Shown: positions 1 to 64,000 of the stretch, in pieces
How the letters are laid out: each line of letters starts with the position of its first letter
How positions within the stretch are numbered: position 1 is the stretch's first letter
Assembly (NCBI RefSeq): GCF_030013595.1
Contig: NZ_CP122768.1
Reading direction: 5' to 3' (one strand)
DNA length: 64,000 bases
Source: Escherichia coli
GTDB taxonomy: Bacteria > Pseudomonadota > Gammaproteobacteria > Enterobacterales > Enterobacteriaceae
Notes under the pieces: model-generated
Seen by the model: the letters and a program-made list of their open reading frames with translations, nothing else
The model's database searches: none
Told to the model about the DNA's origin: nothing
Made by a program: the position numbers and the translations under genes

Positions 1-344
1 TGTATAGTCAGCCTGGCCATGCATATTGGGTGGTTGAGTACGAGGGTGAAGTGGTCGGCGGCGGTGGGATTGCGCCATTAACCGGGAGTGAGTCGGACAT
101 TTGCGAACTGCAAAAGATGTATTTTCTTCCGGCTATTCGCGGTAAAGGGCTAGCGAAAAAACTGGCCGTAATGGCGATGGAGCAGGCACGAGAGATGGGC
201 TTCAAACGCTGCTATCTGGAAACGACCGCTTTTTTAAAGGAAGCCATTGCGCTTTATGAGCATTTGGGCTTTGAGCATATCGACTATGCGCTTGGCTGCA
301 CGGGCCATGTCGATTGTGAAGTGCGGATGCTACGCGAACTCTAA
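1..344 (+). CDS. yjgM: GNAT-family acetyltransferase, C-terminal part; gene starts upstream of window
   Basis: Reading frame open from window start to stop at 344 (ORF track 30..344); position next to rraB/argI as in E. coli. Confidence 0.7.
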
Positions 345-381
345 AAAAATGCCCGCTAGTATGTGCTATCGGGCATTTTAA
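343..381. terminator. Bidirectional intrinsic terminator between convergent yjgM and rraB
   Basis: Hairpin atgcccg-N14-cgggcat flanked by A-run and T-run. Confidence 0.6.
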
Positions 382-389
382 TCAATTAA

Positions 390-806
390 TTAGTGGCGAA
401 CCCCGTCATCGTCTTCATCGACAAAATCTTCATCGTCGCCATCTTCGCCGTTAGGATCTTCAAAGTAAGTGCCCCAACCGTCGTACTCAACGTCAAATTT
501 CTCCGCCAGCGTCATCAGTTGTTCAACCTGGGCATCGATCAGATCGGCATTCAACGCGCACTCGCTGAGGATGTCGCAGCAAATCACGATATCACCATCT
601 TCAACTTCCAGCTCTTCTGGATCGGTCACTTCGTAACCGAGTTTAAACGCTTCAACTGCCGCTTTTTCCAGAGTTTCCAGATCGTCTGCGGAAAGATGGT
701 GTTCGATGGTGTACAGCGCGTCCGGATCGCTGCCATCTTCCAGTAATTCTTCAATAATCAAACGTGTTTCTTCACGCTGTTCTTCCAGTTGTTCCGGGTT
801 TGCCAT
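390..806 (-). CDS. rraB: RNase E inhibitor RraB (138 aa, acidic)
   Basis: ORF track 390..806; recognised protein sequence and length; highly acidic. Confidence 0.9.
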
Positions 807-903
807 GGCTCATTCCTCTTAATGTCCTGCCGATACTCTTATTGTCACACACCACTGACATTGCCTCCACCTTTGTGATAAAGATTTATGCTTTAGACTT
901 GCA

Positions 904-942
904 AATGAATAATCATCCATATAAATTGAATTTTAATTCATT
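904..942 (+). promoter_or_regulatory. Two ARG boxes (ArgR operator) overlapping the argI promoter
   Basis: aaTGAATaatcATcCAta and aatTGAATtttaATTCAt fit the TGAAT-N4-ATTCA ARG box pattern, about 30 bp upstream of argI. Confidence 0.55.
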
Positions 943-967
943 GAGGCGTTAGCCACAGGAGGGATCT

Positions 968-1972
968 ATGTCCGGGTTTTATCATAAGCATTTCCTGAAA
1001 TTACTCGATTTCACGCCAGCTGAACTCAACAGCCTGCTGCAGTTAGCCGCGAAGCTGAAAGCCGATAAGAAAAGCGGTAAAGAAGAAGCCAAACTCACTG
1101 GTAAAAACATCGCGCTCATCTTCGAAAAAGACTCGACCCGTACCCGATGCTCTTTCGAAGTTGCCGCATATGACCAGGGTGCTCGCGTTACTTATCTCGG
1201 CCCAAGCGGCAGCCAAATTGGTCATAAAGAGTCGATTAAAGACACTGCCCGCGTGCTTGGTCGCATGTATGACGGTATTCAGTATCGCGGCTATGGTCAG
1301 GAGATTGTCGAAACACTGGCGGAATACGCTGGCGTGCCGGTATGGAACGGCCTGACCAATGAGTTCCACCCCACTCAGCTGCTGGCGGATCTTCTCACCA
1401 TGCAGGAGCATTTGCCCGGCAAAGCGTTCAACGAAATGACGCTGGTCTATGCAGGTGACGCACGTAACAACATGGGCAATTCGATGCTCGAAGCTGCAGC
1501 GCTTACCGGTCTGGATTTGCGTCTGGTCGCGCCACAGGCATGCTGGCCAGAAGCTGCGCTGGTTACGGAATGCCGCGCCCTGGCACAGCAAAATGGCGGG
1601 AATATTACGCTAACGGAAGATGTAGCCAAGGGAGTAGAAGGTGCTGACTTTATCTATACCGATGTATGGGTGTCGATGGGGGAAGCAAAAGAGAAATGGG
1701 CAGAACGGATTGCATTACTGCGTGATTATCAGGTGAACAGCAAGATGATGCAGTTGACCGGTAACCCGGAGGTCAAATTCCTCCACTGCCTGCCCGCGTT
1801 TCATGACGACCAGACGACGCTTGGTAAGAAAATGGCGGAAGAGTTTGGCCTACATGGCGGAATGGAAGTGACTGATGAGGTCTTCGAATCTGCTGCCAGC
1901 ATTGTTTTTGATCAGGCGGAAAACCGCATGCATACCATCAAAGCGGTGATGGTCGCGACGCTCAGTAAATAA
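968..1972 (+). CDS. argI: Ornithine carbamoyltransferase (334 aa)
   Basis: ORF track; STRTRCSFE carbamoyl-phosphate motif and HCLP motif; next to rraB. Confidence 0.95.
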
Positions 1973-1988
1973 TTGACATCGCTATAAA

Positions 1989-2030
1989 GATGCCGGGAAA
2001 TACAAAAAATATCCCGGCATCATATTATTT
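1989..2030. terminator. Bidirectional terminator between convergent argI and yjgL
   Basis: Hairpin gatgccggga-N13-tcccggcatc followed by AT-rich run. Confidence 0.6.
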
Positions 2031-3697
2031 TATGCAGTGTGAGTTCTATTCTTCCACCCCAATTTTTCTATTACTGTTCGTAAATCTTCCGGAGGATTTA
2101 ATTTTTCTAACTGTTCTTTATTAATATATTCATATATATTTATTTTCCCATCCCGGAGGATTTTCATCATTCTTGTTCTAATTTTTAATTCATTCCCCAT
2201 CTTTTCTTCAAAAATCTTAACGACATAACCCGGTTGTTTTTTTACAATTTCATTTGTTTTTTCTTCATTACCATAAACATATCCTAACTCATTAAGATAC
2301 AGCTGTTCGCCCTCATACTTCTTAAGTAATTGATAGAAGTACCACTTCGCAAAATCAGGTTGCTTCATGAAAAAACCCTTCAAAAAAATATCATTTACTA
2401 AAATGCTGACAGGCACTTCATTAAATAGCAACTTAACATCATCAAATAACCTTAGTATTAAGCGTGATTTTTCTTGATTGCTTAAGTTAAAATCATTGAC
2501 ATATGCAACCAACTTATCCCAAATCAATTCATGTAATTCACAGCTATTTTTATAGGGTTCTTTATCGAGATTGAAAAATAAGGTCTCAGCTATTTTAATT
2601 TTAGATTGATCGCAGCTAAAATCTTTAGATTGATCGCGGCTAAAATCAATATAATTTATCACAGAGCATGCATGCTTTATCTTTGCTGAATCACCAATAT
2701 ATTGCATGCTTTTATTAAAACACCAATCCAGTATTCTTACATCATTAATATATGGGGATTTTAAAAAAGTCTCCAGAATCGAAACAATGACCGGTGCAAG
2801 GTTAACTTTTGCATCATCTAAGGAATCAATAAGAATATGAGACAGGTTAACTTTGATGTCATTAATTTCATTGTCAGTAGCTTTTTTATTATTAATAAGA
2901 TAATTATTTAATACGTTAAGGTCATCTATTTCTTTCAGTATCCCTTTTTTACCCAGCAAGTATGAAATCGATTCATTACATACATAAGGTATTAATAGCA
3001 GATGTTCTTTCCTTATTGCTAATAATGCATTATTCAATGATTTTTCTAATAAATCCGTAATCGTAGAATCAACTGAACCTTTACAACTCACCTGCGAGTT
3101 ATTTAAGTCATGAGAATTATTTAACTCCTGCGGAATATTTAATAGACGAGCTATTTCCTTGTTAGCTTCGCGTTGGTAACACGCCAGAATCTTGTTAGTA
3201 ATCAGGTGTAATGAACTCTCATCTTTTCTTTCAAAGGACTTCCCTTCATAACGATTAGTCGAACCATCAGATTGTTGAAATATAATAGCCGTATGTCCTT
3301 GACGAGTCCCCATAGTAGTGATAGTGGAAAGTGTAATTTCTATTTCCACCTTAGATAAATCTGCTCGTTCCCCTTCAGGATTATTCATAACAAACTTCAT
3401 TATCTCACTGCCATCATTATTTTTGATATAAGATGAGGACTCAATATGAGCCATCATATTTCTTCCCGCTTCATTGGAGCGTTTGCTAAAATCCACATAA
3501 CCCAGGGTAAATATTTTTACCAAAAACTCCAAAAATGTCTTAGGATCAAGGATATTTCTTGTATTATCCTGCCCCTCGGCATTACGGGCAAAATTATTCA
3601 TTCCAACACGCCAGGTATTTATAACTTCACTTTTTTGTTTAAAATTGTCGGCTGATGTAATGTGTTGAGAAAAATTCCAACCTGATATTTTGCTCAT
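2030..3697 (-). CDS. yjgL: Uncharacterised AT-rich protein (555 aa here), YjgL-like
   Basis: ORF track; very low GC relative to flanks; Asn/Lys/Ile-rich; position between argI and tabA. Confidence 0.75.
   Translation of the reverse strand: MSKISGWNFSQHITSADNFKQKSEVINTWRVGMNNFARNAEGQDNTRNILDPKTFLEFLVKIFTLGYVDFSKRSNEAGRNMMAHIESSSYIKNNDGSEIMKFVMNNPEGERADLSKVEIEITLSTITTMGTRQGHTAIIFQQSDGSTNRYEGKSFERKDESSLHLITNKILACYQREANKEIARLLNIPQELNNSHDLNNSQVSCKGSVDSTITDLLEKSLNNALLAIRKEHLLLIPYVCNESISYLLGKKGILKEIDDLNVLNNYLINNKKATDNEINDIKVNLSHILIDSLDDAKVNLAPVIVSILETFLKSPYINDVRILDWCFNKSMQYIGDSAKIKHACSVINYIDFSRDQSKDFSCDQSKIKIAETLFFNLDKEPYKNSCELHELIWDKLVAYVNDFNLSNQEKSRLILRLFDDVKLLFNEVPVSILVNDIFLKGFFMKQPDFAKWYFYQLLKKYEGEQLYLNELGYVYGNEEKTNEIVKKQPGYVVKIFEEKMGNELKIRTRMMKILRDGKINIYEYINKEQLEKLNPPEDLRTVIEKLGWKNRTHTA
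2601..2648 (-). repeat. In-frame 24-bp tandem direct repeat (2 copies) inside yjgL
   Basis: ttagattgatcgcagctaaaatct / ttagattgatcgcggctaaaatca; encodes DFS(R/C)DQSK twice. Confidence 0.8.
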
Positions 3698-3819
3698 GAC
3701 GAACTCCTTAAGTTAATAAGAACGTCTAAGCATTACAAATTTTACTCACAAAAAAATATCAAAAAACGCTCTTTTCACAAACTCGCCGTAAACCTGGAGT
3801 TATTTACGGCGAAAAGTCA

Positions 3820-4284
<465 letters not shown>

Positions 4285-4416
4285 TTAATTAAAACAATGT
4301 TTCATTTCTATCGTTATACGAAAAGATGATCAATTACGCTAGCCTTAACGCGTGAATTATTGTCTTATCACAACTTATCGGCAGGCGCGTTCCCGCCTTT
4401 CGGATCAAGGCCAGCA

Positions 4417-5010
4417 TCACTCCTTGAGAAGAGTTTTTATCGCTTCCCCCGCCAGGGCAGCTGTTGCACAGAGTTGTTCGATGGAGTGCCCCTCCCGTGC
4501 CTTCGCAGAAAGCCCTGACATCACGGTACTCATAAAATCAGTCACACATTGTGCGCTTTGTGGATGCCGCCTGGCGATATAGTCATAAATGGTCGTTTCT
4601 GCGGCGTGATAATATTGAACGGCAATATCACGCGCTTGTGGATCATGACTATGAATACCTTCAAGAACCATACAGCCAGCGCAGCCGCCGTTTTGGCTAT
4701 ATCTGCGCGCCGCTTCTTTTAATACCTCAACCAGGCACTCGCCTACCGGACGATCATCACGAAGAATATCGGCAAGCGGAATAGCTTCCGTACCGACATA
4801 TTCATTGAGTACACGGCTAAACAACCCAGCCTTACTGCCAAAAGCCGCGTAGAGGCTCGGGGGGTTAATACCAAGATAATCAGTAACTTCAGCAACACTG
4901 ACTGCATCGAAACCTTTTTGGTGAAAAAGCACTTTTGCCGCAGAGACTGCCTGCTCAGGAGCGAAACGTCTGGGGCGACCTGGAACGCGAGATTGTTTTT
5001 TAGTGACCAT
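4417..5010 (-). CDS. bdcR: TetR-family transcriptional regulator (197 aa)
   Basis: ORF track; N-terminal HTH typical of TetR family; divergent from bdcA. Confidence 0.85.
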   Translation of the reverse strand: MVTKKQSRVPGRPRRFAPEQAVSAAKVLFHQKGFDAVSVAEVTDYLGINPPSLYAAFGSKAGLFSRVLNEYVGTEAIPLADILRDDRPVGECLVEVLKEAARRYSQNGGCAGCMVLEGIHSHDPQARDIAVQYYHAAETTIYDYIARRHPQSAQCVTDFMSTVMSGLSAKAREGHSIEQLCATAALAGEAIKTLLKE

Positions 5011-5080
5011 TACAAAACTTGTTGACAGAAAGTTAAAACAGTTTTGTAATGCATGTTACATAATAAATCAAGGAGTCCTT

Positions 5081-5794
5081 ATGGGCGCTTTTACAGGTAA
5101 GACAGTTCTCATCCTCGGTGGCAGCCGTGGAATCGGTGCCGCTATCGTACGTCGTTTCGTCACCGATGGGGCCAATGTACGATTCACCTATGCGGGGTCG
5201 AAAGATGCCGCTGAACGCCTGGCACAAGAGACTGGAGCGACAGCAGTATTCACAGATAGTGCTGACAGAGACGCTGTTATTGATGTCGTTCGTAAGAGCG
5301 GCGCATTGGATATCCTGGTGGTAAATGCAGGTATTGGCGTCTTTGGCGATGCCCTGGAATTAAATGCCGACGATATTGATCGCCTTTTCAAAATCAATAT
5401 TCATGCTCCTTATCATGCCTCTGTTGAAGCCGCCCGGCAGATGCCCGAAGGCGGGCGCATCTTAATCATCGGCTCCGTGAATGGCGATCGTATGCCTGTT
5501 GCAGGCATGGCTGCTTATGCCGCCAGTAAATCTGCCCTGCAAGGCATGGCGCGCGGGCTGGCCCGTGATTTTGGACCGCGAGGGATCACCATCAACGTCG
5601 TCCAGCCAGGACCAATTGATACCGACGCTAATCCCGCCAACGGGCCAATGCGCGATATGTTGCATAGTTTTATGGCCATCAAAAGACATGGGCAACCGGA
5701 AGAGGTCGCTGGTATGGTCGCATGGTTAGCAGGGCCAGAAGCCAGTTTTGTTACCGGCGCGATGCATACCATTGATGGCGCGTTTGGCGCATAA
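5081..5794 (+). CDS. bdcA: Short-chain dehydrogenase/reductase, c-di-GMP-binding BdcA (237 aa)
   Basis: ORF track 5003..5794 trimmed to Met at 5081 with aggag RBS; GxxxGxG Rossmann motif. Confidence 0.9.
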   Translation: MGAFTGKTVLILGGSRGIGAAIVRRFVTDGANVRFTYAGSKDAAERLAQETGATAVFTDSADRDAVIDVVRKSGALDILVVNAGIGVFGDALELNADDIDRLFKINIHAPYHASVEAARQMPEGGRILIIGSVNGDRMPVAGMAAYAASKSALQGMARGLARDFGPRGITINVVQPGPIDTDANPANGPMRDMLHSFMAIKRHGQPEEVAGMVAWLAGPEASFVTGAMHTIDGAFGA

Positions 5795-5924
5795 CCGACT
5801 ACGCTCAATTAAGCCCAGCCATTATCCATGATGTCTGGGCTTTGTTTACTTACGTCGTCCGCTAAAAGCGGCTCCCGGTAAATATAAATCTTCTGTTCAT
5901 GTCGTAAATCTTGAGGATAACCAA

Positions 5925-6320
5925 ATGGTAGAAAGAACCGCTGTTTTCCCTGCTGGCCGACATTCACTGTATGCTGAGCATCGTTATTCTGCGGCTATTC
6001 GTTCCGGCGATTTGCTGTTTGTTTCCGGGCAAGTAGGAAGTCGAGAGGACGGAACACCAGAACCCGATTTTCAGCAACAAGTCAGACTGGCCTTTGATAA
6101 TTTGCATGCGACCCTGGCTGCTGCGGGATGCACTTTTGACGATATCATTGATGTTACGAGCTTTCATACCGATCCAGAAAAACAATTTGAAGACATCATG
6201 ACGGTCAAAAATGAAATATTTAGCGCCCCACCTTATCCAAACTGGACGGCGGTGGGTGTTACCTGGCTGGCAGGCTTTGATTTTGAAATTAAAGTGATAG
6301 CGCGCATCCCTGCGCAGTAA
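5925..6320 (+). CDS. yjgH: RidA/YjgF-family (RutC-like) protein (131 aa)
   Basis: ORF track; family fold recognisable from sequence. Confidence 0.85.
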   Translation: MVERTAVFPAGRHSLYAEHRYSAAIRSGDLLFVSGQVGSREDGTPEPDFQQQVRLAFDNLHATLAAAGCTFDDIIDVTSFHTDPEKQFEDIMTVKNEIFSAPPYPNWTAVGVTWLAGFDFEIKVIARIPAQ

Positions 6321-6600
6321 GCAATAGTGTTAGCCGTTCGTTTTCACACTCCGCCCTATAAGTCGGATGAATGGAATAAAATGCATATCTGATTGCGTGA
6401 AAGTGAAAAAGAAAAAAGCAGGAAATGTCTGCAATTATTGATACCGAACGACAGTTCTCCCCCAGAATCACATCAAATAAAAATGCATGTATTTTGACTT
6501 TTAATTCAAATAAACCGTTTGCGCTGACAAAATATTGCATCAAATGCTTGCACCGCTTCTGACGATGAGTATAATGCCGGACAATTTGCCGGGAGGATGT

Positions 6601-6735
6601 ATGGTTCAGTGTGTTCGACATTTTGTCTTACCGCGTCTGAAAAAAGACGCTGGCCTGCCGTTTTTCTTCCCGTTGATCACCCATTCCCAGCCCCTCAATC
6701 GAGGGGCTTTTTTTTGCCCAGGCGTCAGGAGATAA
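6601..6735 (+). CDS. pyrL: pyrBI operon leader peptide (44 aa)
   Basis: ATG at 6601, MVQCVRHFVLPRLKKDAGLPFFFPLITHSQPLNRGAFFCPGVRR, ends 4 nt before pyrB. Confidence 0.9.
   Translation: MVQCVRHFVLPRLKKDAGLPFFFPLITHSQPLNRGAFFCPGVRR
6691..6716 (+). terminator. pyrBI attenuator (rho-independent terminator inside pyrL)
   Basis: cccctc-aatc-gagggg hairpin followed by T8 run. Confidence 0.85.
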
Positions 6736-6738
6736 AAG

Positions 6739-7674
6739 ATGGCTAATCCGCTATATCAGAAACATATCATTTCCATAAACGACCTTAGTCGCGATGACCT
6801 TAATCTGGTGCTGGCGACAGCGGCGAAACTGAAAGCAAACCCGCAACCAGAGCTGTTGAAGCACAAAGTCATTGCCAGCTGTTTCTTCGAAGCCTCTACC
6901 CGTACCCGCCTCTCTTTCGAAACTTCCATGCACCGCCTGGGTGCCAGCGTGGTGGGCTTCTCCGACAGCGCCAATACATCACTGGGTAAAAAAGGCGAAA
7001 CGCTGGCCGATACCATTTCGGTTATCAGCACTTACGTCGATGCGATAGTGATGCGTCATCCGCAGGAAGGTGCGGCGCGCCTGGCCACCGAATTTTCTGG
7101 CAATGTACCGGTACTGAATGCCGGTGATGGCTCCAACCAACATCCGACGCAAACCTTGCTGGACTTATTCACCATTCAGGAAACCCAGGGGCGTCTGGAC
7201 AATCTCCACGTCGCAATGGTTGGTGACCTGAAATATGGCCGCACCGTTCACTCCCTGACTCAGGCGTTAGCGAAGTTCGACGGCAACCGTTTTTACTTCA
7301 TCGCGCCGGACGCGCTGGCAATGCCGCAATACATCCTTGATATGCTCGATGAAAAAGGGATCGCCTGGAGTCTGCACAGCTCTATTGAAGAAGTAATGGC
7401 GGAAGTAGACATCCTGTACATGACCCGCGTGCAAAAAGAGCGTCTGGACCCGTCCGAGTACGCCAACGTGAAAGCGCAGTTTGTTCTTCGCGCCAGCGAT
7501 CTTCACAACGCCAAAGCCAATATGAAAGTGCTGCATCCGCTGCCGCGTGTTGATGAGATTGCCACCGATGTTGATAAAACGCCACACGCCTGGTACTTCC
7601 AGCAGGCAGGCAACGGAATTTTCGCTCGCCAGGCGTTACTGGCACTGGTTCTGAATCGCGATCTGGTACTGTAA
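6739..7674 (+). CDS. pyrB: Aspartate carbamoyltransferase catalytic subunit (311 aa)
   Basis: ORF track; STRTR motif, HPxQ motif. Confidence 0.97.
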
Positions 7675-7686
7675 GGGGAAATAGAG

Positions 7687-8148
7687 ATGACACACGATAA
7701 TAAATTGCAGGTTGAAGCTATTAAACGCGGCACGGTAATTGACCATATCCCCGCCCAGATCGGTTTTAAACTATTGAGTCTGTTCAAGCTGACCGAAACG
7801 GATCAGCGGATCACCATTGGTCTGAACCTGCCTTCTGGCGAGATGGGCCGCAAAGATCTGATCAAAATCGAAAATACCTTTTTGAGTGAAGATCAGGTAG
7901 ATCAACTGGCATTGTATGCGCCGCAAGCCACGGTAAATCGTATCGACAACTATGAAGTGGTTGGTAAATCGCGCCCCAGTCTGCCGGAGCGCATCGACAA
8001 TGTGCTGGTCTGCCCGAACAGCAACTGTATCAGCCATGCCGAACCGGTTTCTTCCAGCTTTGCCGTGCGAAAACGCGCCAATGACATCGCGCTCAAATGC
8101 AAATACTGTGAAAAAGAGTTTTCCCATAATGTGGTGCTGGCCAATTAA
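7687..8148 (+). CDS. pyrI: Aspartate carbamoyltransferase regulatory subunit (153 aa)
   Basis: ORF track; C-terminal Zn-binding CxxxxC...CxxC. Confidence 0.97.
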
Positions 8149-8220
8149 TTGCGGTTGGTAATAAAAGTCTGGCTCCCTATAATGAGCCAGACTTTTTACC
8201 GCTGTAATAAAGGAGAAATC

Positions 8221-8607
8221 ATGAGCAAAACTATCGCGACGGAAAATGCACCGGCAGCTATCGGTCCTTACGTACAGGGCGTTGATCTGGGCAATATGAT
8301 CATCACCTCCGGTCAGATCCCGGTAAATCCGAAAACGGGCGAAGTACCGGCAGACGTCGCTGCACAGGCACGTCAGTCGCTGGATAACGTAAAAGCGATC
8401 GTCGAAGCCGCTGGTCTGAAAGTGGGCGACATCGTTAAAACCACTGTGTTTGTGAAAGATCTGAACGACTTCGCAACCGTAAACGCCACTTACGAAGCGT
8501 TCTTCACCGAGCACAATGCCACCTTCCCGGCACGTTCTTGCGTTGAAGTTGCCCGTCTGCCGAAAGACGTGAAGATTGAGATCGAAGCGATCGCTGTTCG
8601 TCGCTAA
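8221..8607 (+). CDS. ridA: Enamine/imine deaminase RidA (128 aa)
   Basis: ORF track 8149..8607 trimmed to MSKTIATENAPAAIGPYVQG start at 8221. Confidence 0.95.
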   Translation: MSKTIATENAPAAIGPYVQGVDLGNMIITSGQIPVNPKTGEVPADVAAQARQSLDNVKAIVEAAGLKVGDIVKTTVFVKDLNDFATVNATYEAFFTEHNATFPARSCVEVARLPKDVKIEIEAIAVRR

Positions 8608-8654
8608 TCTTGATGGAAATCCGGGCTATCATGCCCGGATTAAGTCTGATGACA

Positions 8655-8765
8655 AAAGCAAAATCGCCCGATGCGCTACGCTTATCAGGCCTATGTGATT
8701 CCTGCAATTTATTGAATTTGTAGGCCGGATTGGGCGTTTACGCCGCATCCGGCATGAACAAAGCT
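8655..8765. repeat. REP/BIME-type palindromic repeats
   Basis: gcccgatgcgctacgcttatcaggcctat and gccggattgggcgtttacgccgcatccggc REP-like units. Confidence 0.6.
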
Positions 8766-8812
8766 CACTTTGTCTGCAATATGAATCCGGGCCACTATGC
8801 CCAGTTTATTCT

Positions 8813-11509
8813 TTACTGCCAGCCGTAACGACGGCTATAGAACCCTTTCACCAACTGGGTTAACGTCATATACCCTGCCAGAATCGCAACCAGCCACGGG
8901 AAATAGCTTAACGGCAGCGCCTGCAGCTGCAGATAACTGGCCAGCGGTGAAAACGGCAATGCGATCCCGACAATCATCACGATCACGGTCATGATCATTA
9001 ACGGCCACGATGCACAGCTCTGAATAAACGGTACACGACGGGTGCGGATCATATGCACAATCAGCGTTTGCGACAGTAAGCCCACCACAAACCAGCCCGA
9101 CTGGAACAGCGTTTGCGTTTCCGGCGTGTTGGCATGGAATACCCACCACATCAGGCAAAACGTCAGAATATCGAAGATCGAGCTGATCGGTCCGAAGAAG
9201 ATCATAAAGCGCCCCAGATCCGCCGGATTCCAACGCTGCGGCTTTTGAATTTGCTCGTCGTCGACGTTATCAAACGGGATCGCCACCTGTGACACATCGT
9301 ACAGCAGGTTCTGAATAAGCAAGTGTAACGGCAACATCGGCAGGAAGGGCAAGAAAGCACTCGCCACCAGCACGCTGAACACATTACCGAAGTTAGAACT
9401 CGCCGTCATTTTGATGTATTTCAGCATGTTGGCGAAAGTGCGACGTCCCTCAATAACCCCCTCTTCCAGCACCATCAGGCTTTTTTCCAGCAGGATGATA
9501 TCAGCCGCTTCACGGGCAATATCTACCGCGCCGTCCACAGAAATGCCGATATCCGCAGCACGTAAGGCGGGCGCATCATTTATACCATCGCCCATAAAGC
9601 CAACCACATGCCCTTCGCGCTTCAGTAAGGTCACAATGCGTTCTTTATGCATCGGCGTCAGGCGAGCAAACAGCGTGGTGCGCTGTGCGAGATTTGCCAG
9701 TTCGTCGTCAGATAGCGTTTCAATATCACTACCAATGACCACCTCTCCCGCGTCCAGCCCCACTTCATGGCACACTTTCGCTGCAACTAACTCACTGTCG
9801 CCAGTAAGGATTTTTACGGTAATGCCACTCGCTTTTAATGCCTTCAGTGCCGGAGCAGTTGTCTCTTTTGGCGGATCAAGGAAAGCAATATATCCTTCGA
9901 GGATCAGGTCGGATTCATCCGCCCGCTGGTAATCTCCTTCACGCGCTGGCAGGTATTTCGTCGCCACCGCAACCACGCGCAGCCCCTGACGATTCAGCGT
10001 ATCAGTAACCCGCTTAATCTTACGCAGCATGATGTCATCGAGCGGCACAATCTCGCCATTGTGACGCACCTGCGAACACACATTGAGGATTTCCTGCAAT
10101 GCACCTTTGCAAACCAGCTGATGGTGCTCGGTATTTTCTGCCACTACCACCGACATCCGGCGACGCTCGAAATCAAACGGAATCTCATCAATTTTTTGCC
10201 AACGGCTGGCCAGCGAGCGCGCTGACTCTTCATCCGTACCTTCGAGCACCGCGGTATCAAGCAGGTTTTTAAGTCCGGTCTGGTAATGACTGTTCAACCA
10301 CGCGCTATGCAGCACGCGTTCGCTGGTTTTACCGGAGATATCGGTATGATTCTCCAGCACAATTTTATCCTGCGTCAGGGTGCCGGTTTTATCAGTGCAC
10401 AGAATATCCATTGCGCCAAAGTTCTGAATGGCATCCAGATGCTTGACGATCACTTTCTGTTTCGACAGCTTTACTGCGCCGCGCGCCAGCGTCGAGGTAA
10501 CAATCATCGGCAACATTTCTGGCGTTAAGCCTACCGCGACCGAAAGCGCAAACAGTGCCGCTTCCCACCAGTCACCTTTGGTGTAACCGTTGATAAGCAA
10601 CACCACCGGAGCCATCACCAGCATAAAGCGAATCAGCAGCATACTGACGCGGCTGATCCCTTGCTGAAAGGCATTCGGCTCGCTTTCCTGCTCACTAACA
10701 CGCCCCGCCAGTTGACCAAACCAGGTGTTGGCTCCTGTAGCAATCACCATTGCTTGTGCCGTGCCGCTCACCACGGTGGTGCCCATAAAACACAGGGTGT
10801 CGCACTCCAGCGGATTGCTGTGCTCCGGCTGGCGAGTAGTAGCGGCTTTTTCCACGGGCAGAGACTCACCGGTTAACGACGCCTGAGCGACGAACAGATC
10901 CCGCGCCTGCAAGATACGTAAATCTGCCGGGATCATATCCCCCGCCGCCAGTTTTATAATATCGCCGGGCACCAGCTGGTCGATCGGGATCTCCAGCCAG
11001 CCATTTTCGCCTTTGTCGTTAATTACGCGCAGCACCGTCGCGGTATTGCTGACCATCGCTTTCAGGGCATCTGCCGCTTTAGTGGAACGTGCTTCCTGAA
11101 TAAAGTTCAGCAACGTAGAAATAGCGACCATTAGCGCGATAACACCCGCGGCAAATAAATCTTCCGTGGCGTAAGAAATAGCGCCGAGAATGGTGAGTAA
11201 AATATTAAAGGGGTTGCGATAGCAGACCCATAAATGAACCCACCACGGCGACGGTTGTTGTGCGGGTAATTTATTTTCACCATGTTGTTCGCGGGCAGAT
11301 TCCACTTCCGCCTGATTTAATCCTTCCGGATGGGTGTCGAACGTTTTCCACAATTCTTCTTCGGGCATCACCGCCATTTTCAGGCAATGCGCACTTAAGG
11401 AGGGCGGGACCGCCGTATTCACTGTCTGCTGCGCGCCAGGCAATGGATCGCGATGAACCAGACGGGAAGGTAAATGGCGAATGAACCGGGTAAAAATTTC
11501 TTTAAACAT
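8813..11509 (-). CDS. mgtA: Mg2+-importing P-type ATPase (898 aa)
   Basis: ORF track; DKTGTLT phosphorylation motif, TGDGxNDAP motif. Confidence 0.95.
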   Translation of the reverse strand: MFKEIFTRFIRHLPSRLVHRDPLPGAQQTVNTAVPPSLSAHCLKMAVMPEEELWKTFDTHPEGLNQAEVESAREQHGENKLPAQQPSPWWVHLWVCYRNPFNILLTILGAISYATEDLFAAGVIALMVAISTLLNFIQEARSTKAADALKAMVSNTATVLRVINDKGENGWLEIPIDQLVPGDIIKLAAGDMIPADLRILQARDLFVAQASLTGESLPVEKAATTRQPEHSNPLECDTLCFMGTTVVSGTAQAMVIATGANTWFGQLAGRVSEQESEPNAFQQGISRVSMLLIRFMLVMAPVVLLINGYTKGDWWEAALFALSVAVGLTPEMLPMIVTSTLARGAVKLSKQKVIVKHLDAIQNFGAMDILCTDKTGTLTQDKIVLENHTDISGKTSERVLHSAWLNSHYQTGLKNLLDTAVLEGTDEESARSLASRWQKIDEIPFDFERRRMSVVVAENTEHHQLVCKGALQEILNVCSQVRHNGEIVPLDDIMLRKIKRVTDTLNRQGLRVVAVATKYLPAREGDYQRADESDLILEGYIAFLDPPKETTAPALKALKASGITVKILTGDSELVAAKVCHEVGLDAGEVVIGSDIETLSDDELANLAQRTTLFARLTPMHKERIVTLLKREGHVVGFMGDGINDAPALRAADIGISVDGAVDIAREAADIILLEKSLMVLEEGVIEGRRTFANMLKYIKMTASSNFGNVFSVLVASAFLPFLPMLPLHLLIQNLLYDVSQVAIPFDNVDDEQIQKPQRWNPADLGRFMIFFGPISSIFDILTFCLMWWVFHANTPETQTLFQSGWFVVGLLSQTLIVHMIRTRRVPFIQSCASWPLMIMTVIVMIVGIALPFSPLASYLQLQALPLSYFPWLVAILAGYMTLTQLVKGFYSRRYGWQ

Positions 11510-11775
11510 AAGGAGTCCCTCCGCACTGTCTGAAACAGTACAGAAATGTCTTCAGGCGTGGCGAAGCCTTACCTGAAGGTAATAAAGCTGAGCAGGGACG
11601 TTAAAACGTCACGGCCTTACGCATCCGGTAACGCCGTGAAAAGACGGGCTTACCGGAAAAGTTTTAATCTCCGTCGAGGGAGAGGCGTGGGATCAGGTTC
11701 CATATAACCTCCGGTAAGTGAAAAAAGCGCCGCAAATAATAAGGAGAATCCAATAATATTCGTAGCATCTATGGC
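11510..11775 (-). promoter_or_regulatory. mgtA 5' leader (Mg2+/proline-sensing leader RNA) containing mgtL
   Basis: Long untranslated leader between PhoP-type promoter and mgtA start, with proline-rich leader ORF. Confidence 0.7.
11650..11703 (-). CDS. mgtL: mgtA leader peptide (17 aa, [17 protein letters not shown])
   Basis: ATG at 11703 and TAA at 11650 on minus strand. Confidence 0.85.
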
Positions 11776-11796
11776 GATATAATACCTGCAGGCAAC

Positions 11797-11813
11797 TAAA
11801 CCAACGATAAACC
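11797..11813 (-). promoter_or_regulatory. PhoP box (direct hexamer repeat) of the mgtA promoter
   Basis: Minus strand reads GGTTTA-TCGTT-GGTTTA. Confidence 0.7.
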
Positions 11814-11887
11814 AGACTTTACCCATTGCTGAATGCACGGGTAAAGTTAGGCTCAAATAATTAAACAACACGTTACGGGACAACAGG

Positions 11888-12835
11888 ATGCAAAATCGGC
11901 TGACCATCAAAGACATCGCACGCTTAAGCGGCGTGGGGAAATCTACGGTTTCCCGGGTGCTGAATAACGAAAGCGGCGTGAGCCAGCGCACGCGCGAGCG
12001 TGTTGAAGCAGTGATGAATCAGCATGGATTTTCCCCTTCCCGCTCTGCGCGCGCTATGCGTGGGCAAAGCGATAAAGTGGTCGCCATCATTGTTACCCGT
12101 CTGGATTCGTTGTCAGAAAATCTCGCCGTTCAAACCATGCTGCCAGCGTTCTATGAACAAGGTTACGACCCAATCATGATGGAAAGTCAGTTTTCCCCGC
12201 AATTAGTTGCCGAACATTTGGGGGTGCTGAAACGGCGTAATATCGACGGCGTAGTGCTGTTCGGTTTTACCGGCATAACAGAAGAAATGTTAGCCCACTG
12301 GCAGTCATCGCTGGTTCTGCTGGCGCGTGACGCAAAAGGCTTTGCTTCGGTCTGTTATGACGACGAAGGGGCAATCAAGATCCTGATGCAACGGCTGTAT
12401 GACCAGGGACATCGTAATATCAGTTATCTCGGCGTGCCGCACAGTGACGTGACGACCGGTAAGCGACGTCACGAAGCCTACCTGGCGTTCTGCAAAGCGC
12501 ATAAATTGCATCCCGTTGCCGCTCTGCCAGGGCTTGCTATGAAGCAAGGCTATGAGAACGTAGCAAAAGTGATTACGCCTGAAACTACCGCGTTACTGTG
12601 CGCAACCGACACGCTGGCACTTGGCGCAAGTAAATACCTGCAAGAGCAACGCATCGAGACCTTGCAACTGGCGAGCGTCGGTAATACGCCGTTAATGAAA
12701 TTCCTCCATCCGGAGATCGTCACCGTAGATCCCGGTTACGCCGAAGCTGGACGCCAGGCGGCCTGCCAGTTGATCGCGCAGGTAACCGGGCGCAGCGAAC
12801 CGCAACAAATCATCATCCCCGCCACCCTGTCCTGA
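11888..12835 (+). CDS. treR: LacI-family trehalose operon repressor (315 aa)
   Basis: ORF track; N-terminal HTH LTIKDIARLSGVGKSTVSRVLNN. Confidence 0.95.
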   Translation: MQNRLTIKDIARLSGVGKSTVSRVLNNESGVSQRTRERVEAVMNQHGFSPSRSARAMRGQSDKVVAIIVTRLDSLSENLAVQTMLPAFYEQGYDPIMMESQFSPQLVAEHLGVLKRRNIDGVVLFGFTGITEEMLAHWQSSLVLLARDAKGFASVCYDDEGAIKILMQRLYDQGHRNISYLGVPHSDVTTGKRRHEAYLAFCKAHKLHPVAALPGLAMKQGYENVAKVITPETTALLCATDTLALGASKYLQEQRIETLQLASVGNTPLMKFLHPEIVTVDPGYAEAGRQAACQLIAQVTGRSEPQQIIIPATLS

Positions 12836-12874
12836 TCGTTTCCTGAACGATAAATTGTGATCTTCGCTGCGTTT

Positions 12875-12888
12875 CGGGAACGTTCCCG
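12875..12888 (+). promoter_or_regulatory. Perfect 14-bp palindrome, candidate TreR operator upstream of treB
   Basis: CGGGAACGTTCCCG about 65 bp upstream of treB start. Confidence 0.45.
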
Positions 12889-12953
12889 TTTTTAAATTTT
12901 TCCGCGCAATATATTCTGCAGCCAACCAAAAATGTCATCTGCCATGGGGCTTT

Positions 12954-14375
12954 ATGATGAGCAAAATAAACCAAACGGATATCGATCGGTTGATTGAACT
13001 GGTCGGCGGGCGCGGCAATATTGCGACGGTGAGCCACTGTATTACTCGCCTGCGCTTTGTCCTCAACCAACCGGCCAATGCCAGAACGAAAGAAATTGAG
13101 CAACTCCCCATGGTGAAAGGCTGTTTCACCAATGCCGGGCAATTTCAGGTGGTGATTGGCACCAACGTGGGTGATTACTATCAAGCACTGATAGCGTCAA
13201 CCGGACAGGCGCAGGTTGATAAAGAGCAGGTAAAAAAAGCCGCACGGCAGAATATGAAATGGCATGAGCAGTTGATCTCTCATTTCGCGGAGATTTTCTT
13301 CCCGTTGCTGCCCGCGTTGATTAGCGGCGGTTTGATCCTCGGTTTTCGCAATGTGATCGGCGATTTGCCCATGAGCAACGGTCAGACGCTGGCGCAAATG
13401 TACCCTTCCCTGCAAACGATCTACGATTTTCTGTGGTTGATCGGTGAAGCGATCTTCTTCTACCTGCCGGTCGGGATTTGCTGGTCAGCGGTGAAAAAAA
13501 TGGGCGGCACGCCGATCCTTGGTATCGTGCTTGGCGTAACGCTGGTTTCTCCACAGCTGATGAACGCTTATCTGCTCGGGCAGCAGCTGCCGGAAGTGTG
13601 GGACTTTGGCATGTTCAGCATCGCCAAAGTGGGCTATCAGGCGCAGGTGATCCCGGCACTGTTAGCCGGGCTGGCGCTGGGCGTTATTGAAACTCGTCTT
13701 AAGCGCATCGTGCCGGATTACCTCTATCTGGTGGTGGTGCCCGTCTGTTCGCTGATCCTCGCGGTGTTCCTCGCCCATGCGCTGATTGGTCCGTTTGGTC
13801 GCATGATTGGCGATGGCGTTGCCTTTGCGGTACGTCACCTGATGACCGGCAGCTTTGCTCCGATTGGCGCGGCATTGTTTGGCTTCCTGTACGCCCCGCT
13901 GGTGATCACCGGCGTACACCAGACCACGCTTGCTATTGATTTGCAGATGATTCAAAGCATGGGTGGCACGCCAGTGTGGCCGCTGATTGCACTGTCGAAT
14001 ATCGCTCAGGGCTCCGCCGTGATAGGTATTATCATTTCCAGCCGCAAGCACAATGAACGCGAGATCTCCGTGCCTGCCGCTATCTCCGCCTGGCTTGGAG
14101 TCACTGAGCCTGCTATGTACGGCATCAACCTGAAATATCGCTTCCCGATGCTGTGCGCGATGATTGGTTCTGGTCTGGCAGGATTGCTATGCGGCCTGAA
14201 CGGCGTTATGGCGAATGGCATCGGCGTAGGCGGCCTGCCGGGAATTCTCTCGATTCAACCGAGCTACTGGCAGGTGTTTGCGCTGGCAATGGCTATCGCC
14301 ATCATCATCCCGATTGTACTCACCTCGTTTATCTATCAGCGGAAATACCGCCTGGGCACGCTGGACATTGTTTAA
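12954..14375 (+). CDS. treB: PTS trehalose-specific EIIBC component (473 aa)
   Basis: ORF track; multi-pass membrane protein with N-terminal EIIB Cys motif. Confidence 0.95.
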   Translation: MMSKINQTDIDRLIELVGGRGNIATVSHCITRLRFVLNQPANARTKEIEQLPMVKGCFTNAGQFQVVIGTNVGDYYQALIASTGQAQVDKEQVKKAARQNMKWHEQLISHFAEIFFPLLPALISGGLILGFRNVIGDLPMSNGQTLAQMYPSLQTIYDFLWLIGEAIFFYLPVGICWSAVKKMGGTPILGIVLGVTLVSPQLMNAYLLGQQLPEVWDFGMFSIAKVGYQAQVIPALLAGLALGVIETRLKRIVPDYLYLVVVPVCSLILAVFLAHALIGPFGRMIGDGVAFAVRHLMTGSFAPIGAALFGFLYAPLVITGVHQTTLAIDLQMIQSMGGTPVWPLIALSNIAQGSAVIGIIISSRKHNEREISVPAAISAWLGVTEPAMYGINLKYRFPMLCAMIGSGLAGLLCGLNGVMANGIGVGGLPGILSIQPSYWQVFALAMAIAIIIPIVLTSFIYQRKYRLGTLDIV

Positions 14376-14424
14376 TTTTCTTCGGGGCGCAATTGCGCCC
14401 CCTCGCATTTGCAGGAATAACGTA

Positions 14425-16080
14425 ATGACTCATCTTCCCCACTGGTGGCAAAACGGCGTTATCTACCAGATTTATCCAAAAAGTTTTCAGGACACCACGG
14501 GTAGCGGCACCGGCGATTTACGTGGCGTTATCCAACGCCTGGATTATCTGCATAAACTGGGCGTTGATGCCATCTGGCTAACCCCCTTTTATGTCTCTCC
14601 CCAGGTCGATAACGGTTACGACGTAGCGAATTATACGACGATTGATCCCACCTATGGCACGCTGGACGATTTTGACGAACTGGTGACACAGGCAAAATCG
14701 CGCGGGATTCGTATCATTCTCGATATGGTGTTTAACCATACCTCTACCCAACATGCCTGGTTTCGCGAGGCGCTGAACAAAGCAAGCCCTTACCGCCAGT
14801 TTTATATCTGGCGCGATGGAGAACCAGAAACACCACCGAACAACTGGCGTTCAAAATTTGGCGGTAGTGCGTGGCGCTGGCATGCGGAAAGCGAACAGTA
14901 CTATTTGCATCTCTTTGCTCCAGAACAGGCGGATCTCAACTGGGAGAATCCAGCGGTACGCGCAGAGCTGAAAAAAGTCTGTGAGTTCTGGGCCGATCGT
15001 GGGGTCGACGGGTTGCGCCTGGATGTGGTGAATCTGATCTCCAAAGATCCGCGTTACCCTGAAGACCTGGATGGCGACGGGCGTCGCTTCTACACCGACG
15101 GGCCACGAGCACACGAGTTTTTGCACGAGATGAACCGCGATGTGTTTACGCCACGCGGGTTAATGACCGTAGGTGAAATGTCCTCCACCAGCCTTGAGCA
15201 TTGCCAGCGATACGCGGCACTGACAGGCAGTGAATTGTCGATGACCTTTAATTTTCATCACCTGAAAGTCGATTATCCCGGTGGTGAAAAATGGACGCTG
15301 GCTAAACCTGACTTTGTGGCGTTGAAAACATTGTTCCGCCACTGGCAACAAGGAATGCACAACGTGGCATGGAATGCCTTGTTCTGGTGTAACCACGATC
15401 AGCCGCGCATTGTTTCTCGCTTTGGTGATGAAGGTGAATACCGCGTGCCTGCGGCAAAAATGCTGGCGATGGTGCTGCATGGCATGCAGGGAACGCCATA
15501 TATCTACCAGGGCGAAGAGATTGGCATGACTAACCCACATTTCACGCGCATTACTGACTATCGCGACGTGGAGAGCCTCAATATGTTTGCCGAGCTGCGC
15601 AACGATGGGCGTGATGCCGACGAGTTATTGGCAATCCTCGCCAGTAAATCCCGTGACAACAGTCGCACACCCATGCAATGGAGCAACGGCGATAATGCCG
15701 GGTTTACGGCTGGCGAACCGTGGATTGGCCTGGGCGATAACTATCAACAAATCAACGTAGAAGCCGCGCTGGCCGATGAGTCCTCGGTGTTTTACACCTA
15801 CCAAAAGTTAATCGCACTGCGTAAGCAAGAAGCCGTCCTGACATGGGGCGATTACCAGGATCTGCTGCCAAACAGCCCTGTATTGTGGTGCTATCGCCGT
15901 GAATGGAAGGGGCAAACCTTGTTGGTCATTGCCAACCTTAGCCGTGAGACCCAACCCTGGCAGCCAGGGAAAATGCTCGGCAACTGGCAGCTTGTGATGC
16001 ATAACTACGAAGAAGCCTCACCACAACCCTGTGCCATGACTTTACGGCCTTTTGAGGCTGTCTGGTGGTTACAGAAGTAA
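14425..16080 (+). CDS. treC: Trehalose-6-phosphate hydrolase (551 aa)
   Basis: ORF track 14278..16080 trimmed to MTHLPHWWQNGVIYQIYP start at 14425; GH13 motifs. Confidence 0.95.
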   Translation: MTHLPHWWQNGVIYQIYPKSFQDTTGSGTGDLRGVIQRLDYLHKLGVDAIWLTPFYVSPQVDNGYDVANYTTIDPTYGTLDDFDELVTQAKSRGIRIILDMVFNHTSTQHAWFREALNKASPYRQFYIWRDGEPETPPNNWRSKFGGSAWRWHAESEQYYLHLFAPEQADLNWENPAVRAELKKVCEFWADRGVDGLRLDVVNLISKDPRYPEDLDGDGRRFYTDGPRAHEFLHEMNRDVFTPRGLMTVGEMSSTSLEHCQRYAALTGSELSMTFNFHHLKVDYPGGEKWTLAKPDFVALKTLFRHWQQGMHNVAWNALFWCNHDQPRIVSRFGDEGEYRVPAAKMLAMVLHGMQGTPYIYQGEEIGMTNPHFTRITDYRDVESLNMFAELRNDGRDADELLAILASKSRDNSRTPMQWSNGDNAGFTAGEPWIGLGDNYQQINVEAALADESSVFYTYQKLIALRKQEAVLTWGDYQDLLPNSPVLWCYRREWKGQTLLVIANLSRETQPWQPGKMLGNWQLVMHNYEEASPQPCAMTLRPFEAVWWLQK

Positions 16081-16092
16081 ATCTTCGCTAAG

Positions 16093-16123
16093 CCCCGGTA
16101 ATGCCTGTCATTCCGGGGTTTTG
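16093..16123 (+). terminator. Intrinsic terminator after treC
   Basis: ccccgg...ccgggg hairpin followed by tttt. Confidence 0.65.
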
Positions 16124-16249
16124 CCTGTCAGTATGTTGTTTTTGTTGATTTTATAATCAAAAAATTCATTAAAAAATTTACATATCGCTGTAGCGCCCGT
16201 CATCCGTACGCTCTGCTTTTTACTTTGAGCTACATCAAAAAAAGTTCAA

Positions 16250-16330
16250 ACATCCTTGATGCAAAGCACTATATATAGACTTTAAAATGCGTCCCAACCC
16301 AATATGTTGTATTAATCGACTATAATTGCT
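16250..16330 (+). promoter_or_regulatory. nrdDG promoter region with NrdR-box-like and FNR-like elements
   Basis: AT palindromes cactatatatagac and cccaatatgttgtatt, TTGAT half-sites, tataat at 16321; exact site assignment uncertain. Confidence 0.4.
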
Positions 16331-16473
16331 ACTACAGCTCCCCACGAAAAAGGTGCGGCGTTGTGGATAAGCGGATGGCGATTGCGGAAAGCACCGGAAA
16401 ACGAAACAAAAAAACCGGAAAACGTCTTTCCCAATTTCTGTGGATAACCTGTTCTTAAAAATATGGAGCGATC

Positions 16474-18612
16474 ATGACACCGCATGTGATGAAACGAGAC
16501 GGCTGCAAAGTGCCGTTTAAATCAGAGCGCATCAAAGAAGCGATTCTGCGTGCAGCTAAAGCAGCGGAAGTCGATGATGCCGATTATTGCGCCACTGTTG
16601 CTGCGGTTGTCAGCGAGCAGATGCAGGGCCGCAACCAGGTGGATATCAATGAGATCCAGACCGCAGTTGAAAACCAGCTGATGTCGGGTCCATACAAACA
16701 ACTGGCTCGTGCTTACATCGAGTACCGTCACGATCGCGACATTGAACGTGAAAAACGCGGTCGCCTGAACCAGGAGATCCGTGGTCTGGTCGAGCAGACC
16801 AACTCCTCGTTACTCAACGAAAACGCCAACAAAGACAGCAAGGTGATTCCAACCCAGCGCGACCTGCTGGCCGGGATCGTGGCTAAACACTATGCACGCC
16901 AGCACCTGCTGCCGCGTGACGTGGTGCAGGCACATGAACGTGGTGATATTCACTATCACGATCTCGATTACTCACCGTTCTTCCCGATGTTCAACTGCAT
17001 GTTGATCGACCTGAAAGGCATGCTGACCCAGGGCTTTAAAATGGGGAACGCCGAGATTGAACCGCCGAAGTCGATCTCTACGGCAACCGCGGTAACTGCG
17101 CAGATTATTGCCCAGGTCGCCAGCCATATTTATGGCGGCACCACCATTAACCGTATCGATGAAGTGCTGGCACCGTTTGTCACCGCCAGCTACAACAAAC
17201 ATCGCAAGACCGCAGAAGAGTGGAACATCCCGGACGCCGAAGGCTACGCTAACTCTCGTACCATCAAAGAGTGCTACGATGCCTTCCAGTCGCTGGAGTA
17301 CGAAGTAAACACCCTGCATACCGCCAACGGTCAAACGCCGTTTGTAACCTTTGGTTTTGGTCTGGGCACCAGCTGGGAGTCGCGCCTGATTCAGGAATCG
17401 ATCCTGCGTAACCGTATCGCCGGCCTCGGTAAAAACCGTAAAACGGCGGTGTTCCCGAAACTGGTGTTTGCGATTCGCGATGGCCTGAACCATAAAAAAG
17501 GCGATCCGAACTACGACATCAAACAGCTGGCGCTGGAGTGCGCAAGCAAGCGCATGTATCCGGATATCCTGAACTACGATCAGGTAGTGAAAGTCACCGG
17601 TTCGTTTAAAACCCCGATGGGCTGCCGCAGCTTCCTCGGCGTGTGGGAAAATGAAAACGGCGAGCAGATCCACGATGGTCGTAACAACCTCGGCGTGATC
17701 AGCCTGAACCTGCCGCGTATTGCGCTGGAAGCAAAAGGCGATGAAGCCACCTTCTGGAAGCTGCTGGATGAACGTCTGGTGCTGGCACGTAAGGCGCTGA
17801 TGACCCGTATCGCCCGTCTGGAAGGCGTGAAGGCACGCGTAGCTCCTATCCTCTATATGGAAGGTGCTTGTGGCGTGCGTCTGAATGCTGACGATGATGT
17901 TTCTGAAATCTTCAAAAACGGTCGTGCATCTATTTCGCTGGGTTACATCGGCATCCACGAAACCATTAACGCGCTGTTCGGCGGCGAGCATGTTTATGAC
18001 AACGAGCAGCTTCGCGCGAAAGGTATCGCGATTGTTGAACGTCTGCGTCAGGCAGTGGATCAGTGGAAAGAAGAAACGGGTTATGGTTTCAGTCTCTACA
18101 GCACGCCGAGTGAAAACCTGTGCGACCGCTTCTGCCGTCTCGATACCGCTGAGTTTGGCGTGGTGCCGGGTGTGACCGATAAAGGTTACTACACCAACAG
18201 TTTCCACCTCGATGTGGAGAAGAAAGTGAACCCGTACGACAAGATCGACTTTGAAGCGCCTTACCCGCCGCTGGCGAACGGTGGTTTCATTTGCTACGGC
18301 GAGTATCCAAACATTCAGCACAACCTGAAGGCGCTGGAAGATGTCTGGGATTACAGCTATCAGCATGTACCGTATTACGGCACCAATACGCCGATCGATG
18401 AGTGCTACGAGTGTGGCTTTACTGGCGAGTTCGAGTGCACCAGCAAAGGCTTCACTTGCCCGAAATGTGGTAACCATGACGCCTCCCGTGTGTCGGTAAC
18501 TCGCCGCGTGTGCGGATATTTAGGTAGCCCGGATGCACGTCCATTTAACGCCGGTAAGCAGGAAGAAGTTAAGCGCCGCGTTAAACATTTGGGGAATGGG
18601 CAGATAGGTTAA
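16474..18612 (+). CDS. nrdD: Anaerobic ribonucleoside-triphosphate reductase (712 aa)
   Basis: ORF track; C-terminal glycyl-radical region and CxxC Zn ribbon. Confidence 0.97.
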   Translation: MTPHVMKRDGCKVPFKSERIKEAILRAAKAAEVDDADYCATVAAVVSEQMQGRNQVDINEIQTAVENQLMSGPYKQLARAYIEYRHDRDIEREKRGRLNQEIRGLVEQTNSSLLNENANKDSKVIPTQRDLLAGIVAKHYARQHLLPRDVVQAHERGDIHYHDLDYSPFFPMFNCMLIDLKGMLTQGFKMGNAEIEPPKSISTATAVTAQIIAQVASHIYGGTTINRIDEVLAPFVTASYNKHRKTAEEWNIPDAEGYANSRTIKECYDAFQSLEYEVNTLHTANGQTPFVTFGFGLGTSWESRLIQESILRNRIAGLGKNRKTAVFPKLVFAIRDGLNHKKGDPNYDIKQLALECASKRMYPDILNYDQVVKVTGSFKTPMGCRSFLGVWENENGEQIHDGRNNLGVISLNLPRIALEAKGDEATFWKLLDERLVLARKALMTRIARLEGVKARVAPILYMEGACGVRLNADDDVSEIFKNGRASISLGYIGIHETINALFGGEHVYDNEQLRAKGIAIVERLRQAVDQWKEETGYGFSLYSTPSENLCDRFCRLDTAEFGVVPGVTDKGYYTNSFHLDVEKKVNPYDKIDFEAPYPPLANGGFICYGEYPNIQHNLKALEDVWDYSYQHVPYYGTNTPIDECYECGFTGEFECTSKGFTCPKCGNHDASRVSVTRRVCGYLGSPDARPFNAGKQEEVKRRVKHLGNGQIG

Positions 18613-18620
18613 TCCTTCCC

Positions 18621-18653
18621 CCTCACCCTAACCCTCTCCCTCAAGGGAGAGGG
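18621..18653. repeat. GC-rich palindromic element in the nrdD-nrdG spacer
   Basis: cctcaccctaa followed by ccctctccc-tcaa-gggagaggg (9-bp perfect stem). Confidence 0.5.
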
Positions 18654-18796
18654 TACCGTTCCGTGCCCCTTCCTGATTCCCGACATAATGAATTGCCTCT
18701 GGCCAGTTGGTGTCGTCGCAAGGTGGCAAATGCGTAGCATCGGGGGACTTCGCCCGTACGCACCAGAGCAGTCATGGCGTCAATTGAGAATCGAAA

Positions 18797-19261
18797 ATGA
18801 ACTTTCATCAGTACTATCCTGTCGACATCGTCAACGGCCCCGGCACTCGCTGCACACTGTTTGTCTCCGGGTGTGTTCATGAATGCCCCGGTTGCTATAA
18901 CAAAAGCACATGGCGGGTAAATTCCGGTCAGCCATTTACCAAAGCAATGGAAGACCAGATCATTAACGATCTAAATGACACTCGCATCAAACGCCAGGGG
19001 ATTTCCCTCTCCGGCGGCGATCCGCTGCATCCGCAAAACGTGCCGGATATTCTGAAACTGGTACAACGAATCCGCGCCGAATGTCCGGGTAAAGACATCT
19101 GGGTGTGGACAGGCTATAAACTCGACGAACTCAACGCTGCGCAAATGCAGGTTGTTGATTTGATTAACGTACTGGTCGACGGCAAATTTGTGCAGGATTT
19201 AAAAGACCCTTCCCTGATCTGGCGCGGCAGCAGCAATCAGGTGGTGCATCATTTGCGTTAG
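18797..19261 (+). CDS. nrdG: Anaerobic ribonucleotide reductase activating protein (154 aa)
   Basis: ORF track; radical-SAM CxxxCxxC (CVHECPGCYN). Confidence 0.95.
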   Translation: MNFHQYYPVDIVNGPGTRCTLFVSGCVHECPGCYNKSTWRVNSGQPFTKAMEDQIINDLNDTRIKRQGISLSGGDPLHPQNVPDILKLVQRIRAECPGKDIWVWTGYKLDELNAAQMQVVDLINVLVDGKFVQDLKDPSLIWRGSSNQVVHHLR

Positions 19262-19552
19262 TCACTCATCCAGCCGTTTAGTCGCGTCTTCATAAACGGC
19301 TGAGTTCTCTCTCTTACCAATAGCTATCACCAACACGAGCAACTCTTTATCGTTAACCTGATAAACCAGGCGATATCCCTGTGTGCGCAGCTTAATTTTG
19401 TAGCAGTCCGGTAAATCCCGCAGTTTAGCCGATGGATTGCGCGGCCTTTTCAGCACATCCTCAAGCTTTTTTTTAAATTGTTCCCGGACTGTCACGCCCA
19501 GTTTTTGCCACTCTTTCAGCGCCCGCGGATCAAACGCCAGCTCATAGTTCAT
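19262..19552 (-). CDS. RelE/ParE-superfamily toxin (96 aa), RelE-like
   Basis: ORF track 19262..19630 trimmed to MNYELAFD start at 19552; strong similarity to E. coli RelE from memory (DCYKIKLR..GYRLVYQV, KRE near C-terminus); stop codon abuts nrdG stop. Confidence 0.8.
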   Translation of the reverse strand: MNYELAFDPRALKEWQKLGVTVREQFKKKLEDVLKRPRNPSAKLRDLPDCYKIKLRTQGYRLVYQVNDKELLVLVIAIGKRENSAVYEDATKRLDE

Positions 19553-19784
19553 CCAGTCGGACCTTAATGGCCTCTTGTGGGTTGGCCAGTCGTTCCCTGA
19601 CAGTGCGTAACAAGGCTTCTTCACTATCACTGACAGTGAGCGTTTTTACCGGCATTCGTCCATTTTCCGCAACGTACTGAAACAGCAGTCGCCCTGCTTC
19701 AGTAGGCGTGATATTTAATTTTTCCAGCACCGCATAAGCCTCATTTTTCAGTTTGTCATCCAGGCGGACGTTAAGTGTGGCCAT
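19542..19784 (-). CDS. RelB/DinJ-family antitoxin (80 aa)
   Basis: ORF track; ribbon-helix-helix N-terminus resembling RelB; 11-nt overlap with toxin start; ggagg RBS. Confidence 0.8.
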   Translation of the reverse strand: MATLNVRLDDKLKNEAYAVLEKLNITPTEAGRLLFQYVAENGRMPVKTLTVSDSEEALLRTVRERLANPQEAIKVRLDEL

Positions 19785-19809
19785 TATGCCTCCGGTAATT
19801 ATGAAAAGT

Positions 19810-19839
19810 GTAATGCATTATAGCATTACATATGCATTA
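19810..19839 (-). promoter_or_regulatory. Candidate operator/promoter of the TA operon
   Basis: Inverted repeat GTAATGC-N6-GCATTAC plus a third GCATTAC half-site immediately upstream of the antitoxin start. Confidence 0.5.
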
Positions 19840-19975
19840 CATTCATTTCTGGAAAACGCCTCGCAAAAATGAGGACGACACGCAGGAATATGCCGTGGTG
19901 AAGATAGATATTGCGGTGATTTTACGAAGGGAGAAGAAAGCGTTGGGCGGTAACGTTTCACCGCCCAATAAGGAA

Positions 19976-20365
<390 letters not shown>

Positions 20366-20544
20366 TCACTTCCTTTTTTATTTACACTTCATCCTTCACA
20401 CTGCCTCATCGACGGCTACGCTCATTCGCCCGAGTCACGTACTGCGAGTACGCTCCCCGGCCCTCATTCACTTTCCGTCTCGATGCAGTGCGAATGATTT
20501 TGTGTAATTTTTTAGTTTATAGCGCGGCAGGTCGCGCCAGTTTT

Positions 20545-21897
20545 TTACTGCCCGGCGATTTTCATCTCCGGCAACAGCACAGAACCACACTGTATATTAC
20601 TGCGTGTTTCAATATCGTTACCGACGGTGACAATATTGCGCCACATATCTTTTAAATTACCTGCGATGGTGATTTCACTAACCGGATACTGAATTTCGCC
20701 ATTCTCTACCCAGAAGCCCGCTGCACCACGGGAATAATCACCGGTAATGGCACTCACGCCCTGGCCCATCAGCTCCGTCACCACCAGCCCGGTGCCCATC
20801 TCTTTAAGCATTTGTTCGAAGCTTAGCCCTTGTCCGGCAATCCGCCAGTTGTGAATACCGCCCGCATGTCCGGTGCTTTTCAGCCCCAGTTTCCGCGCCG
20901 AATAGCTGGTCAACAGCCACTGAGTCAGGATGCCATCTTTAATAATATCGCGACGCTCTGTGCGCACACCTTCGCTGTCGAATGGCGTAGAGGCCAGCCC
21001 TTTCAGCAGATGCGGATGCTCTTCAATGGTCAGCCAGTCCGGCAGAATTTGTTTACCCAGCGAATCCAGCAGGAAGGTGGATTTACGGTAAACCGATCCG
21101 CCCGCTATCGCTCCAACCAGATGGCCAAAAAGCCCGGTTGCCACTTCATTGGCAAAAATGACCGGCGCTTTCATGGTGGAGAGTTTACGCGGTGACAGAC
21201 GCGATAAAGTGCGACGAGCACAGTCGGCCCCAACCCACTCTGGCGTTTGCAGATCGCTCATCGCACGGCCAATGGTGTAGGCGTAATCACGCTCCATATC
21301 GCCATTTTCTTCGGCAATTACACAGCTGGAGAGCGAATGACGCGTAGAGCAGTAACCCTGCAACATGCCGTGGCTGTTGCCGAAAACTTTGACACCGTAG
21401 TGGCTGTTAAAGCTACCGCCTTCGGTATTGGTGATGCGTTTGTCCGCCTGCAATGCCGCCTGTTCTGCGCGGGCCGCCAGTTCAATGGCTTCATCCGGGG
21501 AAACTTCCGCAGGGTGGAACAAGTCGAGATCCGGTGCGTCAAAGGCCAGCAGCTCTTTGTCTGCCACGCCGGCACAGGGATCTGGCGAGGTATAACGGGC
21601 AATATCCAGTGCCGCCTGTACGGTGCGGGCAATGGCCTGCGGGCTTAAATCGGTAGACGATGCGCTACCTTTGCGGTTCTGGTGATAAACAGTGATCCCC
21701 AACGCGCCATCGCTATTGAATTCAACATTCTCCACTTCACCATAACGCGTGCTTACGCTAATGCCGGTGGTCTTGCTGACGGCAACTTCTGCACCGTCCG
21801 ATTTGCCTGAGGCCAACTCCAGCGCAGTCGAAACTGCTTCTTCCAGAATCTTGCGCTGCGCTTCAACTTGAGAGATTACTTTCATTGCAAGTGCCAT
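20545..21897 (-). CDS. pmbA: Metalloprotease PmbA/TldE (450 aa)
   Basis: ORF track; recognised sequence. Confidence 0.95.
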
Positions 21898-21990
21898 AAT
21901 GTAGAGAGTTTCTCTGAAGTCTAACAGAGAACCGTTTTTCAGTGCGCATCTTAACTGGTAACATTAGCCTCTTTTTTTAAGGAGCCTGAG

Positions 21991-22542
21991 ATGACTAAGC
22001 AGCCCGAAGACTGGCTCGACGACGTTCCCGGTGATGACATCGAAGACGAAGACGATGAAATTATCTGGGTCAGTAAAAGTGAAATTAAACGCGATGCCGA
22101 GGAGCTAAAACGCCTTGGCGCGGAAATTGTTGATCTGGGGAAAAACGCGCTGGATAAGATCCCGTTAGATGCGGATCTGCGCGCGGCTATTGAGCTCGCC
22201 CAGCGTATTAAGATGGAAGGTCGCCGCCGCCAGTTGCAGCTCATCGGTAAGATGCTGCGCCAGCGCGACGTAGAGCCTATTCGTCAGGCGCTGGATAAGC
22301 TGAAAAACCGCCACAACCAGCAGGTGGTGTTGTTCCATAAACTGGAAAACCTGCGCGATCGTCTGATCGACCAGGGTGATGATGCCATCGCTGAAGTATT
22401 AAATCTGTGGCCCGATGCCGATCGTCAGCAACTGCGTACTCTGATCCGCAACGCGAAGAAAGAGAAAGAAGGGAATAAGCCGCCGAAATCCGCACGCCAG
22501 ATTTTCCAGTATCTGCGCGAGTTAGCAGAGAACGAAGGGTAA
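21991..22542 (+). CDS. yjgA: Ribosome-associated DUF615 protein YjgA (183 aa)
   Basis: ORF track; divergent from pmbA. Confidence 0.9.
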
Positions 22543-22564
22543 TTTTCGTTGTTGATGTGAGTAT

Positions 22565-22610
22565 GGTTTGCCGGATACGGTGTAAACGCCTTATCCGGCA
22601 ATGCTATATC
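22565..22610. repeat. REP element
   Basis: gccggatacggtgtaaacgccttatccggc. Confidence 0.5.
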
Positions 22611-22624
22611 AGGCTGAGGCCGAA

Positions 22625-23998
22625 TTACTGCGCGGCTTCCGCTTTCTTCGCCAGACCATCCAGCAGTTTCTGATGGATCCCACCAAAACCGCCGTTGCTC
22701 ATCACCAGAATATGGTCGCCAGGCTGAGCGGTTTTCACCACCATATCTGCCAGCGTATCCACATCGCCGCTCCAGTGTGCAGGCTGAACGCAGGCTTCTG
22801 CCACTTCTGCCACCTGCCACGGAATATGCGCCGGTTGCAGCAGGAAGACTTCATCGGCACGACCTAATGAAGGTGCCAAATCATCTTTGCAGATCCCCAT
22901 TTTCATGGTATTCGAACGCGGCTCCAGTACGGCAATAATGCGCGCCGTACCGCCAACTTTGCCACGCAGCGCCGCCAGCGTTGCCAGAATCGCAGTCGGG
23001 TGATGGGCGAAATCGTCATATACCGTCACGCCATTAGCTTCACCACGCAACTCCAGACGGCGACGAGCATTAATAAACGAACCCAGCGCGTTAGCGGCAT
23101 CTGCCGGCGCTACGCCAACATGGCGGGCCGCCGCAATCGCCATCAGGCCATTATGCATATTATGTTCGCCTACCAGCGACCATTTCACTTCGCCCACTTT
23201 TTCGCCATCCAGCAAGACTTCCCATTCGGAAGCATCGGTGGTTAGCTTTTTCGCCTGCCAGTGACCCTGCTCGCCCACCAGCTCCTGCTCGCTCCAGCAG
23301 CCCATCGCCATGGTCTGTTTCAGGTTGATGTCGTTTTCCGGCCAGATAATACGGCCCTGCCCCGGAACGATACGCACCAGATGGTGGAACTGTTTCTGGA
23401 TCGCTTTCAGGTCGTCAAAGATATCGGCGTGATCGAACTCAAGGTTGTTGAGGATCAGCGTACGCGGGCAGTAATGGACAAATTTAGAGCGTTTGTCGAA
23501 GAAGGCGCAGTCGTACTCATCCGCTTCGATAACAAAGAAGTCGCTTTCGCCCAGACGCGCCGAGACCTCAAAGTTCCCCGGCACACCGCCGATCACAAAT
23601 CCCGGTTTGTAACCGCACTGTTCCAGAATCCAGGTCGCCATTCCCGCCGTGGTGGTTTTGCCGTGTGTACCAGCAACGGCCAGCACCCAGCGGTCGCGCA
23701 GCACAAAATCGTGCAGCCACTGCGGACCTGACATATAAGGGATGTTTTTTTCCAGTACCGCTTCCACACACGGATTTCCACGGGTCATGGCGTTGCCAAT
23801 AATCACCAGATCCGGCTGCGGGTCGAGCTGGCTGGCATCGTAACCCTGAATCAGTTCAATGCCTTGCTTCTCAAGTAAGGTGCTCATCGGCGGATACACA
23901 TTGGCGTCCGAACCCGTTACTTCATGGCCTAACTGGCGCGCCAGCATCGCCAGACCGCCCATAAACGTGCCACAAATTCCTAAAATATGAATGCGCAT
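22625..23998 (-). CDS. mpl: UDP-N-acetylmuramate:L-Ala-gamma-D-Glu-meso-DAP ligase (457 aa)
   Basis: ORF track; Mur ligase motifs (GTHGKTTT). Confidence 0.95.
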   Translation of the reverse strand: MRIHILGICGTFMGGLAMLARQLGHEVTGSDANVYPPMSTLLEKQGIELIQGYDASQLDPQPDLVIIGNAMTRGNPCVEAVLEKNIPYMSGPQWLHDFVLRDRWVLAVAGTHGKTTTAGMATWILEQCGYKPGFVIGGVPGNFEVSARLGESDFFVIEADEYDCAFFDKRSKFVHYCPRTLILNNLEFDHADIFDDLKAIQKQFHHLVRIVPGQGRIIWPENDINLKQTMAMGCWSEQELVGEQGHWQAKKLTTDASEWEVLLDGEKVGEVKWSLVGEHNMHNGLMAIAAARHVGVAPADAANALGSFINARRRLELRGEANGVTVYDDFAHHPTAILATLAALRGKVGGTARIIAVLEPRSNTMKMGICKDDLAPSLGRADEVFLLQPAHIPWQVAEVAEACVQPAHWSGDVDTLADMVVKTAQPGDHILVMSNGGFGGIHQKLLDGLAKKAEAAQ

Positions 23999-24173
23999 AC
24001 GTCACTATCCTTTTTTAATCTGCCGCTCATTTTACGCATATGTCGGGCAAGTGAGAAACGCATTTCAGGATAATCCGTAATTTGCTGGCGCGATTCACCT
24101 GAGCGCAGCATTGAGATTATTTGTTAAGATTGTTGCGGTCGCTTTACTCCATAAACATTGCAGGGAAAGTTTT

Positions 24174-25172
24174 ATGAAAACGTTAGGTGAATTTATTGTC
24201 GAAAAGCAGCACGAGTTTTCTCATGCTACCGGTGAGCTCACTGCTTTGCTGTCGGCAATAAAACTGGGCGCCAAGATTATCCATCGCGATATCAACAAAG
24301 CAGGACTGGTTGATATCCTGGGTGCCAGCGGTGCTGAAAACGTGCAGGGCGAGGTTCAGCAGAAACTCGACTTGTTCGCTAATGAAAAACTGAAAGCCGC
24401 ACTGAAAGCACGCGATATCGTTGCGGGCATTGCCTCTGAAGAAGAAGATGAGATTGTCGTCTTTGAAGGCTGTGAACACGCAAAATACGTGGTGCTGATG
24501 GACCCCCTGGATGGCTCGTCCAACATCGATGTTAACGTCTCTGTCGGTACCATTTTCTCCATCTACCGCCGCGTTACGCCTGTCGGCACGCCGGTAACGG
24601 AAGAAGATTTCCTCCAGCCTGGTAACAAACAGGTTGCGGCAGGTTACGTGGTATACGGCTCCTCTACCATGCTGGTTTACACCACCGGATGCGGTGTTCA
24701 CGCCTTTACTTACGATCCTTCGCTCGGCGTTTTCTGCCTGTGCCAGGAACGGATGCGCTTCCCGGAGAAAGGCAAAACCTACTCCATCAACGAAGGAAAC
24801 TACATTAAGTTTCCGAACGGGGTGAAGAAGTACATTAAATTCTGCCAGGAAGAAGATAAGTCCACCAACCGCCCTTATACCTCACGTTATATCGGTTCAC
24901 TGGTCGCGGATTTCCACCGTAACCTGCTGAAAGGCGGTATTTATCTCTACCCAAGCACCGCCAGCCACCCGGACGGTAAACTGCGTTTACTGTATGAGTG
25001 CAACCCGATGGCATTCCTGGCGGAACAAGCGGGCGGTAAAGCGAGCGATGGCAAAGAGCGTATTCTGGATATCATCCCGGAAACCCTGCACCAGCGCCGT
25101 TCGTTCTTTGTCGGCAACGACCATATGGTTGAAGATGTCGAACGCTTTATCCGTGAGTTCCCGGACGCGTAA
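24174..25172 (+). CDS. fbp: Fructose-1,6-bisphosphatase class 1 (332 aa)
   Basis: ORF track 24111..25172 trimmed to [12 protein letters not shown] start at 24174. Confidence 0.95.
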
Positions 25173-25180
25173 TCTCCTGC

Positions 25181-25207
25181 GCCTCTCCACACGGAGAGGC
25201 GTTTTTA
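25181..25207. terminator. Bidirectional terminator fbp / yjfF
   Basis: gcctctcc-acac-ggagaggc hairpin plus T-run; overlaps yjfF stop. Confidence 0.65.
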
Positions 25208-26200
25208 TCGCTGCGCAATATTGACTCTTGTCACTGGCGAACTCTGGCGATTCTCCCACAGCACCGTTAATCCACGCTGTAATGCTATAAAAATAAACAA
25301 CAAAATACCGATGGCGATTTTCGTCCACCATGAGCTCAGCGTGCCATCAAAGTTTATGTAAGTCTGAATCAGTCCCTGAATCGCCACGCCAAAAAGCGTT
25401 CCCAGCACCGTTCCTACCCCACCACTTAACAACGTACCACCAATCACCACCGACGCGATGGCGTCCAGTTCCACACCTACGCCCGCCAGCGCATATCCGG
25501 CCTGGGTATAAATCGAGAAGACAATCCCCGCCAGCGTTGCCAGTCCGGTGGAGAGCATATAAATGCGAATAGTGGTGCTGCGAGTGGAAATCCCCATCAG
25601 GTTCGCCGACGTTGCGTTGCCGCCAATGGCGTATACCTGATTACCAAAACGGGTACGATGCGCGAGGAATATGCCGATAACCACCACCGCCAGCATCAGC
25701 AGCCCCATCGCACTTAAGCGACCGCCGCCAGGGATTTTCCATGCAAGGCTTGAGAGCGTGTCATAAACAGGATGATTTATCGGGATCGACTCTTCCGAAA
25801 CGAGATAGCTGACGCCACGCAAAAAGAACATTCCTGCCAGAGTAATGATAAACGCCGGGATCTTCAGGGCGTCGATCAAAAGCCCCATAAATGCGCCAAA
25901 GGCACAGCCCATCACCAGCACCAGTGGAAACGCCAGCAGCGGCGAGAGGCCGAAATCGCCAATCACTTTTGCCAGAAACACGCCGGTAAAGGCGATCACC
26001 GAACCAACGGAGAGATCGATCCCACCGGAGAGGATCACAAAGGTCATGCCAACGGCGATTATCCCAAGAAAGGCATTATCGGTCAGGATATTGCAGATCA
26101 CTCTTGTGGAAGCAAAACCGGGAAACTGGGTCAGGCAGTAGAAATAACCCAGCACAAAGACGCCGATGGTGATCATCAGTGGCAAATTACGTTTTATCAC
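25205..26200 (-). CDS. yjfF: ABC transporter permease (galactofuranose), 331 aa
   Basis: ORF track; polytopic membrane protein; 14-nt overlap with ytfT end. Confidence 0.9.
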   Translation of the reverse strand: MIKRNLPLMITIGVFVLGYFYCLTQFPGFASTRVICNILTDNAFLGIIAVGMTFVILSGGIDLSVGSVIAFTGVFLAKVIGDFGLSPLLAFPLVLVMGCAFGAFMGLLIDALKIPAFIITLAGMFFLRGVSYLVSEESIPINHPVYDTLSSLAWKIPGGGRLSAMGLLMLAVVVIGIFLAHRTRFGNQVYAIGGNATSANLMGISTRSTTIRIYMLSTGLATLAGIVFSIYTQAGYALAGVGVELDAIASVVIGGTLLSGGVGTVLGTLFGVAIQGLIQTYINFDGTLSSWWTKIAIGILLFIFIALQRGLTVLWENRQSSPVTRVNIAQR

Positions 26201-27212
26201 GGTTACGTACCCCTTTAATCAGACTGATAAAGCGTTGCGACTGAACAATCAGCACGCAAAGCACCACCACCGCTTTTACGACCTGGTTCATCTCCGGCGG
26301 AAATCCAGAAAGCAAAATTCCGGTGTTCATCCCCTGAATAATCAGCGCCCCCACCACCGAAAGCAGTAGGTTAAAACGTCCGCCCATCAGCGAACCACCG
26401 CCAATCACCACCGCGAGAATGGCGTCCAGCTCCAGCCATAATCCGGCGTTGTTGGCATCGGCACCGCGAATATCCGCCGCCACGATAATGCCCGCAATCG
26501 CCGCACACAGCCCGCTCAACACGTAGGTGAGCATGACGATGATTCGCGTGTTGACTCCGGCATTTTTTGCCGCCCGAATATTGATACCAACGGCTTCGAT
26601 AAACATCCCCAGTGCCGTTTTGCGGGTCAACAGCCAGAACAGGAGAAGCGTCAGCACCGCAATAATGACTGGCGTTGGCAGGAACAACAGCGATCCACTG
26701 CCGAACCAGGAGAGATCCGGTGAGTTAAATGTGACGATTTGCCCGGAGGTGATCAGTTGCGCCACGCCACGCCCGGCGACCATCAGGATCAGGGTGGCAA
26801 CAAACGGCTGAATTTTGAGGATCGCTACCAGTATGCCGTTCCACAATCCCGCCAGGATGCCAGTGCCCAGGGCGCTTAACAAAACAATCGGCAGGCTGAA
26901 TCCCGCGACCGTCATCGCAGCCGTTGTGGCTCCGGCGATAGCCATCACCGCCCCTACGGAGAGATCAATCCCACCAGTGGCGATAACCAGCGTCATGCCA
27001 ATCGCCAGTAGCGCAACGGGGGCCGCACGGTTAAGAATGTCGATAGGGCTACCGAACAAACGCCCATCCTGAAGCACCACCTGCCAGAAATGCGGGGCCA
27101 CCAGGCTATCGACCAGCAACACCAGCAATAGCGCCGCCAGCTGCGGCATTCCCGTTGGCCAGCGAAAGCGCCTTTTCGGTGGCGTAGTGTCCGGGAGAGA
27201 TTGAGGCATCAC
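26187..27212 (-). CDS. ytfT: ABC transporter permease (galactofuranose), about 341 aa
   Basis: ORF track 26187..27233; start chosen to avoid overlap with the ytfR coding end; start uncertain by a few codons. Confidence 0.88.
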   Translation of the reverse strand: MMPQSLPDTTPPKRRFRWPTGMPQLAALLLVLLVDSLVAPHFWQVVLQDGRLFGSPIDILNRAAPVALLAIGMTLVIATGGIDLSVGAVMAIAGATTAAMTVAGFSLPIVLLSALGTGILAGLWNGILVAILKIQPFVATLILMVAGRGVAQLITSGQIVTFNSPDLSWFGSGSLLFLPTPVIIAVLTLLLFWLLTRKTALGMFIEAVGINIRAAKNAGVNTRIIVMLTYVLSGLCAAIAGIIVAADIRGADANNAGLWLELDAILAVVIGGGSLMGGRFNLLLSVVGALIIQGMNTGILLSGFPPEMNQVVKAVVVLCVLIVQSQRFISLIKGVRNRDKT

Positions 27213-27222
27213 ACTGTTCTCC

Positions 27223-28725
27223 TTACGCCGCAATGGCGTTCATGATCGCCGGAACGGAAAGCTCTGCCAGCGGGATCTCCGCCACCTGTTTGCGATCGCG
27301 CATGATAATCACCCGGTCGGCATAGCCCACCAGCTCTTCCAGTTCGGAAGAGATCACCAGCAGCGCCAGACCATCGGCGCACAGCGTTTCAATCAGGCGG
27401 ATGATCTCGGCATGCGCACCAACGTCAATGCCGCGGGTTGGCTCATCGAGGATCAGAAATTGCGGTCGGGTCAGTAGCCAACGTGAAAGCAACACTTTTT
27501 GCTGATTGCCGCCGGAGAGAAATTCAATCGGTTGTTCAGTTGAAGGTGTGCGAATGCCAAGCTGGCGGATAAAGCGTTGGGCAATCTCTTGCTGTTCTTT
27601 GCGGGAAATCGGTCGTAGCCAGCCGCGCTGGGCCTGGAGAGCAAGGATGATATTTTCCCGCACCGAGGCGGCGGCGATGATGCCATCGGTTTTCCTGTCT
27701 TCCGGGCAGAAGCCGATACCCAGTACCGATGCCTGATGTGGCGATCGCAGGGTTTGCTGTTTGCCTTTGATCAACGCCGTGCCGCTGTCAGCAGGTTTGA
27801 TCCCGAAGATCACTTCGGCGGTTTCGGTACGTCCTGATCCCAGCAAGCCTGCCAGGCCAACGATCTCGCCGGGGCGTACTTCGAGATCAAACGGTGCGAT
27901 CGTTCCTTTTTTGCCGTAATTTTTGAACGCGGCAACGGGTTTGTCGCTCAGCAATGTTCGTCCGGCACGCTGTAGCGCGTGGGTGTCCAGCTCGCGCCCC
28001 AGCATCATTTTTACCAGTTCGATCTGCGGTAGCTCGCGGGTTTCCCGACAGCCTACGAAACTGCCGTTGCGTAAGACGGTGATCCGATCGCTGACCTGAT
28101 AGACCTGATCGAGAAAGTGAGTAACGAAGATCAGGCTGACGCCGCGATCGTGCAACTGACGCATCAGGCCAAACAGTAACTCTACTTCCTGAGTGTCGAG
28201 GCTGGCGGTGGGTTCATCGAGGATCAGCACTTTGGCGGAGAGATCGATGGCCCGGCAAATGGCGACGATTTGCTGCATCGCCACTGAAAAGCGGTTAAGC
28301 GGTTCGCGCACGTCGAGGGAGAAACCGTAAGATGCCATCAGTTCGGTGGCGCGCTTTTCCATCTCTTTACGGCGTAGAAGGCCGAAACGTTTGGGTTCGC
28401 GACCTATGAATAGATTATCAGCGACCGACATATTGGGTAGCAGGTTGACTTCCTGATAGACGGTGCCGATGCCGAGTTGTTGTGCGTGGGCGGTATTTTT
28501 CGGTGAGATAGTCTGGCCTTCCAGCCAGATGGTGCCACGATCGGCGTGGTAGACACCGGTTAAGGCTTTGATTAGCGTTGATTTTCCCGCCCCGTTTTCA
28601 CCGAGCAGCGCCATGATTTCACCACGGCGCAGGCTGAAATCAACGTTGTCTAACGCTTTGACGCCGGGGAAAAATTTACTTAATCCTTCGGTGCGGAGGA
28701 TTTCCTGGTGTTGGTTAGTATTCAT
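27223..28725 (-). CDS. ytfR: ABC transporter ATP-binding protein with duplicated ATPase domains (500 aa)
   Basis: ORF track 27223..28776 trimmed to MNTNQHQEIL; two Walker A motifs (GENGAGKST, GLLGSGRTE). Confidence 0.9.
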   Translation of the reverse strand: MNTNQHQEILRTEGLSKFFPGVKALDNVDFSLRRGEIMALLGENGAGKSTLIKALTGVYHADRGTIWLEGQTISPKNTAHAQQLGIGTVYQEVNLLPNMSVADNLFIGREPKRFGLLRRKEMEKRATELMASYGFSLDVREPLNRFSVAMQQIVAICRAIDLSAKVLILDEPTASLDTQEVELLFGLMRQLHDRGVSLIFVTHFLDQVYQVSDRITVLRNGSFVGCRETRELPQIELVKMMLGRELDTHALQRAGRTLLSDKPVAAFKNYGKKGTIAPFDLEVRPGEIVGLAGLLGSGRTETAEVIFGIKPADSGTALIKGKQQTLRSPHQASVLGIGFCPEDRKTDGIIAAASVRENIILALQAQRGWLRPISRKEQQEIAQRFIRQLGIRTPSTEQPIEFLSGGNQQKVLLSRWLLTRPQFLILDEPTRGIDVGAHAEIIRLIETLCADGLALLVISSELEELVGYADRVIIMRDRKQVAEIPLAELSVPAIMNAIAA

Positions 28726-28762
28726 AGTTTCCCCCGTTGTAAAGCGTGCGCCAGATAAGACA

Positions 28763-28855
28763 CAACTGCGTCGCATCAGGCATCTCGCACAACCGCCGGA
28801 TGCGGCGTGAATGCCTTATCCGGCGGCCCACAAGTCGGCATCAGGCATTGATGCC
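28763..28855. repeat. REP/BIME repeats between ytfR and ytfQ
   Basis: gccggatgcggcgtgaatgccttatccggc and flanking gcatcaggc units. Confidence 0.6.
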
Positions 28856-28857
28856 CC

Positions 28858-29814
28858 TCAATACCCCATATTTTTCTTCTTCTCTAACTCTTCTTTTGCG
28901 GTATCAGGCAGATAAAGGGTGGATTTGGTCAGGGTCAGCTTTTCAGGCATGGTGCCGTCTTTTTTGTATTTCTCCAGAGCATCAAAAGCGGGGCCTGCCA
29001 TGTTCGGCGTCAGTTCAACGCTGGCGTTCGCTTCGCCATCAATCATCGCTTTGTAGATGTCCGGCACGCCGTCGATAGAGCCTGTCAGGATATCTTTGCC
29101 CGGTTTCAGGCCCGCTTCTTTAATTGCCTGAATTGCACCAATCACCATGTCATCGTTATGGGCGTAAACCATGCAGATGTTTTTGCCGTTGTTTTCCGCT
29201 TTGATAAAGCTCTCCATCACTTCTTTGCCTTTGCTGCGGGTGAAGTCACCTGACTGCGAGCGGATAATTTTGATATTTGGCGCATTCTTAATGGCTTCGG
29301 CAAAGCCTTTCTTACGGTCAATGGCGACGCTGGCCCCAACGGTGCCCTGCAGCTCCACCACGTTGCATGGTTTGCCATTCACTTCTTTTACCAGCCAGTC
29401 ACCAATCAACTTGCCTTCGAGGATGTTGTCGGCGGTGACAGTGGTCATATAGAGAGATTTGTCTTTCACATCGATGGAACGGTCAAGCAAGAAGACCGGG
29501 ATTTCGGCATCTTTCGCCTCTTTTAATACCGGCTCCCAACCGGTCGCTACCACTGGAGCGATAAAGATCGCATCCACCCCTTGCGCGACGAAGGAACGTA
29601 CCGCTTTAATCTGGTTTTCCTGCTTTTGCTGACCATCGGCAATTTTCAACGTAATTCCGCGCTTTTCGGCTTCACTTTTCGCCACATTGGTTTCTGCGGC
29701 GCGCCAGCCGGATTCCGATCCGACCTGCGAAAATCCAACGGTTAATGGAGCGGCCAACGCCATAGACGACATGGCTGCCGAGACTGCAGAGACTACAAGT
29801 AAGCGTTTCCACAT
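28858..29814 (-). CDS. ytfQ: Periplasmic galactofuranose-binding protein (318 aa)
   Basis: ORF track; signal peptide; periplasmic sugar-binding fold. Confidence 0.93.
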   Translation of the reverse strand: MWKRLLVVSAVSAAMSSMALAAPLTVGFSQVGSESGWRAAETNVAKSEAEKRGITLKIADGQQKQENQIKAVRSFVAQGVDAIFIAPVVATGWEPVLKEAKDAEIPVFLLDRSIDVKDKSLYMTTVTADNILEGKLIGDWLVKEVNGKPCNVVELQGTVGASVAIDRKKGFAEAIKNAPNIKIIRSQSGDFTRSKGKEVMESFIKAENNGKNICMVYAHNDDMVIGAIQAIKEAGLKPGKDILTGSIDGVPDIYKAMIDGEANASVELTPNMAGPAFDALEKYKKDGTMPEKLTLTKSTLYLPDTAKEELEKKKNMGY

Positions 29815-30123
29815 AGGGTTGTCCTCGTCGGGGTAATTATTATTGGTGAAAAGATGTTCGCGAAAAAACTATAGACAATTCGTTATGTAACGGATTGCGT
29901 TACATCACACTTCAAAAAAGTAAATAAAACGTTAATCACAAGTTTGTAATCGCTTTCATCTCACTATGAAAAATGCGGCTACGGTTATGGATTTTCCTGC
30001 TCTTTAAACCATCTTAAAACTGGCTAAAAAGGAAAATGAAGAAGAAAACAAGCGAAGACATTCGGCGCGAGTTGGCTATAATACTCGGCACTTGTTTGCC
30101 ACATATTTTTAAAGGAAACAGAC

Positions 30124-30654
30124 ATGAGCTTACTCAACGTCCCTGCGGGTAAAGATCTGCCGGAAGACATCTACGTTGTTATTGAGATCCCGGCTAACGC
30201 AGATCCGATCAAATACGAAATCGACAAAGAGAGCGGCGCACTGTTCGTTGACCGCTTCATGTCCACCGCGATGTTCTATCCGTGCAACTACGGTTACATC
30301 AACCACACCCTGTCTCTGGACGGTGACCCGGTTGACGTACTGGTCCCGACTCCGTACCCGCTGCAGCCGGGTTCTGTGATCCGTTGCCGTCCGGTTGGCG
30401 TTCTGAAAATGACCGACGAAGCCGGTGAAGATGCGAAACTGGTTGCGGTTCCGCACAGCAAGCTGAGCAAAGAATACGATCACATTAAAGACGTTAACGA
30501 TCTGCCTGAACTGCTGAAAGCACAGATCGCTCACTTCTTCGAGCACTACAAAGACCTCGAAAAAGGCAAGTGGGTGAAAGTTGAAGGCTGGGAAAACGCA
30601 GAAGCCGCTAAAGCTGAAATCGTTGCCTCCTTCGAGCGCGCAAAGAATAAATAA
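30124..30654 (+). CDS. ppa: Inorganic pyrophosphatase (176 aa)
   Basis: ORF track; recognised sequence. Confidence 0.97.
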
Positions 30655-30732
30655 GTTCTTCTAGCGTAATAACCCTGAACGCCGGGCTTCGGTTAGTAGG
30701 GGTTTTTTATGCCCGCGATAAATAAACACACC

Positions 30733-31083
30733 TTATTCCACCACCGCCTGCAAACGTAATAACGCCTCTTCCACCACCTCACCCGCAGCCAGACCAATAC
30801 GCTTTGCCAGCCGGGCGCGTAGATCCATCATCCGCACCTGATTCACCAGCACCACGCCGTGCACATCGCCTTCTTCGCAATGTAAAGGAACGCTAAATCC
30901 GACATAACGGGCAAAATTTCCGCCCTGCGTAATGGGGGCCACCAGCGTCATTCCCAGTTGATTAAAGGCTTGAACGGAGAGCACAAGCGCAGGTCGACCA
31001 GCACCTTGCTGTTCATGGCCGCTTGCTGGATCAAAGCCAACCAGCACAATGTCTCCCCGTTCAAATTCACTTTTCTTTACCAT
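30733..31083 (-). CDS. chpB: MazF-family endoribonuclease toxin ChpB (116 aa)
   Basis: ORF track; recognised sequence; overlaps chpS end. Confidence 0.9.
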   Translation of the reverse strand: MVKKSEFERGDIVLVGFDPASGHEQQGAGRPALVLSVQAFNQLGMTLVAPITQGGNFARYVGFSVPLHCEEGDVHGVVLVNQVRMMDLRARLAKRIGLAAGEVVEEALLRLQAVVE

Positions 31084-31328
31084 ATTTCGTCACCCGCAGG
31101 GGTGGATTTACCCCAGACATCCTGCTCGCTAAGTTCCGTGGCGTTCATGTCACACTGTGCCAGCAGTTCATCAAGCGAGTAGCGCCTGGAGATGGGTGTC
31201 AGAATCAGTTGATTGTTGCTCACTTGCGCCTCCACGCTCTGCCCCGGCCGTAAGTTAAGTTCTTTCATCACAACATTAGGAATGACCATACCTGAACTAT
31301 TCCCCCATCTTTTTATGGTAATACGCAT
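31077..31328 (-). CDS. chpS: MazE-family antitoxin ChpS (83 aa)
   Basis: ORF track 31077..31334 trimmed to MRITIKRWGNSSG. Confidence 0.9.
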   Translation of the reverse strand: MRITIKRWGNSSGMVIPNVVMKELNLRPGQSVEAQVSNNQLILTPISRRYSLDELLAQCDMNATELSEQDVWGKSTPAGDEIW

Positions 31329-31539
31329 CTGCACCTCCTTAAGTTATACAAAGTATAACTCACGGTGCTACAGGAAACGTTTTACCCCTGCGCATTTGTG
31401 AACGCCAGCAGAGTTTTTTATGCGTTAACAGATATGGAAAGCGGCTCGGAGAGAAAAACAAAAGGTGAGGGAATTACAAAACAGAATGCGAGTCGTCTCG
31501 CAAAAAACAACGCCACCCGAAGGTGGCGTATGCATATGG

Positions 31540-31881
31540 TTACTTATCCCTGTCTAACCAGTCGCCGCTTTCAATTAGCTTTAATCCATCGACGGGTCGT
31601 TGATAAACGTACATCCATGCACTCCCGTACGGCGTCTGAATCAACTGGCGCGCGTATTCACCGCCCCTGGTGCGCAAGGCATCAAGTTCGGCCAGCGTGG
31701 CGTTGTCAATACGATAAACTTCACCGTGTACTGTTCCGTTCCCCGGAACTGCGCCTGGATAGTGGCCCAGGCTATACAACTGGTAGTTATCGATACTGAA
31801 ATCGCCCAGTAACTGGGCATTGGTCATCCAGTGACTGTTGCCTTGTTTGTGGCGTAAACTGCCGTAGACAAATATTCGCAT
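31540..31881 (-). CDS. ytfP: Gamma-glutamylcyclotransferase-family protein (113 aa)
   Basis: ORF track; immediately downstream of tamB. Confidence 0.85.
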   Translation of the reverse strand: MRIFVYGSLRHKQGNSHWMTNAQLLGDFSIDNYQLYSLGHYPGAVPGNGTVHGEVYRIDNATLAELDALRTRGGEYARQLIQTPYGSAWMYVYQRPVDGLKLIESGDWLDRDK

Positions 31882-31883
31882 TG

Positions 31884-37435
<5,552 letters not shown>

Positions 37436-37598
37436 TTAAACGGCTTAACAAAAATCCAGTAATATGGATTAAAAAGCAGACTAAACCCCAAATATTTCTT
37501 ATGTTTTACTTTAGACCTATTCACAGCGGTTATTGTGTGCAAATACGCCTCTTGTTACAACCTTAACCCCAATGACCGATTTTCGGGAGAGCGACACC

Positions 37599-38237
37599 AT
37601 GAGTTTATTTGATAAAAAGCATCTGGTTTCCCCCGCCGATGCCCTGCCTGGACGTAACACCCCGATGCCCGTAGCCACGCTGCATGCGGTCAACGGTCAC
37701 TCAATGACCAATGTACCTGACGGAATGGAGATTGCCATTTTTGCGATGGGTTGTTTCTGGGGTGTGGAGCGACTGTTCTGGCAGTTACCCGGCGTTTACA
37801 GCACCGCCGCAGGCTATACCGGCGGCTATACGCCAAATCCGACTTATCGGGAAGTGTGCTCCGGTGATACGGGTCATGCCGAAGCGGTACGCATTGTTTA
37901 CGATCCTTCCGTCATCAGCTATGAGCAGTTGCTACAGGTATTTTGGGAGAATCACGATCCCGCCCAGGGAATGCGTCAGGGCAATGACCACGGCACGCAG
38001 TATCGTTCAGCGATTTATCCGCTGACCCCAGAACAGGATGCCGCAGCTCGCGCCAGTCTGGAACGTTTTCAGGCGGCGATGCTTGCCGCCGATGACGATC
38101 GTCGCATCACCACGGAAATCGCGAACGCCACACCGTTTTATTATGCCGAAGATGACCACCAGCAATATCTGCATAAAAACCCGTATGGTTACTGTGGAAT
38201 TGGCGGAATTGGCGTCTGTCTGCCGCCGGAAGCATAG
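37599..38237 (+). CDS. msrA: Peptide methionine sulfoxide reductase A (212 aa)
   Basis: ORF track 37533..38237 trimmed to [14 protein letters not shown] active-site motif. Confidence 0.95.
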
Positions 38238-38282
38238 CGTTACGGGTACAAATGTAGATTGTTGATAAAGTGCTATTTGTCT

Positions 38283-38385
38283 ATGCCGGATGCGGCGTAA
38301 ACGCCTTGCCAGGCCTACAAAATCGTCCAAAATCAATATATTGTGGGGACTGCGTAGGCCTGATCGGCATAGCGCATCAGCCAGT
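38283..38385. repeat. REP/BIME repeats downstream of msrA
   Basis: gccggatgcggcgtaaacgccttgccaggcctac and gtaggcctgatcggcatagcgcatcagcc. Confidence 0.55.
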
Positions 38386-38559
38386 TTTTCATTTATCAGC
38401 AGTCTGAATTTTAACCCTCTGGCGGCTTTACAGTACCTTACGCTATACTAGCCACTGAAAATGCCGGTTCACTTTCTTCGAATCGGCTTTCAATGTGTAT
38501 TTCACACAAATTAATCAACTTCCCCTTCCGAGGATCTGGCCTGAAAGGTCGGATAAGAT

Positions 38560-39903
38560 ATGTTAAACAGTATTTTAGTCATACTCTGCTTGATCGCTGT
38601 AAGTGCGTTCTTCTCGATGTCCGAGATCTCGCTTGCCGCCTCACGCAAAATCAAACTTAAACTGCTGGCTGATGAAGGCAATATAAATGCCCAACGCGTT
38701 CTGAATATGCAGGAAAATCCCGGCATGTTCTTTACCGTGGTCCAAATCGGTCTGAACGCAGTGGCGATTCTCGGCGGTATCGTCGGTGATGCGGCATTTT
38801 CTCCAGCTTTTCACAGCCTGTTCTCCCGCTATATGTCGGCAGAGCTCTCTGAGCAACTGAGCTTTATTCTCTCTTTCTCGTTAGTGACTGGCATGTTTAT
38901 CCTGTTTGCGGATTTAACCCCGAAACGCATCGGTATGATTGCGCCAGAAGCGGTGGCTTTGCGTATCATCAACCCGATGCGCTTCTGCCTGTACGTTTGC
39001 ACCCCGCTGGTGTGGTTCTTCAACGGCCTGGCGAACATGATCTTCCGTATTTTCAAACTGCCAATGGTACGTAAAGATGACATCACTTCTGATGACATCT
39101 ACGCGGTAGTGGAAGCCGGTGCGCTGGCGGGCGTGTTACGTAAACAGGAACACGAGCTGATTGAAAACGTCTTTGAGCTGGAATCCCGTACCGTTCCGTC
39201 GTCAATGACACCGCGTGAAAACGTGATTTGGTTTGATCTCCACGAAGATGAGCAAAGTCTGAAGAATAAGGTGGCGGAACATCCGCACTCTAAGTTCCTC
39301 GTCTGTAATGAAGATATTGACCACATCATCGGCTATGTCGATTCTAAAGACCTGCTGAACCGCGTGCTGGCTAACCAAAGCCTGGCACTGAACAGCGGCG
39401 TACAAATTCGCAACACGCTGATTGTGCCGGATACGTTAACCCTTTCAGAGGCGTTGGAAAGTTTTAAAACCGCAGGTGAAGACTTCGCGGTGATCATGAA
39501 CGAGTACGCACTGGTAGTGGGGATCATCACCCTCAACGACGTGATGACCACGTTGATGGGCGATCTGGTCGGTCAGGGGCTGGAAGAGCAGATTGTCGCC
39601 CGTGATGAGAACTCATGGCTGATTGACGGCGGCACCCCGATTGACGACGTCATGCGCGTGCTGGATATTGACGAGTTCCCGCAGTCGGGCAACTACGAAA
39701 CCATCGGCGGCTTTATGATGTTTATGCTGCGTAAGATCCCGAAACGCACCGATTCGGTGAAATTCGCCGGCTACAAATTTGAAGTGGTGGATATCGATAA
39801 CTACCGCATCGACCAGCTGCTGGTGACCCGAATCGACAGCAAGGCCACCGCCCTTTCGCCAAAACTGCCTGACGCTAAAGATAAAGAAGAAAGCGTCGCG
39901 TAA
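38560..39903 (+). CDS. ytfL: CNNM/HlyC-CorC family membrane protein with CBS domains (447 aa)
   Basis: ORF track; DUF21 membrane domain followed by CBS pair and CorC C-terminal domain. Confidence 0.9.
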   Translation: MLNSILVILCLIAVSAFFSMSEISLAASRKIKLKLLADEGNINAQRVLNMQENPGMFFTVVQIGLNAVAILGGIVGDAAFSPAFHSLFSRYMSAELSEQLSFILSFSLVTGMFILFADLTPKRIGMIAPEAVALRIINPMRFCLYVCTPLVWFFNGLANMIFRIFKLPMVRKDDITSDDIYAVVEAGALAGVLRKQEHELIENVFELESRTVPSSMTPRENVIWFDLHEDEQSLKNKVAEHPHSKFLVCNEDIDHIIGYVDSKDLLNRVLANQSLALNSGVQIRNTLIVPDTLTLSEALESFKTAGEDFAVIMNEYALVVGIITLNDVMTTLMGDLVGQGLEEQIVARDENSWLIDGGTPIDDVMRVLDIDEFPQSGNYETIGGFMMFMLRKIPKRTDSVKFAGYKFEVVDIDNYRIDQLLVTRIDSKATALSPKLPDAKDKEESVA

Positions 39904-39964
39904 CCCCCAGAAACATCAACGGCTCCTGAATCAGGAGCCGTCTTATTACTGCATAGCACTTTGG

Positions 39965-40171
39965 TTAAGCCATCTCTGTTTGCAGACGCATAACCTGACG
40001 GTTAACTTCGGACATCACTGACAAATGCAGCTTATCCTTCACTTTTGGGATAAGAATCTTACCCTTATCAAATTCAAAAGCGCCAACGTCCTTGATGTAT
40101 AACCGTCCACGGAACAGGATCTTTACGTACTTCGCCACCTGAAGTGGGTTGTACCGTTGGAAAATTTTCAT
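39965..40171 (-). CDS. ytfK: Small protein YtfK (68 aa)
   Basis: ORF track 39965..40237 trimmed to [30 protein letters not shown]. Confidence 0.85.
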
Positions 40172-40495
40172 TGTTATCTCCTGCTGAGTATTACGCCTGT
40201 GCGGTGCCACAATCGGCCCAACTATTATGAGGCGCAAATTTTAATGCTTAGTGACTATAGACTATCCGGGCAATGTTTCCACCGCGTATAACTTTTTTTA
40301 CCTAAAGGTTACAATTATTCAGAATTATCTTTTTACCGAAGCGCGGTCTTCAGTATAAGCATTCATTTTTCATATGATTTGTGCGCTTGACCGCAAACTG
40401 GCATCACACTTGCGGGAAATTCGATAAATAGCACATATGATTAAAACTCAGACCCAAGTGGTCGGATCACCTGCATATCATAAGAAGGAAACACC

Positions 40496-40867
40496 ATGAC
40501 CCTACGCAAGATTCTGGCACTCACCTGCCTGCTGTTGCCGATGATGGCTTCCGCACATCAGTTCGAAACCGGTCAGCGAGTGCCGCCGATTGGCATTACC
40601 GATCGGGGCGAGTTGGTGCTTGATAAAGATCAGTTTAGCTACAAAACCTGGAACAGCGCGCAGTTAGTGGGAAAAGTGCGGGTACTGCAACATATTGCTG
40701 GTCGCACCTCTGCAAAAGAGAAAAACGCGACGCTGATTGAAGCGATTAAATCAGCGAAGTTACCGCACGATCGTTACCAGACCACCACCATTGTTAACAC
40801 CGACGACGCGATTCCGGGTTCAGGGATGTTTGTGCGCAGCAGTCTGGAGAGTAATAAAAAGCGGTAA
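40496..40867 (+). pseudogene. ytfJ: ytfJ truncated by IS1 (123 codons remain; stop codon supplied by IS1 terminal repeat)
   Basis: Signal-peptide-bearing N-terminus recognised; ORF terminates at TAA inside the IS1 inverted repeat at 40865-40867. Confidence 0.75.
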
Positions 40868-40877
40868 TGACTCCAAC

Positions 40878-41381
40878 TTACTGATAGTGTTTTATGTTCA
40901 GATAATGCCCGATGACCTTGTCATGCAGCTCCACCGATTTTGAGAACGACAGTGACTTCCGTCCCAGCCTTGCCAGATGTTGTCTCAGATTCAGGTTATG
41001 CCGCTCAATGCGCTGAGTATAACGCTTGCTGATAACGTGCAGCTTTCCCTTCAGGCGTGATTCATACAGCGGCCAGCCATCCGTCATCCATACCACGACC
41101 TCAAAGGCCGACAGCAGGCTCAGAAGACGCTCCAGTGTGGCCAGAGTGCGTTCACCGAAGACGTGCGCCACAACCGTCCTCCGCATCCTGTCATACGCGT
41201 AAAACAGCCAGCGCTGACGTGATTTAGCACCGACGTAGCCCCACTGTTCGTCCATTTCAGCGCAGACAATCACATCACTGCCCGGTTGTATGCGCGAGGT
41301 TACCGACTGCGGCCTGAGTTTTTTAAGTGGCGGAAAATCGTGTTGAGGCCAACGCCAATAATGCGTGCACTGGCGCGACAT
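40878..41381 (-). CDS. insB: IS1 InsB (167 aa; normally expressed as InsAB' fusion by -1 frameshift)
   Basis: ORF track; overlaps insA in the -1 frame. Confidence 0.95.
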
Positions 41382-41575
41382 CCGACGCCATTCATGGCCA
41401 TATCAATGATTTTCTGGTGCGTACCGGGCTGAGAGGCGGCGTAAGTGAACTGTAGTTGCCATGTTTTACGGCAGTGAGAGCAGAGATAGCGCTGATGTCC
41501 GGCGGTGCTTTTGCCGTTACGCACCACCCCGTCAGTAGCTGAACAGGAGGGACAGCTGATAGAAACAGAAGCCAC
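41300..41575 (-). CDS. insA: IS1 InsA (91 aa)
   Basis: ORF track; [23 protein letters not shown]... Zn-finger/HTH protein. Confidence 0.95.
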
Positions 41576-41789
41576 TGGAGCACCTCAAAAACACCATCAT
41601 ACACTAAATCAGTAAGTTGGCAGCATCACCATAGAAGTAAACTATCAAAAAACGCTCATTATTAAAATATAACTTATTAGCAATTGAATTTTTGCACTTT
41701 AAATACAATCTCTTTTTATTTATAACTTTTTAGGTTGGGAGAAATCAGGATGGCAGAATCAGGAAATACACTGTTTCTGCCATCTGAAT

Positions 41790-42530
41790 TTAGTAAATAG
41801 ACACTCTGAACCCCGGATTCAGGAACGACTCGCGCGGAGTGTAATCCAGCGGTTTACCCTGCCAGTCGTGAACGTGCGCTCCGGCAGCTGCGGCCACAGC
41901 ATGTCCAGCGGCGGTGTCCCAAATATTCGTTGGTCCGAAGCGCGGGTACAGCTGCGCCTGTCCTTCCGCCACCAGGCAGAATTTCAGCGAAGAGCCGATG
42001 GACGTGGTCTGATGTTCGCCAAGCTGTTGCAGATACTCTTTCAGCTCCGCATCTGCATGGGAACGGCTGATAACCACCAGCGGCGGGCGCGCATCACGGA
42101 CCTGAATCTGCTTGCGCACGCCGCACTCTTCTTTCCACGCTTTGCCTTCTGCCGCGCTGTACATTACGTTCATTACCGGCGCATACACCACACCTAAAAT
42201 CGGTTTGCCGTGGTCGATGAGCGCAATGTTAACGGTAAATTCGCCATTACGTTTAATAAACTCTTTAGTACCATCCAGCGGATCTACCAGCCAGTAACGC
42301 TGCCAGTGCTGACGGACTTCCCAACCGGGAGGATCTTCTTCAGAAAGGACCGGAATATCCGGTGTCAGCGTACGTAAACCGTCCATGATAACGGTGTGTG
42401 CGGCAATATCCGCTGCCGTTACCGGAGAATTGTCCGCTTTGCTGACGACGTCCATCGGTTTCGTCCCGTCGTAGACCTGCATAATGGCATCGCCTGCATT
42501 CCGTGCAAGCTGGCATACTTGATCTAACAT
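41790..42530 (-). CDS. cysQ: 3'(2'),5'-bisphosphate nucleotidase (246 aa)
   Basis: ORF track; inositol monophosphatase family motifs. Confidence 0.95.
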
Positions 42531-42719
42531 TTCTCCACCTCGTCTCTGTGAGCGGTGTTAACTTATTGTTTTACTTATACCCTATCGTTAATGAATGCGC
42601 CAACTGTGATAGTGTCATCATTTTCAAAGCGTAAAATTGTGGCATTCTTCACTGTTCTATAAGTAAGACGTTTATTCTCCCTTTTCTTTCGTATTCCCGA
42701 TGATAAAAGGATGTCCCTG

Positions 42720-44663
42720 ATGATTAAGTTTAGCGCAACGCTCCTGGCCACGCTGATTGCCGCCAGTGTGAATGCAGCGACGGTCGATCTGCGTATCATG
42801 GAAACCACTGATCTGCATAGCAACATGATGGATTTCGATTATTACAAAGACACCGCCACGGAAAAATTCGGACTGGTACGTACCGCAAGCCTGATTAACG
42901 ATGCCCGCAATGAAGTGAAAAACAGCGTACTGGTGGATAACGGCGATTTGATTCAGGGGAGTCCGCTTGCAGATTACATGTCGGCGAAAGGTTTAAAAGC
43001 AGGTGATATTCACCCGGTCTATAAGGCATTAAATACGCTGGACTATACCGTCGGCACGCTTGGCAACCACGAGTTTAACTACGGTCTGGATTACCTGAAA
43101 AATGCGCTGGCGGGAGCGAAATTCCCTTATGTAAATGCCAACGTCATTGACGCCAGAACCAAACAGCCAATGTTTACACCGTATTTAATTAAAAACACCG
43201 AAGTGGTCGATAAAGACGGAAAAAAACAGACGCTGAAGATTGGCTATATTGGCGTCGTGCCGCCGCAAATCATGGGCTGGGATAAAGCTAATTTATCCGG
43301 GAAAGTGACGGTGAATGATATTACCGAAACCGTGCGCAAATACGTGCCTGAAATGCGCGAGAAAGGTGCCGATGTCGTTGTCGTTCTGGCGCATTCCGGG
43401 CTGTCTGCCGATCCGTATAAAGTGATGGCGGAAAACTCAGTTTATTACCTCAGTGAAATTCCGGGCGTTAACGCCATTATGTTTGGCCATGCTCACGCCG
43501 TTTTCCCAGGTAAAGATTTTGCTGATATCGAAGGGGCTGATATCGCGAAAGGCACGCTGAATGGTGTTCCGGCGGTAATGCCAGGCATGTGGGGCGATCA
43601 TCTTGGTGTGGTCGACTTACAACTCAGTAATGACAGCGGTAAATGGCAGGTGACGCAGGCGAAAGCGGAAGCACGGCCGATTTACGACATCGCGAATAAA
43701 AAATCCCTCGCGGCGGAAGACAGCAAGCTGGTAGAAACACTCAAAGCCGATCACGATGCCACACGCCAGTTCGTCAGCAAGCCAATCGGTAAATCCGCCG
43801 ACAATATGTATAGCTATCTGGCGCTAGTGCAAGACGATCCGACCGTGCAGGTGGTGAACAACGCGCAAAAAGCGTATGTCGAGCATTACATTCAGGGCGA
43901 TCCGGATCTGGCAAAACTGCCGGTGCTTTCAGCTGCCGCACCGTTTAAAGTTGGTGGTCGCAAAAATGACCCGGCAAGCTATGTGGAGGTGGAAAAAGGC
44001 CAGTTGACCTTCCGTAATGCCGCCGATCTTTATCTCTATCCCAATACGCTGATTGTGGTGAAAGCCAGCGGTAAAGAGGTGAAAGAGTGGCTGGAGTGCT
44101 CCGCCGGACAGTTTAACCAGATTGATCCTAACAGCACGAAACCACAGTCACTCATCAACTGGGATGGTTTCCGCACCTATAACTTTGATGTGATTGATGG
44201 TGTGAATTATCAGATTGATGTTACCCAGCCTGCCCGTTATGACGGCGAGTGCCAGATGGTTAATGCCAATGCGGAAAGGATTAAGAACCTGACCTTTAAT
44301 GGCAAGCCGATTGATCCGAACGCCATGTTCCTCGTTGCCACCAATAACTATCGCGCTTACGGCGGCAAATTTGCCGGTACGGGCGACAGCCATATCGCTT
44401 TTGCTTCACCGGATGAGAACCGCTCGGTGCTGGCAGCGTGGATTGCTGATGAGTCGAAACGTGCGGGGGAAATTCACCCGGCGGCAGATAACAACTGGCG
44501 TTTAGCACCAATAGCTGGCGATAAGAAACTGGATATCCGTTTCGAAACCTCTCCATCAGATAAAGCCGCGGCGTTTATTAAAGAGAAAGGGCAATATCCG
44601 ATGAATAAAGTCGCGACCGATGATATCGGGTTTGCGATTTATCAGGTGGATTTGAGTAAGTAA
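42720..44663 (+). CDS. cpdB: Periplasmic 2',3'-cyclic-nucleotide 2'-phosphodiesterase / 3'-nucleotidase (647 aa)
   Basis: ORF track 42711..44663 trimmed to [20 protein letters not shown]. Confidence 0.95.
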
Positions 44664-44696
44664 TACACTTCTTTTTCGGCCTGCAAATCATCAACC

Positions 44697-44720
44697 GCAT
44701 CCGACACTTTTGTCGGATGC
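44697..44720 (+). terminator. Hairpin after cpdB (possible terminator, no strong T-run)
   Basis: gcatccgaca-cttt-tgtcggatgc 10-bp stem. Confidence 0.45.
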
Positions 44721-44779
44721 GATGCTGGCGCATCTTATCCGTCCTACAAGTCATACACCGTAGGCCGCGCATCCTGCAG

Positions 44780-45160
44780 TTACGCCGCACGTTCATCCCG
44801 CACCGCCAACACCTCGGGCAAATTCAACTCAATCCAGTCCGCCAGTGCAGCAACCTTTTCGCTCACCTGCTCGCCCAGCGGCGTGAGGCTATATTCCACA
44901 TGCGGCGGCACCACCGGATACGCGATACGGTTAAGAAAACCATCCTGCTCTAGCGCCTGTAACGACTGCGCAAGCATCTTTTCACTCACCCCGCCGATTT
45001 TGCGCCGCAGGTCGCTAAAGCGATGAGTACCTTCGCGTAGCGCCACCAGAATCAACACCCCCCAACGGCTGGTGACGTGTTTCAAAACCTCGCGCGACGG
45101 ACACTGTTCAGCGAAGAGATTTCCCTCTTTCAGTTGTTGCGACAGGCTAACCTGACTCAT
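44780..45160 (-). CDS. ytfH: HxlR-family transcriptional regulator (126 aa)
   Basis: ORF track 44780..45226 trimmed to MSQVSLSQQLKEG; divergent from qorB. Confidence 0.85.
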   Translation of the reverse strand: MSQVSLSQQLKEGNLFAEQCPSREVLKHVTSRWGVLILVALREGTHRFSDLRRKIGGVSEKMLAQSLQALEQDGFLNRIAYPVVPPHVEYSLTPLGEQVSEKVAALADWIELNLPEVLAVRDERAA

Positions 45161-45248
45161 CTCATACTTACCTTTTTGTACGTACTTACTAAAAGTAAGT
45201 TTGGGTGTTAGCGTATTTAAACACAAGACAAAACGATGGAGACTTCCT

Positions 45249-46109
45249 ATGATCGCAATTACTGGTGCCTCTGGCCAACTTGGTCACTATGTTATTGAAT
45301 CCTTGATGAAAACGGTTCCTGCCAGCCAAATAGTGGCTATCGTTCGTAATCCGGCAAAAGCCCAGGCACTGACAGCACAATGCATTACCGTGCGTCAGGC
45401 TGACTACGGCGATGAAGCCGCACTGACATCTGCACTTCAGGGAGTGGAAAAACTACTGCTGATCTCTTCCAGCGAAGTGGGTCAACGTGCCCCGCAGCAT
45501 CGTAATGTTATTAATGCCGCAAAGGCGGCTGGCGTGAAATTTATCGCTTATACCAGCCTGCTACATGCAGATACCTCCCCGCTCGGCCTCGCCGATGAGC
45601 ACATCGAGACGGAGAAAATGCTGGCTGATTCTGGCATCGTTTACACCCTGCTGCGCAACGGCTGGTACACCGAAAACTACCTCGCCAGCGCCCCGGAAGC
45701 ACTGGAACACGGCGTATTTATCGGTGCGGCGGGCGATGGCAAAATCGCCTCAGCAACGCGGGCAGATTATGCGGCAGCTGCGGCACGCGTGATTAGCGAA
45801 GCCGGTCACGAAGGCAAGGTTTACGAACTGGCGGGCGATAGTGCCTGGACGTTGACACAGTTAGCGGCAGAGCTGACCAAACAGAGCGGAAAATCCGTTA
45901 CCTATCAAAATCTGAGCGAAGCCGATTTCGCCGCGGCACTGAAAAGCGTCGGACTGCCCGACGGACTGGCGGATATGCTGGCGGATTCTGACGTTGGCGC
46001 ATCGAAAGGTGGTCTGTTTGATAACAGCAAAACGCTTAGCAAATTGATTGGCCGCCCAACGACAACGTTAGCCGAAAGCGTAAGCCATCTTTTTAATGTT
46101 AATAACTAG
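45249..46109 (+). CDS. qorB: NAD(P)H:quinone oxidoreductase, NmrA-like (286 aa)
   Basis: ORF track 45201..46109 trimmed to MIAITGASGQLG. Confidence 0.9.
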   Translation: MIAITGASGQLGHYVIESLMKTVPASQIVAIVRNPAKAQALTAQCITVRQADYGDEAALTSALQGVEKLLLISSSEVGQRAPQHRNVINAAKAAGVKFIAYTSLLHADTSPLGLADEHIETEKMLADSGIVYTLLRNGWYTENYLASAPEALEHGVFIGAAGDGKIASATRADYAAAAARVISEAGHEGKVYELAGDSAWTLTQLAAELTKQSGKSVTYQNLSEADFAAALKSVGLPDGLADMLADSDVGASKGGLFDNSKTLSKLIGRPTTTLAESVSHLFNVNN

Positions 46110-46208
46110 TTAATTAAAGTGGCATCCTCCCGCATCCTCTCTGATAATGACGGGATGCCGGGAGCAATCATATCTGCTTCCTGAACGTTTCTTCTGACAG
46201 ACCAATGG

Positions 46209-47183
46209 ATGCCAGTAATGATTAGCGGCGTGCTGTACGCCCTGTTAGCAGGGTTGATGTGGGGGCTTATTTTTGTCGGGCCGTTGATCGTGCCGGAATA
46301 CCCGGCGATGTTGCAGTCTATGGGGCGTTATCTGGCGTTAGGGTTAATTGCGCTGCCCATTGCCTGGCTGGGGCGCGTGCGTCTGCGTCAGTTGGCGCGT
46401 CGCGACTGGCTTACCGCCTTGATGCTCACTATGATGGGCAACCTCATTTATTACTTCTGCCTTGCCAGTGCCATTCAACGTACTGGCGCGCCTGTTTCCA
46501 CGATGATTATTGGCACCCTGCCGGTGGTGATTCCCGTTTTTGCCAATCTGCTTTATAGCCAGCGCGACGGCAAACTCGCGTGGGGAAAACTCGCCCCGGC
46601 ACTGATTTGTATTGGCATCGGCCTGGCGAGTGTGAATATTGCTGAGTTAAACCACGGACTCCCCGATTTTGACTGGGCACGTTATACCTCTGGCATCGTG
46701 CTGGCGTTAGTTTCCGTGGTCTGCTGGGCGTGGTATGCCCTGCGCAACGCCCGCTGGCTGCGGGAAAATCCCGACAAACATCCGATGATGTGGGCGACGG
46801 CGCAGGCGCTGGTCACGCTGCCGGTTTCGCTTATCGGCTATCTCGTCGCTTGTTACTGGCTGAATACGCAAACGCCGGACTTCTCCCTACCTTTTGGCCC
46901 CCGTCCGCTTGTATTTGTTAGCCTGATGATTGCGATAGCTGTGCTTTGCTCATGGGTCGGCGCACTTTGCTGGAACGTCGCCAGCCAGCGATTACCAACG
47001 GTGATTCTCGGGCCACTGATTGTCTTCGAAACGCTGGCAGGTTTGCTGTACACCTTTTTGTTACGCCAGCAAATGCCGCCACTAATGACGCTGAGCGGTA
47101 TCGCGCTGTTAGTGGTTGGCGTGGTCATTGCGGTCAGAGCAAAACCGGAAAAACCCTTAATTGAACCTGTCTCTGAAAGTTGA
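46209..47183 (+). CDS. ytfF: EamA/DMT-family inner membrane transporter (about 321-324 aa)
   Basis: ORF track; ten predicted TM helices; exact start among neighbouring Met codons uncertain. Confidence 0.85.
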   Translation: MPVMISGVLYALLAGLMWGLIFVGPLIVPEYPAMLQSMGRYLALGLIALPIAWLGRVRLRQLARRDWLTALMLTMMGNLIYYFCLASAIQRTGAPVSTMIIGTLPVVIPVFANLLYSQRDGKLAWGKLAPALICIGIGLASVNIAELNHGLPDFDWARYTSGIVLALVSVVCWAWYALRNARWLRENPDKHPMMWATAQALVTLPVSLIGYLVACYWLNTQTPDFSLPFGPRPLVFVSLMIAIAVLCSWVGALCWNVASQRLPTVILGPLIVFETLAGLLYTFLLRQQMPPLMTLSGIALLVVGVVIAVRAKPEKPLIEPVSES

Positions 47184-47242
47184 CACGCTGGCAGTGAGTT
47201 AAATAAGCCTCTGCTACGTAAGGGTTATAGCTTTTGCCTTAA

Positions 47243-47264
47243 AGGTGCATTTAAAATGCATCTT
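47243..47264 (+). promoter_or_regulatory. NsrR operator in the ytfE promoter
   Basis: Palindrome ggTGCATTT-a-AAATGCAtc about 30 bp upstream of ytfE. Confidence 0.7.
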
Positions 47265-47290
47265 ATCTTATTAAGAATGAGGTATCAGCT

Positions 47291-47953
47291 ATGGCTTATC
47301 GCGACCAACCTTTAGGTGAACTGGCGCTCTCTATTCCTCGCGCTTCGGCTCTGTTTCGTAAATATGATATGGATTACTGCTGCGGCGGTAAGCAAACGCT
47401 GGCGCGTGCGGCGGCACGTAAAGAACTGGATGTTGAGGTCATTGAAGCTGAGCTGGCAAAGCTTGCTGAACAACCGATTGAGAAAGACTGGCGTAGCGCC
47501 CCGCTGGCAGAAATCATCGACCATATCATCGTGCGCTACCACGATCGTCACCGCGAGCAACTGCCGGAGCTGATCCTGCAAGCGACTAAAGTCGAACGCG
47601 TTCACGCCGACAAACCGAGCGTTCCAAAAGGGCTGACAAAATACCTGACTATGCTGCATGAAGAGCTTTCCAGCCACATGATGAAAGAAGAGCAGATCCT
47701 CTTCCCGATGATCAAACAAGGCATGGGCAGCCAGGCAATGGGGCCAATCAGCGTAATGGAAAGCGAGCACGATGAAGCGGGTGAACTGCTGGAAGTAATC
47801 AAACACACTACCAATAACGTCACACCGCCGCCGGAAGCCTGCACCACCTGGAAAGCGATGTATAACGGCATTAATGAACTGATTGATGACCTGATGGAGC
47901 ACATCAGCCTAGAAAATAATGTGCTGTTCCCGCGCGCACTGGCGGGTGAGTGA
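47291..47953 (+). CDS. ytfE: Iron-sulfur cluster repair di-iron protein RIC (220 aa)
   Basis: ORF track; hemerythrin-like His/Glu motifs. Confidence 0.95.
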
Positions 47954-47960
47954 TCTAAAA

Positions 47961-47985
47961 GCTGGATGGCATTGCGCCATCCAGC
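47961..47985. terminator. Hairpin between convergent ytfE and cycA
   Basis: gctggatggc-attgc-gccatccagc. Confidence 0.5.
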
Positions 47986-47997
47986 ATGATAATGCGG

Positions 47998-49410
47998 TTA
48001 TTTCCGCAGTTCAGCAGCCCGCTTCTTACCAATAAACAACCAGCCCAGCCCCAGAGCGATAAACCACAGCGGGGTAACCAGCAGCGCCTGGCGGGTATCA
48101 TCTTCCAGTGTCAGCAGCACGACCACGAACACAAAGAATGCCATACATACCCAGCACATCAGCTTGCCGAGCGGCATCTTGTAGATTGATTTCTCATGCA
48201 AGTGCGGACGCTGTTTGCGATACACCAGGTACGAGCAAAGGATAATCGTCCAGACGAACATAAACAGAATCGCGGAAACGGTCGTGATCATCGTGAACGC
48301 ACCAATCACGCTGGGATTCACATACAGCATCACCACGCCGCCGAGCAGGCAGATGCAGGAGAAGGTCAGCCCTTTCGCGGGTACGGCGCGCTTAGAGAGT
48401 TTAGCGAACGCTTTCGGTGCCACACCTTCCTGCGCCAGACCAAACAGCATACGACTGGTAGAGAAGACGCCGCTGTTAGCGGAAGAAGCGGCAGAGGTCA
48501 GCACCACAAAGTTAATCACGCTGGCGGCAGCAGGCAGACCCACCAACACGAACAGTTCAACAAACGGGCTTTTCTCCGGGACTACCGAACTCCACGGCGT
48601 CACGGACATAATCACAATCAGCGCGAAGACGTAGAACATAATGATACGGATCGGAATGGAGTTAATCGCGCGCGGCAGTGATTTCTCAGGGTCTTTGGTT
48701 TCCGCAGCTGTTGTACCTACCAGCTCAATCCCTACGAAAGCGAAAACCGCTATCTGGAATCCGGCAAAGAAGCCACTTAAACCTTTCGGGAACCAGCCGC
48801 CATCATTCCACAAATGCGCGAATGACGCTTCCACACCGGTCGGTGACTGAAAGTGCATCGCCACCATGACCAGGCCGACGACAATCAGCGACACAATGGC
48901 GACGATTTTGATCATCGCAAACCAAAACTCCATCTCACCGAACATTTTCACGGTGGCGAGGTTGAGCGTCAGCAGCAGCACTATCACCGCCAGCGAGGCG
49001 ACCCAGTCGGAGAGATCGGGGAACCAGAACTGAGCATAAGCCGTGATCGCCACCACGTCTGCCATACCGGTTACAACCCAGCAGAACCAGTAAGTCCAGC
49101 CAGTGAAATATCCTGCCCACGGCCCGAGTAAATCGGAAGCGAAGTCACTAAAAGATTTGTATTCCAGATTCGAAAGCAGCAATTCCCCCATTGCCCGCAT
49201 CACGAAAAAGAGCATAAAACCAATGATCATATAAACGAAAATGATCGACGGCCCGGCAAGGCTAATCGTTTTGCCGGACCCCATAAACAACCCTGTACCA
49301 ATGGCACCGCCAATGGCAATAAGCTGAATATGTCGGTTTGTGAGATTGCGCCGTAGCGACTGTTCAGCCGGAGCCTGATCATCGGCAACGACTTTTACCT
49401 GATCTACCAT
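47998..49410 (-). CDS. cycA: D-serine/D-alanine/glycine:H+ symporter, APC family (470 aa)
   Basis: ORF track; amino-acid permease signature. Confidence 0.95.
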   Translation of the reverse strand: MVDQVKVVADDQAPAEQSLRRNLTNRHIQLIAIGGAIGTGLFMGSGKTISLAGPSIIFVYMIIGFMLFFVMRAMGELLLSNLEYKSFSDFASDLLGPWAGYFTGWTYWFCWVVTGMADVVAITAYAQFWFPDLSDWVASLAVIVLLLTLNLATVKMFGEMEFWFAMIKIVAIVSLIVVGLVMVAMHFQSPTGVEASFAHLWNDGGWFPKGLSGFFAGFQIAVFAFVGIELVGTTAAETKDPEKSLPRAINSIPIRIIMFYVFALIVIMSVTPWSSVVPEKSPFVELFVLVGLPAAASVINFVVLTSAASSANSGVFSTSRMLFGLAQEGVAPKAFAKLSKRAVPAKGLTFSCICLLGGVVMLYVNPSVIGAFTMITTVSAILFMFVWTIILCSYLVYRKQRPHLHEKSIYKMPLGKLMCWVCMAFFVFVVVLLTLEDDTRQALLVTPLWFIALGLGWLFIGKKRAAELRK

Positions 49411-49718
49411 GTTTTTTTCTTCCTGTACCTGTCTGTGTTGTTCAGGCTCTACGGCCTTTAGTCAGTCTATGATACGACGAATCTGTATCGGGACTCATCG
49501 ATATTAGGTAACAATACGCGGGATGAATACTAAGATTTAGATCTAATGTTAATTTTATGTTTAAAGTGAGTGTCATATCACGGTGATAACGCGAAACAGC
49601 TCACAAAAATACACGCTTACGGGGTCTTTGCAACACAAAATAGCGCCGTTTGGCAAACTGAAGGGTTTATTGCTGAATGTCTGCTCCCCTCTGGTTCGAG
49701 GGGAACAGAATGCGCTGC

Positions 49719-50339
49719 TTAGAGGATTTCCAGCAGTTCGACTTCAAACACCAGGGTGCTGAACGGAGGGATGGACGCGCCTGCGCCACGCTCGCCATAT
49801 GCCAGTTCCTGCGGGATAGTCAGTTCCCATTTAGAACCTACCGGCATCAGAGTCAGTGCTTCAATCCAGCCAGGGATCACGCCGTTAACCGGGAATTCAG
49901 CTGGCTCGCCGCGAGCAACGGAGCTGTCAAACACGGTGCCGTCGATCAGTTTTCCGGTGTAATGAACACGAACGCGGTCGGTACGTGCCGGAATTGCGCC
50001 TTCGCCCTGGTTGATCACGCGGAATTGCAGGCCAGATTCGGTGCTATTTACACCTTCTTTTTTGGCGTTTTCTTCCAGGTATTTCACACCTTCAGCAGCC
50101 ATCGCCTGGAAACGCTGACGACGAACGGCATCGGCGCGTTCGTGGATTTCACGCAGCGCGCGGTGCACCACATCAACCGGAACAACCGGATGTTTGCCTT
50201 CCAGCGCATCAGCAATGCCTGCAACCAGTGCTTCTGGCAGCAGCCCTTCCAGGCCAGATTCACTCAGTTGTTGCCCTACCTGCAAACCAATGCCGTAGCT
50301 TGCTTGCGCTTCGATGGTGTCAAAAGTTGGGGTGGTCAT
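49719..50339 (-). CDS. fklB: FKBP-type peptidyl-prolyl cis-trans isomerase (206 aa)
   Basis: ORF track 49719..50498 trimmed to [12 protein letters not shown]. Confidence 0.93.
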
Positions 50340-50556
50340 CGTATTTCCTTTCTTAGGGTATAAAGTAGCGGGCAGCATATCAGCCACACTTCTTTGGGTA
50401 AAACTTTGTCGCGGGAATGATGACAAATCCCGGGGAAAAAGAAACAATAGCAATATCCCGTATGAATATAATAAAGGCGGGTTTACCACGGACATCATAG
50501 CGTTAGCTTATTCATAGGCTATGATTGAGGAACAAGACGCGGAGCAGGAGGAAACC

Positions 50557-51195
50557 ATGCCCGGGCGCTTTGAACTAAAACCAACCCTGGAGAAAGTCTG
50601 GCACGCGCCGGACAATTTTCGCTTCATGGACCCGCTGCCGCCGATGCATCGTCGGGGGATCATTATTGCCGCCATTGTATTGGTAGTCGGATTTCTGCTT
50701 CCATCTGATGATACGCCCAACGCGCCGGTGGTGACGCGTGAAGCGCAGTTAGATATTCAGTCGCAATCACAACCACCGACAGAAGAACAGCTGCGGGCGC
50801 AATTAGTCACGCCACAAAATGATCCTGATCAGGTGGCTCCGGTCGCTCCAGAACCAATACAGGAAGGCCAGCCAGAAGAGCAGCCGCAACCCCCCCAAAC
50901 GCAACCATTCCAGCCAGATAGCGGAATTGATAATCAATGGCGCTCTTACCGTGTCGAACCCGGTAAAACGATGGCACAGCTGTTCCGCGACCACGGGCTG
51001 CCCGCTACCGATGTCTATGCAATGGCGCAGGTAGAAGGCGCGGGTAAGCCGCTGAGTAATTTGCAAAACGGGCAGATGGTGAAAATCCGCCAGAACGCCA
51101 GCGGCGTGGTGACGGGCTTAACCATTGATACGGGGAATAATCAACAGGTCCTGTTTACCCGCCAGCCGGATGGCAGTTTTATTCGTGCGCGGTAG
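50557..51195 (+). CDS. ytfB: OapA/LysM-domain cell-division-associated protein (212 aa)
   Basis: ORF track 50521..51195 trimmed to MPGRFELKP; Pro/Gln-rich linker. Confidence 0.85.
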
Positions 51196-51295
51196 ATGAA
51201 GGGTCAACCAGAAGCCAGCTAAGGAGCGTCTCTTTGATGACCTTACGTCTGGCTTCCAGTGCCTGGGGGGAAACCATACTGATGTGTTGACATCC

Positions 51296-51317
51296 TCCAC
51301 GCCCTGAAGGACGTGGA
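51296..51317. repeat. Subterminal hairpin of the IS element (tnpB-distal end; shared core GCCCTGAAGGACG)
   Basis: tccac-gccctgaagga-cgtgga; 13-nt core identical to the hairpin at 52998-53017. Confidence 0.6.
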
Positions 51318-51329
51318 TCCCTGCTACGT

Positions 51330-52538
51330 TCAGGCTGTCGCCTGAATCATTTCGGTGGGTTCCTGCTTCAACGAGCGGCCTGACTGCACCATCTCTCCAC
51401 AGGCAAGAACGGCGTGCCCCGCCGCTAAAATGTTACGAGCGCCATTTACATCGGCGTTCGCTGTATATCCACATACCTGGCATCTGAATTTAATTTGTGA
51501 CAGGCGATTTTCTTTCGCTGTATGACCACAGCACGCGCAACGCTGGCTTGTGTACGCTGGCGGAACAGCAAGCACCTGACCGCCACGCCAGAGCTGCTTG
51601 TACTCAAGCTGGCGGCGCATTTCATACCAGCCCTGATCCAGTATCGAACGGTTTAAACCTGATTTTGCCCGGACATTGCGCCGCGGCTGGCTGACCGTAC
51701 CCGCTGCTGACTTTGACATGTTGCTGACCTTCAAATCCTCAATGACTATCATTGCGTGGTTTTTGCTGACGGTCGTTGTGACTTTGTGAAGGTAGTCCCT
51801 GCGGATATTTGCGATACGGGAATGCAGTCGCTGTATTTTGCGTTTCTGCTTCTGCCAGTTATTGCTGAATTTGACCTTGCGGCTTAACTGTCGCTGAAGT
51901 CTCGCCAGCTTCTTCTGTTTTTTCTGAAAACTGTTTACAGGCTCAAAGACTGTGCCATCTGACAGCGTGGCGAGTTTAACCACGCCAGCATCCAGCCCGA
52001 CCATTGATGCTGAAGGATGAACCGGAGTTGATACTTCACTTTCTGTCTGAATACTGATGTACCACTTACCGCAGGACTGGCTGACCGTGACATTTTTCAC
52101 AACACCCGTGACCTGACGGCTATTCCGGTAGCGCATCCAGCCCAGTTTCGGCAGAAAAATACGGCTGTTTTCCTGATAGAGCTTAACGCCCTACGGGTAG
52201 CGGAATGCATCATTCTGTCCCCGCTTTTTGAATCGGGGAAAAGCAGCCCGCTTCTGGAAGAAGTTTTTGTAAGCCCGCTCAAGGTCTTTCAGTGACTGTT
52301 GCAATGGCTGTGACGGGGCATCTTTAAGCCATTGCGTTTCAGTGGCATTTTTCCACTCAACCAGCCAGGAAGCCATTTTCCCGTAAGGGATGTATTTATT
52401 ACCGGCCTCATGATTCTCATTCTGAAGCGCCAGAGCACGATTGAAAACGAAACGACATGCGCCTGCGAAGCGCCTCATTTCACGCTCCTGTTGACCACCG
52501 GGTCTTAACTGGAATTTAAATGCCTGTCGTCGTTTCAC
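51330..52538 (-). pseudogene. tnpB: IS605-family TnpB (RuvC-like RNA-guided nuclease family), interrupted by one in-frame TAG
   Basis: ORFs 52191..52538 and 51330..52136 share one frame; my hand translation across the gap gives ...DAFRYP-stop-GVKLYQENSRIFLPKLGWMRYR...; C-terminal Zn ribbon CACCGH...CQVCG; RuvC-like D/E/D residues. Confidence 0.8.
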
Positions 52539-52608
52539 AGGTCAAATGATACTTTGGTCTGTGAAAAAAGAAACCTATATCCGGCGTGGAAGGTATTGTG
52601 TTTTCCTG

Positions 52609-53020
52609 ATGCATGTTCACCTGGTCTTTGTCCCAAATACCGACGCCAGATTTTTGACCATGACGCGACAGAAAAACTACGCACTTACTTTTCAAATGTA
52701 TGTGCTGATTTTGAAGCTGAACTGGTTGAAATGGATGGCGAACCAGATCACGTCCATTTGTTAATTAAATATCCTCCCAAACTGGCGATATCCAGTCTGG
52801 TAAACAGCCTCAAAGGCGTATCGGGTAGGTTACTGCGACGAGATCGACCAGATATTGCAGTCAGGTATTACTACAAAGGCGTTTTGTGGAGTCCTGGCTA
52901 TTTTGCCAGTAGCTGTGGAGGTGCGCCAATATCCGCCATCCGTCAATCCATTGAACAACAGCAAACACCTGGTCAGGTGGAAAACCGCGCCGTATATCCC
53001 CGCCCTGAAGGACGGGGTTT
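52609..53020 (+). pseudogene. tnpA: IS200-type Y1 (HuH) transposase TnpA, -1 frameshifted near N-terminus
   Basis: MHVHLVFVP in one frame, then KYRRQIF...DHVHLLI... (HuH motif) in another; switch within gtcccaaatac homopolymer context; no in-frame stop until 53159, so C-terminus undefined. Confidence 0.7.
52998..53017. repeat. Subterminal hairpin of the IS element (tnpA-distal end)
   Basis: cccc-gccctgaagga-cgggg; same loop and core as 51296-51317. Confidence 0.6.
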
Positions 53021-53033
53021 TACGGCACACCGG

Positions 53034-53357
53034 ATAAACCAGGCCAAGCGTATGCTGGTTGATCAAATAATATCCCCCAAGCGCAGCAATATTAATATAC
53101 ACCTGCAATGGGTCGATATCTGGCTTAAAAATATTGTGTTTCTTCCCTTCATCCAATAAGGATTCCATTAACTGCAAGTGCGCATGATTAATTTCTAAGA
53201 GACGCTGTGATTTTACATAATGCACACCTTTACTTTGGTTTTCACTATGCACAATTTTTAAAAACCAAGGATTAGCAATATAATATATCCTAGGTAAAAT
53301 CGATGATTTTTTCAATGGCTTTTTGTGGCTGGTTAACCTGCTGATTAACAAACGCAC
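53034..53357 (-). pseudogene. ytfA: Truncated ORF, N-terminal about 108 codons, ytfA-like; C-terminus replaced by IS sequence
   Basis: 175-codon ORF 52830..53357 whose last third is antisense to tnpA; identity with K-12 ytfA is from positional memory only. Confidence 0.45.
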
Positions 53358-53603
53358 CGATACCGACAGCGTAGAATAATTACATACCGCACAACAAGAA
53401 TGTATGGTGTAAGGCGTTGTCAGTCATCTCCCTCCCTGGGTGCATCTTTATATCCGTGATGAGCGATTTTTGATATTAATATCTTTTACTATCCGCTATT
53501 TTCACCACTTCAGAAAACAAACTTATTTTTATTAATATCGATTATTTATTCTGTGCACATTCAGCTGCGATATTTATAAAAAAATTAAACAGGCAAAAAT
53601 ACA

Positions 53604-54398
53604 ATGACATTACCAACCACTATTTATTCATTTCCTGCATATTCACCCCGTTTTTCGTCCACCGACAAACCAGTAAAATTAAAATTTCATCAATACGCAC
53701 GCGCTACATTACTTTCAAATCGAGGAAGAGATCATAATTGCGATGGCAGACATACTGTTGAGATCCACAAACTAGATCTCTCAGGCTGGCAAGCATTCAA
53801 TAAGTTAGCGACGAGGTGTAATGCTTACGATGGAATAACAATGAATGGTGATAATTCTTTTGGATGGAACCATGAAGCTACATTAGATAATATTCACGCC
53901 CAGAAATACAATAAAGCTTACGCGGGTGCGAGGTTAACCGCAGAACTGAAATATTTATTGCAAGATGTTGAATCCTTCGAACCCAACAGTAAATACACAA
54001 TACACGAGGTTGTTTTGGGACCTGGTTATAGTACTCCAGACTATACCGGCCAAACGATAGGATACGTTGTAACCCTTCCTGCCCAAATGCCTAATTGCTG
54101 GTCATCTGAACTACCAACAATCGATCTTTATATCGACCAACTTCGCACTGTTACAGGCGTTTCTAATGCCCTCGGATTCATCATTGCTGCATTGCTAAAC
54201 GCGTATTCTGATTTACCCCATGATTTGAAAATTGGTCTGCGTTCCTTATCAAGTTCAGCAGCAATCTACTCGGGTTTGGGTTTCGAGCGAGTGCCGCAGG
54301 GCCGAGACATAAGGTGCGATCGTATGCATCTAACGCCAGCAAACCATCCTGAATTATGGACACAAGAGAATGGTGAATGGATCTACTTGCGAAACTAA
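53604..54398 (+). CDS. yjfZ: Uncharacterised protein YjfZ (264 aa)
   Basis: ORF track; AT-rich gene with long AT-rich upstream region. Confidence 0.85.
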   Translation: MTLPTTIYSFPAYSPRFSSTDKPVKLKFHQYARATLLSNRGRDHNCDGRHTVEIHKLDLSGWQAFNKLATRCNAYDGITMNGDNSFGWNHEATLDNIHAQKYNKAYAGARLTAELKYLLQDVESFEPNSKYTIHEVVLGPGYSTPDYTGQTIGYVVTLPAQMPNCWSSELPTIDLYIDQLRTVTGVSNALGFIIAALLNAYSDLPHDLKIGLRSLSSSAAIYSGLGFERVPQGRDIRCDRMHLTPANHPELWTQENGEWIYLRN

Positions 54399-54420
54399 TA
54401 CCTAACGAAAAATAGAAAGC

Positions 54421-54450
54421 AAAACGCCGACCAGTGGTCGGCGTTTTTAC
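54421..54450. terminator. Bidirectional terminator between yjfZ and rplI
   Basis: aaa-acgccgacc-agt-ggtcggcgt-ttttt. Confidence 0.65.
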
Positions 54451-54468
54451 GTCTCGTTGAATAACGAA

Positions 54469-54930
<462 letters not shown>

Positions 54931-54959
54931 TCAAAGTCGTATTAATGGACCGTGACCGA

Positions 54960-55506
<547 letters not shown>

Positions 55507-55512
55507 CAGAAA

Positions 55513-55926
<414 letters not shown>

Positions 55927-56234
55927 TTATTCAGCCTCCTGTCTGGGTCAGCCGAATCCCGGGGAGGCAAGGAACGTGTTAAAGGTCGGCTGAAAAATGA
56001 CGCATTATAGTACTGACATACCCTGCTAAACTCAAGGCCAGCCGACAAATAAATCTCATCTTTCACCAAATCGTACTAACACGCTGATTTGAAGTTCATC
56101 ACACTTCATCATGGTGTTTTTTTGAACAACTGCATCAGAAATGGTCACCATCAACTTCTTTATCATTGATTAAAATTAAATCAGAAGATCATCACAGAGG
56201 AGAGCACACAAAGTCAGCCGTCGAGGAGGTATCT

Positions 56235-56510
56235 ATGTTCAGTCGTGTTTTAGCCCTTCTGGCTGTGCTTTTGCTAAGTGCAAATACATGGGCAGCCATT
56301 GAAATTAATAACCACCAGGCCAGAAATATGGATGATGTGCAAAGCTTAGGCGTGATTTATATCAATCATAATTTCGCAACTGAAAGTGAAGCACGTCAGG
56401 CATTAAATGAAGAGACAGATGCGCAAGGTGCAACGTACTACCACGTAATTCTGATGCGGGAACCGGGGAGTAACGGCAATATGCACGCCAGCGCGGATAT
56501 TTATCGCTAG
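56235..56510 (+). CDS. yjfY: Small secreted DUF1471 (YdgH/BhsA/McbA-like) protein YjfY (91 aa)
   Basis: ORF track 56166..56510 trimmed to MFSRVLALLAVLLLSANTWA signal peptide. Confidence 0.85.
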   Translation: MFSRVLALLAVLLLSANTWAAIEINNHQARNMDDVQSLGVIYINHNFATESEARQALNEETDAQGATYYHVILMREPGSNGNMHASADIYR

Positions 56511-56550
56511 CACCAGGTATAACCAACGAAACATTGCCATAGTTTGCTTT

Positions 56551-56576
56551 GCCCCCTTCGCAGGGGGCTTTTTTTG
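56551..56576. terminator. Terminator after yjfY (also serves convergent ulaF)
   Basis: gccccc-ttcgca-gggggc followed by T7. Confidence 0.7.
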
Positions 56577-56638
56577 AAAAACGGCTGCGGAATTAGACCA
56601 GTTATCTCCCGAAGAAGGAAATTTCCGCAGCGCGTGTT

Positions 56639-57325
56639 TTACTTCTGCCCGTAATAAGCGTTAGGACCGTGCTTACGCATGAAGTGTTTATTCATCAGGA
56701 AGCTGTCGATATGATTCAGTTGTGGGTTAATGCCGCGCGCAATCCACGCCATTTTCGCCACTTCTTCCATCACTACCGCGTTATGCACCGCATCGTGGGC
56801 ATCTTTCCCCCAGGCGAACGGCCCGTGCTGATACACCACAATCCCCGGTGTATGCAGCGGTTCAGCGTTGCCCAGCGTTTCAATAATAACTTTGCCAGTG
56901 TTCAGTTCGTACTCGCCCTGCACCTCTTCTTCGCTTAATCCGCGCGTGCACGGGATATCGCCAAAGAAGTAGTCGGCGTGCGTGGTGCCTAACGCCGGGA
57001 TCGCCAGCCCCGCCTGCGCCCATGCGGTAGCATGAGTGGAGTGGGTATGGACAATACCACCAAGCGACGGATAACGACGGTAGAGTTCAAGATGCGTCGC
57101 GGTGTCGGAAGACGGACGATATTCCCCTTCCACCACCTTGCCGCTCATATCGACCACTACCATATCGTCTGCTTTCATGGTTTCGTAGGCGACGCCGCTG
57201 GGCTTGATCACCACCAGCCCGCGTTCGCGGTCAATGGCGCTGACGTTGCCCCAGGTAAAGGTCACCAGCCCGTAGCGCGGCAGATCCATGTTGGCTTCAA
57301 ATACCTGCTGTTTTAGCTTTTGCAT
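56639..57325 (-). CDS. ulaF: L-ribulose-5-phosphate 4-epimerase (228 aa)
   Basis: ORF track 56639..57373 trimmed to [12 protein letters not shown]. Confidence 0.93.
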
Positions 57326-58179
57326 TATGCCGCCTCCACCATGCCCGCTTTCGCCATGCGCGCTTTCACCCAATCACGCGCTTTCGCCACTTCTGCTGCC
57401 GGGTCTTCCGCCGTTTCGCTCCACATCTCAATCAGGTACGGCCCGCAATAGCCACTCTGTTTGAGCGTTTCGAAGCAACGTTCGAAATCCACTACGCCTT
57501 CGCCAAACGGCACGTTTTTGAAGACGCCTGGTTTGGTGTCTTTCACATGCACCGCGACGATATGCCCCATTCCGGCCTGCAACTCCATCTGCACGTCGTT
57601 GTCCCACGCCGACAGGTTGCCGATATCCGGGTAGAGCTGGAACCATGGGTTGTTGAGATAGTGCGCGTAACCCAACGCCTTACTGATGGAGTTCATCAAC
57701 GGGTAATCCATGATCTCCATCGCCAGCGTCACCTGCGCGCGGCTTGCCATCTCAACGCTCTCTTTCAGGCCGTCACGGAAACGACGACGCGTTTCGTTAT
57801 TGGCTTCCTGATAGTAAACGTCATAGCCCGCCAGTTGGATCACGCGAATACCGACGTCCTGGGCGAACTGGATAGCTTTGCGCATAATCTCCAGCCCCTG
57901 CGCCCGTACCGCGTCATCTTCGCTGCCCAGCGGGAAACGACGATGAGCAGAAAGGCACATGGACGGCACGCGCACGCCAGTTTCAACAATCGCATTCACC
58001 AGCGCCAGACGCTGCTCGCGGCTCCAGTCGAGGCGCGACAGGCGATCGTCAGTTTCATCTACCGACATCTCGACAAAATCGAAGCCTAACGTTTTTGCCA
58101 GTTGCAGCCGTTCCAGCCAGCACTCCCCGGCGGGGAGCGCTTTTTCATAGATGCCAAGCGGGATTTGTTTGGACAACAT
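57325..58179 (-). CDS. ulaE: L-ribulose-5-phosphate 3-epimerase (284 aa)
   Basis: ORF track. Confidence 0.93.
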
Positions 58180-58188
58180 ATCCGCTCC

Positions 58189-58839
58189 TTAGCCCCACAG
58201 TTCGGCGATGGAACGTTTGAACTGACGCGCGGCTTCAACCGGAGAAGCGGCATCACGGATACTACGGCCCGCGATAAAGACGTGAATCGGAATGCCTTTG
58301 AACAGCGGCAGATCTTCCAGCGCCAAGCCACCGGTGACGGTGACTTTGAAGCCCATATCGGAAAGACGTTTGATCGCGGTGATATCTGCTTCGCCCCATG
58401 CCACGCCTGCGGCCTGCGCGTCACGGCTGCGGTGATAAACCACCTGCTGAATGCCTGCGTCACGCCACTGTTGCGCCTGTTCCCAGGTCCAGTAACCGGT
58501 CAGTTCGATCTGCACGTCGCCGTTAAACTCTTTTGCTACGTCCAGCGCACCTTTGGCGGTGTTGATATCCGCACAGCAAATCACGGTCACCCAGTCAGCG
58601 TTGGCTTCGAAGCACATACGAGAAAGAATTTTGCCCGCATCGGCAATTTTGGCGTCTGCCAGCACGATTTTGTGCGGGTAGAGTGCTTTGAGGTCACGAA
58701 CCGCACGCACGCCTTCGCCCACACACAGAATGGTGCCCACTTCGATAATGTCGACTTCTTCGGCAATCAGGCGAGTGGTTTCGTAAGCGCTATCCATAGT
58801 CTGGTTGTCCAGCGCGACTTGCAACATCGGTAATGACAT
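58189..58839 (-). CDS. ulaD: 3-keto-L-gulonate-6-phosphate decarboxylase (216 aa)
   Basis: ORF track 58189..58878 trimmed to [11 protein letters not shown]. Confidence 0.93.
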
Positions 58840-58852
58840 GTTCAATTCCTTC

Positions 58853-59317
58853 TTAAGCTGCCGCGTTGGTGCGGTCAATTAAATCCAGTACTTCCTGCTC
58901 GGTACGGCAGGCACGTAAACGGTCGAAATTCTCTTCATCTTCAAACAGGTTGACGATCTGCATGATGCCCACTTCCTGGTGGGTGTTGGCATCAACCGCC
59001 GCCATGGTGATGAGGATATCCACCGGATCGTTATCTTCGTGGTTGAACTCCAGCGGCTTTTTCAGCGTCACCAGCGCAAAACCGGTTTTCTTAACGCCCT
59101 CTTCCGGGCGACCGTGCGGCATTGCCAGGCCTGGTGCGAGCACAAAGTACGGACCGTGCTGTTCAACCGCATCCAGAATCGCCTGGTAGTAACGCGGCTC
59201 GACAACATCCGCCGCCACCAGCAGGTCAACGCCGATTTTTACTGCGTCCTGCCATGTCTCAGCTTCAGCCTGCAGGCGGATGGATTTATTCTCCGCCAGC
59301 GAATCACGTAATTTCAT
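58853..59317 (-). CDS. ulaC: Ascorbate PTS EIIA component (154 aa)
   Basis: ORF track. Confidence 0.93.
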
Positions 59318-59326
59318 GGCGCGTCC

Positions 59327-59632
59327 TTACTTCACATCCTGCGGGAAATGCGCTTTGATCACTTCCAACAGTTTCGGGCCAAAGTCGGCAGGAGAGAGCA
59401 TGTTGCGCACACCAACCACGTATTTGTTGCCGGTCACGGTGATTTCGCCCGCAATGTGCGTAGAAGCGATGATGATATCCGCGCCGCTCAACTCGCTTTT
59501 GTATTCGCCAACCGCGCAGCTGTTTACCGTGTGGTCAATGTTTGATTGGGTTAAAAACTGGTCCACTTTCATCTTCATGATCATGGAACTGCCTTGTCCG
59601 TTGCCACACACAGCCAGAATACGTACGGTCAT
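59327..59632 (-). CDS. ulaB: Ascorbate PTS EIIB component (101 aa)
   Basis: ORF track 59327..59638 trimmed to [16 protein letters not shown] (active-site Cys). Confidence 0.93.
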
Positions 59633-59647
59633 AATCAAAACTCCTTA

Positions 59648-61399
<1,752 letters not shown>

Positions 61400-62464
61400 A
61401 TGAGTAAAGTGAAAAGTATCACCCGAGAATCCTGGATCCTGAGCACTTTCCCGGAGTGGGGTAGCTGGCTGAATGAAGAAATTGAACAAGAGCAGGTCGC
61501 CCCTGGCACATTTGCGATGTGGTGGCTAGGCTGCACCGGGATCTGGCTGAAATCAGAAGGTGGCACCAACGTTTGCGTTGATTTCTGGTGCGGCACTGGC
61601 AAACAAAGTCACGGTAACCCGTTAATGAAACAGGGTCACCAGATGCAGCGCATGGCTGGCGTGAAAAAACTGCAGCCAAACCTGCGCACCACCCCGTTTG
61701 TTCTTGATCCGTTTGCGATTCGCCAGATCGACGCGGTACTGGCGACTCACGATCACAACGATCATATCGACGTTAACGTCGCTGCTGCCGTGATGCAGAA
61801 CTGTGCTGATGACGTACCGTTCATTGGACCGAAAACCTGCGTTGATTTGTGGATTGGCTGGGGCGTACCGAAAGAGCGTTGCATCGTGGTCAAACCGGGC
61901 GATGTTGTAAAAGTGAAAGACATTGAAATTCATGCGCTTGACGCTTTCGACCGTACTGCACTGATCACCCTGCCTGCCGATCAAAAAGCGGCTGGCGTAC
62001 TGCCAGATGGCATGGACGATCGCGCAGTAAACTACCTGTTCAAAACCCCTGGCGGTTCCCTGTATCACAGTGGCGATTCCCACTACTCTAACTATTATGC
62101 GAAGCACGGTAACGAACATCAGATCGACGTGGCTTTAGGTTCATACGGCGAAAACCCGCGCGGTATTACCGACAAAATGACCAGCGCCGATATGCTGCGT
62201 ATGGGTGAAGCCCTGAATGCGAAAGTGGTTATCCCGTTCCACCACGACATCTGGTCAAACTTCCAGGCCGATCCGCAAGAAATCCGCGTGCTGTGGGAGA
62301 TGAAAAAAGATCGTCTGAAGTATGGCTTCAAGCCGTTTATCTGGCAGGTGGGCGGCAAATTTACCTGGCCGTTGGATAAAGACAACTTCGAGTACCACTA
62401 TCCGCGTGGTTTCGATGATTGCTTCACTATTGAACCGGATCTGCCGTTCAAGTCATTCCTGTAA
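61400..62464 (+). CDS. ulaG: L-ascorbate-6-phosphate lactonase, metallo-beta-lactamase fold (354 aa)
   Basis: ORF track 61394..62464 trimmed to [11 protein letters not shown]; HxHxDH motif (THDHNDHID). Confidence 0.93.
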
Positions 62465-62477
62465 TCTGTCGTTTATA

Positions 62478-62509
62478 CCGGATAGCGTGGAGTAGTTCGC
62501 GCTATCCGG
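62478..62509 (+). terminator. Hairpin after ulaG
   Basis: ccggatagcg-N12-cgctatccgg. Confidence 0.6.
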
Positions 62510-62571
62510 CGTAGTATTTCCTGGCTATTTCAAATATCATCTAAAAAAATCAAATTTTATCGGAATAGCTC

Positions 62572-63327
62572 ATGACTGAAGCACAAAGACATCAAATCCT
62601 CCTGGAAATGCTCGCACAATTGGGCTTTGTGACCGTTGAGAAAGTCGTTGAGCGTCTGGGAATTTCGCCTGCCACTGCGCGACGCGATATCAATAAACTT
62701 GACGAAAGCGGCAAACTGAAAAAAGTGCGCAATGGCGCAGAAGCTATTACCCAACAGCGCCCGCGCTGGACGCCGATGAATCTGCATCAGGCGCAGAATC
62801 ACGATGAAAAAGTACGTATTGCTAAAGCGGCCTCGCAACTGGTTAATCCGGGCGAAAGCGTAGTCATCAACTGCGGCTCCACCGCGTTTCTGCTTGGGCG
62901 GGAAATGTGTGGCAAGCCAGTGCAAATCATCACTAATTATCTACCGCTGGCAAATTACCTGATCGATCAGGAGCATGACAGCGTGATCATTATGGGCGGA
63001 CAGTACAACAAAAGTCAGTCCATCACTTTAAGCCCGCAAGGCAGCGAAAACAGTCTCTATGCCGGGCACTGGATGTTTACCAGCGGCAAAGGGCTGACAG
63101 CAGAAGGGTTGTATAAAACCGATATGTTGACGGCAATGGCAGAGCAGAAGATGCTGAGCGTGGTAGGGAAACTGGTGGTACTGGTTGATAGCAGTAAGAT
63201 TGGCGAACGCGCGGGAATGCTTTTTAGCCGTGCCGATCAAATCGATATGCTGATCACCGGCAAAAATGCTAACCCGGAAATCCTGCAACAACTGGAAGCG
63301 CAAGGGGTCAGCATTCTGCGTGTTTAA
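62572..63327 (+). CDS. ulaR: DeoR-family repressor of the ula regulon (251 aa)
   Basis: ORF track; N-terminal HTH, DeoR C-terminal sugar-phosphate-binding domain. Confidence 0.93.
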
Positions 63328-64000
63328 AGATGCTGGCGGAAAAATGTCACGGCAGCATCTAACGCCTCAGGCGTAATGCGGTGACGCACGCCTGGCTGCC
63401 ATGAACAGGTTAGCAGTTTATCCCGTCCCGTCTCGCTTAAGGCCTGCTGCAAACGTAGTGATTCGTCGGCAGGCACGACGTCATCGTCAAGGCCATGCCA
63501 CAGCAGTAGAGGTCTGTCACCAAGTTGTTCCAGGTGGTTTGTCGCTTCCCACTCTGCCAGCGGCGCGACAATGTTATTGAATTCATTCTGCTGTGCTGCC
63601 GTTTCAGGTATCAGCGGTGGAAACAGTGAACGGGCGAGCGATGTAAAATAGCCCGATCCCATCATGCTGGCGGTACATTTCACCGTGGGGTGGCGAGCGG
63701 TAATTCCCAGTGCCGTCATCGCGCCCATCGACGCGCCACCGACTGCCAGACGGTCAGCAAGCAGCCAGTTTTCTTCGGCTATTGCCGCACGTAACGTAGT
63801 GAATTCCTGCATACTTTGTAGCAAAATTTGCCAAAATTGATTTAACCGCCGCGCTGCGTCGCCCCTAAAACGGCTACCGTGATCGGGCGCATCCGGCATG
63901 ATCACCCGCAAACCAGCCTGCGCCAGCGCAACGGCAAAATAGCTATACACCAGACTGGACGAAGTAAAGCCGTGATAAAAAATCGCGCACGGTAACGGGG
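63324..64000 (-). CDS. yjfP: Alpha/beta-hydrolase esterase YjfP, C-terminal about 225 codons; start lies beyond window end
   Basis: Reading frame open to window end; GxSxG (GASMGAM) motif. Confidence 0.8.

Follow-up and report, generated by a model that had tools for sequence, protein, structure and literature searches.

The inverted repeat ahead of ytfE in an Escherichia coli chromosome is very probably the NsrR operator of this gene, in a minor natural allele

The palindrome at 47242-47264 of the window, by which we mean the whole 64,000-nt stretch of DNA that was analysed, is with a probability of about 95% the operator by which NsrR shuts off ytfE. The element is already known; it is the textbook NsrR operator of ytfE, so that the reading is correct but ordinary, and since the sole new detail is a minor natural allele its interest is low. 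It serves as a positive control, in that a reader without tools recognised a real operator. The ytfE site has been confirmed by ChIP-chip and ChIP-seq. Bodenmiller and Spiro (2006) are said to be credited with the ytfE site as a functional one and reportedly described the repeat as overlapping the -10 element of the ytfE, hmp, and ygbA promoters, and the ytfE operator was reportedly also studied by Partridge (2009) and, by ChIP-seq, by Mehta (2015). A comparative-genomic study had predicted the site in 2005 (Rodionov et al., PMC1274295, Table S2 and Fig. S2), and it cites a personal communication according to which the repeat takes part in the repression of ytfE by NsrR. In CFT073 the ytfE site, AAGATGCATTTAAAATGCATCTT, ranks first among the 11-1-11 NsrR sites with an ln P of -25.13, an NsrR ChIP-seq peak lies 50 bp upstream of the ytfE start codon, and ytfE is induced 69.6-fold by nitrate (PMC5320621). 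The ytfE mRNA was up 544-fold in an nsrR mutant of Salmonella (PMC2884951) and PytfE serves as an NsrR-dependent NO reporter in EHEC (PMC7336997). The palindrome of the window is the positional orthologue of the CFT073 ytfE site, collinear with K-12, 14EC020, UTI89, and O157 and with one or two differences inside the site; locus, 23-bp frame, distance to the ATG, and flanks are those of the ytfE NsrR operator of K-12 and CFT073 and it is thus the same element. This orthology to a site with a ChIP-seq peak, together with the matrix score given below, supports the NsrR-type assignment that had been made from the letters of the DNA.

The site and its neighbours are as follows.

46218-47183, plus strand: ytfF (DMT transporter), the co-directional upstream neighbour.
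47242-47264, no strand assigned: very probable NsrR operator, 11-1-11 inverted repeat AAGGTGCATTT-A-AAATGCATCTT, from the repeat finder, the matrix, and CFT073 orthology.
47246-47260, no strand assigned: perfect 7-1-7 core TGCATTT-A-AAATGCA, read directly from the sequence.
47279-47282, plus strand: Shine-Dalgarno sequence GAGG of ytfE, nearly invariant in the cross-species alignment.
47291-47953, plus strand: ytfE (RIC/DnrN di-iron protein), the regulated gene, from annotation and NCBIfam NF008221.

The repeat finder gave two arms of 11 nt each, 47242-47252 and 47254-47264, separated by a 1-nt spacer and 91% complementary (10 of 11 pairs). The sequence-only reading had described a near-perfect 11-1-11 repeat with the core TGCATTT-a-AAATGCA, which is borne out, and had placed it at 47243-47264, of which the end is right and the true start, 47242, is one base earlier. 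The palindrome lies inside the 107-nt spacer between the co-directional ytfF and ytfE, 58 nt past the stop of ytfF (47183) and 26 nt ahead of the ATG of ytfE (47291), and the local sequence reads ...GCCTTA AAGGTGCATTT A AAATGCATCTT ATCTTATTAAGAATGAGGTATCAGCT ATG. The window comes from the E. coli chromosome: a segment of 801 bases around the palindrome has matches in 5416 of 5426 complete E. coli genomes, mostly at 95-99% identity, and in the pig-gut strain HCP5S3_I2 at 100%. The gene order in the annotation of the matching genome is cpdB, ytfH, qorB, ytfF, ytfE, cycA on the opposite strand, and fklB, and the protein encoded downstream of the palindrome matches the YtfE equivalog model NF008221 of NCBIfam with 417 bits against a cut-off of 254. 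From the annotated order and this match the downstream gene is ytfE, as the sequence-only reading had assumed. A tblastn search found no match to nsrR within the 64-kb window, and in the nearest genome, NZ_CM149870.1, the annotation has nsrR (WP_001177639.1) at a distance of 27 kb from the site.

The NsrR weight matrix was built, in palindromised form, from 25 of the CFT073 11-1-11 sites (Table 4 of PMC5320621), ytfE and one duplicate being omitted. Against this matrix the palindrome scores 30.1 bits out of a maximum of 31.4, a score from which the omission of ytfE removes the circularity only in part, because the matrix with which the published CFT073 sites had been chosen came from ChIP peaks, that of ytfE among them. 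The score exceeds those of all 25 training sites, the best of which reaches 26.5 bits in-sample, and the exact probability of 30.1 bits is 1.4e-12 per position, which corresponds to 9e-8 expected occurrences per 64 kb. The next-best position in the window scores 17.0 bits. A poor matrix score, named beforehand as what would speak against an NsrR site, is clearly not what the scan gave, as is seen from these three values. When the NsrR consensus AAGATGCATTTNAAATGCATCTT was searched with at most 3 mismatches there was 1 match in the window compared to 0.00 expected from 100 dinucleotide shuffles.

Two weaker matrix hits elsewhere in the window were considered as NsrR sites and rejected. The one at 912-934 (ATCATCCATATAAATTGAATTTT, 17.0 bits; about 0.05 chance matches per window) has no NO-related neighbour and lies 34 nt upstream of an ornithine carbamoyltransferase gene, annotated argF, beside rraB; it looks like an ARG-box (ArgR operator) region. 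The other, at 6480-6502 in the pyrLBI leader region (14.4 bits; about 0.25 chance matches per window), likewise has no NO-related neighbour.

The site is found at the same place in other species. In the cross-species alignment it is kept across genera while its flanks diverge. When the pattern AAGNTGYATTTNAAATRCANCTT was scanned in one genome per species (298 Gb) it occurred in at least 120 stretches of species genomes, where about 1-10 would be expected by chance as estimated from base composition. Among the matches listed, 25 of 122 sites are followed at a short distance by a gene for a YtfE homologue, and the gap from site to ytfE start is exactly 26 nt in 19 of these 25 and 24-27 nt in 24 of them, the ytfE orthologues with a site at that spacing reaching down to 75% protein identity. 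These sites were chosen by pattern and the frequency of site loss is not readable from the set; the alignment in Fig. S2 of Rodionov et al., which shows the site in all six enterobacteria, covers this gap for six species because it is based on orthology and not on a pattern (PMC1274295). A set of 128 ORFs flanking the remaining, non-ytfE sites was scanned against Pfam and the counts pooled. Among the matches listed they gave Globin 43 times, in 32 cases together with FAD_binding_6, the reductase domain typical of flavohaemoglobin, and further Rrf2 (nsrR-like) 23 times, Bac_globin (truncated globin) 16 times, alternative oxidase (AOX) 13 times, TehB 7 times, and Hcp and NorB once each. This set agrees with the published NsrR regulon, autoregulated nsrR-hmp pairs included (PMC1274295).

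The exact E. coli-type 23-mer also recurs in Legionella (L017, L039, L047-L049, L075, L077, L099-L100, L106-L108, and other loci), Acinetobacter, and some Bacillaceae, often several times per genome, which suggests that regulons of the NsrR type sharing an identical operator sequence extend far beyond the Enterobacteriaceae. At four ytfE loci of Citrobacter and Kluyvera (L011, L046, L051, and L053) there are CRP-like palindromes, TGTGA-N6-TCACA, about 40-60 nt upstream of the ytfE operator, and three of these loci (L011, L046, and L051) have about 1.9 kb of extra DNA between ytfF and ytfE; such CRP-like palindromes upstream of ytfE are absent from E. coli.

Within E. coli the spacer is nearly invariant when aligned with eight other strains; it varies at a few bases immediately ahead of the palindrome and at two positions of the palindrome itself, one of which distinguishes the window.

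47245, plus strand: polymorphic base, position 4 of the left half-site, G here and A in the K-12 and CFT073 alleles (alignment).

This is the one base by which the left arm of the window, AAGGTGCATTT, differs from that of the CFT073 operator, AAGATGCATTT, which makes a perfect palindrome in CFT073-type strains, 14EC020 for example. The K-12 allele is AAGATGCATTT...AAATACATCTT, with an A at position 18 that is also found in O157 and UTI89, and the mirror image of the change in the window, a C20 type with CACCTT in the right arm, is present in one strain. Allele counts were obtained with 34-nt queries that seed only on the exact allele in the 5426 complete E. coli genomes. The G4 allele of the window was found in 74 of them (1.4%), the perfect palindrome in 889-960, and the K-12 type in 3523-4193, and at least 5227 of the 5426 genomes have one of these three near-identical alleles. 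The matrix scores are 30.1 bits for the window allele, 31.3 for the perfect palindrome of CFT073, and 30.6 for K-12, so that the G at 47245 lowers the score by 1.2 bits. The left arm of the window moreover has the same sequence as the left half-site listed for ygbA (table in PMC5320621), and the symmetric form AAGGTG...CACCTT is found in one Enterobacteriaceae metagenome-assembled genome. The small score cost, the identity to the ygbA half-site, and the existence of the symmetric form show that position 4 is tolerated and weakly informative. Going by its matrix score the G4 allele should bind NsrR almost as well as the common alleles, and most likely it is neutral or nearly so. That the G4 base would lower the affinity for NsrR and derepress ytfE at lower NO, or that the transcribed palindrome would weakly terminate or block transcription and so shield ytfE from ytfF read-through, is a speculation to which we give little credence. 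The allele series (perfect, K-12, G4, and C20) could help to tune NO biosensors based on PytfE and could probe how much half-site asymmetry NsrR tolerates.

How the operator would act depends on the promoter, for which two further elements are proposed.

47212-47227, no strand assigned: candidate NarL/NarP-like 7-2-7 box TGCTACG-TA-AGGGTTA, from 10/14 matches and conserved spacing.
47252-47257, plus strand: putative -10 hexamer TAAAAT at the operator centre, from its sequence and its invariance across species.

A strict consensus scan found no sigma-70 promoter in 47100-47400, and text searches of the literature found no statement of the ytfE transcription start or -10 element. TAAAAT is a 5/6 match to TATAAT, and as the -10 element it would put +1 near 47264-47265, and the leader would then be 26 nt long. 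The hexamer at 47264-47269, another possible -10, reads TATCTT here and TATATT in most other genera, and with this choice the operator would still cover the spacer and the -35 region. It is plausible, as the sequence-only reading had supposed, that the operator lies over the likely ytfE promoter. No part of the spacer varies more than the presumed -35 stretch (about 47229-47238), whether E. coli strains or different genera are compared. The 7-2-7 box agrees with the NarL/NarP consensus TACYYMT-NN-AKRRGTA at 10-12 of 14 positions, the E. coli box being a weak one with 10/14, and its centre is 31.5-33.5 bp from that of the palindrome in 20 of 21 Enterobacteriaceae species; taking 47264 as +1 would centre the box at about -44.5 and make the operator run from about -22 to +1. 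Candidate NarP sites were also marked in dnrN upstream regions in the legend of Fig. S2 of Rodionov et al. 2005 (PMC1274295).

It has been shown that [4Fe-4S]-NsrR is a dimeric repressor of the Rrf2 family and that NO degrades or nitrosylates its cluster and thereby abolishes repression (PMC9052748). By orthology, a holo-NsrR dimer would sit on the 23-bp site with one winged-helix domain on each 11-bp half-site, and nitrosylation of the cluster by NO would release NsrR and strongly derepress ytfE. Repression would probably be by promoter occlusion, the operator lying over the core promoter and RNA polymerase being kept out: bound NsrR would exclude the polymerase because the operator would overlap the promoter under either choice of the -10 and the ATG is only 26 nt downstream. 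The NarL/NarP-like box about 33 bp upstream may give nitrate- or nitrite-dependent activation that replaces a -35 element.

An RNA-level role of the palindrome has to be weighed against, or beside, that of an operator. It could end the transcripts of ytfF as an intrinsic terminator or attenuator hairpin, and a lenient terminator scan does flag it, with a 10-pair stem, a 3-nt loop, and the tail ATCTTATTAA; the hairpin folds at -10.1 kcal/mol (z = -3.3), it is located shortly past the ytfF stop, and the scan shows no other terminator-like site in the spacer. The stem, however, contains just 3 G-C pairs and the U-tract is interrupted, no RNA family was matched when 47000-47500 was searched against Rfam, and the K-12 Term-seq tables, which represent few growth conditions and may be incomplete, list no 3' end between ytfF and ytfE. 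In several genera about 1.9 kb separate ytfF from ytfE, and at one locus no ytfF match was found, and in these cases the palindrome is still 24-27 nt from the ytfE ATG; thus it travels with ytfE and not with the 3' end of ytfF. Many taxa also have the same 23-mer ahead of hmp, nsrR, and other genes. The palindrome makes an unconvincing ytfF terminator, and we consider this explanation unlikely, though the hairpin may have a minor side role.

It could also be argued that the site belongs to another regulator, such as IscR or another Rrf2 protein, FNR, or NarL/NarP, and that its resemblance to NsrR sites is coincidental, since Rrf2 proteins bind palindromes of similar length and a NarL/NarP-like box sits in the same promoter. 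That box, however, stands apart from the palindrome, 33 bp upstream, and the palindrome itself, compared by eye and not with a matrix, is unlike the FNR consensus (TTGAT-N4-ATCAA) and the NarL heptamer; its score falls no more than 1.3 bits short of the NsrR matrix maximum and NsrR gave a ChIP-seq peak at the orthologous CFT073 site, which makes another regulator very improbable. Still harder to hold is the view that this is a chance A+T-rich palindrome without function. Intergenic DNA is A+T-rich, and generic 11-1-11 repeats with at least 10 pairs occur 4 times in the window compared to 0.7 expected, but a matrix-score P of about 1e-12, the failure of the shuffles to give any match, the presence of one of three near-identical alleles in nearly every complete E. 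coli genome, and the conservation of the site amid diverging flanks leave this view with a negligible probability. Matrix score, conservation, and the published NsrR ChIP data thus effectively exclude both chance and another regulator, and an NsrR operator is the reading that we retain. The other three generic repeats are G+C-rich, one inside ulaE and two between convergent genes. The latter two, perfect palindromes at 39919-39941 (paeA/ytfK) and 54423-54445 (yjfZ/rplI), resemble terminator hairpins and probably act as intrinsic terminators in both directions.

Compared with other NsrR operators of E. coli, the ytfE site shares the 11-1-11 architecture and the half-site consensus with those of ygbA, hmp, and hcp, which are less symmetric and score 20-27 bits as against 30.1. 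The hmp and hcp genes have additional regulators (PMC5320621, PMC1274295). In the crystal structure of [4Fe-4S]-NsrR of Streptomyces coelicolor on the 23-bp hmpA1 operator the protein is likewise a dimeric Rrf2 repressor on a pseudo-palindrome, with binding controlled by the cluster, but the recognition sequence, AACACGAATATCATCTACCAATT, is a different one (PMC9338935). The structural analogy is only a general one because ScNsrR does not bind E. coli-type sites (PMC9338935). The proposed layout of the ytfE promoter, with a candidate 7-2-7 box about 33 bp upstream of the operator and no recognisable -35 element, resembles that of promoters with a NarL/NarP site near -44, such as yeaR-yoaG, ogt, and napF. 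Unlike in that set, the ytfE box is a weak match and control by NarL/NarP is putative. One member of the set, yeaR, is listed as NsrR-regulated (PMC5320621).

Several features of the window away from the site were also seen. An IS1 element of 768 bp (40863-41630), with the InsA and InsB ORFs on the minus strand, cuts ytfJ to 123 aa and stands in place of 1240 nt of the otherwise nearly identical NZ_CM149870.1, the missing part being the 3' end of ytfJ and a frameshifted hypothetical gene beside cysQ. According to the annotation of the nearest genome, IS200/IS605 remnants at 51179-53328, an insQ/tnpB pseudogene with an internal stop and a frameshifted tnpA, interrupt a TetR/AcrR-family gene between ytfB and yjfZ, and a toxin-antitoxin pair of the RelE/RelB(DinJ) type lies at about 19262-19784 between nrdG and cybC. 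At that position K-12 presumably has no such pair. Finally, the convergent stop codons of ytfE and cycA (47953-47998) are only 44 nt apart, and in the K-12 Term-seq tables a plus-strand 3' end at 4431615 is annotated as antisense to ytfE, which would fit cycA transcripts that terminate within the 3' region of ytfE.

Follow-up and report, generated by a model that had tools for sequence, protein, structure and literature searches.

An apparently inactive IS609 copy inserted 3′ of TTTAT in the ytfA pseudogene of Escherichia coli

The segment that separates ytfB (ending at 51195) from yjfZ (starting at 53604) in the stretch of E. coli DNA analysed here, which is 64 kb long and is called the window, raises the question of what mobile element it holds, where that element begins and ends, and whether it could still move or produce an RNA-guided nuclease. 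A first-pass annotation of the window had described a decayed IS200/IS605-family element with a TnpB-family gene, about 1.75 kb in length, at 51280-53040. This description is borne out and the element can be named IS609 through the curated K-12 copy, in which insQ is tnpB; the element stands as proposed, with its exact ends corrected to 51287 and 53033. Our reading, to which we give a probability of roughly 0.93, is that window 51287-53033 is a vertically inherited, now inactive IS609 copy, inserted 3′ of TTTAT in a ytfA pseudogene. IS609 is catalogued and present in most E. coli genomes (it and its relatives have been reported in >90% of them, PMC9956272), and the mechanisms of TnpA and TnpB are established for close relatives. 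The element at ytfA and the way it works are thus already known, and this is an ordinary copy with no departure from the known system. Its significance lies mainly in annotation: a precise map of the ends, target motif, predicted guide and lesions, which describes the locus as an inert relic with ytfA disrupted.

Window 51287-53033, on the minus strand, is a complete IS609 copy of 1747 bp. The alignment with the curated 1748-bp K-12 copy (insQ/yncK, NC_000913.3 1503161-1504908) spans 1748 columns, shows 97.4% identity and needs a single 1-nt gap, so that the two agree in length to within one base, and the termini of the window copy coincide with those of the K-12 mobile_genetic_element feature. 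Both run from CCGGTG... to ...GGATGTCAA, the tnpB-sense strand of the window element finishing ...GGAGGATGTCAA on the same bases as its K-12 counterpart. Independent copies on plasmids and at other chromosomal loci lose similarity at precisely the equivalents of 51287 and 53033. Because of these match limits and the empty site in K-12 described below, the element can be set at 51287-53033 with the minus strand as its top strand, in the order TTTAT target, left end (53033), tnpA, tnpB and right end with TCAA (51287). The K-12 copy likewise has TTTAT as its 5′ flank and divergent tnpA and tnpB genes, and it lies at a different chromosomal site. The two copies also differ in their lesions: in K-12 insQ, annotated as a putative RNA-guided DNA endonuclease, is intact and an internal stop makes tnpA (yncK) a pseudogene, whereas in the window tnpB carries Q116* and tnpA carries a frameshift and a Tyr-to-Ser change. 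The window element is thus a member of IS609 and of the IS200/IS605 family.

The insertion site could be observed directly, since the K-12 ytfA locus is the exact empty site, GGTTTAT/CACATCAG. Read in the tnpB sense this is GGTTTAT/CACATCAGTATGG, and the window element sits exactly between the two halves; the comparison with an empty site in a related strain that the first-pass annotation had proposed is therefore available in K-12. There is no target duplication, and the insertion is clean after TTTAT with a 1-nt G ambiguity between the window and the K-12 empty site. The TTTAT target, a TAM-like motif, occupies 53034-53038 on the minus strand, directly 5′ of the left end, and is kept in the K-12 empty site. 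The location originally given for the element, between ytfB and ytfA, proved wrong. Strain HH45 has an uninterrupted 215-aa TetR-family ytfA that overlaps the ytfB 3′ end, and its protein aligns to both window flanks with a break after about residue 180; RefSeq annotates TetR/AcrR-family fragments on either side of the element, both for a sister copy and for the copy in strain HCP5S3_I2, which is identical to that of the window. An intergenic insertion was rejected because both flanks align to this one continuous gene of HH45, and the HH45 protein together with the RefSeq fragments places the insertion inside a ytfA pseudogene. In the window the C-terminal fragment of this TetR/AcrR-family gene lies at 51179-51286 (minus strand), overlapping the ytfB 3′ end, and the middle fragment, residues ~83-180, at 53034-53328 (minus strand), where it is 5′-truncated (residues 1-82 are gone) and frameshifted. 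Upstream of ytfA (window 53330-53604), the window and K-12 both have yjfZ (DUF2686) next to a 5′-truncated ytfA, while in HH45 (locus L006) the intact ytfA adjoins a 3-ketoacyl-ACP reductase gene. The differing gene content indicates that an older rearrangement removed the 5′ end of ytfA.

A guide RNA had been proposed at the 3′ end of tnpB and the adjacent right end (~51285-51400), and a conserved structure with covariation is indeed found there. The predicted omega (right-end) RNA scaffold occupies about 51287-51456 on the minus strand, its 5′ limit being approximate, and takes in the final ~125 nt of tnpB together with the 43-nt right end. When the terminal 170 nt of 27 enterobacterial copies are aligned, the consensus fold has 47 pairs, with 98.4% of cells paired and compensatory changes at 8 pairs, although the 5′ two-thirds of the conserved structure is coding and protein constraint also limits variation there. 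On four of five measures the observed value was reached by 0 of 500 column shuffles; on the fifth, the number of further pair types, the alignment did not exceed them. Pairing drops to 38-48% when the partners are slid by 1-3 columns, and in all extracted copies the flanking sequence differs from the first base beyond TCAA. Covariation in the terminal hairpin could reflect the DNA hairpin needed by TnpA instead of an RNA. The conserved structure as a whole fits the scaffold of an omega (guide) RNA, and it resembles the structured RNA region at the tnpB 3′ end and right end of ISDra2, which takes its guide from the flank (PMC8612924), the RNA of IS609 being a predicted one.

The covariance-model search over 50500-53800 at a relaxed threshold gave three sub-threshold Rfam matches and nothing else, and all three fall at 51274-51457 on the minus strand: RAGATH-18 (29.5 against a gathering score of 44.9), HgcC (23.9 against 50) and sot0042 (17.1 against 88). 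The original descriptions of all three families place them at the 3′ ends of tnpB-like genes. The search thus pointed to the expected place, but nothing inside the element reached a gathering score, and the RNA therefore cannot be placed in a curated family. A promoter and terminator scan of 51100-53300 did no better than shuffled sequence. The RNA-coding right end and the element ends are still intact in the window copy.

Directly after TCAA, in flanking ytfA DNA, we predict a 16-nt guide, CACATCAGTATGGTTT, at 51271-51286 on the minus strand. Its position and ~16-nt length are taken from work on the ISDra2 TnpB (PMC8612924), and its reading follows a published homing model (bioRxiv 10.1101/2023.03.14.532601). 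The predicted guide is an exact match to the K-12 empty site, directly after TTTAT, and has one mismatch to strain HH45; no other close match to it was found in the window. At the occupied site the guide-matching DNA is preceded by GTCAA, not TTTAT. The target motif of ISDra2 is TTGAT, in contrast to the TTTAT of the window IS609. From the ISDra2 precedent we infer that an omega RNA would be expressed, that its guide would be 16 nt long and that TnpB would cleave with TTTAT as the required motif.

On the model of IS608 and ISDra2, the TnpA of an intact IS609, a Y1 HUH transposase, would bind the subterminal hairpins of the top strand and cut 3′ of TTAY on the left and 3′ of TCAA on the right, and the element would travel as a circle of single-stranded DNA. 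The tnpB 3′ end and the right end would give rise to a structured RNA, extending ~16 nt into the flank, which would direct TnpB to cut the resealed empty site, recognised by TTTAT and a match to the guide, so that the element would be copied back by recombination. A more speculative set of ideas builds on this mechanism. The orphan guide RNA of the window copy might still be transcribed and be loaded by a plasmid-borne IS609 TnpB that cuts ytfA-empty alleles on incoming DNA, or it might have a host small-RNA role; separately, defective IS609 copies might be mobilised in trans, as the presence of the tnpA frameshift haplotype at other loci may mean. We regard these ideas as improbable.

The reading of the window element as inactive depends on its two genes, which are divergent as the first-pass annotation had them, tnpB on the minus strand at 51330-52538 and tnpA on the plus strand from 52546. 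The similarity of both products to the TnpA and TnpB families is clear from Pfam and NCBIfam matches for each. The tnpB (insQ) pseudogene, recognised from its open reading frames, family profiles and alignment to ISDra2, has 402 codons with the lesion Q116*. Two minus-strand ORFs, 52538-52191 and 52136-51330, are one frame broken by a single TAG, which arose from CAG at 52193-52191 in comparison with a sister copy at the same locus whose tnpB is open; the window tnpB is accordingly not an intact coding sequence, and it has a further nine missense changes relative to that sister copy. In the RefSeq annotation an identical copy elsewhere also has its tnpB labelled with an internal stop. If the stop is translated as Gln, the Pfam profiles OrfB_IS605 (8.4e-35), Cas12f1-like_TNB (9e-24) and HTH_OrfB_IS605 (8.1e-14) recognise the product, which also scores 388 bits against NCBIfam guided_TnpB (cutoff 100). 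It is homologous over its full length to the TnpB of ISDra2 from Deinococcus radiodurans (1.5e-55 against structures 8bf8 and 8exa), and the RuvC residues D183, E267 and D363 and the zinc-finger cysteines C334/C337/C353/C356 are all retained and aligned with their ISDra2 counterparts, in agreement with the zinc ribbon and acidic residues noted at first sight. Unlike that of ISDra2, the TnpB of the window copy is truncated.

Could such a truncated TnpB still function? A protein restarted at Met135 (ORF 51330-52136, 268 aa) could in principle act with the omega RNA and leave the window copy partly active. The 268-aa ORF is real and holds D183, E267, D363 and the four cysteines, but it lacks the N-terminal 134 residues, which align full length to the ISDra2 TnpB and include the HTH_OrfB_IS605 domain. 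The N-terminal region of TnpB holds its RNA-binding and motif-reading parts. Nor does the scan of 51100-53300 mentioned above give a promoter or restart signal for the shorter form. The dN/dS values of tnpB, which rest on small counts (6-16 synonymous differences), are 0.32-0.43 in comparisons involving the window copy versus 0.12-0.22 among intact copies, which is consistent with relaxed constraint on the window tnpB and argues against continued TnpB activity. We therefore consider partial activity very unlikely. A list of purified orthologues in one report (PMC12781874) includes an IS609 TnpB. A 672-bp contig of Herbiconiux daphne (L045), which we take to be an actinobacterium, also encodes part of a TnpB, with 88% identity to the protein of the E. 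coli type; assembly contamination looks more likely here than a real occurrence.

The tnpA pseudogene (52546-52970, plus strand) encodes a Y1 HUH transposase and has a 1-nt deletion and a Tyr-to-Ser change, with no stop codon within the element. Its frame-corrected product matches Pfam Y1_Tnp (3.4e-39) and NCBIfam transpos_IS200 (136 bits, cutoff 55), and the HVH motif is found within HVHLL. The plus-strand frame from 52546 shifts near 52632, where one A has been lost after 52632 (a -1 frameshift), and the tnpA of an identical copy in another strain is labelled "frameshifted" in the RefSeq annotation. The codon of the catalytic Tyr has become one for Ser (TCC, 52947-52949), giving IRQSIEQQ here versus IRQYIEQQ in sister copies, and the sister copy at the ytfA locus keeps the Tyr. 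In an alignment to the homologous TnpA of IS608 from Helicobacter pylori (6.4e-19) the window Ser lies opposite the conserved Tyr of VKQYIENQ, and the nucleophile of that enzyme is Y127 (PMC3201880). The window copy thus has neither the open frame nor the catalytic tyrosine of an active TnpA. Each gene had been credited with a single inactivating lesion; this is true for tnpB, whereas tnpA has two. Because tnpB stops at codon 116 and tnpA is frameshifted and without its catalytic tyrosine, we conclude that neither protein can be made from the window copy.

Further features of tnpA concern its end and its start. In the window subgroup, which also contains L002 and L004, tnpA has no stop codon within the element, and its frame (52546-53159) crosses the left-end hairpin into the flank, so the C-terminal tail of the protein depends on the insertion site; a plasmid copy that is 93.6% identical (L003) has a normal 138-aa tnpA. 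The RefSeq label "missing C-terminus" was rejected for this gene, as the whole coding sequence is present and only the in-element stop codon is absent. The genes of IS608 run in the same direction, unlike those of the window IS609, where the GTG start of tnpB (52538) and the ATG start of tnpA (52546) diverge 7 nt apart. Both start codons lie within the span of an inverted repeat of 14 nt, TTTCACAGGTCAAA / TTTGGTCTGTGAAA (window 52533-52566), which is possibly a shared regulatory site or an RNA structure.

The history of the insertion and of its lesions can be followed in other genomes. In a set of 5426 complete E. coli genomes, the exact right-end junction at ytfA was found in 1745 and the uninterrupted empty site in 3247. 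A 61-nt stretch with the tnpB TAG is identical in only 4 of 4860 matching records, among them two isolates from pigs whose element is 100% identical to that of the window. For the tnpA deletion, a 60-nt stretch carrying it is found unchanged in 212 records, and the deletion also occurs in a copy at a different locus (L004, E. coli 64A:C). From these counts the insertion is an old polymorphism and the tnpB stop is lineage-specific, while the tnpA frameshift either goes back further or is common to several copies. The original impression of recent decay thus holds for the tnpB stop, which is rare and probably young, and not for the tnpA frameshift, so that decay has not been uniformly recent. 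The shared tnpA deletion haplotype suggests either that copies have undergone gene conversion or that a defective copy has been mobilised in trans. The closest genome has IS609 at a single place, with no helper copy evident. In strain VCSW5 the TAG haplotype lies at NZ_CP082355.1 1410732-1410792 (~1.41 Mb), away from its ytfA-locus copy (~4.22 Mb).

The wide occurrence of the identical insertion, in those 1745 genomes, could also be taken to mean that the ytfA-locus IS609 has been domesticated, the host keeping TnpB and its RNA for a function of its own, as with the nuclease-dead regulators derived from TnpB. In favour of this, tnpB is intact in sister strains and the dN/dS of the reference copies among themselves is as low as given above. 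Yet the catalytic residues are kept, not lost; IS609 moves freely, being found on plasmids and at other loci in many genera; the 3247 genomes with an empty site do well; tnpB is dead in the window; and the guide matches the element's own empty site, as expected of selfish homing. Domestication is thus very doubtful, and inheritance of an inactivated IS609 copy remains the preferred reading.

The ends of the element carry subterminal imperfect hairpins at 51296-51316 (right) and 52997-53017 (left). Two hairpins with an identical core had been noticed beforehand; the hairpins are there, and the core, CGCCCTGAAGGACG, is 14 nt long rather than 13. The two bases that differ between the hairpins form a compensating pair (A-T vs C-G), and each hairpin, as single-stranded DNA, folds more stably than its shuffled counterparts (z = -3.0 and -2.4). 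The left end (52990-53033, minus strand) has its stem-loop at 52998-53017 with AAAA 5′ of the hairpin foot, and at the right end (51287-51316, minus strand) the hairpin (51297-51316) is followed by AGGATGTCAA and the end finishes TCAA (51290-51287). The hairpins are short, GC-rich and in or near intergenic DNA, as generic repeated extragenic palindromes with coincidental boundaries would be, but the chance of this is negligible: they are missing from the K-12 empty site, they accompany the element in different genera, always equally far from its termini, and their 14-nt core occurs at just these two places in the 64-kb window, where the first-pass annotation had asked whether such hairpins are common independently of IS elements. 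No further IS609 ends or close guide matches were found across the window either. The window element has the end features of the IS200/IS605 family: its hairpins are subterminal, terminal inverted repeats and target duplication are absent, and it lies 3′ of a conserved tetranucleotide.

These ends resemble those of IS608, which also has subterminal imperfect hairpins at both ends and inserts 3′ of TTAC/TTAY without duplication. In IS608 cleavage takes place after TTAC on the left and after TCAA on the right, 10 nt from the hairpin foot, and 4-nt guides adjoining the hairpins read both sites (PMC3201880); the right end of IS609 likewise finishes TCAA 10 nt after the hairpin foot. A scan of a genome collection gave 67 loci encoding relatives of the window TnpB. 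All 29 extracted right ends (26 related loci, the window, K-12 IS609 and one plasmid copy) finish in GGAGGATGTCAA, a motif with a single occurrence in the window, and all similarity between their flanks is lost from the following base. Among 22 left-end sequences (the window, K-12 IS609 and 20 related loci) TTAY stands 5′ of the left end in 20, and T is found at -5 in 18. Covariation links the final base of the target to the base that immediately precedes the left hairpin foot (TTAT/AAAA in 10 cases, TTAC/AAAG in 5, with 3 exceptions), so that the two are concordant in 15 of 18 left ends across genera (L008-L054). The 4-nt guide 5′ of the left hairpin thus varies with its target in the IS609 group as expected of IS608, and this covariation gives in-silico support for IS608-type target recognition in the group, next to a conserved guide-RNA scaffold. 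There are also differences from IS608: the IS609 group has TTAT as its target more often than TTAC, and 16 nt separate the left cleavage site from the foot of the hairpin in the IS609 copy here, vs the 19 nt reported for IS608.

Elsewhere in the window, Rfam matches above the gathering score are the ES239 sRNA (42597-42719), an Mg riboswitch (11603-11718), the RpsF leader (55906-55990), STnc450 (38441-38498) and naRNA4 (28749-28825), which are ordinary enterobacterial features unrelated to IS609.

Follow-up and report, generated by a model that had tools for sequence, protein, structure and literature searches.

The two matching hairpins that lie near the ends of an insertion element in an E. 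coli chromosome are very probably IP_L and IP_R, the subterminal hairpins recognized by TnpA, of a copy of IS609. The stretch of DNA that was analyzed, 64,000 nt in length and referred to here as the window, has the gene order fklB, ytfB, element, yjfZ, rplI around this locus. Judged by its sequence, the element is an IS609 copy of the IS200/IS605 family: a near-identity search that covered 5,426 complete E. coli genomes gave 97-98% identity over the whole element to PGAP-named IS609 family copies and to the K-12 insQ locus, and the IS609 name is based on this identity. PGAP labels the homologous copies 'IS200/IS605-like element IS609 family transposase' (tnpA) and 'RNA-guided endonuclease InsQ/TnpB'. 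IS609 is a known, named and routinely annotated insertion sequence from a family whose mechanism has been well characterized; the finding of the hairpins is correct, but ordinary.

The active, or top, strand of the element is the window minus strand, which is the sense strand of tnpB. On this strand the order of parts is TTAT, 16 nt, the LE hairpin, tnpA (antisense), tnpB, GGAT, the RE hairpin and finally AGGATGTCAA, after which the element ends. The features are given below by their positions in the window.

51287-53033, minus strand: complete IS609 copy of 1747 bp (reference copies 1748 bp), delimited by empty-site alignment and five independent insertion sites
53034-53037, minus strand: TTAT, target and left cleavage site (C_L), in flanking DNA outside the element; presumed TAM for TnpB
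53018-53033, minus strand: LE linker CCGGTGTGCCGTAAAA, the 16 nt between the left cleavage point and the foot of the hairpin, defined by the empty site and the five insertion sites
53018-53021, minus strand: AAAA, putative left guide (G_L), which covaries with the target in relatives
52998-53017, minus strand: LE subterminal hairpin (IP_L), CCCCGTCC-TTCA-GGGCGGGG, from search, folding and covariation
52987-53028, minus strand: LE outer helix (arms 53024-53028 and 52987-52991), which encloses the hairpin and an internal loop holding G_L
52546-53033, plus strand: tnpA pseudogene, with a frameshifting 1-nt deletion near 52633 and TAC changed to TCC at the codon for the catalytic Tyr (52947-52949)
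51330-52538, minus strand: tnpB/insQ pseudogene, Gln116 changed from CAG to TAG at 52191-52193, from comparison with the yfaY copy
51287-51456, minus strand: conserved structured region of the tnpB 3' end and RE, presumed omega-RNA scaffold, the last stem of which is the RE hairpin
51317-51320, minus strand: GGAT, putative right guide tetranucleotide (G_R), directly 5' of the RE hairpin foot
51296-51317, minus strand: RE subterminal hairpin (IP_R), T-CCACGTCC-TTCA-GGGCGTGG-A, from search, folding, covariation in alignment A3 (below) and alignment with Rfam models
51287-51296, minus strand: RE tail AGGATGTCAA, 10 nt from the hairpin foot to the end, with the cleavage site C_R, TCAA, at 51287-51290
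51271-51286, minus strand: flank directly 3' of RE, CACATCAGTATGGTTT, candidate omega-RNA guide, a role suggested by the TnpB model

Features of TnpA and of the ends agree with the family assignment. The Y1 HUH transposase (TnpA, Pfam PF01797) of an intact copy matches Y1_Tnp with 144 bits over positions 1-121 of 121, the window copy matches with 120 bits, and NF033573 is covered by intact TnpA at positions 2-126 of 126. The termini, CCGGTG... and ...GTCAA, are not inverted repeats, and each end has a subterminal imperfect palindrome, the two sharing strand and orientation. Insertion occurs 3' of a specific tetranucleotide, TTAT, without target-site duplication, as is characteristic of IS200/IS605 elements, and comparative evidence points to guide tetranucleotides 5' of the hairpin foot, in line with the IS608 rule. 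The IS609 copy of K-12 (ydcO-insQ-ydcL) has the same gene order, ends, hairpins and TTAT target as the window copy, which differs from it in its location in ytfA and in its lesions, a nonsense codon in tnpB and a frameshift plus a Tyr-to-Ser change in tnpA.

The hairpin sequences, tccacGCCCTGAAGGACGtgga at 51296-51317 and ccccGCCCTGAAGGACGggg at 52998-53017, were both found on the plus strand in the same orientation. Allowing up to one mismatch and searching both strands of the 64 kb, exactly two copies of their 13-nt core, GCCCTGAAGGACG, were recovered (51301-51313 and 53002-53014), with 0.04 expected by chance and two or more matches in 0 of 100 shuffles; the stretch identical between the two hairpins is 14 nt long (CGCCCTGAAGGACG). 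When folded as single-stranded DNA, both sites form hairpins of 8-9 bp on either strand (z-scores relative to shuffles, -2.8 to -4.3), and the difference in their outer stems is compensated, with A-T in CCACG/CGTGG versus C-G in CCCCG/CGGGG. The 8-bp core stem of the RE hairpin spans 51297-51316; its third pair, counted outward from the loop, is a T.G wobble. Matching hairpins with an identical core near both ends of the element had been proposed in the sequence-only reading, along with folding of both ends and a search for the core at unrelated sites; both ends do fold, and in all fetched loci the core was found at IS609 ends only.

The exact ends of the element were established by comparison with uninterrupted alleles. 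The element splits ytfA (TetR/AcrR) into two fragments, and a query consisting of the flanks alone found these to be contiguous in 3,282 complete E. coli genomes, including K-12 MG1655. Alignment of the empty site (K-12 and O169 alleles) with the window places the junction, marked here by a caret, at ...CTGATGTG^ATAAACC... on the plus strand, with a one-base G ambiguity, and at ...GGTTTAT^CACATCAG... on the minus strand; comparison of the empty GGTTTAT^CACATC with the occupied site reveals no target duplication. The ambiguity was resolved because four more independent insertion sites were compared, namely ydcO/ydcL in K-12, yeaQ/yeaR, yfaV/yfaY and yajI/tsx. Read on the minus strand, all five sites have TTAT^CCGGTG...GATGTCAA^ followed by unrelated flank, and in every E. 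coli copy GGATGTCAA^ precedes the right-end junction. The element ends are at window positions 51287 and 53033, and the RE tail is nearly invariant in 18 relatives, with the flanks diverging directly after TCAA. TTAT is found 5' of LE at five of five E. coli insertion sites and in a plasmid fragment, is retained in the empty site, and is a frequent LE cleavage site (PMC9956272).

These data refine the earlier view of the hairpins as markers of the element boundaries. Their subterminal position stands, but the extent of 51296-53017 that had been given to the element does not, as the element extends 10 nt beyond the hairpin at RE and 16 nt beyond it at LE; the empty-site alleles and the five insertion sites agree on these ends, and nothing maps them elsewhere. 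Likewise, the arrangement is indeed that of TnpA-type LE and RE hairpins, with IS608-like distances and flanking motifs, but by IS convention left and right are swapped relative to the window: the hairpin on the window left is RE and that on the window right is LE.

The ytfA pieces on either side of the element occupy 51118-51286 and 53034-53357 (minus strand) in the window, and the uninterrupted K-12 allele occupies 480-881 in the fetched locus L003. This K-12 allele is itself annotated as a partial pseudogene (missing N-terminus) and lacks the insertion sequence, so that the insertion struck a gene that was already decaying.

The geometry of the ends can be compared in detail with that of IS608 from Helicobacter pylori, in which TTAC, 19 nt upstream of IP_L, is cleaved on its 3' side, and the right-hand cleavage takes place at TCAA, 10 nt downstream of IP_R; the sites are recognized via tetranucleotide guides 5' of each hairpin foot, such that an altered G_L causes a predictable change of target (PMC3201880). 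A survey of TnpB-containing elements in six species, including E. coli, described TTAT and TCAA cleavage motifs together with LE and RE hairpins (PMC9956272). The comparison with IS608 ends that had been suggested turned out favorably, as both elements have top-strand subterminal imperfect palindromes, C_R TCAA 10 nt 3' of IP_R, guides 5' of the hairpin feet, and a target 5' of LE that is not duplicated. The guide sequences of IS608 are GAAT (G_R) and AAAG (G_L); IS609 differs in having AAAA as G_L and TTAT in place of TTAC as target, in its LE spacing (16 nt, versus 19 nt in IS608), in the nature of the hairpin irregularity (a T.G wobble, versus a conserved extrahelical T in IS608) and in the presence of an LE outer helix. 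GGAT would act as right guide by the positional rule of IS608 (PMC3201880), and this G_R reads GAAT in most relatives versus GGAT in the window, in both cases together with TCAA, as in IS608. A further difference from IS608 is that tnpA of IS609 is divergent from tnpB, as a result of which the LE hairpin falls inside the 3' coding tail of tnpA. In IS605 and IS606 of H. pylori the genes are likewise divergent, with the bottom-strand tnpA adjoining LE and the top-strand tnpB adjoining RE; IS609 shares this organization, with tnpA by LE and tnpB by RE, while hosts and sequences differ.

Conservation of the hairpins and guides was traced among more distant relatives. Scanning the intact TnpB against 100,044 species genomes yielded 52 loci with 28-94% identity, many of which have this hairpin at two places, upstream of tnpA as well as downstream of tnpB. 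An alignment, A3, was built from 21 LE and RE hairpin sequences of about ten genera, drawn from E. coli, Citrobacter, Erwinia, Serratia, Morganella, Klebsiella, Janthinobacterium, Arsenophonus, a symbiont of the insect Plautia stali, a Zetaproteobacteria MAG and a Coriobacteriaceae MAG. Pairing of the 8-bp stem amounts to 97% in A3 (slid controls, 42-59%) and five of its eight pairs show double-sided changes, which was reached in 0 of 500 shuffles; because a script had picked sequences with seven or more stem pairs, the pairing figure is an overestimate, whereas the compensatory changes are free of this bias. Compensated stems include CCCCT...AGGGG in Janthinobacterium, CCATG...CATGG in Morganella and CCCCTGTC...GACATGGG in the Coriobacteriaceae MAG. 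Furthermore, T.G pairs, which are frequent on the minus strand, correspond to A/C mismatches on the plus strand, and the minus strand is thus favored as the folding strand.

The left guide was found to vary together with the target, AAAA being accompanied by TTAT in at least ten elements and AAAG by TTAC in two related elements (L018 and L019), on which the latter combination rests. This guide-target covariation is the one that the IS608 rule would predict. Two distant relatives do not fit the rule in its simple form: Janthinobacterium L044 (2134-2188) has the LE guide CAAG and an upstream flank of TTGA/TTGAC, and Conchiformibius L032 (2387-2441) has the LE guide AAAG and an upstream flank that lacks TTAC. 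Different spacing or degradation may account for these cases.

The tnpA frame, on the opposite strand, contains the LE hairpin in the part that follows the complete catalytic domain. This frame has no stop inside the element in any E. coli copy of IS609 and terminates at variable distances in the flank; the passage of the tnpA frame through the right-hand hairpin, which had been pointed out from the window, was also seen in every other IS609 copy examined. Because the tnpA stop lies in the flank, the C-terminal tail differs at each insertion site, and this location of the stop probably explains why PGAP flags IS609 tnpA genes as 'missing C-terminus', their Y1 domain being complete. The frame (window 52546-53159, plus strand; 1807-2295 in loci L004-L007) runs via the LE hairpin and the TTAT target into the flank, which contributes from 4 to more than 40 extra residues. 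Three relatives with a recognizable frame also have a tnpA without a stop inside the element, the automatic check for tnpA stops being only partly informative in relatives, since many tnpA genes are degraded and other frames were picked.

The outer helix that encloses the LE hairpin reads GTGCC/GGCGC in the window, with a T.G wobble, and GCGCC/GGCGC in most relatives. Its five pairs, which played no part in sequence selection, are 96.6% paired, and three of them show double-sided changes, one event each; in the window fold the helix reaches six pairs, since an A-to-C change at 52992 adds a G-C pair. Pairing has been kept by paired substitutions in Morganella and in the Zetaproteobacteria MAG, and in Morganella, the one case examined, these are synonymous for tnpA. 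The LE arrangement might couple tnpA expression or the length of the TnpA tail to the insertion site, or the outer helix might present or sequester the guide AAAA as a regulatory switch, although we regard such functions as unlikely.

The RE hairpin is of interest in a second context, that of the TnpB omega-RNA, whose published architecture combines a scaffold from the tnpB 3' end and RE with a guide from the flank. The guide role of the flank reportedly goes back to the TnpB model of Karvelis (2021) and Meers (2023). The omega-RNA (reRNA) of ISDra2 TnpB arises from the tnpB 3' end and RE, has a G+C-rich hairpin a few nucleotides before the boundary and a guide from the flank, and its TAM is the transposon target. 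RNAalifold analysis of the last 180 nt of 14 relatives gave a multi-helix fold that ends in the RE hairpin, with compensatory changes in 12 of 48 pairs. An Rfam scan at gathering thresholds found no match in the element, while a permissive scan of the minus strand (51274-51457) gave RAGATH-18 (29.5 bits), HgcC (23.9) and sot0042 (17.1), all below gathering, and in the sub-threshold matches to HgcC and sot0042 the model's terminal stem falls on the RE hairpin. The presumed omega-RNA of the element would resemble that of ISDra2 and the Rfam families HgcC, sot0042 and RAGATH-18 in coming from a structured region at the tnpB 3' end and RE with a G+C-rich hairpin near the boundary, although the Rfam scores are sub-gathering and the window copy has a tnpB pseudogene. 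The RE hairpin is also the 3'-terminal stem of this conserved structured region, the likely omega-RNA. If used as a guide, the flank CACATCAGTATGGTTT would target the TTAT-adjacent sequence of the empty ytfA allele, which it matches. Elsewhere in the window, gathering-level Rfam matches comprise a Magnesium-II riboswitch, naRNA4, STnc450, ES239 sRNA and an RpsF leader, ordinary E. coli features located at 11603-11718, 28749-28825, 38441-38498, 42597-42719 and 55906-55990.

An alternative model is that the hairpin acts solely at the RNA level, as the stem at the 3' end of the TnpB omega-RNA, its copy at the other end being incidental and not a TnpA site. The alignment of the RE hairpin with the terminal stems of HgcC and sot0042, the fact that it closes the conserved fold that follows tnpB, and the better tolerance of T.G wobbles in RNA are compatible with this model. 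However, the LE copy is separated by 1.7 kb from any omega-RNA context and is antisense to tnpA, yet it is conserved with compensatory changes of its own, the LE guide tetranucleotide covaries with the target, and both ends have IS608 geometry, which makes an exclusive RNA role very unlikely. It is also highly improbable that the hairpins are intrinsic transcription terminators of tnpA (plus strand) and tnpB (minus strand), a function suggested by the TTTTAC that follows the plus-strand LE hairpin CCCCGCCCTGAAGGACGGGG: a scan for terminators reports neither hairpin, the plus-strand stem has a C/A mismatch, only four T residues follow the LE hairpin, the RE hairpin is followed by AGGATGTCAA and has no T run, and the TTTT is complementary to the guide AAAA, whose change to AAAG goes along with a change of target, a pattern that a terminator role leaves unexplained. 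Finally, the idea of a repeat due to chance, or of a generic REP-type genomic repeat with no link to the ends of the element, has nothing in its favor beyond the small size of the match (13-14 nt) and was rejected as having next to no probability, in view of the 0.04 core copies expected per window, the restriction of the core to IS609 ends in the fetched loci and its fixed distances from independently set boundaries.

While the hairpins and the ends of the window copy are preserved, its genes are not. The window copy differs from the uninterrupted yfaY copy at 42 positions, among them the tnpB and tnpA lesions listed above. The intact TnpB homolog contains the Pfam domains OrfB_IS605, Cas12f1-like_TNB and HTH_OrfB_IS605 and matches NCBIfam guided_TnpB, and intact tnpA copies encode a complete Y1_Tnp domain (aa 18-139); the catalytic tyrosine lost in the window belongs to the ...IRQYIEQQ... 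motif. Because tnpA and tnpB are both inactivated, the window copy cannot move by itself, and the most similar genome (99.9% identical) has a single place that matches the element. The copy is most likely an immobile fossil with intact ends.

Miniature derivatives that retain LE and RE are essentially absent from the 5,426 E. coli genomes, save for one 726-bp copy and one plasmid element of ~268 bp, with one further plasmid in PLSDB, and a MITE family of IS609 was ruled out on this basis. The 726-bp derivative (L062:601-1326, E. coli 2017-02-2CC), which lies between tam and lsrG, has kept both ends and tnpA and has lost most of tnpB. The ~268-bp miniature (L061:601-868, plasmid pZH177-3, NZ_JBMIPJ040000004.1; second plasmid CP088867.1, 21384-21657; these being the only two such plasmids found) combines the hairpin-bearing LE with some 115 nt from the RE/omega-RNA region, carries no genes, and is inserted after TTTAT, between a hok toxin gene and a truncated DUF5431 gene. 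A solo LE fragment of 41 nt (TTAT, linker and hairpin), unannotated, is present on plasmid NZ_CP171884.1 (L008:2501-2541), breaks off just after the hairpin and presumably represents a truncated remnant.

The hairpins, the exact ends, the target, the covariation of the stem and of guide with target, and the conserved structure at RE are established here, whereas TnpA binding, single-strand cleavage chemistry and omega-RNA function are ascribed to IS609 from its family and would operate as follows. The hairpins would form on the single-stranded top strand (window minus strand), and both would be bound by a dimer of the Y1 HUH transposase, TnpA. This protein is predicted to make two cuts, one after the flanking TTAT, at 16 nt on the 5' side of the LE hairpin, and one after TCAA, at 10 nt on the 3' side of the RE hairpin. 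The cleavage sites would be placed by base interactions with the tetranucleotide just 5' of each foot, AAAA at LE and GGAT at RE. The element would then leave as a single-stranded circle and enter 3' of another TTAT without target duplication. In its putative second role, the RE hairpin would be the final stem in the scaffold of the TnpB omega-RNA, an RNA that the tnpB 3' end and RE would together encode. Biochemical or transposition data on IS609, which is named in genome surveys only, were not found in the searchable literature, and the literature searched held nothing specific on the activity of intact InsQ or on the InsQ TAM.

There is nothing here that would surprise a specialist, and the main use of these results is correct annotation of the exact ends (51287-53033), strand, TTAT target and inactive state of the element and of the split in ytfA. 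The expected TAM (TTAT) and the omega-RNA boundary may be of practical use for tests of E. coli InsQ/TnpB. For the family, the analysis offers comparative in-silico confirmation that the hairpin and guide rules of IS608 hold for the enterobacterial IS609 clade.

Follow-up and report, generated by a model that had tools for sequence, protein, structure and literature searches.

The guide RNA of the TnpB family overlaps the 3′ end of the tnpB gene and the right end of the mobile element, and the guide itself is drawn from the flanking sequence. TnpB makes this RNA from its own mRNA (PMC10278001). TnpB of the IS605-family elements is described as a homing nuclease acting on the vacated donor sites (PMC10690162). 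The domain limits were defined for the ISDra2 protein: REC spans residues 13-116, and WED is composed of residues 1-12 and 117-176 (PMC10097598). Residues Q121, T123, and N124 of this protein touch the target strand and the target-adjacent motif, and the T123A substitution abolishes cleavage (PMC10097598). The motif contacts Y52, K76, Q80, and T123 are all required, as each of the alanine mutants is inactive in cleavage (PMC10097598).

IS609, a member of the IS200/IS605 family, is present somewhere in 4,858 of 5,426 complete Escherichia coli genomes. In full-text literature searches, the IS609 TnpB was found mentioned only in passing, as a purified candidate, and nothing was found on the allele considered here. 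This allele lies in the window, i.e., the whole stretch of 64,000 nucleotides of E. coli DNA that was analysed, where the tnpB reading frame of an IS609 copy is cut by a single amber codon. Such a gene is very probably an inherited nonsense pseudogene, which arose by neutral decay within a fossil element.

The IS609 copy in ytfA and its transposase gene

The window copy of IS609 is located within the TetR-family pseudogene ytfA, flanked by rplI-yjfZ and ytfB-fklB, and shares 98.4-98.5% nucleotide identity with copies whose tnpA is annotated as IS609. Its boundaries were set by the empty ytfA site of the strain LAU-OXA and by the points where the plasmid copies cease matching. The features of the element and its surroundings are as follows:

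51287..53033, minus strand: IS609 copy (IS200/IS605 family), 1,747 bp, oriented with tnpB, inside ytfA; from the empty ytfA site and the ends of the plasmid-copy match
53034..53038, minus strand: target, or transposon-adjacent motif, 5′-TTTAT, adjoining the left end on its 5′ side; from the empty-site comparison
52998..53017, minus strand: left-end imperfect hairpin CCCCGTCCTTCAGGGCGGGG with a T·G mismatch; from the sequence, conserved in other copies
51297..51316, minus strand: right-end imperfect hairpin CCACGTCCTTCAGGGCGTGG with a T·G mismatch, followed by AGGATGTCAA to the element end at 51287; from the sequence and the comparison of copies
53034..53328, minus strand: upstream fragment of ytfA (TetR/AcrR-family pseudogene); from the NCBI pipeline (PGAP) annotation of an identical record, with the inner limit reset to the IS boundary
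51179..51286, minus strand: downstream fragment of ytfA; from PGAP annotation of the identical record and the empty site
52546..52970, plus strand: tnpA pseudogene (Y1/HUH transposase) with three lesions; from comparison with the intact 138-aa plasmid TnpA and with CP52E, and from the PGAP label 'frameshifted; incomplete'

The empty site reads GGTTTAT followed, across the insertion point, by CATATCAGTATGG, also written as GGTTTAT followed by CATATCAG. The occupied site reads GGTTTAT, the element ending in GTCAA, and CA(C/T)ATCAG, with no target duplication. IS609 in the window stands directly 3′ of TTTAT, and its right end reads ...GGAGGATGTCAA. As in other IS200/IS605 elements, imperfect hairpins are found at both ends in a subterminal position, the inverted terminal repeats are missing, and the insertion lies 3′ of a short specific target which is not duplicated. 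The uninterrupted ytfA site occurs in about 3,283 of 5,061 genomes, and at most about 1,780 have something inserted there. Even where IS609 is absent, ytfA has been labelled an incomplete pseudogene in one genome.

One IS609 copy was found in the window, and the same number on the matching chromosome, to which the count is restricted. A single chromosomal copy means that no intact IS609 TnpB can be supplied in trans from the chromosome. The promoter and terminator scan of positions 51100-53150 returned three promoter-like sites, with 1.6 expected, and none was placed for tnpB or for the guide RNA.

Three lesions affect tnpA. The first is a frameshift past ...HVHLVFV, caused by the loss of 1 bp between 52632 and 52633. 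The second, private to the window lineage, is the change of TAC to TCC at 52948, replacing tyrosine by serine (IRQYIEQQ to IRQSIEQQ); this tyrosine is the residue which we take to be catalytic, as known for the IS200/IS608 family. The third is the loss of the stop codon, TAG to CAG (52971-52973), found in every ytfA-locus copy inspected. The gene retains the HUH motif, HVHLL, and as a whole lacks what a functional Y1 HUH transposase needs. With three such lesions, the window copy is evidently unable to excise or transpose. Lesions of tnpA are carried by every ytfA-locus copy examined, and in one of these, from strain CP52E, tnpB is still intact.

The amber codon of tnpB and the history of the TAG allele

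The initial annotation proposed that two minus-strand ORFs, 52191..52538 (115 aa) and 51330..52136 (268 aa), belong to one frame separated by a single TAG. The ORF list places both in the same frame, and the one-frame translation of tnpB (52538..51327, minus strand) agrees: it contains 402 sense codons, codon 116 is the sole internal stop, and codon 403 is the natural one. The junction is read as ...DAFRYP, the stop, and GVKLYQENSRIFLPKLGWMRYR.... The resulting features are:

51330..52538, minus strand: tnpB (insQ) frame, 402 codons with one interruption; from translation, comparison with the intact allele, NCBIfam, and Pfam
52191..52193, minus strand: amber codon TAG, tnpB codon 116, ancestrally CAG (Gln) as judged by comparison with other alleles; from translation, this comparison, and the 44-mer counts
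52194..52538, minus strand: upstream tnpB fragment, 115 codons, matching WED strand β1 and REC by homology to ISDra2 TnpB; from Pfam, the alignment with PDB 8BF8/8EXA, and the domain limits of PMC10097598
51330..52136, minus strand: downstream tnpB ORF, 268 codons from Met135, with RuvC, the TNB zinc ribbon, and the remaining WED apart from its first strands; from the ORF list, NCBIfam, and Pfam

The internal ATG of Met135 occupies 52136..52134, 54 nt past the TAG. The NCBIfam TnpB model NF040570 is matched by the N-terminal piece over profile positions 1-112 and by the downstream piece over 147-388. Since the two matches are colinear, the continuity of the frame is not due to chance. The repaired TnpB scores 390.3 bits on this model, the downstream piece 266.8, and the upstream piece 95.2 (cut-off 100). 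In Pfam, the repaired protein contains HTH_OrfB_IS605 at residues 1-48, OrfB_IS605 at 162-277, and the Cas12f1-like_TNB zinc ribbon at 304-370. The motifs with the RuvC residues, GLDAG (181), VIEDL (265), and NADVNG (361), are intact, and so are the CxxC pairs of the zinc ribbon, CACC (334) and CQVC (353). No lesion besides the TAG was found in the window tnpB, and no frameshift. The TAG at codon 116 breaks the frame and precludes a single polypeptide of REC, WED, RuvC, and TNB. On every sequence criterion save the open frame, the gene is recognizably a TnpB gene.

The homology to ISDra2 TnpB (PDB 8BF8/8EXA/8H1J) covers residues 3-376 with E = 8e-56, and the motifs are colinear with D191, E278, and D361 of that protein. 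Gln116 aligns to Phe122 or Thr123, depending on the placement of a one-residue gap, and the residue at this position is encoded by a sense codon in the solved TnpB homologues.

The ancestral codon can be read from other alleles. At the same ytfA locus, strain CP52E has an intact tnpB of 402 codons. Its codon 116 is CAG, and its 1,209 nt align with the window gene without any indel. CAG is also present in two plasmid IS609 copies in which both genes are intact. The 44-nt probe centred on codon 116 was found in its exact CAG form in 4,676 complete-genome records and in its exact TAG form in 5. TAG is carried by 5 of 4,860 records, and more than 99% of the records retain CAG. The change at codon 116 is thus evidently a C-to-T transition from CAG (Gln) to TAG, which agrees with the single nonsense substitution that had been suggested at first from the window alone. 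A Dcm hotspot (CCWGG) was considered as its cause and rejected, as the context CCCGCAGGG contains no CCWGG.

Two isolates from pigs in the UK, HCP5S3_I2 and LCP30S3_I5, match the window with 100% identity. On the identical record of HCP5S3_I2, PGAP lists insQ/tnpB as a pseudogene with an 'internal stop', and it labels tnpA 'frameshifted; incomplete'. The case is ordinary, with the lesion already on record in the public annotation. The TAG occurs at the ytfA locus also in two strains isolated from the environment in Hong Kong, VCSW7 and VCSW5, on the same haplotype as in the window. From the TAG to 51501, their tnpB is the same as that of the window, and 0-1 differences follow up to the right end. 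Over the gene, they differ from the window at 9-10 other positions, in addition to a second stop in codon 8 (AAA to TAA). The 1-bp deletion of tnpA is shared by both. Such a distribution points to vertical inheritance of the TAG allele, which marks a lineage-level pseudogene and is not private to the window strain. The second stop is best read as progressive decay after the shared TAG.

The exact 268-aa downstream ORF is present on at least 51 public contigs. Three distinct contexts of this ORF were read back, and all are the ytfA locus; among its contexts, the window sequence recurs unchanged in one sequencing run and with 1 base altered in one draft assembly. The ORF has been deposited as a stand-alone 'transposase' (SQM82636.1, SQN23202.1, UniRef A0A2X6T554, and others), and such entries are an annotation artefact of the split pseudogene. 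The 'recent pseudogene' of the initial annotation is indeed a pseudogene, and it can be called recent only if compared with the insertion itself, as the TAG is fixed in a lineage which includes VCSW7, VCSW5, and the contigs mentioned above.

The Gln116 amber was found at three chromosomal IS609 loci: ytfA, gltX-yfeD (VCSW5), and ydcL-ydcO (22AR0118). The entire 5′ half of the VCSW5 gltX-yfeD copy, including both stops, matches that of the copy at ytfA in this strain, and these stops are apparently best explained by gene conversion between the copies. In 22AR0118, the TAG lies between markers of the ydcL-ydcO copy itself, located 62 nt upstream and 15 nt downstream, which suggests that the mutation arose there independently or came in on a conversion tract of <77 nt.

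Ten substitutions are private to the window lineage when compared with VCSW7 and CP52E, and they are concentrated in its left-hand 600 bp (53027-52426). The remaining 1,140 bp contain no window-private substitutions relative to VCSW7. Two of the private substitutions, at 52428 and 52426, match the plasmid state. Such a pattern suggests that the left part of the window copy is recombinant.

Translation products, guide RNA, and the origin of the stop

Translation of tnpB would end after 115 residues. The resulting product would consist of WED strand β1 and REC, with no nuclease. A product started at Met135 would contain RuvC and the zinc ribbon and would be devoid of REC and the first WED strands, so that neither the motif reading nor the heteroduplex channel would be available. 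Neither of the two fragments would form a complete nuclease, and no RNA-guided nuclease is expected from this copy.

The restart at Met135 (52136), which was offered initially as a source of a truncated product, would yield a TnpB with some activity, which might bind the guide RNA or, by means of RuvC and the zinc ribbon, act as a non-specific nuclease. The stretch of 268 codons has no further stop, reaches its TnpB score of 266.8 bits alone, and retains the RuvC and CxxC motifs. However, the pairing of the ATG at 52136 with the anti-Shine-Dalgarno sequence has an energy of -2.4 kcal/mol, no different from the mean of -2.39 over the whole gene, and among all in-frame start candidates in the first 150 nt past the TAG none exceeds the gene-wide background. 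The ATG is also separated from the stop by 54 nt, and its product would be missing the whole REC and the first WED strands, i.e., the motif contacts and the heteroduplex channel of ISDra2 (PMC10097598). The restart is accordingly left with no support, and a partially active product of this kind is very unlikely.

Two features of the guide RNA were placed at the 3′ end of tnpB:

51287..51500 (5′ limit provisional), minus strand: presumed omegaRNA scaffold, extending from within the 3′ part of tnpB into the right end; from family knowledge
51271..51286, minus strand: would-be 16-nt guide, in the flanking ytfA, CACATCAGTATGGTTT; from its position directly 3′ of the right end

The Rfam search over 51274-51457 (minus strand) returned only matches below the gathering score: RAGATH-18 (29.5 of 44.9 bits), HgcC (23.9 of 50), and sot0042 (17.1 of 88). 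The fold z-score of the putative guide-RNA region is -2.69, and this stretch is 0-2.8% divergent among the IS609 copies. Such signals give weak but consistent support for a guide RNA at the tnpB 3′ end. The third base of the guide, 51284, is C in the TAG lineage (window, VCSW7, VCSW5), whereas CP52E and the empty ytfA site both have T. After TTTAT, the empty site reads CATATCAGTATGGTTT, one base (51284) off the would-be guide, and the guide would thus mismatch the common empty-site allele at one position.

A stop located one-third into a gene usually causes transcriptional polarity. The early stop in tnpB would lower the transcription of the 3′ guide RNA in this manner, and no TnpB would be left to process or protect the RNA. 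Less, not more, guide RNA is to be expected from the TAG copy, because TnpB processes its own mRNA and the early stop would cause polarity. There is little probability that the Gln116 amber is a recurrent or selected off-switch of TnpB, or that the guide RNA is still made and has a TnpB-independent role.

Read-through of the amber codon, by a suppressor tRNA or by natural leakiness, would provide some full-length TnpB, as the initial annotation had also considered. With a supE-type suppressor, which inserts Gln, the product would be identical to the wild-type protein, as no other part of the gene is damaged. Such a mechanism is highly improbable. The stop is not conserved in IS609, given the 5 records among 4,860, and for this reason it does not appear to be programmed recoding. 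In addition, the second stop of the sister lineage is TAA, at codon 8, which an amber suppressor is unable to read. No tRNA gene was found in the window, and the glnV suppressor allele supE has exact matches in 154 of 5,423 records, of which the 30 listed are laboratory strains without exception. The proposal of stop-codon suppression is therefore without support.

The presence of the Gln116 amber at three IS609 loci could indicate that the loss of TnpB was selected, and not neutral, or that codon 116 is a mutational hotspot; the TAG of 22AR0118, placed between its own markers, would fit such a recurrence. However, the VCSW5 gltX copy is explained by plain gene conversion, so that of about 8,100 copies only one may be a recurrence, for which chance suffices. 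The site is not a Dcm site, and nearly all records keep CAG. The odds of selection or of a hotspot are consequently very long. A sequencing or assembly error is ruled out for practical purposes and has a negligible probability, as the change is a substitution, not a homopolymer indel, and independent assemblies and sequencing runs agree on this base, among them those of two pig isolates, VCSW7, VCSW5 (at two loci), and a draft NCBI assembly.

The inherited nonsense pseudogene in a fossil IS609 is the explanation preferred here. IS609 would have been inserted long ago after TTTAT in ytfA, and tnpA would then have lost its function, leaving the copy immobile. In a mobile element, TnpB with its guide RNA would cut the vacated donor site after the excision, and the element would be copied back. 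With tnpA dead, no vacated site is formed, and tnpB at ytfA would be left without a task and would gather lesions. The C-to-T transition would then have changed Gln116 to amber, and the allele would have been passed down vertically. The locus has the marks of a unitary pseudogene: the intact gene at the same place in CP52E, the lesions of tnpA, and the second stop in VCSW7/VCSW5. Further decay, which the initial annotation had named as evidence against its reading, is not seen within the window tnpB and is present in the partner tnpA and in the sister lineage; these lesions strengthen the reading of tnpB as a pseudogene.

Against deep decay stands the fact that the TAG is the only lesion of tnpB, with the catalytic and zinc motifs whole, so that one reversion would restore the gene. 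Among the ytfA-locus alleles, dN/dS is 0.36-0.52, calculated from only 9-20 differences, in comparison with 0.12-0.18 against the plasmid copies. The values at the ytfA locus are higher than in the plasmid comparison, yet such low counts do not show neutrality.

The two ORFs should be annotated as one IS609 tnpB pseudogene, not as two 'transposase' genes. The ytfA locus is a clean natural example of the decay of an IS200/IS605 element after the breakage of its transposase. The order of decay there would run from the lesions of tnpA to the nonsense codon of tnpB, and then to the second stop in the sister lineage, while gene conversion spreads the lesions. One possible use of the locus is in population studies of the survival time of orphan tnpB genes.

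Comparison with described systems

The closest described element is IS609 of E. coli itself, whose tnpB is named insQ. The window copy resembles it in the divergent arrangement of tnpA and tnpB, in the subterminal hairpins, and in the insertion 3′ of a TTAT-type target without duplication. The differences are the amber at tnpB codon 116 and the three lesions of tnpA.

The plasmid IS609-like copies (e.g., pEC213_2 and pVE362) are 1,748 bp long, have the same ends, and share 97-98.6% identity with the window copy from tnpB codon ~117 to the right end. Unlike the window copy, they have both genes intact, a left part which is about 11% divergent, and the target TTTAC in place of TTTAT. The chromosomal and plasmid forms of IS609 are thus mosaic: the divergence is about 11% from the left end through tnpA to tnpB codon ~114 (53033-~52197) and about 1.5% beyond (~52190-51287). 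The breakpoint of this mosaic is found near the boundary of REC and WED, not far from the amber codon.

In IS608, the cleavage site is known to covary with its guide. In the three chromosomal IS609 loci examined, the target is TTTAT, and AAAA is located just 5′ of the left-end hairpin (53018-53021 in the window). Two plasmid IS609 copies follow TTTAC, and in one of them, L009, AAAG is found beside the left-end hairpin. A different target thus accompanies the divergent left part. Such pairing of the target with AAAA or AAAG looks like the covariation of IS608, and the plasmid copy L008 does not fit it in a simple way.

TnpB of ISDra2 from Deinococcus radiodurans has the same WED-REC-RuvC-TNB order, D-E-D triad, and zinc ribbon as the protein encoded by the window tnpB before its interruption. 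It differs in being full-length, with its activity shown, and in reading TTGAT. At the position of Gln116, it has Phe122 or Thr123, and Gln is not conserved in the family.

The TldR proteins are encoded by full-length, conserved ORFs with a damaged RuvC site. They are similar to the window tnpB in one respect, as they are described as relatives of TnpB which no longer cut DNA (PMC10705468). In contrast to TldR, the window tnpB has intact RuvC motifs and a cut ORF, and its allele is rare, with no sign of conservation. TldR keeps the ORF and loses the active site, and the window tnpB is therefore the opposite case and not a TldR-like gene.

Follow-up and report, generated by a model that had tools for sequence, protein, structure and literature searches.

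A degenerate, very probably non-autonomous IS609 element in ytfA of Escherichia coli, with apparently stepwise lesions in tnpA and a nonsense codon in tnpB

The window, a 64,000-nucleotide segment of an E. coli chromosome that runs from rraB-argF to rplI, contains a complete IS609 element of 1747 bp at positions 51287-53033 on the minus strand. The element interrupts ytfA, which is located between ytfB and yjfZ. Its top strand is the minus strand of the window, and its parts follow one another in the order LE, tnpA (reversed), tnpB and RE. The chromosome NZ_CM149870.1 (E. coli HCP5S3_I2, pig faeces) is 100% identical to the window across the 2.1 kb tested, and its PGAP annotation of the locus comprises insQ (TnpB family), tnpA (IS200/IS605 family transposase) and two TetR fragments. 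The boundaries of the element are set by an empty ytfA site (L006), in which CTGATATG is followed directly by ATAAACCAGG (CCTGGTTTAT and CATATCAG on the minus strand), together with other IS609 copies that match window positions 51287-53038 within different flanks. Insertion took place directly 3′ of TTTAT (core TTAT; 53034-53038, minus strand), which stands directly 5′ of LE on the element top strand, and comparison of the occupied with the empty site shows no target-site duplication at the other junction. The two parts of ytfA, both on the minus strand, are a C-terminal fragment of this TetR/AcrR-family pseudogene to the left of the insertion (51179-51286, as annotated by PGAP in the identical record) and a fragment with a TetR_C_29 domain to the right (53034-53328, from the domain match and the empty site). 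For the latter the PGAP pseudogene call spans 53013-53328, and its first 21 bases overlap LE. The right-hand fragment is also flagged as frameshifted by PGAP in the window-identical record, and ytfA is annotated as a pseudogene lacking its N-terminus even in strains free of the IS.

The name IS609 rests on near-identity to copies that NCBI lists as "IS200/IS605-like element IS609 family"; the window element shares about 98% nucleotide identity with the copies of IAI1 and CP52E. The IAI1 copy occupies the same ytfA site, has tnpA (WP_000604912.1) and tnpB (WP_001367946.1) in the same divergent arrangement with start codons likewise 7 nt apart, and encodes an intact TnpA of 143 aa and an intact TnpB of 402 aa. 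Its end hairpins match those of the window copy. Near-identical subterminal imperfect palindromes stand in direct orientation at the two ends of the element, without terminal inverted repeats, as is characteristic of the IS200/IS605 family. The LE palindrome, CCCCGTCC-TTCA-GGGCGGGG on the minus strand (52998-53017), folds as single-stranded DNA with -15.5 kcal/mol (z = -3.3), and the RE palindrome with which it forms a direct repeat (D3), CCACGTCC-TTCA-GGGCGTGG on the minus strand (51297-51316), with -13.6 kcal/mol (z = -3.7). At its RE tip the element ends in GATGTCAA at 51287. The RE segment 51287-51325 is identical in IAI1, while LE differs from that of IAI1 by two substitutions (53027 and 53032) in a stretch that also varies among the active-looking plasmid copies. 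Both end hairpins and the insertion junctions thus appear intact, as judged from these alignments and folds.

The same architecture links the element to IS608 of Helicobacter pylori (structures 2a6m and 2vju), with which it shares the Y1 HuH transposase fold (E 5e-21, residues 11-136 aligned), corresponding positions of the HuH motif and the tyrosine helix, directly oriented subterminal imperfect palindromes and an RE ending in TCAA. Both elements insert 3′ of a TTAC-like tetranucleotide, the target being T-TTAT in the window and TTAC in IS608. They differ in gene arrangement, as tnpA and tnpB point in the same direction in IS608 and are divergent in the window IS609, as in IS605. An accessory tnpB is present as in the IS605 and IS608 groups, though with a nonsense codon in the window. 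With all of the defining features tested found in place, the element is a member of the IS200/IS605 family. Side by side with these features, the window copy has the target TTAT and a putative guide AAAA 5′ of the foot of the LE hairpin (53019-53038, minus strand), and the copy on plasmid pVE362 (L004) has the target TTAC and the putative guide AAAG, which is the IS608 pairing rule. Target and putative guide thus co-vary between the window and pVE362, and the copy on pEC213_2 fitted less neatly.

The tnpB (insQ) gene at 51330-52538 on the minus strand belongs to the RNA-guided endonuclease family and is a pseudogene, as indicated by Pfam matches, the PGAP note "internal stop" and codon comparison. 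Its Pfam domains are HTH_OrfB_IS605, OrfB_IS605 and Cas12f1-like_TNB, and the intact allele matches guided_TnpB at 1e-116. In comparison with the intact TnpB of IAI1, codon 116 of the window gene has become amber (52191-52193, Q116*) and 12 other amino acids differ, amounting to 13 non-synonymous against 10 synonymous codon differences. The GTG start of tnpB at 52538 and the ATG start of tnpA at 52546 lie 7 nt apart, so that the promoter of each gene must lie within the other. Both divergent start codons are spanned by a 14-nt inverted repeat, TTTCACAGGTCAAA / TTTGGTCTGTGAAA (52533-52566), which may act as an operator or fold as RNA. No Rfam match in this analysis reached its gathering score; sub-threshold matches at 51274-51457 on the minus strand (HgcC with 23.9 bits and E 0.0085, sot0042 and RAGATH-18) overlap the 3′ end of tnpB and RE, the expected place of a TnpB guide (omega/re) RNA.

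The tnpA gene is a Y1/HuH transposase gene that a frameshift interrupts after its first beta-strand and before the KYRR motif. Its 5′ part, still in the original frame, covers 52546-52632 on the plus strand, as determined from frame reading, the PGAP start and tblastn; PGAP selects the ATG at 52546 as start codon, and the ATG of the plasmid copies falls opposite a GTG at 52561 in the alignment. In the reading frame set by the ATG at 52546, positions 52609-52635 read ATG CAT GTT CAC CTG GTC TTT GTC CCA (MHVHLVFVP), and the KYRRQIF that follows is in the frame of the open reading frame 52554-53159. The 3′ segment in the shifted frame covers 52633-52973 on the plus strand (CC AAA TAC CGA and onward, encoding KYRRQIF through to IEQQQTPG) and is identified by Pfam, NCBIfam and tblastn. 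With the intact 138-aa homologue of pVE362 as the tblastn query, the match is split into two pieces, one in frame 1 for residues 1-24 (52561-52632, E 2e-9) and one in frame 3 for residues 23-138 (52626-52973, E 7e-69), a result well outside what chance would give. The shifted frame matches Pfam Y1_Tnp (PF01797) at 1.2e-34 and NCBIfam transpos_IS200 (NF033573) at 1e-33, in both cases starting at residue 25 and covering profile positions 11-121 and 17-125, respectively, whereas for the CP52E allele, whose frame is intact, the match extends over profile positions 2-126 of 126. The window gene therefore lacks the single uninterrupted reading frame from beta-strand 1 through the tyrosine helix that a functional TnpA has, because of a one-base deletion.

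DNA alignments with CP52E, IAI1, pVE362 and pEC213_2, all of which have the ancestral GTCACCAAATAC at this site, place the deletion of a single A at 52632/52633 on the plus strand. The ancestral GTC ACC AAA TAC CGA CGC (V-T-K-Y-R-R) has become GTC-CCAAATACCGACGC, and its first four codons, GTC ACC AAA TAC (V-T-K-Y), read GTC-CCAAATAC in the window. The deleted A belonged to the Thr25 codon ACC, with C's on either side, and the proline of MHVHLVFVP arises from the deletion, the ancestral peptide being VFVTKYRR. A sequence-only reading of the window had located a -1 frameshift between MHVHLVFVP and KYRRQIF, and its coordinates are exact by both the split tblastn match and the DNA alignments. That reading had attributed the frameshift to the loss of one base in a short C/A run; one base is indeed lost, but from an ACC codon rather than by a homopolymer slip.

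The apparent deletion might instead be a sequencing or assembly error, with the gene in frame in the living strain, a doubt that the sequence-only reading had itself raised. Single-base indels are the commonest assembly error and the chromosome in the source record was assembled by the shotgun approach, yet this explanation is highly improbable, as the ancestral TCACCAAA at the deletion is not a homopolymer and as the exact 65-mer 52596-52660 including the deletion is present without a mismatch in 212 complete E. coli records that stem from unrelated studies. Recovery from so many records argues that the deletion is inherited. The carriers come from hosts and sources that include soil, cow, duck and human, and among them VCSW7, C4, HYM1 and VCSW5 are flagged as frameshifted by PGAP. 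The same stretch with the extra base is found in about 4,500 other records. A 71-mer that also takes in the clone-specific H12Y SNP at 52594 has just two exact matches. Even with the base restored, the window gene would remain without its catalytic tyrosine and its stop codon.

A second way of rescuing the gene would be to take the second-frame open reading frame 52554-53159 for a true variant of the transposase whose N-terminus is naturally distinct. This open reading frame encodes 201 aa from a TTG start with the N-terminus MVCEKRNLY (MVCEKRNLYPAWKVLCFPDACSPGLC); it is the longest at the locus and contains most of the Y1_Tnp domain. Its domain match nevertheless begins only at residue 25, without the first strand; all of the intact homologues have their N-terminus in the other frame, that of MHVHLVFV; the exact protein was not found among about 15 billion proteins; and the catalytic tyrosine is absent from it. 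Such a variant is accordingly among the most remote of prospects. The sequence-only reading had named a homologue matching the MVCEKRNLY frame as the observation that would overturn its interpretation, and the homologues point the opposite way.

The frameshift is accompanied by two further lesions of tnpA, and the lesion-free form at the three sites is GTCACCAAA at the deletion, TAC at 52947-52949 and TAG at 52974-52976. At the last of these, on the plus strand, alignment of the copies identifies the former stop codon, which is TAG in IAI1, pVE362 and pEC213_2 (TnpA C-termini QQQTPG/S followed by TAG in IAI1 and both plasmid copies) and CAG in the window, CP52E and VCSW7. As the sequence-only reading had proposed, the natural stop is missing, and the frame continues as a read-through tail (52977-53159, plus strand) across LE into antisense ytfA until the first stop at 53157-53159. 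The CP52E-type tnpA at ytfA, which PGAP annotates as "missing C-terminus", shares both the TAG to CAG change and the read-through tail; alleles of this type keep the reading frame and the catalytic tyrosine, so that the window allele is two steps further along. A 204-aa read-through TnpA is recorded on 105 contigs.

The second lesion concerns the active site. The HuH metal-binding motif is intact in the shifted frame, with His-Val-His at 52749-52757 on the plus strand within DHVHLL (52746-52763), which aligns with DHIHIL of IS608. The catalytic tyrosine codon at 52947-52949 on the plus strand, which is TAC in IAI1, CP52E, VCSW7 and the plasmid copies, is TCC in the window, giving Y130S. In a phmmer comparison with solved structures, the intact IIRQYIEQQ aligns with VVKQYIENQ of IS608 (2a6m, E 5e-21), and the window serine corresponds to IS608 Y127; the nucleophile is thus kept in IS608 and replaced by serine in the window copy. 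According to PMC3597680, Y127 of IS608 is the nucleophile and joins the HuH motif of the other monomer in a hybrid active site. The sequence-only reading had assigned both the HuH motif and the C-terminal tyrosine region to the second frame, and the motif is where it was described, but the tyrosine itself is gone; neither this loss nor the tnpB knockout had been noted. As predicted from the alignment, the change from tyrosine to serine would by itself inactivate TnpA, independently of the frameshift.

Other changes in tnpA suggest that the gene is drifting. With numbering from 52561, the substitutions specific to the window are D6Y (52576-52578), H12Y (52594-52596) and N70K; K46N at 52697 differs from IAI1 and is common to VCSW7. 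All four, together with Y130S, the one-base deletion and the lost stop, distinguish the window tnpA from that of IAI1, with six non-synonymous or stop changes and one indel against one synonymous change. In VCSW7, which carries the same frameshift allele, the second histidine of the HuH motif is replaced by asparagine (DHVNLL, H66N, equivalent to window 52755-52757), which would constitute an independent catalytic knockout within the same pseudogene lineage. The pattern of substitutions and the VCSW7 HuH loss are consistent with relaxed selection on tnpA, and the codon differences in tnpB (13 non-synonymous, 10 synonymous) point the same way.

These data also bear on whether -1 ribosomal slippage at C-CCA-AAT bypasses the frameshift, such that some full-length TnpA containing VFVPNYRR is made. 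The heptamer at 52632-52638 fits the X XXY YYZ pattern and the shift needed is -1. Against slippage, tnpA is a single open reading frame in intact IS609 and in other IS200/IS605 elements, the heptamer arose as a side effect of a derived deletion, and E. coli ribosomes shift poorly on an AAU (Asn) codon in the A site. The deletion lineages later lost catalytic residues (Y130S in the window, H66N in VCSW7), and non-synonymous changes predominate in them, which indicates that there is no selection for a slipped product, and in the window this product would have no nucleophile and a 61-aa read-through tail in addition. Functional bypass of the frameshift is for these reasons very unlikely. It is equally hard to credit that, in the roughly 200 E. 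coli with the frameshift allele and their catalytic residues in place, low-level -1 slippage restores a trickle of TnpA. If this were true, a transposase gene once expressed constitutively would now be throttled by frameshifting, and the window product would still be dead on account of Y130S.

Taken together, the locus very probably holds a degenerate, non-autonomous IS609 inserted 3′ of TTTAT in ytfA, in which tnpA acquired at least three independently inactivating lesions stepwise and tnpB a nonsense codon. The first step would have been the stop loss from TAG to CAG, probably the earliest lesion because the CP52E allele has it while still in frame. Deletion of a single A in the Thr25 codon would then have produced the frameshift allele seen in the 212 records, and clone-specific substitutions (the catalytic tyrosine to serine, D6Y, H12Y and N70K) would have followed. 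This order of lesions derives from four sequences, and recombination could blur it. The occupied ytfA sites comprise an intact form (IAI1), a stop-loss form (CP52E), a form with stop loss and frameshift (the 212 records) and the window clone with its private lesions. The tnpA frameshift and the insQ internal stop are already flagged in the RefSeq annotation, where tnpA of NZ_CM149870.1 is described as "frameshifted; incomplete; missing C-terminus", and the case is one of ordinary IS pseudogenisation.

Transposition of IS200/IS605 elements requires a TnpA dimer, which cuts the single-stranded ends by means of the HuH motif from one subunit together with the tyrosine from the other. For IS608 and ISDra2, the dimer binds the LE and RE hairpins of the top strand as single-stranded DNA, the Tyr/HuH cleavage sites are recognised by pairing with guide tetranucleotides 5′ of the hairpins, and a single-stranded circle is excised and then inserted 3′ of the target tetranucleotide. 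As the dimer needs both the HuH motif and the tyrosine, the window copy would be unable to excise or integrate alone. An inactive transposase and an element immobile unless complemented had been proposed from the frameshift and the displaced stop; loss of the catalytic tyrosine in addition makes the predicted loss of TnpA activity a stronger case than that reading supposed. As the cis-acting sites look intact, the copy could move if TnpA were supplied in trans, and mobilisation by an IS609 TnpA is plausible in principle.

An intact 138-aa TnpA is encoded on plasmids pVE362 and pEC213_2, and the 143-aa IAI1 sequence occurs on at least 1000 contigs. The sequence-only reading had suggested a search of the genome for intact copies; no second IS609 copy was found in the window by blastn and tblastn, nor in the window-identical chromosome, which is matched in one place only. 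A weak TnpA-like tblastn match (2330-2443, E 0.17), located within an unrelated hypothetical gene, was taken as chance. Many E. coli, e.g., 1919D3 (L008), carry another IS609 copy in the ydcO-ydcL interval, the K-12 insQ locus, with a tnpA annotated as "missing C-terminus"; with one place per chromosome, this copy is apparently absent from the window strain.

The occurrence of IS609 at ytfA is itself variable. A joined-flank query matched 5,061 genomes, about 1,800 of them with split flanks; the ytfA site is contiguous, and hence empty, in 3273 genomes. The presence of both empty and split flanks indicates that the insertion is a polymorphism rather than a fixed feature. A count of 4306 genomes at 80% coverage or more was rejected as a measure of ytfA-site occupancy because the IS alone makes up 83% of that query.

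For annotation, the window IS609 is a doubly defective fossil whose tnpA and tnpB should both be labelled pseudogenes, and any tally of active IS elements in the strain, or of its sources of TnpA, TnpB or guide RNA, should leave this copy out. The nested lesions provide a small, clean case of stepwise decay of a chromosomal IS and may serve as lineage markers in E. coli; beyond correct annotation the locus has little importance. Elsewhere in the window, a hypothetical protein gene between ytfJ and cysQ (40668-41578, minus strand) carries a frameshift annotation in the RefSeq record that is identical to the window. A RelE/RelB-DinJ type II toxin-antitoxin pair, presumably accessory relative to K-12, lies between nrdG and cybC (18790-19312, minus strand).

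What the first reader, a model, noticed from the sequence alone, without database searches (positions are those of the whole stretch)
53034..54398. ytfA remnant and yjfZ form a second AT-rich block abutting the IS element
The 175-codon ORF 52830..53357 is chimeric: its first two thirds or so are flank-derived, and the rest is antisense to tnpA and the IS hairpin. That fits a gene truncated by the IS insertion. yjfZ and the 250-bp AT-rich spacer between the two genes are uncharacterised. The IS may have targeted this locus, or the truncation may be old and shared by many strains.
Basis: inference. Interest (0 to 1): 0.3.

Follow-up and report, generated by a model that had tools for sequence, protein, structure and literature searches.

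The report
Dead regulator remnant plus orphan gene
This AT-rich block is what remains of a regulator gene (ytfA) and the operon it controlled, first gutted by an old deletion and later split by an IS609 insertion, next to an intact Escherichia-only gene of unknown function (yjfZ); it is ordinary and already annotated.

Summary
IS609 ends at 53033/53034, the 175-codon ORF 52830..53357 crosses that boundary, and 53034-54398 is 39% GC against 51% for the window.

- ytfA is split, not truncated. Codons 82-180 lie right of the IS. Codons 181-215 survive left of it at 51286..51179.
- The IS was not the inactivating event. A deletion shared with IS-free K-12 had already removed codons 1-81 (the whole DNA-binding domain), the promoter region and the start of the neighbouring reductase gene.
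- No complete E. coli genome out of 5426 combines the IS with an intact ytfA 5' end.
- Full-length YtfA (215 aa, TetR family) survives in about 58% of E. coli genomes and in Salmonella. There it sits divergent to a 6-8 gene CoA-transferase/oxidoreductase/transporter operon.
- In the window, about 7.3 kb of that operon is gone. An ~85-105 bp reductase-gene remnant (53333-53438) remains inside the "spacer".
- The insertion is old and shared: same site in 1742 genomes, with copies about 2% diverged. It is intact in O157:H7 and decayed here.

yjfZ is an intact DUF2686 (YjfZ/YjiC) gene restricted to Escherichia and present in about 46% of E. coli genomes. Low-confidence models suggest a GNAT-like fold.

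Interest is low.

The parts
51179..51286 (-). ytfA 3' fragment: codons 181-215 plus stop. It is separated from the rest of the gene by the IS and overlaps the ytfB 3' end.
   Evidence: The empty-site reconstruction reads ...[40 protein letters not shown]. It aligns to full-length ytfA nt 541-648. PGAP annotates it as a TetR/AcrR pseudogene fragment.
51287..53033 (-). IS609 (IS200/IS605 family) copy, 1747 bp. On the minus strand the left end is at 53033 and the right end at 51287. It carries no terminal inverted repeats and no target duplication.
   Evidence: Boundaries come from the K-12 empty site. Related subterminal hairpins (CGTCCTTCAGGGCG core) sit at both ends. On the minus strand the element is preceded by TTTAT and ends in TCAA. 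The O157:H7 copy at the same site is annotated as IS609 family.
51330..52538 (-). tnpB/insQ pseudogene (Q116 -> stop, TAG at 52193..52191)
   Evidence: Compared with the intact 402-aa O157 TnpB. PGAP note 'internal stop'. Pfam OrfB_IS605 and Cas12f1-like_TNB.
52546..52976 (+). tnpA pseudogene. A 1-bp deletion at about 52633 shifts the frame, and the stop codon is changed TAG->CAG at 52974. As a result, plus-strand ORF 52554..53159 reads out of the IS into ytfA antisense.
   Evidence: Differences from the O157 copy, three-frame translation, ORF list, and Pfam Y1_Tnp on the intact homologue.
52830..53357 (-). 175-codon chimeric ORF. It has 24 out-of-frame or junction codons, then YtfA residues 97-180, then 67 IS-derived codons. 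It is judged an artefact, not a gene.
53034..53329 (-). ytfA middle fragment, codons 82-180 (start of the TetR_C_29 ligand-binding domain). It has a lineage-specific +1 frameshift from an extra T at 53286.
   Evidence: blastn to intact ytfA gives 95.6% identity. Pfam TetR_C_29 E=2.7e-24. In the full-length protein, TetR_N covers residues 19-59 and TetR_C_29 covers 83-201.
53333..53438 (+). Remnant of the 5' part of the SDR (3-ketoacyl-ACP-reductase-like) gene, first gene of the lost operon (roughly codons 30-64). It is flanked by two deletion junctions: 53329/53330 and, within an ambiguous overlap, about 53411-53438.
   Evidence: blastn gives 83.7% over 86 bp, E=7.6e-16, to L004, and 81.1% over 106 bp, E=2.9e-18, to L005 4587-4691.
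53411..53603 (+). Native yjfZ upstream region (30-34% GC). It is collinear with strains in which yjfZ follows the MFS transporter gene.
   Evidence: Window 53411-55415 matches L005 11994-14000 at 97.4%. In K-12 the yjfZ/ytfA spacer is listed as H-NS- and RpoD-bound (PMC3946193). The consensus promoter scan is not above chance.
53604..54398 (+). yjfZ, intact 264-codon gene of the DUF2686 (YjfZ/YjiC) family
   Evidence: Pfam DUF2686 E=2.6e-151. dN/dS is 0.19-0.42 between alleles. Homologues are found only in Escherichia and Shigella.
54421..54447 (.). GC-rich hairpin terminator between the convergent genes yjfZ and rplI
   Evidence: 12-bp stem with 7 GC pairs; sequence

Best explanation
The block is the decayed end of a variable locus between rplI and ytfB.

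Ancestral state. The locus held ytfA, a 215-aa TetR-family repressor. It was transcribed divergently from an operon encoding an SDR, a sugar-phosphate isomerase/epimerase family (AP_endonuc_2) protein, an enoyl-CoA hydratase, a CoA-transferase, an FAD oxidoreductase and a transporter. In one E. coli haplotype yjfZ sits between that transporter gene and rplI.

Order of events in the window's lineage:
1. Two deletions occurred. One of about 0.54 kb removed ytfA codons 1-81, the divergent promoter region and the SDR gene start. One of about 7.3 kb removed the rest of the operon. An ~85-105 bp SDR remnant was left between them. After this ytfA had no DNA-binding domain and no native promoter.
2. 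IS609 inserted 3' of TT(T)AT, exactly between codons 180 and 181 of the dead gene.
3. A +1 frameshift arose in the ytfA remnant.
4. The IS itself decayed: tnpB gained a stop at codon 116, tnpA gained a frameshift and lost its stop codon.

Consequences. The 175-codon ORF is a by-product with no expected function. yjfZ is the only intact gene in the block. It is an Escherichia-restricted paralogue of yjiC. It is probably kept largely silent by H-NS on its AT-rich upstream region.

Inference, with weak support: YjfZ encodes a highly diverged GNAT-like (acyl-CoA N-acyltransferase fold) protein.

Shown: the anatomy, the breakpoints, the order deletion-then-IS, and the population frequencies. Inferred: H-NS silencing in this strain, the GNAT-like fold, and any activity of YjfZ.
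For: IS boundaries and the seamless K-12 empty site.

Full-length YtfA (215 aa) in E. coli, Salmonella and Citrobacter. TetR_N lies at residues 19-59 and TetR_C_29 at 83-201.

Intact haplotypes with the operon: L004 with TRAP transporter genes, L005 with MFS plus yjfZ, and Salmonella L013.

Breakpoints and the SDR remnant.

Counts in 5426 complete genomes:
- intact ytfA 5' end without the IS: 3147
- yjfZ present: 2512
- IS + yjfZ, the window type: 1742
- deleted type without the IS: 484 and 483 in two searches
- IS + intact 5' end: 0
- TRAP type 1446 and MFS type 1685

Age of the IS: copies differ by 31-38 of 1747 nt between lineages, and the O157 copy is intact.

yjfZ: DUF2686. Homologues exist only in Escherichia/Shigella, with the E. 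albertii member at the yjiC locus. dN/dS is 0.19-0.42.

Literature: ytfA is variable in E. coli and present in E. albertii and E. fergusonii (PMC6790063). The K-12 spacer is H-NS- and RpoD-bound (PMC3946193).
Against: The structure models are low confidence (mean pLDDT 37.7 and 49.3). No GNAT Pfam family or solved structure matches by sequence even at E<=10. The canonical Q/R-x-x-G-x-G/A motif is not clearly present (alignment). The GNAT assignment is therefore tentative.

H-NS binding was reported for K-12, not for this strain, and the simple promoter scan here is at chance level.

A CRISPRi screen reported expression changes when K-12 ytfA was targeted (bioRxiv 10.64898/2025.12.20.695731). 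Some residual activity of the remnant, or polar effects, cannot be excluded.

The order of the two deletions, and whether they were a single complex event, is not resolved.
Confidence: 0.85

Rival explanations
1. One reading: ytfA was a working gene that the IS insertion truncated and inactivated.
For: The IS lies inside the reading frame, between codons 180 and 181. Full-length homologues extend beyond the junction.
Against: K-12 lacks the IS but has the identical 5' deletion and is annotated as a pseudogene. No genome out of 5426 has the IS with an intact 5' half. The C-terminal 35 codons are retained on the other side of the IS.
Confidence: 0.05
2. The ytfA remnant, or the chimeric ORF, is expressed as a ligand-binding-domain-only protein with some regulatory or sequestering role.
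For: The TetR_C_29 domain is recognisable (E=3.7e-20). RpoD holoenzyme binding on the ytfA side of the spacer was reported in K-12. CRISPRi of K-12 ytfA changed dapE and bssS expression.
Against: There is no HTH domain and no native start codon. A +1 frameshift sits at 53286. The domain is cut at residue 180 of 215 and fused to 67 arbitrary IS-antisense codons. ORF structure differs between strains: 108-aa, 144-aa and 175-aa versions. The remnant diverges faster than neighbouring genes.
Confidence: 0.07
3. IS609 inserted at this exact site several times independently (site-specific homing), rather than once in an ancestor.
For: Occupied and empty sites occur on both flank haplotype clades. One clade holds the window and ECONIH1 (IS) with GMF065 (empty). 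The other holds O157 (IS) with K-12 (empty).
Against: The junctions are identical to the base in all copies inspected. IS copies differ by about 2% between lineages, as expected for co-divergence with the flanks rather than recent copies. From established knowledge of the IS200/IS605 family, these elements excise seamlessly. A single old insertion followed by several precise losses, or recombination, therefore explains the pattern more simply.
Confidence: 0.15
4. yjfZ is a spurious ORF in AT-rich junk DNA, not a real gene.
For: The distribution is narrow. The gene is absent from about 54% of E. coli genomes. Frameshifted or truncated alleles exist. No function is known.
Against: A 264-codon frame is kept intact across alleles about 3% diverged, with dN/dS of 0.19-0.42. 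A paralogue family (YjiC, about 40% identity) shares about 50 invariant residues. Two models converge on one known fold.
Confidence: 0.08

Closest known systems
E. coli K-12 ytfA (b4205) pseudogene, TetR/AcrR family
   Same: Same locus, same 5' deletion breakpoint, and same remaining TetR_C_29 region.
   Different: The window copy is additionally split by IS609 between codons 180 and 181 and carries a +1 frameshift at 53286.
Full-length YtfA-type TetR regulators (215 aa) of E. coli, Salmonella and Citrobacter, some labelled 'KstR2' by their sources
   Same: 80-97% identity over the retained part. Same position next to ytfB.
   Different: They have TetR_N (residues 19-59) and a divergent SDR / sugar-phosphate isomerase (AP_endonuc_2) / enoyl-CoA hydratase / CoA-transferase / FAD-oxidoreductase / transporter operon. 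Both are missing from the window.
IS609 (IS200/IS605 family; tnpA Y1 transposase plus tnpB/insQ)
   Same: Divergent tnpA and tnpB, subterminal hairpins, no target duplication. The copy at the identical site in O157:H7 is annotated as IS609.
   Different: In the window copy both genes are inactivated.
YjiC (E. coli b4325-type) and Pfam DUF2686
   Same: YjfZ matches DUF2686 end to end and shares about 40% identity and about 50 invariant residues with YjiC.
   Different: YjfZ sits at a different locus, lacks about 10 N-terminal-region residues found in YjiC, and occurs in only about 46% of E. coli genomes.
GNAT (GCN5-related N-acetyltransferase) superfamily
   Different: No sequence-level match, no clear acetyl-CoA-binding motif, and low model confidence.

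Membership tests
TetR/AcrR transcriptional regulators (ytfA) | N-terminal helix-turn-helix DNA-binding domain (Pfam TetR_N) | tested here: not met
   Only TetR_C_29 is detected in the window remnant. The full-length homologue has TetR_N at residues 19-59. Codons 1-81 are deleted.
TetR/AcrR transcriptional regulators (ytfA) | C-terminal ligand-binding/dimerisation domain homologous to the family | tested here: met
   TetR_C_29 E=2.7e-24 on the IS-removed reconstruction. 80-97% identity to 215-aa proteins.
TetR/AcrR transcriptional regulators (ytfA) | Uninterrupted reading frame of full length | tested here: not met
   5' deletion, +1 frameshift at 53286, and IS between codons 180 and 181.
IS200/IS605 family (IS609) | Y1 HUH transposase TnpA, with TnpB as accessory gene | tested here: met
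   The intact O157 copy at the same site has Y1_Tnp E=1.8e-41 and OrfB_IS605 plus Cas12f1-like_TNB. The window tnpB fragment matches the same families. Both window genes are pseudogenes.
IS200/IS605 family (IS609) | Subterminal hairpins instead of terminal inverted repeats; no target-site duplication; insertion 3' of a short AT-rich tetra- or pentanucleotide | tested here: met
   Related hairpins sit at both ends. The junction with the K-12 empty site is seamless. TTTAT precedes the left end and TCAA ends the right end. The comparison with family targets rests on established knowledge and was not tested here.
DUF2686 (YjfZ/YjiC family) | Full-length match to Pfam PF10887 above the curated cut-off | tested here: met
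   502.9 bits against a cut-off of 25, covering residues 5-264.
GNAT acyl-CoA N-acyltransferase superfamily (YjfZ) | GNAT fold (beta1-alpha1-alpha2-beta2-4-alpha3-beta5-alpha4-beta6-7) | tested here: inconclusive
GNAT acyl-CoA N-acyltransferase superfamily (YjfZ) | Sequence-level membership, including the acetyl-CoA pyrophosphate-binding motif Q/R-x-x-G-x-G/A after beta4 | tested here: not met
   No GNAT Pfam family at E<=10 for any of 18 members. No PDB sequence match. The conserved stretch is IDQ-x-x-TV-x-GV-x-N-x-x-GF, which is not the canonical spacing.
GNAT acyl-CoA N-acyltransferase superfamily (YjfZ) | Acyl-CoA binding and acyl-transfer activity | not testable with these tools
   Needs biochemistry.

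The most novel reading that the evidence does not exclude
DUF2686 (YjfZ/YjiC) may be an unrecognised, extremely diverged GNAT-fold family that arose within Escherichia, with yjfZ a paralogue captured at the hypervariable rplI-ytfB hotspot. Separately, the scatter of occupied and empty sites across two flank clades may record repeated natural scar-free excision of IS609, with copies whose tnpB is dead (as here) no longer able to enforce their own retention.
Probability: 0.35. Interest if true: 0.3.

Novelty: already known. Interest (0 to 1): 0.15.

Why it matters
It matters little beyond annotation hygiene.
- The 175-codon ORF should not be called a gene.
- ytfA in this strain is a pseudogene with three separate lesions.
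- The IS was not what killed it.

The locus is a tidy example of stepwise decay: an operon deletion, then an IS landing in the wreck, then decay of the IS itself. It also shows that the rplI-ytfB interval is a variable hotspot.

Two by-products could be useful. One is a fold-level hint for the uncharacterised YjfZ/YjiC family. The other is the fact that yjfZ is present in only about half of E. coli genomes, which bears on its proposed use as a species marker.

Tried and rejected
YahL and YdjO as YjfZ relatives. They are similar in size and grouped with YjfZ in PMC11057252. Neither matches DUF2686 and they align at only 17-21% identity. Rejected.

Remote homologues of YjfZ. An exhaustive phmmer search of 1.84 billion representatives gave only fragments of YjfZ/YjiC and two spurious repeat proteins.

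Sequence links to known structures or families. A profile search against PDB sequences, and Pfam at E<=10, gave nothing meaningful.

RNA families. An Rfam scan of 51000-54700 at E<=1 found nothing in the ytfA-yjfZ spacer. There were only sub-threshold HgcC and sot0042 hits at the tnpB 3' end and right IS end.

Promoters. The consensus promoter scan of the spacer gave 5 sites against 5.0 expected, so it is uninformative.

Structure prediction. It was run twice and both models are low confidence. I used them only for a fold-level hint.

Script error. My first script failed because a locus file was not yet available. This had no effect on the results.

Not run: the metagenome and GTDB genome scans, because the E. 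coli genome collection and the protein look-ups answered the question.

Full report
**Setting.** The window is an Escherichia coli chromosome segment. The local gene order is fklB, ytfB, an IS200/IS605-type element, a TetR-family remnant, yjfZ, then rplI-rpsR-priB-rpsF. Two pig isolates match 51100-54500 at 100% identity. In their RefSeq annotation the two TetR fragments, tnpB/insQ (internal stop) and tnpA (frameshifted, incomplete) are all marked as pseudogenes, and yjfZ is a DUF2686 family protein.

**Checking the observation.**
- K-12 MG1655 has no IS at this locus. Its sequence reads ...catactgatgtg|ataaaccaggcc.... The window has 1747 bp inserted exactly there, at 51287..53033.
- ORF 52830..53357 (minus strand, 175 codons) crosses this boundary. 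Its first 108 codons come from the flank. The last 67 codons plus the stop come from IS DNA, antisense to the tnpA 3' end and through the left-end hairpin.
- GC content is 0.393 for 53034-54398, against 0.510 for the window (profile).

**What ytfA was.**
- With the IS removed in silico, the reading frame continues ...[40 protein letters not shown].
- A protein search found 215-aa TetR/AcrR proteins in E. coli (P0006, a cluster of 2350 sequences), Salmonella and Citrobacter. They are 80-97% identical over the retained part.
- In the full-length protein, TetR_N covers residues 19-59 and TetR_C_29 covers 83-201. The window reconstruction matches only TetR_C_29.
- Nucleotide alignment to an intact allele maps window 53329..53287 to codons 82-96. 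Window 53285..53034 plus 51286..51179 maps to codons 97-215 and the stop. One extra base at 53286 shifts the frame.
- The IS therefore sits exactly between codons 180 (TAT) and 181 (CAC). The last 35 codons survive on the far side of the IS, overlapping the ytfB 3' end.
- The gene is split, not truncated.

**What was lost before the IS arrived.**
- Genomes with intact ytfA carry a divergent operon between it and rplI. It encodes an SDR, an AP_endonuc_2 (sugar-phosphate isomerase/epimerase family) protein, an enoyl-CoA hydratase, a 513-aa CoA-transferase and a ~690-aa FAD oxidoreductase. A transporter follows: either TRAP dctQMP (L004) or an MFS protein (L005).
- Salmonella has the MFS version (L013).
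- In strain 204446 the order is ytfA, the five enzyme genes, MFS, yjfZ, rplI. This is the arrangement from which the window type can be derived.
- blastn against these loci shows three matching pieces. Window 53033-53329 is ytfA. Window 53333-53438 matches roughly codons 30-64 of the SDR gene at 81-84% identity (E=7.6e-16 and 2.9e-18). Window 53411-55415 matches the DNA from just after the MFS stop through yjfZ and rplI at 97.4%.
- Two deletions therefore separate the window from the intact haplotype. One of about 0.54 kb took ytfA codons 1-81, the divergent promoter region and the first ~29 SDR codons. One of about 7.3 kb took the rest of the operon.
- K-12 has the same junction...tttttgtggc|tgg.... 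These deletions are therefore shared and do not depend on the IS.

**Order of events and population frequencies.** Counts are for 5426 complete E. coli genomes.

| Haplotype or feature | Genomes |
|---|---|
| Intact ytfA 5' half, no IS | 3147 |
| of which TRAP transporter type | 1446 |
| of which MFS transporter type | 1685 |
| yjfZ cassette present | 2512 |
| Window arrangement (IS + deleted ytfA + yjfZ) | 1742 |
| K-12 arrangement (deleted, no IS) | 484 and 483 |
| IS right junction fused to an intact ytfA 5' half (synthetic query) | 0 |

The IS is found only on the already-deleted background. The deletion came first, and the IS did not inactivate a working gene.

**The IS.**
- In O157:H7 the element at the identical site has intact genes. 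PGAP names its transposase 'IS200/IS605-like element IS609 family'. Its TnpA matches Y1_Tnp and its TnpB matches OrfB_IS605 plus Cas12f1-like_TNB.
- On the minus strand the element is preceded by TTTAT and ends in TCAA. It has related subterminal hairpins at both ends and no target duplication. From established knowledge, these are the hallmarks of the family.
- The window copy has Q116->stop in tnpB, a 1-bp deletion in tnpA, and a lost tnpA stop codon.
- Copies in three lineages differ by 31-38 of 1747 nt. The insertion is therefore old.
- Flank distances define two clades. One holds the window (IS), ECONIH1 (IS) and GMF065 (empty). The other holds O157 (IS) and K-12 (empty). Distances are 15-48 differences within clades and 67-81 between them, over 1842 columns.
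- Occupancy is thus polymorphic on both backgrounds. The simplest reading is one old insertion followed by seamless losses or recombination. Independent insertion at the same site is not excluded.

**yjfZ.**
- It is an intact 264-codon gene matching DUF2686 end to end.
- Word-indexed and exhaustive searches found relatives only in E. coli, Shigella and E. albertii. They fall into a YjfZ group and a YjiC group at about 40% identity. The E. albertii member sits at the yjiC locus next to uxuR.
- YahL and YdjO are unrelated.
- Between alleles, dN/dS is 0.19-0.42, so the frame is under some constraint.
- No paper in the library assigns a function.
- Sequence-level searches do not support membership, and the canonical CoA-binding motif is not evident.
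- I treat 'GNAT-like fold' as a lead with perhaps 40% probability, not a finding.

**The spacer.**
- The 246 bp between the ORF start and yjfZ consists of the SDR remnant plus yjfZ's own upstream DNA.
- In K-12, genomic SELEX lists the yjfZ/ytfA spacer as bound by RpoD holoenzyme and by H-NS (PMC3946193). This fits AT-rich, largely silenced accessory DNA.
- Here the consensus promoter scan is at chance level, and Rfam finds nothing in the spacer.

**Verdict.** The interpretation needs correcting: ytfA was already dead from a deletion shared with K-12, the IS split rather than truncated it, and the insertion is an old polymorphism shared by a third of sequenced E. coli. All parts are already annotated in public records. 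K-12 ytfA is a listed pseudogene, and its variable presence across Escherichia has been published (PMC6790063). Interest is low.

Noticed in passing
window 52554-53159 (+): A second chimeric ORF crosses the same IS boundary on the opposite strand. The window's tnpA has lost its stop codon (TAG->CAG at 52974-52976). The post-frameshift tnpA frame therefore reads out of the IS, through the left-end hairpin, into ytfA antisense (201-aa ORF).
   Followed up: partly
window 51287/53033 site; L002 (K-12), L007 (O157), L006 (ECONIH1), L015 (GMF065): Occupied and empty IS609 sites occur within both flank haplotype clades. K-12 (empty) differs from O157 (IS) by 15 of 1842 columns. GMF065 (empty) groups with the window and ECONIH1 (both IS). 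This suggests repeated scar-free excision, or recombination, of an old insertion.
   Followed up: partly
window 53604-54398 (yjfZ); PMC11057252: A 2024 paper proposes YjfZ as a conserved E. coli/Shigella signature gene for qPCR. Its probe ACCTCAGCTTTAGACGAAATATATGGTGGT encodes TSALDEIYGG, which is the YjiC-type sequence. It has no match in the window within 3 mismatches. The yjfZ cassette is present in only 2512 of 5426 complete genomes.
   Followed up: partly
L004 865-3709, L005 10641-12983, L013 1428-3680, L014 3921-6323: The rplI-proximal end of the locus is a variable hotspot. Different genomes carry TRAP dctPQM genes, MFS + yjfZ, MFS + a hipA-like toxin pseudogene with IS1, or (in Salmonella) MFS + an EamA gene at the same place.
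   Followed up: partly
window 51274-51457 (-): Sub-threshold Rfam matches to HgcC (23.9 bits) and sot0042 overlap the tnpB 3' end and the right IS end. From established knowledge, this is where a TnpB guide (omega) RNA would be encoded. Its guide would then read into the ytfA 3' fragment.
   Followed up: no
window 53034-53603 compared with L002, L006, L007: The ytfA remnant and spacer diverge faster between lineages (4-13%) than yjfZ or ytfB (about 2-3%), consistent with neutral decay of the pseudogene DNA.
   Followed up: partly
L004 3730-9788; L005 4499-10548: The lost operon (SDR, AP_endonuc_2 sugar-phosphate isomerase/epimerase family protein, enoyl-CoA hydratase, CoA-transferase, ~690-aa FAD oxidoreductase, transporter) has no substrate assigned in anything I retrieved. 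Some sources label its TetR regulator 'KstR2'.
   Followed up: no
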